Assembly: GCA_918234285.1 (NCBI GenBank)
Contig: CAKJXZ020000027.1
Span: 1-35,521, forward strand
Source of the DNA: Pseudomonadota bacterium
Lineage (GTDB): Bacteria > Pseudomonadota > Alphaproteobacteria > RF32 > CAG-239
Direction: 5' to 3'
Length of the DNA stretch: 35,521 nucleotides
Position numbers and translations under genes: made by a program. This document shows positions 1 through 35,521 of this stretch, piece after piece (position 1 is the stretch's first letter; every line of letters starts with the position of its first letter). The notes beneath the pieces are model-generated. The model was not told where the DNA came from. It saw only the letters and a list, made by a program, of their open reading frames with translations, and ran no database searches.

Positions 1-365
1 GCATTGCCATGAAAGTTTTGATTTTCCCTCATTGTCTTTCTTGAATGGCAGCTCTGGCACATTGGTTGCAGGTTGCTGTCATCATAAAAAAGATTTAAGT
101 CACCACGATGCGGCACAATATGGTCAGCGATGGTTGCAGGTTTACCGCAAATAAAACACGTCGGGTATTTTTTTAGAAAAGCTGCACGACGTTTTCTCCA
201 CTCAGCTGATTCATAAAGTCTGTGATATTCACTGCTTTTTCCACGTTTTGTGAAAAGCTTGCGATTATCGCGTTGAGCTTGCAAAGCAATATGTTTTGCA
301 CAGAAGTCCTTGCCGTTGATTGCAGCTCTTCCACATCCAGCTTTCATACAAATCTTAGTTTTCAT
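1..365 (-). CDS. HNH endonuclease (HK97 gp74-like terminase cofactor), 3' end runs off the window
   Basis: Manual translation from ATG 365: MKTKICMKAGC...LYESAEWRKRRAAFLKKYPTCFICGKPATIADHIVPHRGDLNLFYDDSNLQPMCQSCHSRKT (CxxC, DHI, NL, CxxCH). Absent from the ORF track. Confidence 0.93.
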   Translation of the reverse strand, partial: MKTKICMKAGCGRAAINGKDFCAKHIALQAQRDNRKLFTKRGKSSEYHRLYESAEWRKRRAAFLKKYPTCFICGKPATIADHIVPHRGDLNLFYDDSNLQPMCQSCHSRKTMRENQNFHGN

Positions 366-849
366 CAAAACCACCTGTTGACCCTGCTTGAAAAATCTTT
401 CTTGAATGAATCCAGACTGAGTTCATCATTTGCGCTTGTCCTGTAAAACAAGGCATGGCGTAAACCGTCTTTAAGGACCACAATAAAGTTTTTCGTAACA
501 TAGTACCCCTTATCAAAACGCCGAAACACATACTCAAAAGCACAGTGCACAATTTCCGTCTGGCGTTCCTCGTCAATAAAACACTTTTTTTTTTAAGGTA
601 GCTCCACAACAGTCTCTGCAAAACTTTGTAGCCCAGAAGAAACATCTGCTGTCTTGCTTCATAATTGTTCTGCTTATACCAGGCATACTGATAATTAAAC
701 AGTTTCTCATTATCATTTACAGGTGATTCGTAGTAGGGGAGCTGCACTTCTGAAGCCAGTTCATAAGCTTCTTTTTTCTTTTCATCATCTTTAAGTTTGC
801 TGTTAAGCTTTTCGTAAAACTCAACGTCAAACAATAACCCCTGTTCCAT
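365..849 (-). CDS. Putative late-transcription regulator with sigma-70 region-2-like pattern; frameshifted at the A10 run 585-594
   Basis: Adding one A joins the N-part of ORF 355..849 to ORF 365..550: NNYEARQQMFLLGYKVLQRLLWSYLKKKKCFIDEERQTEIVHCAFEYVFRRFDKG..NFIVVLKDGLRHALF. Its stop overlaps the HNH start (TGATG). Confidence 0.45.
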
Positions 850-857
850 TTCAACTC

Positions 858-1076
858 CTATTGATAACGCGGCTGTCTTTCACAAAACAAAACAGTATCG
901 AAGTGCTTCTTAAGTTTGTCATAAAGAAACTCGCCACAATCCTCTTTGGATTTGCATTCAGCTTTCCAGCCAAGCTCTTCACAAGTTTTGCAATTCCACC
1001 AGGCAACGAAGCCACGTCTTATGACTGAGCCTTCCCAGTTTACAAACTGCATTTTCTTAATATCGTTTATTGTCAT
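858..1076 (-). CDS. Hypothetical Cys-rich phage protein
   Basis: 72-aa ORF with ATGA overlap with the replication gene. Confidence 0.6.
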   Translation of the reverse strand: MTINDIKKMQFVNWEGSVIRRGFVAWWNCKTCEELGWKAECKSKEDCGEFLYDKLKKHFDTVLFCERQPRYQ

Positions 1077-2323
1077 TTCTGCCCGTTTTTCTTAAGCAGC
1101 AGCTTTGCTACTCTGTTCGGATCCGTTGGACTTATACCGTACTTCAAGTATTCATCGTCCAAGAAATTAGCACCAGCTCTAAGCTCATTCTGGTGATGTT
1201 CATATTCGCGCTGGTACTGATCAGCTGAACTTACTGACGTTTCCGGCTGATTGTATTTTTGTGCCACGTTGTAAGCCAGCATACTCCACACTGTCTGATT
1301 TGCCATTCTTTGCGGCAGATATGGCAAGTCACGCCAGTATTTGAACCGTTCATCATCGGATGAGCGTATTTCGTCAAAGACTTTGCAAATACTTTTTGCA
1401 AGTTCTTTTCTGTCAGCCTGAATCCTCAACTCAAAAATCCTGTCCGCTATAACGTTTACAAGCCGCAAGCCTTTTTGAACGTCATACGCCGGATTGTTGT
1501 CTTTGAAAAAATCGCTAAGGATATTACAGACCTCCCCCCTTGTTTTTTCATCAGGACATGGCACAGAAAGTGCATTTTCTTTTTCTTCGACCTCAGTGCC
1601 ATTGCAATTACCAGCAGCATCAGTTTCAGAAAAAAGATTTTGAGAATCAGCAGATTCTTTTGTATCTGTCAAATCTGAATCTTCTCCATACCGCCCAGGC
1701 GTAATAAAAGCCGCAGGGCGGTTCTCATCAGCCACACAGTCTATTCTGAGGGGCTCTTGTGTGTGTGTTCTTATTTCTGTACTCTCTTTAAATTCCTCTA
1801 TCTTATCCTTTTCTATCTCTCTTATCTGTGAACCCCCTTGTGTATAGTGTTGTATAGGGTTTTTAACCCCCTTTTGACCCGGTTCTACATCGTTTTTTAA
1901 TGTGTCTAGATTTTTAGACATTCCACAAAAAAAGGTGTCTGTTTTCTGTTTTTCCTTCCACAATTCGATTGCAATTTTCACGCGCTGTTCAAGAGATCTG
2001 TCACCCTTTCCGCTGTAGTCCCATTCCTTAAAGAGGTAGATGGAACTGCCTGGAATATTTGCGATAATCTTTTTTGCCATCATTTCGCGCAAAACAAGAA
2101 AAACATCTTCCGGGTTGTCAACCAGACAAAGCTCTGCAAACTCAGAACCGTCCTCAACATCAAAGATTCCATCAGGCGTTGCCCTTGAAGCTCCACCCTG
2201 ATAAAGCATAAACGGCAGATAACGCAGCTCGTGCGGGATTTGTCGTACTACCGCTAGCATAGCCTTATTATCCAGTAAGTCACTTGGAATCTTGCACCAT
2301 GGTTTTGAGTTATAAAAACCCAT
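1073..2323 (-). CDS. Phage replication initiator / replisome organiser-like protein
   Basis: N-terminal WCKIPSDLL...winged-helix-like region, low-complexity linker (IREIEKDKIEE), early-operon position. Start moved to ATG 2323 behind AAGGAG. Confidence 0.7.
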   Translation of the reverse strand: MGFYNSKPWCKIPSDLLDNKAMLAVVRQIPHELRYLPFMLYQGGASRATPDGIFDVEDGSEFAELCLVDNPEDVFLVLREMMAKKIIANIPGSSIYLFKEWDYSGKGDRSLEQRVKIAIELWKEKQKTDTFFCGMSKNLDTLKNDVEPGQKGVKNPIQHYTQGGSQIREIEKDKIEEFKESTEIRTHTQEPLRIDCVADENRPAAFITPGRYGEDSDLTDTKESADSQNLFSETDAAGNCNGTEVEEKENALSVPCPDEKTRGEVCNILSDFFKDNNPAYDVQKGLRLVNVIADRIFELRIQADRKELAKSICKVFDEIRSSDDERFKYWRDLPYLPQRMANQTVWSMLAYNVAQKYNQPETSVSSADQYQREYEHHQNELRAGANFLDDEYLKYGISPTDPNRVAKLLLKKNGQK

Positions 2324-2401
2324 AACTATTTTTACTCCTTGCGTTTTCGTTTTCTGCATCCGTGATTTCCGCCGGATGCGCTGTTTCCGCCGCATTATTC
2401 G

Positions 2402-2659
2402 CTATAAGTCAGGTAATTCACAGGTAATTTCTTTTACTGATTCAGATTCACCATCCTTGAAAATCCATAAGATTTTTGGATAAACATTTTCTATCCAATC
2501 GCAAGCCGTGAAGTAAATAGAATCAGAAAGATTGTAAGAATCTGTGATTTTGCGTTTACCTTTTGCCGCCTGGCGTTCATAGTTTTTTTTGTCTACAAAA
2601 GCCTGTTTACTGATGGCAGCTAAAAGATTCCTGCACCCCTGCTTACATAGTGAAGTCAT
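2402..2659 (-). CDS. Hypothetical early protein
   Basis: 85-aa ORF, ATGA-coupled to its upstream neighbour. Confidence 0.6.
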   Translation of the reverse strand: MTSLCKQGCRNLLAAISKQAFVDKKNYERQAAKGKRKITDSYNLSDSIYFTACDWIENVYPKILWIFKDGESESVKEITCELPDL

Positions 2660-2925
2660 TTTTTTGCTGCCTCCTTCTGAAAGTAAGCAGCTTCTTCTTC
2701 AAGTCCTTCTACGCAGAACTTAAAATCTTTGTATCTTTTTTCCTGTAGGATTCCAGCCGGTTTAATAGCTTCATCAACTTTCAAGCTGTTTTTTTTGTGA
2801 AAAAATCCGTCACCGGCAGCTTCATAAAACTGCACAAAATATGAATCAGATTTCTGAGCTTCCAGAGCCCTTTGTGCACGAAGGCAAAGTTCCTGCATTT
2901 TGTCATAATACTCATACCAGTTCAT
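2656..2925 (-). CDS. Hypothetical early protein
   Basis: 89-aa ORF with AAGGAG RBS, coupled to xis. Confidence 0.65.
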   Translation of the reverse strand: MNWYEYYDKMQELCLRAQRALEAQKSDSYFVQFYEAAGDGFFHKKNSLKVDEAIKPAGILQEKRYKDFKFCVEGLEEEAAYFQKEAAKK

Positions 2926-3098
2926 ACGGCAGCTCCTTTTGTCACAACATGAGCTTCAAGATAAGCTTTTAAATCAGAAATATAGTAAAGCCGGATATTG
3001 TTAATCTTGATGTAAGGAATATCAAGATTAAACATTGTAGTCCGGCTGACCGAAAGCATTTGACACGCTTCCTTAACCTTTACGCATAAACGCTCCAT
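2922..3098 (-). CDS. xis: Excisionase-like winged-HTH protein (58 aa)
   Basis: Manual translation MERLCVKVKEACQMLSVSRTTMFNLDIPYIKINNIRLYYISDLKAYLEAHVVTKGAAV with AAGGAG RBS; below the ORF-track cutoff. Confidence 0.8.
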   Translation of the reverse strand: MERLCVKVKEACQMLSVSRTTMFNLDIPYIKINNIRLYYISDLKAYLEAHVVTKGAAV

Positions 3099-3107
3099 AC
3101 GCGCTCC

Positions 3108-3176
3108 TTAAAAGAGTAGGGATTGCTCCGCAGATTACTGCCACCAGTTCCGTCGATAATTGCGGAAACAATCCCC
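3108..3176 (-). terminator. Long imperfect hairpin with ACUCUUUU tail just before the xis RBS
   Basis: gggattgctccgcagatta (3119-3137) versus taattgcggaaacaatccc (3157-3175). Confidence 0.45.
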
Positions 3177-3268
3177 GAAAAGATATTATTTTATGACCTC
3201 AGACTGACAGCCTGGAAAGTCCAAAAGAAGCGCGGCTGGTTAATGGTAGGAGAGGTTACCCCAGCCGC

Positions 3269-3322
3269 AAAAAAAAGCCCCGCGAACAGACTCGAGCGTT
3301 AGGAGAATCTGTCACAAGGCTT
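3269..3322 (-). terminator. Intrinsic terminator/attenuator in the early leader
   Basis: RNA GCCUUGUG-ACAGAUUC-loop-GAGUCUGU-U-CGCGGGGC followed by U9. Confidence 0.7.
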
Positions 3323-3478
3323 TAATATGTTATGTAACCGCCCGTCGGAAAGAAGGGTGAGGTTAGTATAACCATAGTCTGTAACGCTCGACTTGTCTCT
3401 TCTAAGCTTTGTCGTCAAGAGAAAGCTTAGAACCATTACTATAGTAATGGCGGCAAGAATTGGCAATTGCCAACCTTT
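3269..3478 (-). ncRNA. Putative ~200-nt structured leader RNA
   Basis: Lies between a TTGACA promoter and a U9 terminator. Perfect stems at 3433-3450, 3400-3432 and 3361-3373; no convincing ORF. Confidence 0.5.
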
Positions 3479-3536
3479 AATATATTAATAAACGCAAACG
3501 CCAATTCTGTCAAGAAAAAAAATAAGCATTTGCCAA
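3460..3536. promoter_or_regulatory. Three putative repressor operators
   Basis: ttggcaattgccaa (3460-3473, perfect palindrome), aacgcaaacgccaa (3491-3504) and taagcatttgccaa (3523-3536), spaced 31-32 bp apart. Confidence 0.7.
3485..3513 (-). promoter_or_regulatory. Early lytic sigma-70 promoter
   Basis: TTGACA (3513-3508), 17-nt spacer, TATTAA; the spacer overlaps the middle operator. Confidence 0.6.
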
Positions 3537-3572
3537 TTTTTTTTTACGATAATTTGAATAGAGGTATTATTT

Positions 3573-3908
3573 ATGACAGATTTCGTTAGAAGGATTGACA
3601 GTGTGCTTGAAAAAAAGAACTTTAAACGCGCTGCATTGTGCTCAGATCTTGCTTTAAGTTCAACATCAATAACAGATTGGTCCAGAAGAAACACAATTCC
3701 AGCTGGTGATATATGCATCCGCATTGCCGATTATCTGAATGTATCGGTTGAATGGCTTGTCACCGGAAAAAAAAAAGGGCTTTCATCAGAAGAGCGCAAT
3801 TTATTAAGACAGTGGTCTTATCTCACTCCCCAGCAGAAAGAAACAATTCAAACTCTGCTTGATAAGTGGGAAGAAAACTACAACGCCGCTAAAAAAGAAA
3901 ACGCCTGA
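3573..3908 (+). CDS. cI: CI-like XRE-family HTH repressor without a peptidase domain
   Basis: HTH_3 pattern RAALCSDLALSSTSITDWSRRNTIP...IADYLNVSVEWLVTG. It is the only convincing plus-strand gene and is divergent from the early operon. Confidence 0.88.
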   Translation: MTDFVRRIDSVLEKKNFKRAALCSDLALSSTSITDWSRRNTIPAGDICIRIADYLNVSVEWLVTGKKKGLSSEERNLLRQWSYLTPQQKETIQTLLDKWEENYNAAKKENA

Positions 3909-3923
3909 ACGAATTGCAGATTA

Positions 3924-5180
3924 TCAGGTTATGATTTCACCAAAGCAGTCATATTGAGCAGCTGTTATAAGCTTTGCTTCTTCTTCTGTCTGGTGTGCTG
4001 CATAGTGTTCAAGCATCGCCTGTGTTTTGTGCCCGGTCTGACTTTGCAAGGCCTTCTGATTCACGCGGTCTGCCATATAAGTTGTGTAGAAATGTCTCCA
4101 GGCATGGAAGGTTATCTGCTTTGAATCTTCAACGCTCATTCCGGCTTCTACAAGTGCACGCCGGAAAAACTTGCGGAAAATGTTCTGGTCAATCGGTTTA
4201 TTCGGCACAAGCCCCCAGAAAACAAAACCAGCTCCATTTCTATAAGGATTTGCTTCTGCAAGATGCCTGAGCTGGTCCATTATGTAAGGGAAGGCAACAA
4301 ACACAATGCGCTCTTCAGTGTTCTTTGTACACTTCAAGCCGTCTTTCTGACTGTATGAGTGCCTTACATAAATGCAGCTTTTCCCCAGATCATCACCGGT
4401 AAGAGCAAGTATTTCTCCAAGCCTAAGCCCTGTACACATTGCAAGCATTGAAGCAAGCCGCGCAAGCTCATTATCCCACTTAACACGGAAAACATTCCTT
4501 GCCATTTCCATTGTAAGAATAACGCGCTTTTTATAAACGGTTTTGTACATTATCCAGCCTTTTGAAATGTCGCGAGGAATAAGCTCATTGTTATAAGCCC
4601 ATTTCAACGGTGTAAGAACAGCTCTCAGAACGTGATTTTTTGTGTTGCCGTTCAGATCCAAATTATCCAGCCGGTCAAACTGCTGCTGGATGTCGTTTCT
4701 TGAAAGTTCTCCAAGCTTCTTATCTTTGAGGATTTCTCCCCAGTGATTTTTTATAAACTGAATTGAGTTTTCAATGTGCTTACGGTGAACCGCTTGCCCC
4801 TTGCGCTTTTTCTCGCGCAAATATTCAGATTTTTCCGGATTCCAGAAATCATAAAGCCAGGCAAGAGCATTGACGTTCATAACGCTTTCATCATTTAGAA
4901 CATAAGATGTTAAGAAACCTTTGCGCCTAAAATCATCAAGAAACATCTGCACATCCTGCATTGTGTAGTTTGATTTTCTGATTGTGTCGTAAAAAGAAAG
5001 TGTTGCAATTTCTTCTGACTTTTGATTGTACAAATCCCAGGCTTTACGCAAAGCGCGATTATAGTTCTTTTCCTTTGTGGAAAGCCAGCACATAAACTTA
5101 CCTGTGTTTTCATTGCGGAAACGCACGTAATAGAACGGTGATTCACCGCGAGTGGTGAGAGAGAAGGGGAGTTTTTTCAT
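3924..5180 (-). CDS. int: Tyrosine integrase
   Basis: TGLRLGEILAL, TKN, FHAWRHFY, GHKT and HY catalytic motifs. Start at ATG 5180 behind GAGGT. Confidence 0.95.
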   Translation of the reverse strand: MKKLPFSLTTRGESPFYYVRFRNENTGKFMCWLSTKEKNYNRALRKAWDLYNQKSEEIATLSFYDTIRKSNYTMQDVQMFLDDFRRKGFLTSYVLNDESVMNVNALAWLYDFWNPEKSEYLREKKRKGQAVHRKHIENSIQFIKNHWGEILKDKKLGELSRNDIQQQFDRLDNLDLNGNTKNHVLRAVLTPLKWAYNNELIPRDISKGWIMYKTVYKKRVILTMEMARNVFRVKWDNELARLASMLAMCTGLRLGEILALTGDDLGKSCIYVRHSYSQKDGLKCTKNTEERIVFVAFPYIMDQLRHLAEANPYRNGAGFVFWGLVPNKPIDQNIFRKFFRRALVEAGMSVEDSKQITFHAWRHFYTTYMADRVNQKALQSQTGHKTQAMLEHYAAHQTEEEAKLITAAQYDCFGEIIT

Positions 5181-5211
5181 AATAACCTCGTAAATGTTTT
5201 TACAGGTTATT
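5181..5211 (-). promoter_or_regulatory. Hairpin occluding the integrase Shine-Dalgarno sequence
   Basis: AAUAACCU-GUAAA-AACA-UUUAC-G-AGGUUAUU-AUG: 13 bp with one bulge. Confidence 0.65.
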
Positions 5212-5244
5212 CTAACTTTGAGCCTTTCCGACGGGCGTTTTTTT

Positions 5245-5552
5245 TGTACCACTTTGTGTACCACTCATTAATGCACTGTTCTTTTCAGTACATTAAAAGT
5301 GGTATTTTGTGGTATAACTCTATATTTTTTATAGAGTTGTGTATTATGATGCTTGACGGGCTCGAACCGCCGACCTGCTGCTTAGAAGTTTGGTCCGTAA
5401 AGCGTTCAAATCAATACACGATAGTTTATAATAACCTGCTAATTTGAAATAATATATTGATTTAACTGTGTTTGCAAGTACATTTTAATATATAACAGTA
5501 CACAATAATACAATGTAAAAATATATTATTGTGTACCAGATTTGAATACCAG
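5245..5552. other. attP region with arm-type integrase sites
   Basis: tgtaccact twice (5245-5253, 5257-5265), inverted agtggtatt/tgtggtata (5298-5316), and tgtgtaccag/tgaataccag (5530-5552) flanking the tRNA-derived core. Confidence 0.7.
5347..5388 (-). tRNA. 3' half of tRNA-Arg(UCU), the attP core (not a functional tRNA)
   Basis: CT-TCT-AA GCAGC AGGTC GGCGG TTCGAGC CCGTC AAGCATC A: anticodon loop, T-arm and 3' acceptor strand. The 5' anticodon stem is absent (CCAAA instead of GCTGC). Confidence 0.85.
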
Positions 5553-5556
5553 AAAT

Positions 5557-5587
5557 AAAAAAAAGAACACTCATAAAAGTGTTCTTT
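5557..5587 (-). terminator. Late-operon terminator
   Basis: aaagaacact/agtgttcttt 10-bp stem with a U-run, just after the tail fibre stop codon. Confidence 0.75.
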
Positions 5588-5598
5588 AGACAAATGTT

Positions 5599-8500
5599 TT
5601 ATCCGTTTGATATTTTTAACGTTCCAGAAGAAACATATAACTGACCTTTTGTTCCCGGATCGTTGGAAGGTAAATCATTGAATAAAACTATAAGCCTACG
5701 CCCTGAATCATAATATATAATATATTCGCTACCAAGTTGAGAGGAAAAAGAAGGACCTTCAATCGGTGTGTCCGCACAGCCATATATATCTTGCGTTGTT
5801 GTAATTGTTAATACATATCCTTCTGTTCTGCCACTATAATAATAGCGTATACTCTCGATTTCTTCACCATTAAATCTACCTGAATAATCAGATCCACCAT
5901 ATAACTGCTCAATTGAATAAGTAATACCAGCAGTTAATCCCTTTGATTGTAAATGAGAAAGAAGTGTTGCCCATGTAGAAGATGCCTGGCAAGAATAAGA
6001 AACTGAACTTGAAGATGATTCTTTATATTTTATTTTCATTGCCTGATTTTCAATCAAACCTTCAAAAACGGCATTTCCACCTATTCTAAGATTTCCAAAC
6101 AAATCCGCTGAGCCGTCTGGATTAAACTTATATCCTGAATATTTACCCATCTGATATGTGTCCAATTTTAATTGTACACCATCTTGTGTCCATTTTATTT
6201 TGATATAATTCAATTGATTATCGTTTTCATTTGGATAATCATTCATAGAAAAAGCAGTCCATGTTGTTGGTGTGTCTGTAGAGTTATTGACATAACCATA
6301 AGAAACAACATGACTACCACCATTTAAATAAGTGAAAGATGTTGCACCATTATCATCTGAAATCCTAATCTGATTACAAGATATTTGCGGTATTGGTGAC
6401 CAGTGTACACCATCATAAGAATACTCTATCAAAAGCGGTATTTTTTGATAATTTTCGCTTTGTAATGTTCCCTGAAAAAGTCCATCAACACATTTAAAAA
6501 AACCTAACGCATCTAAATATACGCCTCTTGTCAAAGTAGATTGAGGGTCAATTGTTCCATCTGGTAGATACTTACCACCATACAGTGCACCAACTTTTGT
6601 TTCACCGGAAATAACTTCTGTAATAAGCTTAATTTTATTTACAAAACAATCGTGCAGAAATACTTCAGCTGCAACAAGCCGCTTTACAAGCTGAACGGCT
6701 TTTACATTCTGATTTGAGGCATCATCAACTATATTCATAATGTCGCTGAATGATGTCATTGTGTCTGCATCATCAGAATATTCAGCCCAGGAAAGTGTGT
6801 TGAGTGCTGTCTGTATGAGCTGGTAATTATATGTCTGCTTTCTGGTTCCTTCGGCACCGCCCCATGTAACAAAATCTCCAAGCGTTGCAGCAACCGTACT
6901 GCCACTAACTGTTGCAGTAGATGTTGTCAGAGCTGTTGCAAGTCCTAAATACTTTCCGGATTTTGTTGAAATAATGTTTATTCTTCTTGCAAACTCAACG
7001 CCGCCGGATGTGGTTATTGTTAAATCAATATAACCGGCTGGAGCTGTTCCGCCGGATGTTGTTTTGAATGTAAAGGTCGCTGTTTTTGTTGTTGAATCAT
7101 AAGAAACATAACCTGTTGTTGTAATGCCCTGACTGTTAGTAAAGTCTGCAACATAACTCTTTAATGAAAGCTTTTCTGATTCTATTGCAACAAAAGCCGC
7201 AATATACATTTCCTGATAATTTGCAGTGCCGTCGCGCCTTAATGTATAGTGTAGGGTGTCTGCATCGGTCTGTAATGAAGCTGAATCAAAAGGGTAATAG
7301 GTTGACAAAACTGTTTCATCCTTTGTGCCGCTTTCATAAACATTTACAGTCTTTGTTAAAATAAACTTTCCCTGCTGTACTTCCGGCTTGTCAAACGTCC
7401 AGTTATAAGCAGTTTCCCCATCTTCTGAAATTGCATAGAGAGTGTAAGTATTAATAATTACATCTGTCATTAAAACTGGAGCTGTCCAGGTTGTGCCACC
7501 ATCAGTTGATTCTATGACGTACAAATCTCCATCCTGATAAGTCTGATGCCATTCGCCGCCAGTCTGAAGCTCTAAATCATCATCTGTATCAAGAGTTAAA
7601 TATGTACCGTCATCAAGTTCAAGCAAGCCATCCGGCGGAACTGAAGATGCACTATACTTACGCATAACATTATTGCCCGGATCTCCCTTGTCTCCCTTTT
7701 CACCCTGTGGCCCCTGACTTCCTGTGTCTCCCTTTGCGCCTTGCGGTCCTTGTGCACCGGTATCGCCTTTATCACCTTTTGCGCCATCGTCCACGATAGG
7801 AATAATGTCCTGATCAAGAAGGGTAGTAAAACCGCCTTCATAGTAGAGTTCACATCTAATGGCTTTGTAACTGCTTTGAATGGTGATTGCCATTGCCATT
7901 GTTGATTCATCAGATGATGATGAGTAGATTTGTGTCCAGTCGTTTGTTCCAGGTTCTGCAACTTCTGTTTTCCAGATTTTAAGCCTTCCGGCATAAGCTT
8001 CTACACCTTGCGTGCCGGTTTTCTTTTTTGCATGAACATTAATTGTGCCTGGTGTAAAAACACCAGCAGCGTTTTTTTTGATTGCAGCTGCATCTTCTAT
8101 AAGCCAGTACGATGTAGAAGAAGCACCAGTTGCGCCTGTGTCTCCCTTTTCACCCTGTGGCCCCTGACTTCCAGTATCGCCTTTTTCGCCCTGCTGTCCT
8201 GTGGCACCTGTAGAGCCATAAGAACAGAAAGCGGAAACAAGAAGCTCTGTTCTGTTTTCGTCTGAATAAATCTTAACAAGGTGTTTGTTTCTTCCGGTGC
8301 CACCGGTGATTGTTGCAGCTCCTTCTGTAACACTGCCTGTTGGTCCTGTCTGGCTTGCACCGCTTTCTCCTGTTCCATAAAAATCAGAATAATAAACGGT
8401 ATTTTCGCAAAGTTCACCATCTTTATAAACCAACAGAGAAACGTCAGATCCGATTGCTGACATAGAAAGACTGCATTCATACACAGGGGCGGCGGTTGCA

Positions 8501-9072
8501 TCTTCTCCAACAATTCTGATTGGTGAACTCCATTCTGAATCTTCACCAATTCGCTGGCGCATATATTTGTCACTCTGTCTGTAACGTGTACTCCAATCCT
8601 GCACTCCATCCGGGGAATACTGAATCTCCAGGCTGTCAGCGGCAATCTTCATCGGGTTGCTCCATGTTGTGCCGCCATCGTTGGACATTATGACATATTT
8701 ATCACCAGGAAGAGGGCTGTCGTGCCATTCGCCATACTCGCCGATTATGAGCTCAGAACCATCATCAAGATTAAAAAGAGAATCATCATCAAGTTCAAGA
8801 GGCGCAACGCTTGTTTCAAATGGCACGTTTGCCGGTCCGTATTTTATCAGAACATCATCACCGGCGTACTGACTCCACACATAACTTGCCTTATCTGAAG
8901 GCGCGGTTGTCGCTGGACCTGAGTAAAAACCAATATATTTTGTTTCTGCCGTTGGTGTATCTGTAAAGTCTGTACCGTCTGAATAAGCAGAATACATTAT
9001 AAAACAGCTGTATGAACTGCCAGGCTTTCCTGTAAGCGCGCTTATTTCATATCCCGAATCTATTGATGCCAT
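5599..9072 (-). CDS. Large tail fibre / host-specificity protein with collagen-like and Asp-box repeats
   Basis: GxY runs (GEKGDTGSQGPQGEKGD) and SNDGGTTW/STDGGTTW motifs; last gene of the tail module. Confidence 0.8.
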   Translation of the reverse strand: MASIDSGYEISALTGKPGSSYSCFIMYSAYSDGTDFTDTPTAETKYIGFYSGPATTAPSDKASYVWSQYAGDDVLIKYGPANVPFETSVAPLELDDDSLFNLDDGSELIIGEYGEWHDSPLPGDKYVIMSNDGGTTWSNPMKIAADSLEIQYSPDGVQDWSTRYRQSDKYMRQRIGEDSEWSSPIRIVGEDATAAPVYECSLSMSAIGSDVSLLVYKDGELCENTVYYSDFYGTGESGASQTGPTGSVTEGAATITGGTGRNKHLVKIYSDENRTELLVSAFCSYGSTGATGQQGEKGDTGSQGPQGEKGDTGATGASSTSYWLIEDAAAIKKNAAGVFTPGTINVHAKKKTGTQGVEAYAGRLKIWKTEVAEPGTNDWTQIYSSSSDESTMAMAITIQSSYKAIRCELYYEGGFTTLLDQDIIPIVDDGAKGDKGDTGAQGPQGAKGDTGSQGPQGEKGDKGDPGNNVMRKYSASSVPPDGLLELDDGTYLTLDTDDDLELQTGGEWHQTYQDGDLYVIESTDGGTTWTAPVLMTDVIINTYTLYAISEDGETAYNWTFDKPEVQQGKFILTKTVNVYESGTKDETVLSTYYPFDSASLQTDADTLHYTLRRDGTANYQEMYIAAFVAIESEKLSLKSYVADFTNSQGITTTGYVSYDSTTKTATFTFKTTSGGTAPAGYIDLTITTSGGVEFARRINIISTKSGKYLGLATALTTSTATVSGSTVAATLGDFVTWGGAEGTRKQTYNYQLIQTALNTLSWAEYSDDADTMTSFSDIMNIVDDASNQNVKAVQLVKRLVAAEVFLHDCFVNKIKLITEVISGETKVGALYGGKYLPDGTIDPQSTLTRGVYLDALGFFKCVDGLFQGTLQSENYQKIPLLIEYSYDGVHWSPIPQISCNQIRISDDNGATSFTYLNGGSHVVSYGYVNNSTDTPTTWTAFSMNDYPNENDNQLNYIKIKWTQDGVQLKLDTYQMGKYSGYKFNPDGSADLFGNLRIGGNAVFEGLIENQAMKIKYKESSSSSVSYSCQASSTWATLLSHLQSKGLTAGITYSIEQLYGGSDYSGRFNGEEIESIRYYYSGRTEGYVLTITTTQDIYGCADTPIEGPSFSSQLGSEYIIYYDSGRRLIVLFNDLPSNDPGTKGQLYVSSGTLKISNG
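7689..8172. repeat. 34-bp exact direct repeat in the collagen-coding segments
   Basis: tgtctcccttttcaccctgtggcccctgacttcc at 7689-7722 and 8139-8172, 450 bp apart and in frame. Confidence 0.9.
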
Positions 9073-9092
9073 TTGTTTCCCCTTAAAAAATG

Positions 9093-9248
9093 TTAGTTTT
9101 GAACATCTTCTTCTATTTGCGATTTTGGAGTGTCTTTAATTACTGTGAAGCTGTATTTTGACGGCAAAACTTTTTCAATTTCTACGCCGTAATATTCAGC
9201 TATAATCTTGCGTACATCCGATTTATTAAGAACTACCGCTTCAGTCAT
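9093..9248 (-). CDS. Small hypothetical protein (51 aa)
   Basis: Manual translation MTEAVVLNKSDVRKIIAEYYGVEIEKVLPSKYSFTVIKD...; fills the gap and overlaps the upstream stop. Confidence 0.6.
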   Translation of the reverse strand: MTEAVVLNKSDVRKIIAEYYGVEIEKVLPSKYSFTVIKDTPKSQIEEDVQN

Positions 9249-9492
9249 CCATCTGCTCCAGCTGTGTCTGCAACTGATTTATCTGCTCACGTACTGCCTG
9301 GCGCGCCTGTGAAAGCTCTTCGTAATTATAAGGGTCCGGCTGATTCTGCAATCTTGCTTCATAAATCTTGATTATCTTCCAGTCTCCTACATCGCTTGTA
9401 GGTGCGCTCAGATGCTGCTGAAGGCAAGCTATCTGTGTTTCAATTCCCTGGCGTTCCATCATTTTTTCTTCAAGTGTTTCATTTTTACTCAT
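9241..9492 (-). CDS. Small helical tail-associated protein (possible fibre assembly chaperone)
   Basis: L...SDVGDWKIIK...Y..L...RQAVREQINQL pattern typical of small genes beside tail fibres. Confidence 0.55.
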   Translation of the reverse strand: MSKNETLEEKMMERQGIETQIACLQQHLSAPTSDVGDWKIIKIYEARLQNQPDPYNYEELSQARQAVREQINQLQTQLEQMDD

Positions 9493-10524
9493 TTACATCC
9501 TCCCAAAAAGTTTATTATATAAGGCATCAGTGCTTTTCAGGCTTCTGTATGCATTATATTTCCTTAGATTCCCTCTCCAGCTTTTGTATTGATTAGCTAT
9601 TTCTTCCCGGCTCATAATTCCGTATTCATACAATCCGTAAAGCTTCTTTAATTTCTGTCTTTCTCTTGTGATTGATTTTCTGCACGGTATTACAATGATT
9701 TTTCCTGTTTTAGTGATAAAATATTTCATTTTCAGAAAAGTAAAGCCTTTTTCAAGCTTTAAGATTTGAGTTTTTCTGTTGTTGATTATGATACCGATTT
9801 TCTCTGCAATTTTTCTGTAACCGGCAAGAAGCTTTTCCAGGAAAGCGCGGCTATAATGAATAATATAAGTATCGTCCATATATCTGCCGTAATACTTGCA
9901 GCCTCTTACTGTCTTACAGTAATTATCAAGCTCTGTAGGGTATAATATTCCGGCAACCTGACTGATCTGGCTTCCAATACCGATACCTTTATCACCTTCA
10001 AAAGAAGTTATAAGGTAACGAAGTAAATTCATCACCTTTTCATCTTTTATCTTTTCGCCAATTTTTCTCAAAAGAATATCATGAGGGATGCTGTCAAAAT
10101 ACTTAGAAAAATCAATAAGCAGCACCCAGCCTGTATTTCCGTATTTTCTGTAATAGTCACATAAATGCTTTTTTAATCTTCTTCTGGTAAAGTCTATACC
10201 TTTTCCTTTTACGCTTGCACCGTTATCATAAATAAGATATTTTGAAAGTTCTGGTACAAGAACATAATCGCACAAAGCCCGCTGTAAAACTCTGTCTGTA
10301 ATGTGCATTGATTTAATGTGTCTGAGTTTGCCGCGTTCTTTCAGATCAAACTCATAAAAGGGCTTTTGTCTATACGTTCCATCTATGAGAGACTGTCTCA
10401 GCTCCATTATATTTGAAAGCGCATACATCTGATATTTCTGAACTGATTCTTTCCAGTCAACATTTTTGCAACTGTTTGTGTAAGCTTCATAAAGATTATT
10501 CAAGTCCAAAAGTCTCTCAAACAT
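9493..10524 (-). CDS. DGR reverse transcriptase
   Basis: DRVLQRAL, DFSKYFDSIPH, GIGIGSQISQ (DGR-type GxxxSQ), YGRYMDD, FTFL. 343 aa with no maturase or endonuclease domain; adjacent to TR and avd. Confidence 0.96.
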   Translation of the reverse strand: MFERLLDLNNLYEAYTNSCKNVDWKESVQKYQMYALSNIMELRQSLIDGTYRQKPFYEFDLKERGKLRHIKSMHITDRVLQRALCDYVLVPELSKYLIYDNGASVKGKGIDFTRRRLKKHLCDYYRKYGNTGWVLLIDFSKYFDSIPHDILLRKIGEKIKDEKVMNLLRYLITSFEGDKGIGIGSQISQVAGILYPTELDNYCKTVRGCKYYGRYMDDTYIIHYSRAFLEKLLAGYRKIAEKIGIIINNRKTQILKLEKGFTFLKMKYFITKTGKIIVIPCRKSITRERQKLKKLYGLYEYGIMSREEIANQYKSWRGNLRKYNAYRSLKSTDALYNKLFGRM

Positions 10525-10670
10525 AATTCCCTCATATAAAAAAAATAACCTGCGTTTATAGCCGTAATATCCGTAGATAACGGCATCACAAGTTTAATTT
10601 GCCGTATGGACCGGATGTTTTCTCCTTCGCATTATGCGCGGATTATAAAAATCCATATGCACATGATATT
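10525..10670 (-). ncRNA. Structured spacer of the DGR template RNA
   Basis: Non-coding gap between TR and RT with hairpin atgccgt...acggcat (10559-10586) and possible pairing of 10602-10609 with 10652-10659. Confidence 0.55.
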
Positions 10671-10774
10671 CGAATCGGGGACGGACGTAATTGTTCGTAT
10701 TACCAGCGTTGTTGTAGTTCGCATTGCCATTGTTGTTCACATTGCAGAAGTTAGCAGCCGAGGCAACCGCCTTT
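10671..10774 (-). repeat. DGR template repeat (TR)
   Basis: Sense strand reads KAVASAANFCNVNNNGNANYNNAGNTNNYVRPRF with 12 AAY codons; aligns without gaps over 104 nt to both VRs. Confidence 0.97.
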
Positions 10775-10786
10775 CAGAAAACACCC

Positions 10787-11323
10787 TTATTTAAACTTTA
10801 ATCTGAACTTATTATCAGCCTGTCTCCAGCCTTTTAAGAGGTGTACTTCTCTCTGTATTGCAGTAAGCAGATTTGTTAAAAAGTTTAAATCGCCGTTAAA
10901 AAACTTTTTAATAAAATCAATCTCGTTAAACAGAGCATAGCATGATGCAATTGCGCTATCCTGATATTTACGCCTTAAATCCAGTTCTGCCATACACTGT
11001 GGATAAATTGAATTAGCTTTTACAACGTTTGACACGGTATCACAGGCATAAGCAATCAACCTTTCTCTCTCAAAGTTTGCAAACCATTCTGGATACTCAA
11101 AAGCAAACTGTTTATTCAAGCTTTTACCGTGTGCTTCAAATACTGCATTCACTGTTGCAGTCTCTTCTGGTGTTACGTCATCAAGCACCATTCTTAATGA
11201 TTTAATATTCTTATGCGCTCCAAAATCACGCATAAGCCACAATGTAATTTCTTTTCTCACTTCCATAGCACCCTTGTAATATTCCATTGCGCTTAAGTTT
11301 TGCAGGTGCTTAGGTACACTCAA
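10787..11323 (-). CDS. avd: DGR accessory variability determinant (Avd-like four-helix bundle)
   Basis: Lies between target and TR; NVVKANSIYP...RRKYQDSA...EVHLLKGWR motifs; TTG start behind GGAGG. Confidence 0.85.
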   Translation of the reverse strand: MSVPKHLQNLSAMEYYKGAMEVRKEITLWLMRDFGAHKNIKSLRMVLDDVTPEETATVNAVFEAHGKSLNKQFAFEYPEWFANFERERLIAYACDTVSNVVKANSIYPQCMAELDLRRKYQDSAIASCYALFNEIDFIKKFFNGDLNFLTNLLTAIQREVHLLKGWRQADNKFRLKFK

Positions 11324-11343
11324 TTTTTTAAACCTCCTGTTAC

Positions 11344-11406
11344 ATCACCGCCCACAAGGGGCGGCGATTATAGTGCCGCTTAGGGCGTTGCCCTAAGCTC
11401 CGATTA
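11344..11406 (-). promoter_or_regulatory. IMH and two target-recognition hairpins downstream of VR1
   Basis: gcttagggc-gtt-gccctaagc (11378-11398, overlapping the stop) and ccgccc-acaag-gggcgg (11348-11364). Confidence 0.8.
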
Positions 11407-12382
11407 CGAAGCGGGGACGGACGGAATTGTACGTATTACCAGCGTTGTTGCAGGCCGCACCGCCATTGTTGGTCACACCGCAGAAGGCAGCAGCCGAGGC
11501 AACCGCCTTTAACCACCAATATGATGATCTATTATTAATAGCTCGCTTGTTACGGAATAATGGCAGTTGAATACAAGCGTTTCCATCATCAAAACCAGAA
11601 CTACTCCATATATCACTGCCGTAAACTTCTATCTCACTCATAAGAACTGCTTGACAGTCAAACCATGCACGTGCGGAACTTGCCCCTGTTGCGGTTCCAA
11701 ATCTATTAACCAAAGTTGCATCCACCGCATTTGTTAACAATTCCCTTGTCGTTTTCAAATGGCTTCCAAACTCTGCATAAAGCTGTTCATTTATTGTTGC
11801 ACCACTTGCGGTACTTCCAGTACTCACAACAGAACCAATTGTATCTGTATTCATTTCTGAACCGACATAACCACCAGTTGTTACATTAGTTGCATTCATT
11901 CTTTTTCTGCCAAAATGATTTTTTTCGCTGGCATCAATTCCCTTACCAGGTACAAGCACAAGATGATGATAGGTAACACTGCTGCCCTGGTCACCGTTTG
12001 ACATAAGAGTGTCTATTCCTGCGATGGTGACCCAGGATGTTCCGGTTGTAGCATACTGCGAATCCTGATTAGGTGCCGATATTGCTCGTGACATCTGGAA
12101 GTAATCACCAACAAAAAGATCCTCAAAAAGAGAATACCTAGCACCAGAACTGCCGGATTTATAATTTCCGGTCAATCTCCTATAAATGCTTCCGTCCTGG
12201 TAATAACTGGTAATATCTTTTGGAGTTAAACGCATGATGTTATGATCAAGAAAAGCTCCTGTTATATCCCCGGCATTCACCTTTTTGTCTTTTGTTGCAG
12301 ATAAATCCCTGATTAAAAGCAGATCATCTCTTGCAACGTCAGTTGGTAACAGCTGTGTAAGCTGTGTAATTTTAGTTCCCAT
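11393..12382 (-). CDS. DGR target 1: fibre-associated receptor-binding protein with C-terminal C-type-lectin-fold (DUF6273-like) domain
   Basis: N-terminal KITQL...DDLLLIRD...KKV fibre-type motif; LMSEIEVYG, QLPLF, YWWL and VRPRF motifs; VR1 at the 3' end. Confidence 0.9.
   Translation of the reverse strand: MGTKITQLTQLLPTDVARDDLLLIRDLSATKDKKVNAGDITGAFLDHNIMRLTPKDITSYYQDGSIYRRLTGNYKSGSSGARYSLFEDLFVGDYFQMSRAISAPNQDSQYATTGTSWVTIAGIDTLMSNGDQGSSVTYHHLVLVPGKGIDASEKNHFGRKRMNATNVTTGGYVGSEMNTDTIGSVVSTGSTASGATINEQLYAEFGSHLKTTRELLTNAVDATLVNRFGTATGASSARAWFDCQAVLMSEIEVYGSDIWSSSGFDDGNACIQLPLFRNKRAINNRSSYWWLKAVASAAAFCGVTNNGGAACNNAGNTYNSVRPRFVIGA
11407..11510 (-). repeat. Variable repeat VR1
   Basis: 13 mismatches to TR in 104 nt, all at TR adenines. 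Confidence 0.97.
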
Positions 12383-12397
12383 TTAACAAAAATCCTC

Positions 12398-14317
12398 CTA
12401 TGTTCTAGTTCCTATAAACTTAGTGGCCATATACAAGCAAGGTGCCTGAGCTGTTACATCTGGCGGCGCATCCTGCCAGTCTGTTCTTTCCCTGAGCTGA
12501 GCCTCTGTCAAATCCCATGCTCCTACAAGAAACTTATAATCCTGGTAGCCGCCATCTATTCCTTCAATACGGCTCCACACAATGCCTTCTTTTTCAGATG
12601 CTTCTGCAAAAGTTGCAGCCGGTTCTCTAAATGTGTCACAATAAAGCCCGACATAACGCCGCGATTCTGTTGTAGAATAATTTGCACCGGTACTAATATT
12701 GTCACAATACACCGCGTGCTGGCGGTATTTAGCAGATTCAATTCTTGCAGCATCCTGATAAGCTGCCTGTGTCATTGGCCGTCTGGTAATGCGGTTTTCA
12801 GGTGTTGCTGGAGTATAATCTTCAAGAGATTCAATTTCATAAGCAAAGCCTGTTTTTTTTGTTGTTTTTTTGACAATTCGCCCCTTTATCTGTCCGAACT
12901 CTGGATTTGTTAAGGTAACATAATCACCAATATCTGCATCAACTTTTGATTGAACGGTAGCAGTAAAAAGGCTTGTCCTGAAATAATCAGCAAGCTTTAC
13001 GGAAAGATTTCTTGCAGCAGTTTTTCCGGCATCAGATGGAAAAGAAGCCCAGTTGAGATTTCCGTTTAAAATCATAACTACAGTTCTATCAACATCATTG
13101 ATGTACTTTGTTTCATAAGTATAATTTTCATCTGTGCCGGTTCTGGTTACTTCAACAGCAGTTCCTGTTTTTGCAACCGTATCACCGGTTAATTTAAGCC
13201 TTAAAAGAGATGTTTCAACATTGCCGGTATTCGTTGCAGTCAAAAGAGCATAGCTTTCAAAATCTGTAATTGTAAATGAATATAAACCACAGGTGAAAGA
13301 AAAAACATTATGGCCGTCAGAATCTACAGAACTTACACCTACAAGCTTAGCTTCTTCTGTTCCATCTGCCTTTAATGCAGTTGCTTCTACAATGTAAACT
13401 TTTCCCCTTAAGAACTCTCCCTCTTCAACAGCGTAATTAAGCTCAACATACTGCTCGCCATAAAGATATTGGCCGGCAGCAGTCTTGATTTCACAGGTCC
13501 AATCATCATCAGTGCCCTGAGTCTCAATATAGGTGTGAGTGCCGGTTCTGCTCATCATCAGATAAAGCATTAACTGTTTTATTGCAGCAGTGGTTGAAGG
13601 CGAGTACAAGGTTGAATCCATCTGCCTGACTTTTAATTGTCCATAGCTTACTGCTGCACCGCCATAACGCCTTTCATTTCTTTTAAGGTCAACTTTATTC
13701 AGTGTATTATTTCCGTTAAAATTAACGTAAGCAGAAGATGATTCCGGCAGAGTAGGGAATAAAGCCTTAACTTCAAAATTGCCTTCTTTGGAAAAATCAA
13801 AAGTGTAGCCATATTCAAATAAAAGGTTCTTAATGACAGTGTAAGCATCTTCACCGGCCGTTGCATTAAAATAATTCAGTGTTGGATCCGGGCTGATTGT
13901 TATAGTTAATGGAATCCCCAGCTGTTCACCAATTTCTTCAAGTACACCGCTTAAAGTAGCATCAGCGGCACCGTGCCAGATTGTCTGAGTTAATGGCTTT
14001 TTCAACAAAAAAGCTGGTGATGTAATTTCCATCATTATCGGTTGTGAAACCTGAGTTCTTGAAAAATTAAAACTATGCCGTAAATACCCTGTGAATAAAA
14101 CATTCTGCCCCAAAACATCAGTAACAACAGCTTTAACTTCTTCATCTGCATTTGCTATAAGCTTATTTCTAAGCGTAATGGAATGCAGAACAGAAAGCTG
14201 ACAGGTGTTGTCAGCCGGTTCAAGGTTGTTATGCAATATTTCCGTTATTGTAAGAGAATCTGTAATATAAGGGACCTGCATGGAAGTTTCATCTGGAAAT
14301 GTCAGAAGCAAAGCCAT
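12398..14317 (-). CDS. Tail tip / baseplate hub-like protein
   Basis: Directly after the tape measure gene; beta-rich, with a Tal-like N-terminal pattern (LFTGYL...GYTFDFSKEGNF). Confidence 0.65.
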   Translation of the reverse strand: MALLLTFPDETSMQVPYITDSLTITEILHNNLEPADNTCQLSVLHSITLRNKLIANADEEVKAVVTDVLGQNVLFTGYLRHSFNFSRTQVSQPIMMEITSPAFLLKKPLTQTIWHGAADATLSGVLEEIGEQLGIPLTITISPDPTLNYFNATAGEDAYTVIKNLLFEYGYTFDFSKEGNFEVKALFPTLPESSSAYVNFNGNNTLNKVDLKRNERRYGGAAVSYGQLKVRQMDSTLYSPSTTAAIKQLMLYLMMSRTGTHTYIETQGTDDDWTCEIKTAAGQYLYGEQYVELNYAVEEGEFLRGKVYIVEATALKADGTEEAKLVGVSSVDSDGHNVFSFTCGLYSFTITDFESYALLTATNTGNVETSLLRLKLTGDTVAKTGTAVEVTRTGTDENYTYETKYINDVDRTVVMILNGNLNWASFPSDAGKTAARNLSVKLADYFRTSLFTATVQSKVDADIGDYVTLTNPEFGQIKGRIVKKTTKKTGFAYEIESLEDYTPATPENRITRRPMTQAAYQDAARIESAKYRQHAVYCDNISTGANYSTTESRRYVGLYCDTFREPAATFAEASEKEGIVWSRIEGIDGGYQDYKFLVGAWDLTEAQLRERTDWQDAPPDVTAQAPCLYMATKFIGTRT

Positions 14318-14328
14318 CGTTATCTCTC

Positions 14329-16437
14329 CTAATATCCAAGTTTTTCTGCCATTTTGATTTCATCCCTTATACTCAAAGCAATGGCACGCGCATCACCATT
14401 AACATAAGATTGTGAATAGGTGATATAAACATAAACGTCTCTTGCAGCAGTAATTGAGTTTCTGGCTGTAGATGTTTTTGTAGTCGCAACATCTTCTGCA
14501 TAGCTTGATGATGCAGATTGAGCATTCATCGTTTCATCAAAAGACAGATAATCCCAGCGGTTGCGCTTTTTTGAGAAAAGATTGTGAATTGCAACAACAG
14601 CGTTATATATTACAGTAAGAACAAAAGCAATTGTTTTAAGCAATGTCTGCAATAAGCCACCCAGGAATATCTTTGCTATAGGTGCAAGCATTTCAATAAC
14701 TTTTCCTATAGTTCTTCCAATAAGCTTGATGACGTTGACTGCATCCGGCAAAAAACTGTCAAGAATATCAGCCACAGGAGCTGCAATTTCATTAACTAAA
14801 GTTGACATATAATTGAGCACCTGAGTAAAAGCCGGTGAAAGCTCCTGCAACTTTGCAACAAGCTCTCCAACAAAATTGATAAGGACAGAAACCCAGCCGC
14901 CACCGCCCTGTAAAAATGCCGCAATAGTAGAACCAAGCTGTCCAAACGATGATAAAAGGGAAGTCCACGGACTGCCAGATTTTGTATCAGTTCCGGTATT
15001 ACCATTGTCAGCTGGAGCTGGAGTATAATCCTCATTCTCAACGGCAGATTGAATCATTCCAGCACCTTCAGACAAAGCAATTTTCAAATCTTCCGGTAAA
15101 TTTGTAGAATCCAGAACAGCCTTGATGGATGCAGCAGTTTCTTCTGCTGTGTCTTTATAAAACTTAGAAAAGTTTTCTGCATTATCTTTTACGGATTTTG
15201 CATATTTTTCAGAGGCATTTTTATAATCAGACAGAAAATCTTTAAAAATATTTTTTTGAGTAGTATCAAAATCTGAAATAGATTTATAATCTTTTTTGTT
15301 TTCGTCAAAGCGGAAAGTAATAACATTACTGCCGTTAAAATCTTTTGTCTTAAAAATATTTTCAGCTATCCATTTTACAGCCTTATTGTCCATTACCTTT
15401 TCAAGCATCTTGTTTATAGCTTCAATGAACTTGTTTCCAAATGGGACAATAAACATATTGTATGCAAGTGCAGCAAGATTACCAAAAGTAAGACTAAATA
15501 TATTTTGAAAAGATTCAACTTGTAGTTTTAATAAAACGCCAATCTGTTCTAAATGAAAAACCAGATTATTGACAAGATTTTTACCTATCGCCATAAAAAT
15601 GTTAGAAAAACCTTTTACACTAAAAGTCTGTTCAATCATCTTTTTAATGCCATCAAAAGTTTTTGACATCATACCAGGTATAGCAAATATAAAAGTTAAA
15701 ATCTGCTCTCTGTTTTCATGAAGCATATTTGTCATTTTCTGAATCGGCTCCAGAAACTTTCCCTGACTTACAAAACGCAAGCTCTGAATGATAGCTCCAA
15801 CCTCGCTCTGTAAATCAGCAAAAGTATTTTTAAACTGAGCTTCCCTGCCGCTGAAAGTGTTTGACATCTGAGAGGCAAATCCGGCATATTTATTTTTCAA
15901 AATATCAACAGCAGCACCATTTGCAAGCTCTTCTTTTGTAAGATTCTTTAACTCTGGAGCAATTTTTGCAAGCTGTCCGATGTTTCCGCTATAACTCAAC
16001 GAAAGTGCTTTTACAGCATTATCAAGCGGCATAATGCCGTCAGCAGCCATATCTGTTGCCGCCTGCATGACATCCCGGATTTGATTTTCTGCAAGCTCCA
16101 TGTTTGTTGCAAGCTTCAAAGCATTATTTAAGGAATCTGCATCAAAAAAATTGTCGTGCGACATATCCTGCCGGATTTTAGAAAGGTTTTGAAGAGGAAT
16201 TGCAGCATTTTGAGCCGCTGTTGAAAGTGATTTTAAGGCAGTATTCTGATTCAAAAAGCTTTGAGTTGAACCGTCAACCACTTTTTTAATTCCACCTAAA
16301 GCTTTTGCAGAAATTAAAGCAATAACAGCTGTTGCTGCTTTTTTAGCTTCACCGGCAAGGCTTTGTAAACCGCTTTTAGCCTGGTTCATTGCCTTACCGT
16401 CATAATCACCTTTAATTTGATAAACAACTGGTACCAT
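14329..16437 (-). CDS. Tape measure protein
   Basis: 702 aa, helical and Ala/Lys-rich with hydrophobic repeats; follows the tail chaperones. Confidence 0.88.
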   Translation of the reverse strand: MVPVVYQIKGDYDGKAMNQAKSGLQSLAGEAKKAATAVIALISAKALGGIKKVVDGSTQSFLNQNTALKSLSTAAQNAAIPLQNLSKIRQDMSHDNFFDADSLNNALKLATNMELAENQIRDVMQAATDMAADGIMPLDNAVKALSLSYSGNIGQLAKIAPELKNLTKEELANGAAVDILKNKYAGFASQMSNTFSGREAQFKNTFADLQSEVGAIIQSLRFVSQGKFLEPIQKMTNMLHENREQILTFIFAIPGMMSKTFDGIKKMIEQTFSVKGFSNIFMAIGKNLVNNLVFHLEQIGVLLKLQVESFQNIFSLTFGNLAALAYNMFIVPFGNKFIEAINKMLEKVMDNKAVKWIAENIFKTKDFNGSNVITFRFDENKKDYKSISDFDTTQKNIFKDFLSDYKNASEKYAKSVKDNAENFSKFYKDTAEETAASIKAVLDSTNLPEDLKIALSEGAGMIQSAVENEDYTPAPADNGNTGTDTKSGSPWTSLLSSFGQLGSTIAAFLQGGGGWVSVLINFVGELVAKLQELSPAFTQVLNYMSTLVNEIAAPVADILDSFLPDAVNVIKLIGRTIGKVIEMLAPIAKIFLGGLLQTLLKTIAFVLTVIYNAVVAIHNLFSKKRNRWDYLSFDETMNAQSASSSYAEDVATTKTSTARNSITAARDVYVYITYSQSYVNGDARAIALSIRDEIKMAEKLGY

Positions 16438-16448
16438 ATATAATAATG

Positions 16449-16745
16449 TCAGTTAATAGAAAGGGATTCTGCAAGGCGTTCAAGCCACACTTCTTTCATA
16501 ACACCGAGTAAACTCATTGTCTTAGCCGGTTGATCAAGGACACCGCCGGAACACGGCAAGTGAAGCAGAGCACCTGTCCTATAGTCCTTGCACCACTCGA
16601 ACAGGTCAAAAAGAAACGCCCATTTTCTGTAAAATCCGGCAATCTCATCGTGAGCTTCAGGATTGCCGCCAAAAAACAGAACTCGCGCAACCTGTCTTAT
16701 TTCAAATCGTTCTGCTTCACCAGCTGAAAAGGTGAATCGTTTCCA
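16449..16745 (-). CDS. -1 frame extension of the tail assembly chaperone (gpT-like)
   Basis: 98-codon open -1 frame with no plausible early start or RBS, containing LLHLPCSGGVLDQPAKTM and ending just before the TMP gene. Confidence 0.8.
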   Translation of the reverse strand, partial: WKRFTFSAGEAERFEIRQVARVLFFGGNPEAHDEIAGFYRKWAFLFDLFEWCKDYRTGALLHLPCSGGVLDQPAKTMSLLGVMKEVWLERLAESLSIN

Positions 16746-17083
16746 CTAGGTTCAAGCCACTTTGACAGAATAGCATTAAATAATGTTGAGTTCTTTTTCA
16801 AAAGCTCATAAACCTGCTTTCCTGATGCCGGATTACCGTCATAAGTAAAGCTGCTGGAAACAACACATCCTGCAAAAAATGTTTCAGCTTTTTCAAGCCC
16901 GGCACTCCAGTCCTCAACTTCAACGCTCTCACCATTCTGCTTGATTGCGCAAGCCTTCTGGAACTGTTTCATCTCTTCCATGTTGAACTCACGCAACTCT
17001 ACAAACTCAACAGTTCTATCATCAGATGTAAACTCAATTCTTTTTGAAAAAATAAACTTCTGCTCGTTACCTTTAATTTCCAT
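16697..17083 (-). CDS. Tail assembly chaperone (gpG-like)
   Basis: Between the tail tube and TMP genes; VELREFNMEEM pattern. Confidence 0.8.
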   Translation of the reverse strand: MEIKGNEQKFIFSKRIEFTSDDRTVEFVELREFNMEEMKQFQKACAIKQNGESVEVEDWSAGLEKAETFFAGCVVSSSFTYDGNPASGKQVYELLKKNSTLFNAILSKWLEPSGNDSPFQLVKQNDLK

Positions 17084-17099
17084 AACGCTCCCCTTAACC

Positions 17100-18086
17100 T
17101 TAGTAATCTGCTGAATCTTTGTTCACAAGCTCAATTGTGATGAGTTCATCTTCAAGATTATCAACTGCATTAAGTGTTACACTCTGAGGCAGCTTATCAA
17201 GACTTCCCATATTTGCAGTTGCATCAGACATCTGACAACAAGGAATATCAATCGTCATTGAATAAGGAACTTCAGATCCGCTTGTAGAATCAGCATATTC
17301 ATCAGATGTAAATATAAGCCTTATTGCAAGAGTGTTGTCAGTCTTATAATAAGCTGTTCTGAACTGTTCAGCAGCGGCATTATAAATCATATCAAGATTG
17401 ACGGTAATTTTTCTTGTCCCGGCTTCAGGCTGTTCATAGAAATCACCGGTGCTGGTTGTCTGTGTATCTGAATCAAGGCCGTTGTCAAAATCAAGAGAGA
17501 CGTTTGTAACGTCCGCAATTTCAACAAAATCACTTCCTACTTTTTTGTAAACTTTTCCCTGTGCAAACTTAAATGCGCGCAAAGCTGAAGGTGTAAGATC
17601 TGCAAGACTTGCACCGGATGTTTCTGTTCTACCAACAAAATTAAAATCAGCCTTTACAAAATCACCGGCAGCAGCACTTAAAGACATAGTGGAAACCTTT
17701 ACGCCGTTATAAGCAAAGATTCCAACCTTTCTGTCAACTTTTACTGTAAATGATGGAAGGTGGTAACTTTCGCCATTCTGGATGCAGGTAAAGGTATGTT
17801 TATAATCTGTTCCTTCTCCAGCATCTGTGTTCTGAACACCCAAAGCACCAAAAATTAAATACCCCATATCAGGACGTAAAAGAGTAGAAAGCCCGCCTTC
17901 TACCTTAATTCCCATTGTCTGTTTTAACCCTTCACCGCGGCCGCCTGTTGCAAGCCCTTCATCAATTTTATTATAAACAGGCTTAAATGATTCACTGCTG
18001 ATTTTAACCTGTTTTGTTGTAGTTGCAGCTGTGCCGTATGTTGTTTCCTTACCAATCTGTAATTTAACACTGTTACCAAATACCAT
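17100..18086 (-). CDS. Major tail tube protein
   Basis: LQIGKETTYGTA...LPSFTVKVDR...YNGVKVSTMSLS; strong RBS and typical position. Confidence 0.85.
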   Translation of the reverse strand: MVFGNSVKLQIGKETTYGTAATTTKQVKISSESFKPVYNKIDEGLATGGRGEGLKQTMGIKVEGGLSTLLRPDMGYLIFGALGVQNTDAGEGTDYKHTFTCIQNGESYHLPSFTVKVDRKVGIFAYNGVKVSTMSLSAAAGDFVKADFNFVGRTETSGASLADLTPSALRAFKFAQGKVYKKVGSDFVEIADVTNVSLDFDNGLDSDTQTTSTGDFYEQPEAGTRKITVNLDMIYNAAAEQFRTAYYKTDNTLAIRLIFTSDEYADSTSGSEVPYSMTIDIPCCQMSDATANMGSLDKLPQSVTLNAVDNLEDELITIELVNKDSADY

Positions 18087-18110
18087 AATTTATCTCCTTT
18101 CTAAATAAAG

Positions 18111-18551
18111 TCAGTTTTCTGTTATCAGTCGAACTGTAAGCTCTGCAATCTTTACATCCTTGTGGCCTTCTGCCGCCGGAAAGAACTCAACGGTCCTTAT
18201 AAGTCCATAATCTGCAATTCCACCAAGATTGCAGCCTGATTCATCAAACATTTCATAAAATGCTGAAGCATAGTCCAGCATATTGTCACGCAACAAAGCA
18301 ACTTTGTCATTTCTGAAAACCAGGTAAACGGAAAACTCAAACTCATTGCTCTGGCTTTCGTTGGAAAGATAATCATAATTGTAATAGCTGAAATTATAAA
18401 AAAGCTGCCTTGATTTTGTGTATTTATCAAGGTCTAAAAAATCATCAATGTAAGCATCAAAATCTGTCAAATTACCGGCCGTAAGAATTGCCGGTAAATG
18501 AGATTCTATGTAAGTTTTGATTGCATTTTGCTGTGATTTGTAGTCCATCAT
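18111..18551 (-). CDS. Tail terminator-like protein
   Basis: Acidic 146-aa protein immediately before the tail tube gene. Confidence 0.6.
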   Translation of the reverse strand: MMDYKSQQNAIKTYIESHLPAILTAGNLTDFDAYIDDFLDLDKYTKSRQLFYNFSYYNYDYLSNESQSNEFEFSVYLVFRNDKVALLRDNMLDYASAFYEMFDESGCNLGGIADYGLIRTVEFFPAAEGHKDVKIAELTVRLITEN

Positions 18552-19027
18552 CGCTCCTGAGTTTTCAATCTGTCAAGTTCCTTCTGGAACTTATTTTCCA
18601 TAATCCGGGTTGCACGCGTTGTTTTCCAGATGGAATCTGCAATAGGATAGAGAAGCGGTTTCGCTTCAACTTTCCAGGCATTTTTTAAGGTAATTGTTTT
18701 GTTTTTATATCTGATTGCAAATCCAACAGGCTTTTCTGCTCCATATTCAACAAACCTATACTGGAAGGCATTTTTTGCAATCATTACCTTTGCAGAAAAA
18801 TCTTTATTTTGATAGGATTTCAGATTTTTAATATATCCGGCATCGCCCCAGCTTTTATCTTTATGTGCGTGATAACCGCGCTTTCTCATTTCTGCCTTTG
18901 CAGTTTTTTTGACTTCTGCATTTACGGCACGCATAAGCTTGACTGCAATATTAGGCATCTGCTCATTATATTTTTTGAGAAGATTTTCAAGTTCCTTATA
19001 ATTTACAGATACCCACTCTTCAGCCAT
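18548..19027 (-). CDS. HK97 gp10-like tail completion protein
   Basis: Basic protein with YRFVEYG...AKPLLYP motif. Confidence 0.7.
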   Translation of the reverse strand: MAEEWVSVNYKELENLLKKYNEQMPNIAVKLMRAVNAEVKKTAKAEMRKRGYHAHKDKSWGDAGYIKNLKSYQNKDFSAKVMIAKNAFQYRFVEYGAEKPVGFAIRYKNKTITLKNAWKVEAKPLLYPIADSIWKTTRATRIMENKFQKELDRLKTQER

Positions 19028-19638
19028 CAGCAAAGCTCCTTGATTTTATAAGCATCAATTGCAACCAGATAACGTTCAAGATTTGAGTTTAAGAAAACAC
19101 GGCTTCCACTTTCACCAAAAGACTTTGAAGAAATGCCGATGTTTCCATCAGCTTCTGCATGAAGCACGCCCGCAATTCGCAAAGCAGTCTGCACAATGTC
19201 GCCTGGTACAGGTGAGAATCCGGCAGAGTAGGTGACTTCAACATTTGCAATACCTGGAGTAAAAATCAAGCCACCCAGAAGAATAATGTATTCATCGCGG
19301 ATAACATAAGATGCAGAATCTACCGGAACACCATCAACAGTAAGGCTCACAACAGTAACAATCGGTGCATCCTGAATATTTAAGAGATTGCAGCCGGTTC
19401 CATCCATCTTCTTTGTTGAGGTATGAAGTTCAGGATTATACCCGATGTAACCGTTTACAATTGCTATTGCAGCGTTTACATATCCGGCAAACTCATCCGT
19501 ATCATCTGGATAAGATTTAACGTAATTCTGTAAATCTTCCGTTGTAATATAACCCGTTTCCTGTGGAGCTGGATCTGTTGTTGTTTGAGGCTCTGTGTTT
19601 TGTCCTTCAGTTTCCTGATCTTCTGTCAAATCGCTCAT
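19027..19638 (-). CDS. Head-tail connector (gp6/gp15-like)
   Basis: YITTEDLQNY...AAIAIVNGYIG...VEVTYSAGF..VPGDIVQTAL. Confidence 0.8.
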   Translation of the reverse strand: MSDLTEDQETEGQNTEPQTTTDPAPQETGYITTEDLQNYVKSYPDDTDEFAGYVNAAIAIVNGYIGYNPELHTSTKKMDGTGCNLLNIQDAPIVTVVSLTVDGVPVDSASYVIRDEYIILLGGLIFTPGIANVEVTYSAGFSPVPGDIVQTALRIAGVLHAEADGNIGISSKSFGESGSRVFLNSNLERYLVAIDAYKIKELC

Positions 19639-19650
19639 AGTTACCGCCTT

Positions 19651-20256
19651 TTATTCATCAACTTTTACAGCGTAGCCAGAGTTTACAAATTGCAAGGCAA
19701 GCTGTGCATCAACTTCATAAACACCAGGCTCAAAGCTTCCCCATTCACCGCAAAGAAAAGAGGTGATTTTTACTTTGATTTTAGGTCCAGAGGTTTTAGG
19801 ATTGTTTACTGCTGTTTCAACTGTTTCTGTTCCTTCTGCTCTCTTTTCTGCATTCTTTTTTGCTGCCATGTTTATATCCTCCCATACAACGTTTAAGCCG
19901 TTTTCATTAAGGTAATTTACAATCTGAACAACCGCGCCTCTCTGTTGCGGATATTCACCAATAATCATTGGAGCACCAAGCAGCGTTATATTTTTATAGC
20001 CGTGCTGCCAGGCATAAATCAACATTCCCGAAATTGTGTTGCTTACAGTCAAGCCGGCTTTATTGTTATAAACTTCCGGCTCAAACTTTCTTACAACATT
20101 CTGGTATGGCACTTTAATTCCGTGTATTTCAAAATATAAATCTGCACCGGACCGGGAATCCGTACCGCAAAGCCATACTTCCACATCTTTGTTATTCCGC
20201 ATTTTTTTTACGGAAACACTTTGATTTGCTTTTCCGCAAATTATTAAATCTTTCAT
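19651..20256 (-). CDS. Two-domain protein: glycosyltransferase/Maf-like N-domain fused to a small head-associated domain with internal start at 19869
   Basis: IICGKA...DLYFEIH...NTISGMLIYAWQHGYKNITLLG; in-frame GGGAGG-N8-ATG at 19869. Confidence 0.5.
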   Translation of the reverse strand: MKDLIICGKANQSVSVKKMRNNKDVEVWLCGTDSRSGADLYFEIHGIKVPYQNVVRKFEPEVYNNKAGLTVSNTISGMLIYAWQHGYKNITLLGAPMIIGEYPQQRGAVVQIVNYLNENGLNVVWEDINMAAKKNAEKRAEGTETVETAVNNPKTSGPKIKVKITSFLCGEWGSFEPGVYEVDAQLALQFVNSGYAVKVDE

Positions 20257-20267
20257 TGCTGTTACAT

Positions 20268-20298
20268 AAAAACCGCCCCTGCCGTGACCGGCAAGGGC
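20268..20298 (-). terminator. Terminator after the major capsid gene
   Basis: gcccctgccg-tgac-cggcaagggc with T-runs on both sides. Confidence 0.75.
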
Positions 20299-20326
20299 TT
20301 TTTATTTTTAAATCAATTTTTAATTA

Positions 20327-21514
20327 TCAGCCAACGTACACAGCCTTAAGGCGTGCAAAAGCTTCAGGGTTGCAAGGACAGCCATCAGCCAGAGTATGAC
20401 CGAAGAATCCTACCTGGTTCTTTCCGGCAAACAGTTCATTTGCAACTGTTACATCAAGGCCCTTCCAGTAAGCAAACTTGTAGTAACTCATATCACCGAG
20501 AACTGCAAGGTAGCTTCCAGCTGTTTTTGTTGATGGAGCAAACTCGCTTTCAATTACAGGCAAACCGAGAAGTGTTGAAGGCTCACCAACTCTCAAAGAT
20601 TCGTGCCAGAGATACTGGTCATTCTTATCTTTGAGCTTCATAACATCCTTAAGGATAGTTGTACTCATAATCCACACAGAGTTCTTTCTGAGCTGTGGAC
20701 GGATGCTCATGTACATATCAATCAGATCATCTGCCTTGATTACACCAGTACCTGTTCCGGTTGTTGAAACATCGCGGCTTGTTGGAACACCATCGTTTGA
20801 AGCGTAGAATACGCCAAGAGGCTGTCCGCTTCCATTTCCGGTTGTAATACCAGCTTCAAAAGCCTGAATAAGCTTTGTAGCAATTTTTCTCTTTGCAAGG
20901 TCATCAAGATTGAATGCGCTTGTAACAAGCAGCTGTTTTGAAATCTTAATAAGCTTGTTGAGGTTGATTGGATTAAGCTCACGCTTACCAAACTCCCATG
21001 CAGTATCAGCTGTAAGGTCATAAGCCGGCACTTCCTGTGTCCAGCTTGCATCACTTGCATCTGTTTTTTCATAAGGCAAGCCAAGTGAACCAGCACCGCT
21101 TACAGGGATTTTATCTGCAAGTGCATACAACGGAGCTTCCTTCTGGATGATTTCCTGCAATTCGTTAAAGAACTTTTCAGGTGCGATTGCATAACCGCCG
21201 CCTGGTGATCCAGAAGTTCCCTGTGTCATATCTGTACGAAGCTCAATCATTCCGTTTCGTTTTTCTACGCGGAAAAATGAATCTTTGTTTCTGTTTTCTT
21301 CAGTTTCCGGTTTTGGAAGCTCTGTAGAAAATCCATTCATTCTTTCAGCACGTTCTTCTGCTTCAATTTCAGCTGTAAGCCTTCTTACTTCAGCTTCTTT
21401 TTCATCAAAAGACTTTTTCTCTTCATCTGTAAAGCTTCTTGCTTCTTTCTTTGCAAGTTCATCAAGCTCTTTCATCTCTCTGATGTGTTTGGCACGCAAT
21501 TCCTTTTTATTCAT
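20327..21514 (-). CDS. HK97-family major capsid protein
   Basis: N-terminal coiled-coil delta domain, GGYAIAPE, GNGSGQPLG, LKDKNDQYLW, TLLGLPV. Confidence 0.95.
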   Translation of the reverse strand: MNKKELRAKHIREMKELDELAKKEARSFTDEEKKSFDEKEAEVRRLTAEIEAEERAERMNGFSTELPKPETEENRNKDSFFRVEKRNGMIELRTDMTQGTSGSPGGGYAIAPEKFFNELQEIIQKEAPLYALADKIPVSGAGSLGLPYEKTDASDASWTQEVPAYDLTADTAWEFGKRELNPINLNKLIKISKQLLVTSAFNLDDLAKRKIATKLIQAFEAGITTGNGSGQPLGVFYASNDGVPTSRDVSTTGTGTGVIKADDLIDMYMSIRPQLRKNSVWIMSTTILKDVMKLKDKNDQYLWHESLRVGEPSTLLGLPVIESEFAPSTKTAGSYLAVLGDMSYYKFAYWKGLDVTVANELFAGKNQVGFFGHTLADGCPCNPEAFARLKAVYVG

Positions 21515-21544
21515 AATTGTGTCTCCTTTTTAGTTTTTCAAGGT

Positions 21545-22216
21545 TTACAACGTTTTCATTTCAAGAAGTGAAAGCTTTCTGCTTCTTTCTTCTTCTTCAC
21601 GTTTTCGCAAGCTTTCTGCTTCTTCAGCTTTTCTCTTTTCTTCCCTTGCACTCTCCAGTGCTGCCTTCGCGCTCTCCAGCGTTTGTTTGCAGCGGGCATC
21701 AATTGAAGTTGCTTCATAAGCCGGGAATGTCACCGCGCTTACTTCATAAACCCTGCTTATATCTGTGATAGTTCTTAAAGGACTACCAGAATCCATGTCA
21801 TCCCACTTGTCACCACGTACAGAAAACATAAAGCTCATGCCGGAAACGTCACCGCGTTTTACAGCAGAATAAAGATTTCTTGCATCTGAATTGTTTTCTG
21901 TGTCAAGATTAACGCGGATGTGCATTCCATCATCTTTAACTTCCATCTGCATAGTGGAGTTCTTATTGTTGTTCCTGCTTCTGGCAAGTGGTGTCATATC
22001 TGTATTGTGATTAACAAGGAATCTTACATCTTTAAGGTCCGTGTTAATAAGTGCATTTCGGTCTATAGTTTCCCGATACCAGCCCAGGTCTGTTGTATGG
22101 TTAAACACAATCGGCACGCCTTCAATAAACGAACCGTGTTCATCATCTTCCTGAGCTCTAAGTTCAAAGTCATAGCTTCTTAACTCTGTATTATTGTCTT
22201 TAAAAACAGGCTTCAT
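21545..22216 (-). CDS. HK97-family prohead protease
   Basis: LVNHN, RGDVSGMSFMF, YEVSAVTFPAYEAT; start at ATG 22216 behind GGGAG. Confidence 0.95.
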   Translation of the reverse strand: MKPVFKDNNTELRSYDFELRAQEDDEHGSFIEGVPIVFNHTTDLGWYRETIDRNALINTDLKDVRFLVNHNTDMTPLARSRNNNKNSTMQMEVKDDGMHIRVNLDTENNSDARNLYSAVKRGDVSGMSFMFSVRGDKWDDMDSGSPLRTITDISRVYEVSAVTFPAYEATSIDARCKQTLESAKAALESAREEKRKAEEAESLRKREEEERSRKLSLLEMKTL

Positions 22217-22337
22217 TTTTAATTCTCCCATTAAAAAACTTTCGGCGCGCTGGAACATCCAGCATTGTAACGTTGATTTACAGCGGAAAACCTTAACCGG
22301 TTAATCGTTGCGCCAATACCCGCGGTTATAAATAATG

Positions 22338-22529
22338 TCAGATGAGGCTTTGTATCAAATCTTTCAATTCATTCAGGTATTGCTTATAGTCCCATCCTTC
22401 AATTTTGCACACTTCAATATCAATCAGTATATCTGTCAAAAGCTTCAGCTTTAATTCTTCTCTTGCAAGCTTCTGAAGCTGAAAACGTTCTTCTTTTGTC
22501 GCTTCAGGCGATAACCGACAGCTCTTCAT
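22338..22529 (-). CDS. Small hypothetical protein between portal and protease
   Basis: 63-aa ORF with a plausible helical sequence. Confidence 0.5.
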   Translation of the reverse strand: MKSCRLSPEATKEERFQLQKLAREELKLKLLTDILIDIEVCKIEGWDYKQYLNELKDLIQSLI

Positions 22530-22668
22530 AAGTTATGCCTTGAAAATGATTACTAAAAACTGTTTTATCCCAGGGCCGCATTAAGTGATTAAAAAGTTTT
22601 TTTGCCTGTTCAATTGTGGCTGGCCCCCAGTCTGAATAATAAGCTTTTATCTTGATTTGTCTGTTCAC
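22504..22668 (-). CDS. Small hypothetical protein (54 aa)
   Basis: GTG start overlapping the portal stop; manual translation MNRQIKIKAYYSDWGPATIEQAKKLF... Confidence 0.45.
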   Translation of the reverse strand: MNRQIKIKAYYSDWGPATIEQAKKLFNHLMRPWDKTVFSNHFQGITYEELSVIA

Positions 22669-23906
22669 TACTTTTTACCCTCATCAGATGTATTATCATC
22701 CTTCATTGAAGCATCCAGAGGCTTGTAATTTTCAAGCCCAAAATGAACATCGCCGTAAGGCTCATTTACGCGCGGCATATTTTCAAAGTCGCGGATTTCG
22801 TTGAGAGTAAATAAACCAGCCTGGAAGTTTGCACGGTAATTAGCCCAGCGAGTGTTAAAATCAGCCCTGAGCATAGTGTCTGTATCAAACTCTACATAAC
22901 AGTTTTCCCTGTACGGATCCGTTAAAAGCCGGTCAAAATACTGCTGCAACCTTACAAGCCACGGAGTCAAAGTATGTCTTAAAAAAAAAGTGTTTGCCTG
23001 TTCCATGTTTGAAAACTTTGAGTTTTCACTTCCAAGCATAAAGAGAGGTACACGGAAAATCTTTGCGACTTCTTTTTCTGAGTAAGTGCGGTTTTCTGCA
23101 AGCTGGCTGTCTGAATTAGAAGGCATATCAAGAGGCTTTACCTTTGCACGCGCCATTACAATCGGATCGTTAATTTTTTCCTTGCCGCCATAACTCAACT
23201 TGAACATTTCTATAAGTTCTTTTGAGTTTTCCTTTTTCCAGTTCTTTCTTAAATCATCATCAACTTCAAGAGCTATCTTCTGGTGATAGCCACCGTCAAA
23301 ACTCAGATTTGTATATTCATCAAGCGTAAGTCCAAGCTTTGCAGAGTGTGTTGCGTATTCCATCGGTGATAAGCCGCGCAAGCTGTTCATTCTATAAGCC
23401 GGAATATGCAGAACTGTATGAGTGTTGTATTTGTAAGTTTTGCCGTTTGCACGATATTCATAATAAACATCATTTTCATCGTCAAGCTTGATTGTTACAT
23501 CATCAGAATTAAGAGAGTAGAGGGCACGAGGTGAAAAATCATCATTTCGTTCTACAAAAATAAAAGCATTACCTTTAAGCAGCAGATTTATCATGATTTT
23601 CTGCCAGAAGGTAAAAGCTGTATCGTAATAGTTTGGAGCTTTACGGATTAAATGATAAAGGGGAGCTTCATCAATCCGCTTTCTTCCCTGATCTGTTTTT
23701 TTGTAAACATTACAAGAGAGGGAAGCCACAGAATCTGCAATTATGGTGACACAGGCATTTACAGTTGTATTTTTAAGCAGTTTAGATGCCGGCATATAAT
23801 CCGTGTCCCAAAACCAGTCACCGGATGATGTCATTTCGGATCTGTCAACCGGCAATTCGCGAGTATCGTTTTTAATTCTTCTGATTTCTTTTTTGAACAG
23901 TTTCAT
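22668..23906 (-). CDS. HK97-family portal protein
   Basis: VNACVTIIADSVASL, LLKGNAF, VLHI...GLSP, VAKIFRVP, TLNEIRDFENM. Confidence 0.95.
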   Translation of the reverse strand: MKLFKKEIRRIKNDTRELPVDRSEMTSSGDWFWDTDYMPASKLLKNTTVNACVTIIADSVASLSCNVYKKTDQGRKRIDEAPLYHLIRKAPNYYDTAFTFWQKIMINLLLKGNAFIFVERNDDFSPRALYSLNSDDVTIKLDDENDVYYEYRANGKTYKYNTHTVLHIPAYRMNSLRGLSPMEYATHSAKLGLTLDEYTNLSFDGGYHQKIALEVDDDLRKNWKKENSKELIEMFKLSYGGKEKINDPIVMARAKVKPLDMPSNSDSQLAENRTYSEKEVAKIFRVPLFMLGSENSKFSNMEQANTFFLRHTLTPWLVRLQQYFDRLLTDPYRENCYVEFDTDTMLRADFNTRWANYRANFQAGLFTLNEIRDFENMPRVNEPYGDVHFGLENYKPLDASMKDDNTSDEGKK

Positions 23907-24153
23907 TCTGAGCTTCTCCAATTATATCTGTAACAGTCTGCCCCCAGGCTTCCCACTCTTGAACCAGAGCCTCGTAATAAAGAATTACATAAGCGTAATC
24001 CTTTAATGTCTCAGGTGTTTTAAGGCTCTGCCTTTGAGGGAAGGGCGGCAATATTACTGTTTTTTCATTTACCCTGTTTGTCCGGCACGCTGGCATTGTT
24101 AGCAGCAATAATACCAGCAATAATATCTGCAACTTCTTCATCATTTTTTGCAT
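23872..24153 (-). CDS. o-spanin-like lipoprotein (Rz1-like)
   Basis: Signal peptide KKLQILLLVLLLLTMPA-C followed by a Pro-rich segment; overlaps the i-spanin out of frame. Confidence 0.75.
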   Translation of the reverse strand: MQKMMKKLQILLLVLLLLTMPACRTNRVNEKTVILPPFPQRQSLKTPETLKDYAYVILYYEALVQEWEAWGQTVTDIIGEAQNETVQKRNQKN

Positions 24154-24376
24154 TCTCCAGCTGATTTCTTACTTCTTCTTTTTCATTTTTGATTGCAGCA
24201 ATTTCTTCCTGATGCTTTACAACGTAAGAAATGTTTTTTTTCAGAAAAGCAACTTCACCCTTTAAGTGTTCGTTTTCATCAGAAGCATTATTCAATTTCT
24301 TAATCAGAGCATAAATTACAGAACACAACACAACTGCAATTCCGAGTATTGAAAGCAAAACGGCAGTTACTTTCAT
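24065..24376 (-). CDS. i-spanin-like protein (Rz-like)
   Basis: N-terminal TM helix followed by a coiled coil. Confidence 0.75.
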   Translation of the reverse strand: MKVTAVLLSILGIAVVLCSVIYALIKKLNNASDENEHLKGEVAFLKKNISYVVKHQEEIAAIKNEKEEVRNQLENAKNDEEVADIIAGIIAANNASVPDKQGK

Positions 24377-24621
24377 TCTTCTACCTTCCTAAACTTGTCA
24401 ATAATTATGTTTAAGTCGATTGTACCGGCTCCGACACCGTAAACCACAGCCCACATAAAGCAGATTTCTGTTGATTCTGCATTAAGCTTTCCACACCACT
24501 TAAGAATGTGACAGGCAATTATTCCAAGCACTGCAATAGTTTTAAAAATCTTGCTCATATTCTTTGCACTTGTAAGCCGGTTTTCATTTTTTGATTCCTT
24601 TTCCTGGATAGTCTGATTCAT
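24373..24621 (-). CDS. Holin-like two-TM membrane protein
   Basis: Two hydrophobic segments with charged termini, inside the lysis cluster. Confidence 0.6.
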   Translation of the reverse strand: MNQTIQEKESKNENRLTSAKNMSKIFKTIAVLGIIACHILKWCGKLNAESTEICFMWAVVYGVGAGTIDLNIIIDKFRKVEE

Positions 24622-24653
24622 AATGCCTCCATTTACAAAAATGTCAGTTAATG

Positions 24654-24683
24654 AAAAACACCCGCCTATAAGGGCGGGCTTTT
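24654..24683 (-). terminator. Intrinsic terminator, possibly bidirectional
   Basis: cccgcc-tataag-ggcggg flanked by A and T runs. Confidence 0.65.
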
Positions 24684-24698
24684 GTGATAATGCGGATT

Positions 24699-24869
24699 TT
24701 AAGCTTTAAGAAACTTAGAGCAGATTTCTGTTACTGCTGTTTCCACGATGCCAATAGATGCCACTATGGCGGGCGCAGCTGGTGGTGCCAGAAACACAAC
24801 AACCGCGCTTGCACCAGCTGCAACAGCACCGGTAATTCCTACAACCAGATTAAAAGTTCTTTTTGACAT
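24699..24869 (-). CDS. Small two-TM membrane protein (56 aa), holin/antiholin candidate
   Basis: Manual translation MSKRTFNLVVGITGAVAAGASAVVVFLAPPAAPAIVASIGIVETAVTEICSKFLKA with AGGGGG RBS. Confidence 0.7.
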   Translation of the reverse strand: MSKRTFNLVVGITGAVAAGASAVVVFLAPPAAPAIVASIGIVETAVTEICSKFLKA

Positions 24870-24881
24870 AATTTCCCCCTT

Positions 24882-25346
24882 TCAGTTTATGCCTTTTATT
24901 TTTAATACGCGCATTTCTGCGGGTTTTCCCTGTTCAACGCAAACAGATCTTTCAAGCGGATTGAAGCCGATTTTTCCATTTTCAACACCGACCCAGTGAC
25001 CTTTTTTCTTTTCAACTCCGTTTTCATCTGTGTAAGTAGTTGTAAAAAGAACTGGAGTTCTTTTTTTGATTGATTTAATTGACGTGATTTTTTTCTTGTC
25101 AAAGAACTCTAAAGTTCTGCCGGTTAAACGGTAGATGCTGACAGCCCAAATTACGCTATATTCTTTATCAAGCGCACCTTCTTTTTTAAGGTCAAAGACA
25201 ATTTTAATTGCATCTATGTCATCCGGTTCTAATCCGAGACACCAGAGCAGAACGAAAGCACAACAGGCGTTGTCACTCAGAAGCTTAAGTTCTGCATTTG
25301 GAAACATAAGATTAAGTTCTTTTGCTAAAGTTTGAGGATGTTTCAT
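24882..25346 (-). CDS. Papain-fold (C39/DUF261-like) peptidase, candidate endolysin
   Basis: ACCAF...GHWVGV...FNPL Cys-His-Asn arrangement; embedded among holin and spanin genes. Confidence 0.55.
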   Translation of the reverse strand: MKHPQTLAKELNLMFPNAELKLLSDNACCAFVLLWCLGLEPDDIDAIKIVFDLKKEGALDKEYSVIWAVSIYRLTGRTLEFFDKKKITSIKSIKKRTPVLFTTTYTDENGVEKKKGHWVGVENGKIGFNPLERSVCVEQGKPAEMRVLKIKGIN

Positions 25347-25349
25347 AAA

Positions 25350-25586
25350 TTACCTTATAAATGAAATAATTAAACCGACAGCTTCGCCGATAAGTCCGAT
25401 GAGTAGCGCGATAAACTTACCCATATACTTTTTTTCTGTCTCTGCAATTGCAAGTTTAATTTTCATATCAACGGATTCATTTACTTTTTGTGCGATCTGA
25501 TCCGGCATTCCTTTTACATCCTGTTTTATTTCTCTGATGTCGCTCTCCATTGCTGTAAACCTTGATTCAATCAGTTCATCGGTCAT
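25350..25586 (-). CDS. Coiled-coil plus C-terminal TM protein (XhlA-like lysis accessory)
   Basis: RFTAMESDIREIKQDVK coiled coil and a hydrophobic C-terminus. Confidence 0.6.
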   Translation of the reverse strand: MTDELIESRFTAMESDIREIKQDVKGMPDQIAQKVNESVDMKIKLAIAETEKKYMGKFIALLIGLIGEAVGLIISFIR

Positions 25587-25617
25587 TTACCACCCCATAT
25601 CCTTTAATAAAGTCATT

Positions 25618-26061
25618 TTAAGCATCAAAATTAAAGGTAAGTTGTGGGTTTTGGTCCCAATCTAATCCATATTTTTCAAGTATGTAGCGGAAATCCTGAA
25701 CAGAATGAGGAACAATAAAAGGTGTAAGTTCACCCTGTTTGTCATATTTAATGCCGATGTGCATAAGTTCATGAAGCATAAGCAGCTTTTTCTGCTCTTC
25801 TGTAAGCCTTGCAACATTCGGAATATAAACTGTGATGATAAAATCTGAATCAATGGCCCAGCGTTTGGATGCAGAAACTTTCTCACAGTCTGCATAGGTT
25901 GGACCGAGTTTGCTTTGTTTTTCTCTGTCTGATTCCAGGTAAATAATTTTAAGTCCTGCACTTTGTTTTGCAGCTTTGAGATGCACCATAAGAGGGTGCT
26001 TTACAATAAGCTCTTCTGAAAGCTTTTTGTAAAACTCTGATTGTTTTCGTATTTCTTTCAT
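25618..26061 (-). CDS. Putative phage metallopeptidase
   Basis: DFIITVY...LMLHELMHIG...HSVQDF..ILEKYG (HExxH). Confidence 0.8.
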   Translation of the reverse strand: MKEIRKQSEFYKKLSEELIVKHPLMVHLKAAKQSAGLKIIYLESDREKQSKLGPTYADCEKVSASKRWAIDSDFIITVYIPNVARLTEEQKKLLMLHELMHIGIKYDKQGELTPFIVPHSVQDFRYILEKYGLDWDQNPQLTFNFDA

Positions 26062-26098
26062 AAAAAAAAATGCCGTATACGAGACAGCGTATACGGCA
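26062..26098 (-). terminator. Strong intrinsic terminator
   Basis: Perfect 11-bp stem tgccgtatacg/cgtatacggca followed by U9. Confidence 0.85.
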
Positions 26099-26146
26099 AC
26101 AGGAGTATCTTTTCCCTGGTCAAGGTATGTTTATATTAATGTCATT

Positions 26147-26347
26147 TTATAAAATATCAAGCAGCTTTTTAGTACAATATTCAGAAACACTTAAGCCATG
26201 CTTTGCAGCATCGGCTTTTATTTTTGCCTTGTCTGATTCAGTGCATACAATTGACATTGTACAGGTCCGAGGCTCTGAACCTTTCGCTTTTCTGCCACCA
26301 CCGTGATAACCGTAACCGGTGTATTTTTTTTGTTTTTCTTCTGTCAT
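26147..26347 (-). CDS. Ribbon-helix-helix-type DNA-binding protein
   Basis: YHGGGRK...TMSIVCTESDKAKIKADAAKHGLSVSEY. May extend further upstream across the T8 run at 26431-26438. Confidence 0.65.
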   Translation of the reverse strand: MTEEKQKKYTGYGYHGGGRKAKGSEPRTCTMSIVCTESDKAKIKADAAKHGLSVSEYCTKKLLDIL

Positions 26348-26491
26348 TTTATCCCTTTCTTCAAATCCATCTTGATAAGCTTGTTTTAAATCCTCAATTG
26401 TAGGTGTTTCAATTCCCTCAACTTCTCTGCAAAAAAAACTGCATTTACATAAGTATCTATTTGTTCATTTGTAAGCTGCCTCATTTTAAGC

Positions 26492-26707
26492 CTATTCAAT
26501 CTCCTGTAAAAACTTTTCTGTTTCTTCAATCAGCTCTGAATAATCGTGTTCAAAATCTTCATCACAAGCTTTGCTTATCCGCATAAACTCATTAAGAAGT
26601 TTTTTAGCCTGTTCCACTTCTTTTTTAATACTTTTTGTCTTTGCATTTTCATTTTCTTCTGCAAGAGCCATACTTGCTCCTATTCCCCATAATAAAGCAC
26701 CTATCAT
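26492..26707 (-). CDS. Hypothetical moron protein
   Basis: 71-aa ORF abutting the upstream gene. Confidence 0.55.
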   Translation of the reverse strand: MIGALLWGIGASMALAEENENAKTKSIKKEVEQAKKLLNEFMRISKACDEDFEHDYSELIEETEKFLQEIE

Positions 26708-27181
26708 CTATTCAATCTCCTTTTCTACAAAGATATAATCTTCTTCCGGCTTATAATCTTCTGGCAGTTCAAGCTCTTTTATATTTACAAGATAACCCAA
26801 ACCACCAATCTTGCCATATAAAACCCAATTAACAGATTCACCTGTGACTTTCTTCCACCAGTTCTCAATTATAATTATATTACCTTTCAAGTAACCTTTT
26901 ATGATTTTCAACTTCTTGTTTGCAAGAGAAGAAGATTTTAACTCTTTTTCCACATATTGCTCAGATGGACCATAATAAAGTTTTACAAACTGCTCTTTAG
27001 GTATACCAACAAGCTTAATATCATCCTCCATTACCTGTTTGTAATATCCTCGCATTCTTTCTCTGTAGTCTGGCATTGAAAGTGGAACTAAAACACACTC
27101 TTTTTCAGACAGACGCAACATTGACTTCATACAACGATAACAGGCCTCTAAAGTGTTCATAACAATCATATACCGTTTCAA
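26708..27181 (-). CDS. Hypothetical moron protein
   Basis: 157 aa with TTG start behind GGAGGT. Confidence 0.65.
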   Translation of the reverse strand: MKRYMIVMNTLEACYRCMKSMLRLSEKECVLVPLSMPDYRERMRGYYKQVMEDDIKLVGIPKEQFVKLYYGPSEQYVEKELKSSSLANKKLKIIKGYLKGNIIIIENWWKKVTGESVNWVLYGKIGGLGYLVNIKELELPEDYKPEEDYIFVEKEIE

Positions 27182-27185
27182 TTGA

Positions 27186-27523
27186 TTTACCTCCAGCCCC
27201 TTTAAGGGGCTTTACTTCTTAATCTTCTGGATAGAAAGTATTTTTGAAACCTTCTTCACCATAAAACTCAATCAGATTTTCTTTATCAAAATTGAAATTG
27301 TGAGTTCTGCCATCCTTTGAAATGTTTTTGCTGATTTCGCAAATACTGCCAGTTTCAGCATCACAACAGCCAGAGAAAATGAGCTTTGCAGCATCTTCAA
27401 TACATTCTCCAAAACACTCATTATACCAGGTATCAAAATCTAAATCGGTTTTAATAACTTCCCAAATTTTTTTTCCAAGTTCAATATTTTTCATCCTTTA
27501 CCTCCAGCCCCTGTAAAAGGGGC
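27186..27523 (-). repeat. Repeated hairpin plus RBS intergenic element
   Basis: tttacctccagcccct...aaggggc at 27186-27210 and 27497-27523. Confidence 0.85.
27219..27494 (-). CDS. Hypothetical acidic moron protein
   Basis: 91 aa with GGAGGT RBS. Confidence 0.7.
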   Translation of the reverse strand: MKNIELGKKIWEVIKTDLDFDTWYNECFGECIEDAAKLIFSGCCDAETGSICEISKNISKDGRTHNFNFDKENLIEFYGEEGFKNTFYPED

Positions 27524-27530
27524 GTTATGT

Positions 27531-27728
27531 TTATAATTCAATATAAGCGTATCTCAAATCCATCTCAGATAACTTCTTTTCATCATAACCGAATGCTTCG
27601 TGAATCAAACACATAATCATATCGTTTATTGCTGATTCAGGACATTCAACAATCTCTGATTTACTTGTTGGATTTAACAAGTTACCGTCAAACCTTGCAT
27701 CTCTTACTGTTATTCTAAACTGTTTCAT
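27531..27728 (-). CDS. Hypothetical moron protein
   Basis: 65 aa with AAGGAG RBS; first gene after the promoter. Confidence 0.7.
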   Translation of the reverse strand: MKQFRITVRDARFDGNLLNPTSKSEIVECPESAINDMIMCLIHEAFGYDEKKLSEMDLRYAYIEL

Positions 27729-27765
27729 ATTTTTGCTCCTTGGGTTTTCGTTACCCTATGTTTAT

Positions 27766-27794
27766 AATATACTATAATTATTTTGTATTGTCAA
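27766..27794 (-). promoter_or_regulatory. Near-consensus sigma-70 promoter of the moron operon
   Basis: TTGACA, 17-nt spacer, TATATT, with an AT-rich upstream region. Confidence 0.85.
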
Positions 27795-27815
27795 TAGTAA
27801 AACAAAAAAAATAAT

Positions 27816-27851
27816 AAAAAAAAGCTGCAAATATCACCGATACTTGCAGCT
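27816..27851 (-). terminator. Terminator after terL
   Basis: agctgcaa-a-tatc-acc-gata-c-ttgcagct with a U-run. Confidence 0.75.
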
Positions 27852-27942
27852 GAGCAAAGAAGATGAGGTTTTATCCTCATACAACTTGAAACAGTTTGAT
27901 GCTTTTATCATAAACAATTTTCTCAATTCATACAAGTATTGA

Positions 27943-29616
27943 TTATGAAATCATATCCTCAACGCTTAAATCCTTGTTTGCAGCTTCATCTGCAAGTGCA
28001 ACTTCAAGCCGATTATTTGCCATAATTGAGGTTATAACTCCATCTATGCGCTTGCTTGTTTTGTTTGTATCTGGTTTTAACGGTTTAATATTGCCTTGTG
28101 GGTCCGGCTTTACAGTACAGCAGGAACGCATCCAGTCCATCACCGGATTGTTGTCAATAATCTTTCCTTCTGCAATTGCCTGTTCCCAGGCTTTGGAAGG
28201 CTCGCTCATTCCGGTAATTGACTGATTAAACTCAACGCAATCAAACTCAGCTGCAAGGTCCTGAATCAAAAACTCTGACAAGTTTCTATCATATGCAATT
28301 TCCTGAATGTTATACTTTTTGGAATCTTCCCGGATGATGTTAAGCATAAATGAAAAGTCCTGTGTTTCGCCCGGTGTTGCAATAATATACCCCAGCTTTA
28401 TCCACTGCTTAATCAAAAAAGAATCTGTTTTCATTTTAGGTTCAATCTGCTCTTCTGGAATAAAAAAATAGTGCTTCGCATACCGCTTGCCATTTTTAAG
28501 CGCAAAGTACCAGGTGAGGGCAGTGAAGTCTAAACGTTTTGAAAGGTCAATACCACCCCAGCAGCGCAAGCCTTCAAGATTCTTTTCTGAAAAACGTTTT
28601 TTGCATTTGCTCCACTGTCTGTCATTTATCCAGTTTTCAGAAACATTCAGCCATTCATTCAGATTCTTAGTCCTGAAAGCCGCCTCATCCGATGATACTT
28701 GCAAAGCGTTTTTATAGCTGAGCATCATTGATTCCATCTTTACAGAAACATTGATATTGGGATTTGCTTTATACCAGTTCTTAGGATTTTTCCAGTCATC
28801 GCCCGGCTCAATTTCATAAATGATGCAGAAATACTCTTCATTTTCATAACCTTTTGTTTTAGACAAAAGCTTTTCAGCGCGCTTATACTCATAATAGCAT
28901 GGAACGTTCTTGTCTGTTCCGGCGGTTGTGATAATGAATATCAACGGTTGAGAGCGTGACTGCATCGCCGTCTGGATGTTGTCAATCTGCTCTGTGTTCT
29001 TGTGAATGTGGTATTCATCAATAATGGCACAAGAAGGGTTTACACCTTCAAGAGACTTTGCTTCTTTTGAGACAGGCTTCATTACGCCATCTTTGTACAT
29101 TAAAGAATTGGAAAAAGGCGTGATATATTTTTTCAGAAGCTTTGAATATTGAACTGTTTTTTTTGCATCATTAAATACTATGGCTGCCTGATCGCGTTTT
29201 GTGGCCGCACAAATAACTTCTGCACCAGGTTCTGAAATCAAATCATATAAACCAACACCAGCTGCAAGAAAAGATTTTCCGTTTTTTTTTGCAACTTGTA
29301 CATATACACGGCGAAAACGCCTTGTATTATTATCAACTCTACGCCATCCGTATATACTCGCAATTATAAACTGTTGCCAGGGTTCCGGCTTTAAGTTTTG
29401 CCCCGCAAGTTCTCCTTTTGTATGCACAAGCTGGCAGAAAAAAAGTATTGCTTTTTGTGCTTTTTTATGGTCAAAATAATAAGGAAAGCTGCCTTCTTCA
29501 GCACGCTTCAGGTCAGAAACGTGCCTCTGTACAGCCTGTTTTACTTTCTTACAAACAGAAATCTTATGATTGAGTACATCATCAACGTATTGCAGATAAG
29601 TGAAATTATATGCCAT
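27943..29616 (-). CDS. terL: Terminase large subunit
   Basis: PWQQF, Walker A VAKKNGKS, Walker B IIDEYH, ITTAG, GIDLS, RIDGV. Confidence 0.96.
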   Translation of the reverse strand: MAYNFTYLQYVDDVLNHKISVCKKVKQAVQRHVSDLKRAEEGSFPYYFDHKKAQKAILFFCQLVHTKGELAGQNLKPEPWQQFIIASIYGWRRVDNNTRRFRRVYVQVAKKNGKSFLAAGVGLYDLISEPGAEVICAATKRDQAAIVFNDAKKTVQYSKLLKKYITPFSNSLMYKDGVMKPVSKEAKSLEGVNPSCAIIDEYHIHKNTEQIDNIQTAMQSRSQPLIFIITTAGTDKNVPCYYEYKRAEKLLSKTKGYENEEYFCIIYEIEPGDDWKNPKNWYKANPNINVSVKMESMMLSYKNALQVSSDEAAFRTKNLNEWLNVSENWINDRQWSKCKKRFSEKNLEGLRCWGGIDLSKRLDFTALTWYFALKNGKRYAKHYFFIPEEQIEPKMKTDSFLIKQWIKLGYIIATPGETQDFSFMLNIIREDSKKYNIQEIAYDRNLSEFLIQDLAAEFDCVEFNQSITGMSEPSKAWEQAIAEGKIIDNNPVMDWMRSCCTVKPDPQGNIKPLKPDTNKTSKRIDGVITSIMANNRLEVALADEAANKDLSVEDMIS

Positions 29617-30983
29617 TAACTAACCATTTCCTTAAGAATCTGTGAAAATAAAGCTTTTGCAAAATTAGGTGGAACTGCATTTCCAATCTGTTTTACAACT
29701 TCAACTTTATTTCCTGTGAACTCATACTCTGCCGGAAATCCGGTTGCGGCAGCAAGTTCATTAGGTTGCAACATTCTGAAGCCGAGTTCAATACCATAAT
29801 TATCAGTTCCAACAATTGCATAACGTTCCTTAGTTGTTAATGTAGGAATCGGCTCTGTCAATGGAACCGCGTGCCCATTGCCATAATACTGTATCAACAT
29901 CGGTGAAACTAAACAGTGCTCCTGCTTTGTACAGATTGTTGAAAGCGGTTCTTCAATACGTCTGTTTCTCTGCTTAGCTGAACTCTGTCCGATTCCACAA
30001 ATAAAAGGCTCAACTAAGCCGTATCTGTTTGAACAGTCAAGAGTAGGCAAGGTCTCTTGAATTGAATGTACTCTATTGTTTCCCTGGTTATAACGGCATA
30101 AAAAAGGAGTTATCAACATATGATGAGCACCACTGCAAGAGATTGTTGACAAAGAATTATCAAGGCTTTCAGCCTTTGAGTTCCCGTAAAGTCTTGCAAT
30201 AAAAGGAACCGCAGCATCTCCCCAGAACTCTCTGATTCCATATTCAATTCTTTTCAATGTTGCCGCCGCAAGAGGCTTTTTTCGTTTGCTTATAATCTGT
30301 GATGGAATTGACCAGTCAATTATTTCTGATGCACTGTGCCAGTCTGGAAGCAACAAATCACCTCCTTTTGTATTGGTAGGCTCCGGCCATAAAATCTTTT
30401 TTCCACAATCTTTTCTGACTGCCTGAATAAAAAGCCGCCGCCGTGACGTTGGAGCTCCATAATCAGCTGCACACAAAATACGCCAGTCAACAATATAATT
30501 TAAAGAACGTAAACCAGTTATAAAAGCATTAAATGTTTTACCCTTGCAATCTTTGATTATTTTTCCATCAATATCAAGAGGCCCCCAGGTTCTGAACTCT
30601 GGAACATTCTCTATAATAATTCGTTTAGGGCGCAATTCTTCTGCAAACCTTAAAACTTCCCAAGCAGGGCTTCTCATATCTTCTGAACGAGGCTTACCAC
30701 CACGCGCAACAGAGAAGTGCTGACAGCCTGGGCTAGCCCACATCAAATCAGTATTTCTGGAAGCTGCAAGCGTTCTAGGTTCAATGTGCTGCACGTTTTC
30801 ACACCTATGCTCAGCAAAAGGATAATTTTTTGCATGAGTTTCAATGGCACGTTCCCAGTGATTTATTGCACTCATATTAACCTCAAAATTGTAATCATGA
30901 GCAGCTTCTATAAGTCCGGTAGATTCTCCACCGCCACCACAAAACATATCAACTATATTTAATTTATTCCCACTCAAAATCAA
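29616..30983 (-). CDS. C5 DNA cytosine methyltransferase (orphan)
   Basis: DMFCGGGG, WASPGC, ENVPEF, RRRLF, QIGNAVPP; repeated EPLSTI-like central units. Confidence 0.93.
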   Translation of the reverse strand: MILSGNKLNIVDMFCGGGGESTGLIEAAHDYNFEVNMSAINHWERAIETHAKNYPFAEHRCENVQHIEPRTLAASRNTDLMWASPGCQHFSVARGGKPRSEDMRSPAWEVLRFAEELRPKRIIIENVPEFRTWGPLDIDGKIIKDCKGKTFNAFITGLRSLNYIVDWRILCAADYGAPTSRRRLFIQAVRKDCGKKILWPEPTNTKGGDLLLPDWHSASEIIDWSIPSQIISKRKKPLAAATLKRIEYGIREFWGDAAVPFIARLYGNSKAESLDNSLSTISCSGAHHMLITPFLCRYNQGNNRVHSIQETLPTLDCSNRYGLVEPFICGIGQSSAKQRNRRIEEPLSTICTKQEHCLVSPMLIQYYGNGHAVPLTEPIPTLTTKERYAIVGTDNYGIELGFRMLQPNELAAATGFPAEYEFTGNKVEVVKQIGNAVPPNFAKALFSQILKEMVS

Positions 30984-31248
30984 ACTCCTGTTGTATACTT
31001 TTCTTATTCAATTTTTCTTTCAGCCATACTTCAATGTTTTTACAGCAATAATAATTTTCACTTATTTTTTCATGTATGGATTTTGGAGCAGGCACGGTTT
31101 TATAAAACTCATAAGCTTCTTCCATCGTTCTAAATGGTTGACTATAAGAAGTCCAAACCTGTCTGTCTCTACCGGTCCAGTGTCCATCATATTCCACATA
31201 AAATGGAGCTGAACATCCATAATAACTACGCATTACTTTTAAGTTCAT
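30964..31248 (-). CDS. Hypothetical protein
   Basis: 94-aa ORF overlapping both neighbours. Confidence 0.55.
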   Translation of the reverse strand: MNLKVMRSYYGCSAPFYVEYDGHWTGRDRQVWTSYSQPFRTMEEAYEFYKTVPAPKSIHEKISENYYCCKNIEVWLKEKLNKKSIQQEFDFEWE

Positions 31249-31705
31249 TCACAAACTCTACAGCTAGAAAATGAATATATTCTGAATATGTTTTGAACTT
31301 TCCACTTTGAATATCATTAAAATACTTATCTTCATCGTAATTATAATCTGTATATAAATCACTTACACAAGAATAATCATTATTAATATTTTGCTGGAAC
31401 CAATCATCATCCGTTACCTTTTCATAAAAATCATTATCTATTTTTGCAATTTCCTGAATAATTAAACCAACAATCCAGTCATTCCCCTGCGGATTCCATT
31501 GACCGCTTAAAGATTTAAAAATGACACTCATGCAGCTTTTTAAATATAAAATATCCCATTCTTCAGGTTCTATAATCACCTGATAACCTTTCCCCCTATA
31601 ACCAGGTTTATTTAAACTATTTTGACTTTCTGTATAAACAAAGTTTTCTACACGCGGATAATCACCAAAAAAATTATAAAAATCATCATAAGTTTTTATT
31701 GCCAT
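31226..31705 (-). CDS. Hypothetical AT-rich protein
   Basis: 159 aa with AGGAG RBS. Confidence 0.65.
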   Translation of the reverse strand: MAIKTYDDFYNFFGDYPRVENFVYTESQNSLNKPGYRGKGYQVIIEPEEWDILYLKSCMSVIFKSLSGQWNPQGNDWIVGLIIQEIAKIDNDFYEKVTDDDWFQQNINNDYSCVSDLYTDYNYDEDKYFNDIQSGKFKTYSEYIHFLAVEFVNELKSNA

Positions 31706-31733
31706 TTATCTATCTCCTAAAATTCACTTTTTT

Positions 31734-32039
31734 TTATTCATCATCATCTATCCACAATTTAAGCTCATTTATTTTTAATGATTCATCAATTCTTTTATTT
31801 AAATCCGGAACTTTTTTGGCAATAAACTCACAAATACTTTCAAAACCAAATTTCTGCAAAGAACCAACACGATTGATAACAATTAAGCCGGTTGATTTTT
31901 CAAGAATAAAACAAATTCCATTAACTTTTACATAACAAAAAGTAATTTTCTTTGTATCACTTATAGTTGTATAAGAAAATATAGGTTCACCTATTTCTTC
32001 TGCATAAATTTCACCTTTTACAACAATTCTCATTAACAT
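31734..32039 (-). CDS. Hypothetical AT-rich protein
   Basis: 101 aa with GGAGGT RBS. Confidence 0.6.
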   Translation of the reverse strand: MLMRIVVKGEIYAEEIGEPIFSYTTISDTKKITFCYVKVNGICFILEKSTGLIVINRVGSLQKFGFESICEFIAKKVPDLNKRIDESLKINELKLWIDDDE

Positions 32040-32058
32040 TTACTACCTCCAGAAACAT

Positions 32059-32118
32059 ACCGCCCACAAGGGGCGGCAATTAAAGAGCCGCTTAGGACTT
32101 TGCCCTAAGCTCCGATTA
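32059..32118 (-). promoter_or_regulatory. IMH and two hairpins downstream of VR2
   Basis: 55/60 identical to 11347-11406; gcttaggac-ttt-gccctaagc and ccgccc-acaag-gggcgg. Confidence 0.85.
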
Positions 32119-32731
32119 CGAAGCGGGGACGGACGTAAATGCCCGTATAACCAGCGTTGCTGTAGTCCGCATTGCCAATGTTGTTCACATCGCAGAAGGT
32201 AGCAGCCGAGAGAACCGCCTTTGTTAAAAGCCACCACCACTCACTGTAATCTTTATACATAGCAATTTTATGTTTAGGTTCCTTAAACCAATCTATTTGT
32301 CCCTCTCCATTTTCATCACCAAAGACTTCTGGTTCTGAGAGAATATTGCAGACAAAAGTAATATCAAGCCCTGTCTCTCTTAAGAAAGCTGGAGCAAATA
32401 CATCTACAAGATACCTGTTTAAGAAGCTTGTTTTGTATGATTTTTCTTTATTTTTTTCAAAAGGAGCTAGCGGCATATAAAAGAGCGCATTATCAAATAA
32501 ATAATGTCTTTCACCATATTTGTTTTCAATGCAATAAAGCTTTGTTTCAGGCGTTTCAAACTCTTTACATTCTACATAACTGCCATCAAACTCCTTACTG
32601 CATCCCGGTAAAGTAAAAGATGGAATTATGGAATAAGCTCCAACCTGTACATCCTTTGAAAAAAGTTCTTCCAAAGTAACTTTCTTTTCTTCAAAAATCA
32701 TAAGATCCTCCTGTTTTATAATTAACTGCAT
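32105..32731 (-). CDS. DGR target 2 (remote): DUF6273-like C-type-lectin-fold protein
   Basis: ILSEPEVFG, QIDWF and WWWL motifs; ends in VRPRFVIGA exactly like target 1; contains VR2. Confidence 0.9.
   Translation of the reverse strand: MQLIIKQEDLMIFEEKKVTLEELFSKDVQVGAYSIIPSFTLPGCSKEFDGSYVECKEFETPETKLYCIENKYGERHYLFDNALFYMPLAPFEKNKEKSYKTSFLNRYLVDVFAPAFLRETGLDITFVCNILSEPEVFGDENGEGQIDWFKEPKHKIAMYKDYSEWWWLLTKAVLSAATFCDVNNIGNADYSNAGYTGIYVRPRFVIGA
32119..32222 (-). repeat. Variable repeat VR2
   Basis: 12 mismatches to TR in 104 nt: 10 at TR adenines and 2 adjacent non-A changes (32211-32212) near the 5' edge. Confidence 0.95.
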
Positions 32732-32738
32732 TTTGCAG

Positions 32739-33050
32739 CTATTTCACCGTTTCAATAAATCTTTCACACACTGCCACAACCTGAACAGCTTCTTGTGCCA
32801 GAAATACAGCATTCTTTTTTACCTGATTTATACATTCATCAGTCACAAAGTTCACTCTTATGGACTTCCATAATACATTGAGGTTCTGATTTACAGCTTT
32901 TAAAGCATCAGCTGCTTCTTCAACTTCTTCTTTAAGAACTGCATAACCTTCATGATTACTGTTATAAGTTGGACCGTAATTTTTTACGATGTTCTGAAGC
33001 TCATAAACTATTGCCTGGTTAATACTTTCCTTTGCTTTTTCTGCTAACAT
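32739..33050 (-). CDS. MazG-like all-alpha nucleotide pyrophosphohydrolase
   Basis: SNHEGYAVLKEEVEEA...EAVQVVAV acidic motif. Confidence 0.6.
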   Translation of the reverse strand: MLAEKAKESINQAIVYELQNIVKNYGPTYNSNHEGYAVLKEEVEEAADALKAVNQNLNVLWKSIRVNFVTDECINQVKKNAVFLAQEAVQVVAVCERFIETVK

Positions 33051-33065
33051 TTATAAAACTCCTTT

Positions 33066-33272
33066 TTAGTCATTTTCTCTAATCTCCTCTTCTTGACTTC
33101 TTAGAAACATCTTCAAACGCCCAGCACAAGTTTCACACAAATCTTTTTTTATTTGACAATTGGGCTTTAATTCTCCTAGTGATTTACCAACTTCAAAATT
33201 GTCTAAACCATAAGACAATATATAACCTTTTTTATAAATAACTCCGCACTTATCACACTTCTTTACTGTCAT
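33066..33272 (-). CDS. Small zinc-binding hypothetical protein
   Basis: CDKCG...DLCETC. Confidence 0.6.
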   Translation of the reverse strand: MTVKKCDKCGVIYKKGYILSYGLDNFEVGKSLGELKPNCQIKKDLCETCAGRLKMFLRSQEEEIREND

Positions 33273-33643
33273 TTTTTTTCAACCTCACCCAATTCTCTTT
33301 TTAAAACTTCATCAACTGTATGTTCAAAATAATCAGTCCATGAACCATTTATTTTATCATATTCTTTTAGAGCTTTTGCAAAATGCCTTATACCTTTTAT
33401 GTATGCAGTTTTTTGTTTTTCTTTCAGTTCTGTGTTTTCATTTTGCAGCTTAAGTGTCGCTTCAATTTGCATATCCAGATTATCACTGAAATATTTACAA
33501 TCCTTTTCAAGCTTTACAATCTTCTTTTCCCTAGAAACTGCACCTGTGATGTAACCATTTACATAACAATCTCTATGTATTTGGTCATTCAACACACATT
33601 TCTTTTCTGCTTCCTGTTCAAGTTCTTCTTTTGTCATATTCAC
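33269..33643 (-). CDS. Hypothetical coiled-coil protein
   Basis: 124-aa ORF within a coupled gene string. Confidence 0.6.
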   Translation of the reverse strand: MNMTKEELEQEAEKKCVLNDQIHRDCYVNGYITGAVSREKKIVKLEKDCKYFSDNLDMQIEATLKLQNENTELKEKQKTAYIKGIRHFAKALKEYDKINGSWTDYFEHTVDEVLKRELGEVEKK

Positions 33644-33645
33644 TC

Positions 33646-33855
33646 CTAATTTATAAAATGCAGCTGATTTAAAGCTTTTCTACCTTGTAACGCATTTTCA
33701 CAGGAAATAATTCTTAACCTGTGAAGAGTTTTACTATCAGGCTCTCCATCCTTCCACATTTCTTTTGCTTTCTCAAATCCATATAAATCTACAGCTACAA
33801 TCTTCTCTGGACTTACAAAACCACCTTTTTCTGTTACAAACTCGCTGATTGTCAT
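33646..33855 (-). CDS. Hypothetical protein
   Basis: 69 aa with GGAGGT RBS. Confidence 0.6.
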   Translation of the reverse strand: MTISEFVTEKGGFVSPEKIVAVDLYGFEKAKEMWKDGEPDSKTLHRLRIISCENALQGRKALNQLHFIN

Positions 33856-33872
33856 TTAATACCTCCATCAGT

Positions 33873-34073
33873 TCATTTCCATTCCTTTTCCAACACATAA
33901 TGCACATACATAACATTTTCTATTGTGCTAGATGTACAGAGCTTTATTCTAAAACCACTTTGTATTAAATCATCTAACTTCTTTTTTGATTCATCAAATA
34001 ACTCAGATACCTCTTCTGAGTTTTCAACAACCCATACTGCCGGCATCGAAATAAATGTAGTCTCAATCATCAA
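33873..34073 (-). CDS. Hypothetical protein
   Basis: 66 aa, coupled to the upstream stop. Confidence 0.55.
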   Translation of the reverse strand: MMIETTFISMPAVWVVENSEEVSELFDESKKKLDDLIQSGFRIKLCTSSTIENVMYVHYVLEKEWK

Positions 34074-34322
34074 AACACCTCTGTAAAAGATTTCACTTTT
34101 TCATAAAACTCTTTCTTACTCAGGTAACCTGTTCCGCCATCAGAATATGACTGTTTTTTTTTCATTCCAATCAAAAATGATGCCGTAAAAATATTCTTCA
34201 TTATTTCCGCTGGAACAGAAATAACCAACACGCTTTTCATTTTTAATTCTGATGTTTTTTCCCTTATCATCATGAATTGTGTAATCCTTCATAATACAGG
34301 CAATTATTGATTTTCCACTCAT
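34070..34322 (-). CDS. Hypothetical protein frameshifted at the A9 run 34154-34162
   Basis: Removing one A joins ORF 34140..34322 to the C-part of ORF 34070..34273, restoring coupling at both ends. Confidence 0.5.
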
Positions 34323-34555
34323 AAATCAACCCCCAGCATCATTTCAATAGTTCCGGCTGGAACTCCGTTTTTATATTTTTCCCGGATTTCCATAAGCTTT
34401 TCTTTTGAGTTTTCGTAACTCTGGCCGGAATAACGCTGACCATATTTTTTGATTGAATACTCAAAAGCATTGGTTCCTTTTCTCAGTTGATAGTAAAACT
34501 GATTCCTTGTTAATCCTAAAGCTTTCCAGGGTTCACTTCTTTTTCTTTTCTTCAC
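34319..34555 (-). CDS. Small basic HTH-like protein
   Basis: WKALGLTRNQFYYQLRKG; probable GTG start overlapping the upstream stop. Confidence 0.5.
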   Translation of the reverse strand: MKKRKRSEPWKALGLTRNQFYYQLRKGTNAFEYSIKKYGQRYSGQSYENSKEKLMEIREKYKNGVPAGTIEMMLGVDL

Positions 34556-34839
34556 TGTTTTGCTCCGCAAGGTTCCGGAAAATCTTTCCAAGCAATAGGT
34601 TTTGAACATTCCTTCAGAGTGCCGCTTGTTATAAACACGCTATCACTGTCATAGAACCAGCTTTCAATAGAAATCTTGATTTGACCTCTTTTTGCGTTCT
34701 TATATTCTCTTACGCATTTACCAGAACAGGTCTCTCTTTCGCCTTCATCATTAAGAACTGTAATAATCACACGTTTGTAATTAGGTGGATAACGGTCCTC
34801 AACATAGCACCATTCATTTTGATTCAGCATACAATTCAA
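34552..34839 (-). CDS. DUF551-like phage protein
   Basis: WCYVEDRYP...IAWKDFPEP. Confidence 0.6.
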   Translation of the reverse strand: MNCMLNQNEWCYVEDRYPPNYKRVIITVLNDEGERETCSGKCVREYKNAKRGQIKISIESWFYDSDSVFITSGTLKECSKPIAWKDFPEPCGAKQ

Positions 34840-35017
34840 TCTCCTTAATTATTTCATCTTTGTGAGAGCCGATATAAAAAGCAGCTCTGAATAGTCTTTC
34901 TTCTGGACTGATTTCATAAACAGGAGCATTTGCAAAAGCTTCAACTTTTTTATGTGTTTCCGGTGGTAGTTTTTTTTTCGTATAACGCTCATACAGATTC
35001 ATAAATAAACGCTCCAA
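34814..35017 (-). CDS. Hypothetical protein
   Basis: 67-aa ORF directly after terS. Confidence 0.5.
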   Translation of the reverse strand: MERLFMNLYERYTKKKLPPETHKKVEAFANAPVYEISPEERLFRAAFYIGSHKDEIIKEIELYAESK

Positions 35018-35020
35018 ATA

Positions 35021-35494
35021 TTATGAATTTCCAAATATTTGAGACAGTAAATCATCATCTTCACTGTCATCCTTTTGATGTACCCTCATCTTCATTCTGG
35101 CTTCTGGAGTTTCGCCAAACTTCATCATAAACTTATGAAAGCGGTCCATGTGTTCCTTGTAAACATCCAGCAGATTCATCTGACGGGTTTTATCAAGAGC
35201 TCTTAAATAAGCTCCATAGCTTTCATAACCGTTTACTTCATCCAGGCAGTCCTGAGCAATATCGTAGCTTGTAAAGGCATCTTTAAGCATGACTGCATCA
35301 ACAATTGATACAAGGCCGGCAGATACCATTGCAGGAACAATTTCATTCCACTTATCAGCAGCACGATCCGACAAAGAGGGTGGTGGAGGAAGCCTTTCTA
35401 CAGGTTCAAGGGTAAGCCCGCGACCATCATGCCTACTTGGTCTGTAAGTTTCATTTTTTTTATGCTCTTCAATGCTTTTTGGCGGTCGCCCCAT
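35021..35494 (-). CDS. terS: Terminase small subunit, P27 family
   Basis: MGRPPKS..H...TYRPSRH...PPPSLSDRAADKWNEIVP...FGETPEAR; AAGGAG RBS. Confidence 0.88.
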   Translation of the reverse strand: MGRPPKSIEEHKKNETYRPSRHDGRGLTLEPVERLPPPPSLSDRAADKWNEIVPAMVSAGLVSIVDAVMLKDAFTSYDIAQDCLDEVNGYESYGAYLRALDKTRQMNLLDVYKEHMDRFHKFMMKFGETPEARMKMRVHQKDDSEDDDLLSQIFGNS

Positions 35495-35521
35495 AAAATC
35501 TCCTTTTATAAAAGAAAGTCA

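Follow-up and report, generated by a model that had tools for sequence, protein, structure and literature searches.

The window, the whole stretch of 35,521 nucleotides analysed here, contains genes for a tyrosine integrase (int), a cI-like repressor and an xis-like protein, the last being the first gene after an early leader (Table 1). The cI gene is the sole plus-strand ORF of at least 90 amino acids in the ORF map that lies outside larger minus-strand ORFs. As the start of int, the GTG at 5264 given by a mechanical ORF listing was replaced by the ATG at 5180. The attP core upstream of int is part of a tRNA-Arg gene; contigs at a depth of 181-500 match 5345-5388 only, and two relatives (L017 and L059) carry the whole co-oriented tRNA at the place of attP, that is, the integrated form, with a TTGAAA-17-TATATT promoter there. 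The tRNA-Arg(TCT) of the assembly has only 9 nt in common with the phage att fragment, and no attB copy was found in the assembly. The hfq gene present in the assembly was given no weight, since the assembly may not be that of the phage host. The two TGGTACA repeats between attP and int are, judged from their sequence, probably arm-type sites of Int.

Table 1. Features of the cI-xis spacer, the integrase leader and the attachment region (positions in the window)
Feature	Position	Strand	Description
xis-like gene	2922..3098	-	58-aa HTH_17 protein (excisionase/AlpA-like); PF12728, E 5.3e-5, below the Pfam cut-off
Leader terminator (intrinsic)	3269..3321	-	stem 3321..3277; loop with PK 3' strand 3301..3292; U8 3276..3269
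AU-rich linker	3322..3330	-	conserved, from P4 to terminator; TATAT box on plus strand; from alignment; unpaired in folds
cI-side copy	3339-3373	+	CGCCCGTCGGAAAG-aagggtgag-GTTAGTATAACC
Box 1, cI side	3339..3352	+	CGCCCGTCGGAAAG; antisense in leader RNA, apical part of hairpin P4
Box 2, cI side	3362..3373	+	GTTAGTATAACC; leader RNA reads GGUUAUACUAAC, the complement of the int anti-SD arm
PK 5' strand	3382..3391	-	long-range helix, UCGAGCGUUA; 10-nt perfect complement to 3301..3292
P3	3400..3432	-	long hairpin with conserved loop (C)UUGAC; inverted repeat I11; RNAalifold
P2	3433..3450	-	18-nt perfect palindrome/hairpin CCATTACTATAGTAATGG; RNAalifold columns 38/49 as AU, UA, CG, GC
P_L	3485..3513	-	leftward early promoter; -35 TTGACA 3513..3508, 17-nt spacer, -10 TATTAA 3490..3485
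cI-like repressor gene	3573..3908	+	PF07022, E 3.7e-10
int	3924..5180	-	tyrosine integrase, 418 aa; PF00589, E 2.4e-17; PHROG 1, E 5e-33
Box 2 and SD-sequestering hairpin	5181..5216	-	box 2 5216..5205; arms 5211..5199 and 5194..5181; SD GAGG 5189..5186
int-side copy	5237-5205	-	CGCCCGTCGGAAAG-gctcaaa-GTTAGAATAACC
Box 1, int side	5224..5237	-	CGCCCGUCGGAAAG in int leader; 5' strand and loop of hairpin H1 in relatives
TGGTACA repeats	5243..5262	-	two direct repeats, 11 nt apart; nearly invariant in alignment
attP core	5347..5388	-	3' part of tRNA-Arg(UCU) gene, anticodon loop to acceptor end
R3	5426..5438	-	CAGGUUAUUAUAA, complementary to int-leader box 2; inverted repeat I20
P_att	5449..5477	-	sigma-70-like promoter upstream of attP core, towards int; TTGCAA-17-TATTAT

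The cI-xis spacer and the int leader each contain one copy of a bipartite element composed of box 1 and box 2. A previous sequence-only reading had reported these as inverted copies matching at 14/14 and 11/12 positions, one pointing at cI and the other at int, and both statements are correct when read from the sequence; the pair was also recovered as inverted repeat I3 in the inverted-repeat listing. The 14-mer CGCCCGTCGGAAAG has two perfect matches in the window and four when up to 3 mismatches are allowed, as compared to 0.70 expected, a number reached by 0/100 shuffles. The 12-mer GTTAGWATAACC has two perfect matches and, with up to 2 mismatches, 13 as compared to 3.99 expected. No third exact copy of the 14-mer was found in the whole assembly of 2,005,265 bases, and the one copy with a single mismatch, on contig C22, is located in what reads as coding sequence. 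Site-specific inversion between the two copies was considered and discarded: it would detach P_L from its operon, and the arrangement is identical in every relative in which int, cI and xis were located.

The phage family to which this locus belongs has genomes of about 35 kb, derived from bovine-gut and other metagenomes; a blastn search of 2900-5500 against the phage record collection gave no match, and no Int relatives were found in species genomes. Of 65 related loci, 32 had an int start with at least 130 nt upstream as well as cI and xis matches, and 10 of these were exact duplicates; the window is counted among the 23 distinct loci. Both copies recur in related phages, a point that the sequence-only reading had put up for checking: in 22 of the 23 loci an exact word of 11-16 nt containing the box 1 core is common to the int leader and the cI-xis spacer. 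This word is lineage-specific, yet the same in both copies of a locus, and about nine versions were counted by eye, for example CGCCCGTCGGAAAG, CCGCCCGCCGGTAA, GCCACCCGCCA, CCGCCCGCTGAGG, CTCCCGCCGGGG, and GTCCGCCCGCTAAG. The more distant lineage represented by L057 and L058, whose Int is 65% identical, has an AT-rich box 1 unrelated to the others, TGAAGTTTTTT, identical at 11/11 positions in both copies, and AACCTAAA/TTTAGGTT as box 2; in L057, hicAB occupies the place expected for cI, and the copy pair is nevertheless kept. The copies of L049 are mismatched and have only CCCGCCGG in common. L033 has the boxes in its int leader and no partner copy within 3 kb downstream, a segment that is also without cI and xis matches. 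In L014, L054, and L037 the alignment indicates that pairing reaches only about 2 bases of the anti-SD arm. Every lineage except one has retained a GC core, CCCG(C/T)C, which would also fit a site for a sequence-specific protein. Differences between copies comprise 25 transitions that are compatible with G-U pairing versus 14 that are incompatible, counts that are not independent and include the flanks.

The cI-side copy is carried in antisense by a conserved, predicted minus-strand leader of about 210 nt. The sequence-only reading had named an RNA extending from 3478 to 3269, and its ends coincide with a conserved promoter, P_L, with a start predicted near 3478, and with an intrinsic terminator. 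Across the 17 aligned cI-xis spacers TGTCAA does not vary, and by eye the relatives have TATTAT/TATTAA 17 nt away; the 17-nt spacer of P_L holds an operator half-site. Another candidate for the early promoter, TTGCCA-17-TATAGT (3466..3438), was rejected because it is not conserved among relatives, and its TATAGT forms the middle of a palindrome whose sequence in other phages is TACCATGGTA. The leader contains covarying hairpins and a long-range helix. P2 covaries in RNAalifold and could equally be a DNA site for a dimer. P3, for which RNAalifold on 14 sequences shows compensatory changes at all 11 pairs, is missing in L014 and L054. The helix PK joins the terminator loop to the segment immediately 5' of the antisense box 2; its equivalent ranks first in 16 of 17 sequences, each time in the corresponding position, is realised by 13 different sequences, and shows a compensatory change from U-A to C-G between L057 and L058. 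The G-U pairs of the terminator fall on the minus-strand RNA, and its T-run is kept in 14/14 aligned sequences. Antisense box 1 was also considered as a terminator and dismissed, as, by eye, the T8 following it is specific to the window and a stem is lacking. A 223-nt contig from an RNA library corresponds to 3259-3453 plus 28 further letters and thus comes near the predicted start and the terminator end, with strand and ends not shown by such contigs; another, 3219-3428, extends beyond the terminator and, being an assembled contig, may hold DNA. Within 2900-5500, positions 3509-5074 have no cover by RNA contigs; the relatives in those runs diverge there, so that this gap is not interpretable. 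An Rfam search of 2800-5700 returned three chance-level matches only, with best E-values of 0.48-0.84.

The int-side copy probably belongs to the transcribed int leader. RNA-library contigs, which may hold DNA and show neither strand nor ends, cover 5167-5332 and 5102-5314, and by eye no conserved promoter is apparent in the alignment between the attP core and int; upstream of the core, the promoter P_att is conserved. The last bases of this copy had been claimed to form the anti-SD arm of a hairpin hiding the int ribosome-binding site, and sequence and folding agree with the claim: AAUAACCU-GUAAA (5211..5199) pairs with UUUAC-G-AGGUUAUU (5194..5181), a 3' arm that contains the SD just ahead of the ATG. 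This hairpin is seen in the folds of 17/17 int leaders, and the predicted cost of opening positions -16 to +3 is 3.4-14 kcal/mol, with a mean of 10.0 and the lowest value in L059. RNAalifold on 15 int leaders returned no pairs, since the leaders vary in loop length and are aligned out of register; single-sequence folds were therefore relied on instead.

It had been proposed that the leftward early leader RNA pairs with the int leader, with the 14-mer acting as a toehold and GGUUAU displacing the anti-SD arm, which would couple Int translation to derepression. In line with this proposal, the complementarity co-varies across lineages, and the cognate leader lowers the predicted cost of SD opening. 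Over 17 phages, this cost falls from the above mean for the int leader alone to 3.6 kcal/mol with the cognate leader, as compared to 8.7 kcal/mol with three distant non-cognate leaders and 9.0 kcal/mol with shuffled leaders; the cognate value is below the non-cognate mean in 17/17 and below the shuffled mean in 15/17. In the minimum-energy cofold, the SD remains mostly paired in 15/17; in the cofold minimum of the window, intermolecular pairs form at box 1 only. A 17 x 17 RNAduplex matrix, in which the cognate leader is best in only 7/17 rows (diagonal mean -55.9 versus -42.2 off the diagonal), says little more than sequence similarity does. With L049 as a weak exception, the regulator is complementary to the anti-SD arm and the adjacent upstream segment. 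Pairing ends at the anti-SD arm and leaves the SD and AUG free, which is the geometry of an activator.

With a probability of roughly 55%, we interpret the two copies as the halves of an RNA-RNA recognition pair, of which the pairing in trans permits Int to be translated on derepression. Sequence and comparison establish the co-varying copies and the SD hairpin, together with the structure of the leader and its promoter and terminator; from these we infer that the two RNAs meet and that activation is the outcome, which the folding predictions back in part. According to this mechanism, P_L would give rise to the structured leader, ending at the U8 of its terminator, and read-through would reach the xis-like gene. 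Hairpin P4 of the leader would present the antisense of box 2 and box 1, whereas the int mRNA leader would offer box 1, either within hairpin H1 or as a single-stranded toehold, followed by box 2 as the 5' arm of the SD-hiding hairpin. In a lysogen, P_L would be shut by cI, int would be placed directly downstream of the co-oriented host tRNA-Arg gene, and any int transcript would be translationally locked. On infection or induction, P_L would fire and the leader would pair with box 1 and zip into box 2, which would free the SD of the anti-SD arm and permit Int to be translated. Int synthesis would thus be tied to derepression, though some 33 kb separate P_L from int, which lies downstream of it in the single leftward gene orientation.

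An unlikely but substantial alternative is that the copies are DNA sites of one phage-encoded DNA-binding regulator whose specificity drifts with its sites, given that two-site co-variation is equally expected with a co-evolving protein and that the GC core is strongly conserved. One candidate would be a CII-like activator of promoters directed at cI and int. The lambda promoters PRE and PI, both CII-dependent, are two similar elements directed towards cI and int, and the sequence-only reading had offered a model of this type, with TAGTAT/TAGAAT as -10 boxes and an activator site at -35. The likeness is that one element points at cI, the only real plus-strand gene, and one at int, but the model fails the comparative test. 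Only 5/16 int-side and 1/16 cI-side hexamers at the aligned place have A2, T6, and at least 4/6 matches to TATAAT, and the part of box 2 that is kept is ATAACC, so that the would-be -7 is a C. The box 1-to-box 2 span varies over 21-48 nt (int side, 24-48 nt; cI side, 21-34 nt), being equal in both copies of a phage in only 4/16 loci and unequal in 12/16, and RNA-library contigs, which may hold DNA and show neither strand nor ends, cross both copies. Unlike PRE and PI, the elements have no conserved -10, no fixed geometry, and no accompanying CII homologue among the ORFs searched, and they probably lie within transcribed leaders; the promoter-pair reading is thus not supported by the sequence comparison. 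An activator could also use the TATAT box of the linker, a possible plus-strand -10 in this rival reading, since by eye all relatives have a -10-like TATAT(G/A/T)T upstream of the cI-side box 1, at a distance of 10-17 nt. The regulator might otherwise be an Apl/Cox-like dual excisionase-repressor, for which the HTH_17 protein encoded at the start of the early operon is the obvious candidate. Sites of the Apl/Cox type are several phased repeats at attP and at the switch, whereas here a single bipartite copy, not a tandem array, is found at each place, and on the int side the copy is on the far side of the TGGTACA arm repeats, viewed from the core, and not between core and arm. Apart from the weak HTH_17 match, the ORFs of the leftward block (7 searched by Pfam, 15 by PHROGs) matched no regulator family, and in the 15 other ORFs neither a CII-like nor another known family was found; ORFs without a family match could still be activators of a novel kind. 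The DNA-site explanation also has no role for the hairpin potential of one strand with its G-U pairs, and L057 has kept the pair although hicAB takes the place of cI.

Two further explanations retain RNA as the active form. We judge it quite improbable that the two RNAs pair with another consequence, the duplex being either a substrate of RNase III or an obstacle that reduces Int, or else that the pairing or the int leader changes the terminator/pseudoknot fold of the early leader and hence read-through into xis and the early genes. The duplex formation predicted to be favourable (ddG -5 to -34 kcal/mol) and the SD that stays closed in the cofold minimum of most phages suit such outcomes, and the antisense boxes lie between the PK strands that reach the terminator loop, so that pairing could alter termination; however, the SD and AUG remain uncovered, the cognate leader lowers the cost of SD opening, and repression would make little sense when P_L fires, as excision requires Int. 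Very unlikely, in our view, is a shared same-sense 5' leader element (H1 plus box 2, nut-like) on cI-directed and int transcripts, through which one RNA-binding factor would co-regulate both lysogeny genes. Its order and orientation are alike relative to cI and int, H1 is foldable by eye in 14/17 int leaders (weakly in that of the window), and the TATAT box could set a plus-strand start just before box 1. Against it, the P4 region is better folded as minus-strand RNA, with summed energies of -244.5 kcal/mol for the leader strand versus -179.8 kcal/mol and the leader strand better in 12/17, whereas in the window itself the plus strand folds better (-16.2 versus -12.1). In addition, the covarying PK spans the putative plus-strand start and hence forms part of a leftward RNA, no sign of a plus-strand promoter with a usable -35 was seen, and L057 has no cI downstream. 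The cI-side copy is also antisense, not sense, in the early leftward leader, unlike boxA and boxB of a lambda nut site.

The RNA-pairing activation that we prefer may have a further component upstream of attP. It is possible, though on balance doubtful, that a three-part RNA device, sensing both integration state and repression, gates the translation of Int. In 11/13 unintegrated relatives the best promoter match falls where P_att lies (7-11 of 12 matches), and R3 would be located near the 5' end of a P_att transcript, its AGGTT lying 11 nt after the -10. Complementarity of 7-11 nt between R3 and the box 2 region is found in 9/13 unintegrated relatives, and in L005 and L020 the sequence differs and covaries; the predicted SD accessibility with R3 in cis was up in 6/13, unchanged in 4/13, and down in 3/13. 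In such a device, R3 would neutralise box 2 in cis, and integration would cut P_att and R3 away from int, while the terminated early-leader RNA, made only after derepression, would neutralise box 2 in trans with box 1 as toehold. The resting prophage, with int behind a host tRNA gene, would then have a locked int message, and the lock would be released in an infecting genome or in an induced prophage. In lambda, the cis RNA element sib controls int and is separated from it by integration at attP. Both cases would make Int expression dependent on integration state, but sib is 3' of int and destructive via RNase III, whereas R3 would be 5' and permissive.

Several known systems resemble parts of the proposed mechanism. 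DsrA and RprA with rpoS, RNAIII with hla, and GlmZ with glmS are anti-antisense sRNA activators. Like synthetic toehold switches, they share with the present case a target leader that hides the SD and has an upstream toehold, either single-stranded or in a loop, as well as an activator complementary to the anti-SD arm; here, however, the regulator would be the 5' leader of a phage early operon and the target an integrase, with two helices separated by a variable internal loop and the regulator segment held in a hairpin clamped by a long-range helix. The c4 RNA of P1/P7 uses bipartite a'/b' elements. The P4 CI RNA, with seqA and seqC, is likewise a phage regulatory RNA from an operon leader (PMC4825925). 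As outlined there for P4, these are leader-derived RNAs for which short complementary repeats elsewhere co-vary between heteroimmune relatives, the c4 site being bipartite as well; but they repress their own operon as immunity factors, by premature termination or occlusion of the ribosome-binding site, whereas here immunity would rest on the cI protein, which has operators of its own, and int is predicted to be activated. In the Salmonella prophage Gifsy-1, the short terminated leader RNA IsrK acts in trans on a translationally inactive mRNA, pairing with one strand of an inhibitory helix and thereby opening the ribosome-binding site (PMC4825925). In the outline given by that source, IsrK is alike in being a prophage leader RNA that is made by termination and opens a ribosome-binding site by pairing with a strand of the inhibitory helix, which here is a prediction; it differs in that its target is the read-through form of its own transcript, whereas here it would be the separate int transcript at the far prophage end, recognised through a bipartite site. 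Among the titles and abstract openings searched, no description of pairing between an early leader and an int leader was found.

Temperate phages need integrase at infection and at induction and not in the resting lysogen, and the textbook solutions are transcriptional, namely, PL/N and CII/PI, to which sib retroregulation is added. This phage family, with int at the far end of a one-directional genome and beside a tRNA attachment site, seems to use RNA instead, the proposed parts being a ribosome-binding site that is locked and, in the leader of the early promoter, the key to it. If true, this would be a natural toehold-type switch between two phage transcripts. The coupling of excision to derepression with int outside the early operon becomes testable, and the family would provide a compact set of co-varying, hence orthogonal, RNA key-lock pairs. 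The leader itself would represent a new structured RNA in which a long-range helix reaches the terminator loop, with no match to an Rfam family in the region searched.

The two copies of the bipartite element, each composed of box 1 and box 2, were re-read in the sequence and lie where the sequence-only reading had placed them. The 14-mer of box 1 has two mismatch-free occurrences in the whole assembly, both of them in the window; when up to 3 mismatches were allowed, 4 matches were found against 0.70 expected, a number reached in 0 of 100 shuffles. Agreement between the box 2 copies is 11/12. The end of the int-side box 2 had been proposed to be an anti-Shine-Dalgarno (SD) arm, and it does supply the 5' arm of a hairpin of 13 bp; the opposite arm contains GAGG, 6 nt 5' of the ATG.

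Integrase searches retrieved 65 related loci, all from viral and metagenome contigs, and none in species genomes. Thirty-two of them possessed cI and xis matches and an int start preceded by 130 nt or more; removal of 10 exact duplicates left 22 distinct loci, or 23 with the window. When the 130-nt int leader was compared by words with the cI-xis spacer in cI orientation, the longest common word was the box 1 word (11-16 nt) in 20/23 loci. In L037 and L038 the box 2 word (13 nt) came first and the box 1 word (11 nt) second, and in L049 the common stretch is only 8 nt, CCCGCCGG, a mismatched pair. A CCCG(C/T)C core is present in all of the 23-locus set. The flanks of box 1 are lineage-specific, yet alike in both copies of one phage, and L057 and L058 (Int 65% identical) have TGAAGTTTTTT as box 1 instead, 11/11 in both copies, and AACCTAAA/TTTAGGTT as box 2 in an unchanged architecture. 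What is conserved is therefore the match between the copies and not the sequence itself. Conservation of the paired copies in related phages thus held, with matched words in 22/23 loci and L049 weak. In L033 the int leader contains the boxes, but the partner, cI and xis are absent within 3 kb. At L057:4304-4869 (in a contig of 415 kb), a pair resembling HicA/HicB occupies the expected cI place, and the operator, leader and int-leader pair are retained.

Features of the window (minus-strand positions in reading direction)
Feature	Position	Strand	Remark
HTH_17 (excisionase/AlpA-like), 58 aa	3098..2922	-	first gene in leftward order after spacer
Six more early ORFs	leftward of HTH_17 gene	-	without family match
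Terminase, then more ORFs	leftward order crossing contig ends	-	
Collagen/BNR-repeat protein	9072..5599	-	final ORF of that run; read as tail fibre
Terminator-like hairpin	between collagen/BNR-repeat ORF and attP region		
P_att (promoter beyond attP core)	5477..5449	-	TTGCAA-17-TATTAT, pointing at int
R3 (near 5' end of P_att transcript)	5438..5426	-	CAGGUUAUUAUAA, first bases of predicted P_att transcript
attP region	5388..5347	-	with 3' part of tRNA-Arg(UCU) gene
TGGTACA repeats, two	5262..5243	-	
Boxes 1 and 2, int side	5237-5205	-	
int (integrase)	5180..3924	-	PF00589
cI-like repressor	3573-3908	+	PF07022
cI-xis spacer	left of repressor region		470 nt
P_L (leftward early promoter)	3513..3508, 3490..3485	-	TTGACA, 17 nt, TATTAA
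P2	3433-3450		18-nt perfect palindrome, CCATTACTATAGTAATGG in window, CTGATACCATGGTATCAG in relatives
PK (long-range helix)	3391..3382 with 3301..3292	-	10 nt in window (7-10 nt across relatives)
Boxes 1 and 2, cI side	3339-3373	+	
Leader terminator	U8 at 3276..3269	-	GC-rich stem, then U8

The window, a 35,521-base contig in a 2.0 Mb assembly, is an unintegrated phage genome. All ORFs of at least 90 aa outside larger opposite-strand ORFs are on the minus strand, with the cI-like repressor as the sole exception. The cI and int genes are convergent, with stop codons 15 nt apart, and since no terminator-like hairpin is present between them (3908-3924), each transcript should enter the other gene antisense. 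The assembly's own tRNA-Arg(TCT) (G000 C3:72223-72299) has just 9 nt in common with the phage att fragment (5340-5400), of which no second copy was found in the assembly, and the GC content is 38.6% for the contig versus 43.4% for the genome. The phage host may be other than this bin.

Alignment of 17 cI-xis spacers revealed a conserved P_L with a predicted transcript start at about 3478, followed by P2, a long hairpin P3, the PK 5' segment, P4, an AU-rich linker and the terminator, in agreement with the 3478-3269 RNA of the sequence-only reading. P3 has compensatory changes in 11/11 pairs. PK joins a short segment 5' of P4 to the terminator-hairpin loop. In 16/17 spacers the best helix falls at this relative place, in 13 different sequence versions and with shuffle counts of 2-50 of 500 for the individual spacers, and a compensatory U-A to C-G change distinguishes L057 from L058. 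P4 is predicted to pair antisense box 2 with AUAAC 3' of box 1, and to place antisense box 1 in the apical stem and loop. As leftward RNA, the P4 region is predicted to fold more stably than the complementary strand in 12/17 sequences (summed -244.5 versus -179.8 kcal/mol), although this is reversed in the window (-12.1 versus -16.2 kcal/mol). Terminator G-U pairs occur on the minus-strand RNA. Promoter, structure and terminator together indicate that the cI-side copy is part of a structured, terminated early-operon leader that is antisense to the int copy. This conserved, structured leader (3269-3480, minus strand) matched no family in Rfam.

Operator palindromes lie within and beside P_L (TTGGCAATTGCCAA in the window) and vary by immunity group. 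At 3455-3541 and in the relatives, at least 5 operator-palindrome/cI groups are seen (TTGGCAATTGCCAA, AACAACATTTGTTGTT, AACTCTCATTTGAGAGTT, GTACG-type and TTCCAA-type); these do not track box 1 types, which argues for swapping of the immunity cassette among otherwise similar backbones. P2 is located just downstream of the first operator and, instead of or besides forming an RNA hairpin, may serve at the DNA level as a binding site for an early protein that is a dimer. The minus-strand stretch 3100-3268, which separates the leader terminator from the start codon of the xis-like gene, contains further conserved pieces: GGACUUUCC and GUCAUAUAAAAAC, a small hairpin that covaries, and a long stem, also covarying, whose loop is conserved (in relatives CUGCAAUGGAUAAAUC). 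The ends of two RNA-library contigs fall at 3255 and 3277. This segment may act as a second promoter, as a site of processing or as a 5' UTR bound by a protein.

The 16 aligned int upstream regions share the order tRNA part, AT-rich hairpin, about 50 variable nt, a nearly invariant TGGTACA-N4-TGGTACA, box 1 and box 2, and no conserved promoter was seen in them between attP core and int. The sigma-70-like P_att is found across the core from int, and the best promoter match is at this place in 11/13 unintegrated relatives. In L017 and L059, which are integrated forms, this place is taken by an entire tRNA gene in the orientation of int, with TTGAAA-17-TATATT ahead of it. This promoter layout implies that transcription can reach int from the far side of attP in the free genome, and plausibly by tRNA read-through in the prophage; on either route the boxes would be inside the int leader. 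In relatives, box 1 contributes to a hairpin, H1 (e.g., UUCCGC...GUGGAA), as its 5' strand and its loop; by eye H1 is clear in 14/17 folds and weak in the window. The SD hairpin, with box 2 in the 5' arm and the SD in the 3' arm, is folded by 17/17 int leaders, and its arm sequences differ in the L014, L005 and L017 groups.

R3 is complementary to box 2 (12/13 in the window), and in 9/13 unintegrated relatives a stretch of 7-11 nt is likewise complementary to the box 2 region; L005 and L020 have other, covarying R3 sequences, AATTATTAAGG and TATTAAGGTTT (0/1000 shuffles each). Integration would cut P_att and R3 off from int. With R3, predicted SD accessibility rose in 6/13 (0.60 versus 0.25 in the window), stayed the same in 4 and fell in 3. 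R3 is kept for the boldest reading alone, R3 in cis and the early leader in trans freeing the int SD, which we consider doubtful. A 23-nt inverted repeat, 83% complementary, links the int 3' end (3913-3935) to the R3 region (5428-5450); as none was seen in L004, it is probably due to chance.

Assembled contigs from bovine-gut metatranscriptomes, which carry no strand and possibly contain DNA, weakly hint that both copy regions are transcribed through. A 223-nt contig (3259-3453, with 28 additional letters from the operator of a relative) is near the predicted leader extent, and one of 210 nt spans 3219-3428 and thus passes the leader terminator. Contigs of 167 and 213 nt (5167-5332 and 5102-5314) cross the int-side boxes and extend 77-95 nt past box 1, a slight hint against 5203 as the sole int start.

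RNAcofold predicted a favourable heteroduplex between early and int leaders (ddG -5 to -34 kcal/mol). The mean cost of leaving -16..+3 unpaired was 10.0 kcal/mol for the int leader alone, 3.6 with the cognate early leader, 8.7 with three distant non-cognate leaders and 9.0 with shuffled leaders; the cognate cost was below the non-cognate mean in 17/17 cases and below the shuffled mean in 15/17, a decrease that follows from the complementarity itself and is not independent evidence. In these models the pairing does show the geometry of an activator, with the anti-SD arm covered and SD and AUG free. Duplex and opening cost thus speak for the proposal that the early leader may open the int SD in trans, but in the minimum-energy cofolds the SD is still mostly paired in 15/17 and the window pairs via box 1 only.

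Several explanations of the copies were weighed. TAGTAT and TAGAAT had been read as -10 boxes of a PRE/PI-like promoter pair, and the comparative test came out against this: -10-like hexamers occupy the aligned place in 5/16 int-side and 1/16 cI-side sequences, and the portion of box 2 that is conserved, ATAACC, has C at the position where a sigma-70 -10 box requires T. The distance from box 1 to box 2 varies (int side, 24-48 nt; cI side, 21-34 nt) and is identical in both copies of a phage in only 4/16; family searches of the early ORFs found no CII-like family. A promoter pair of the proposed kind is not supported by these comparisons. Another explanation could be a plus-strand promoter whose conserved TATAT box precedes the cI-side box 1. 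The main rival, though an unlikely one, is a DNA-binding regulator recognising both copies. It retains this place because the GC core is conserved beyond what pairing alone needs and because of L049 and L033. The G-U direction test on copy differences counted 25 compatible versus 14 incompatible transitions, which are not independent, and adds no clear support for pairing. Pairing of the two leaders, whatever its outcome, appears likely. That the copies form an activating trans RNA key-lock between early-operon leader and int leader is the reading we favor on sequence comparison and modelling, with a probability of roughly 0.55.

In the sole transcription direction int follows P_L at a distance of about 33 kb, which argues against transcriptional coupling of int to derepression, and the first gene past the leader terminator is the xis-like one. 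If a leader RNA unlocks int translation, Int and Xis would be provided together at induction. The c4 RNA of P1/P7 is a bipartite, co-varying antisense RNA, and DsrA-type activators and lambda sib are further comparison systems. Titles and abstract openings of the literature yielded no description of early leader-int leader pairing. Among the systems compared, the closest described case is IsrK of Gifsy-1 (PMC4825925), an RNA from a prophage leader that ends by termination, opens an inhibitory helix and activates translation in trans; the same source summarises that the P4 CI RNA has complementary seqA/seqC sites. The key-lock, if it operates as proposed, would be a new form of translational control by an sRNA in the lysis-lysogeny circuit of a phage.
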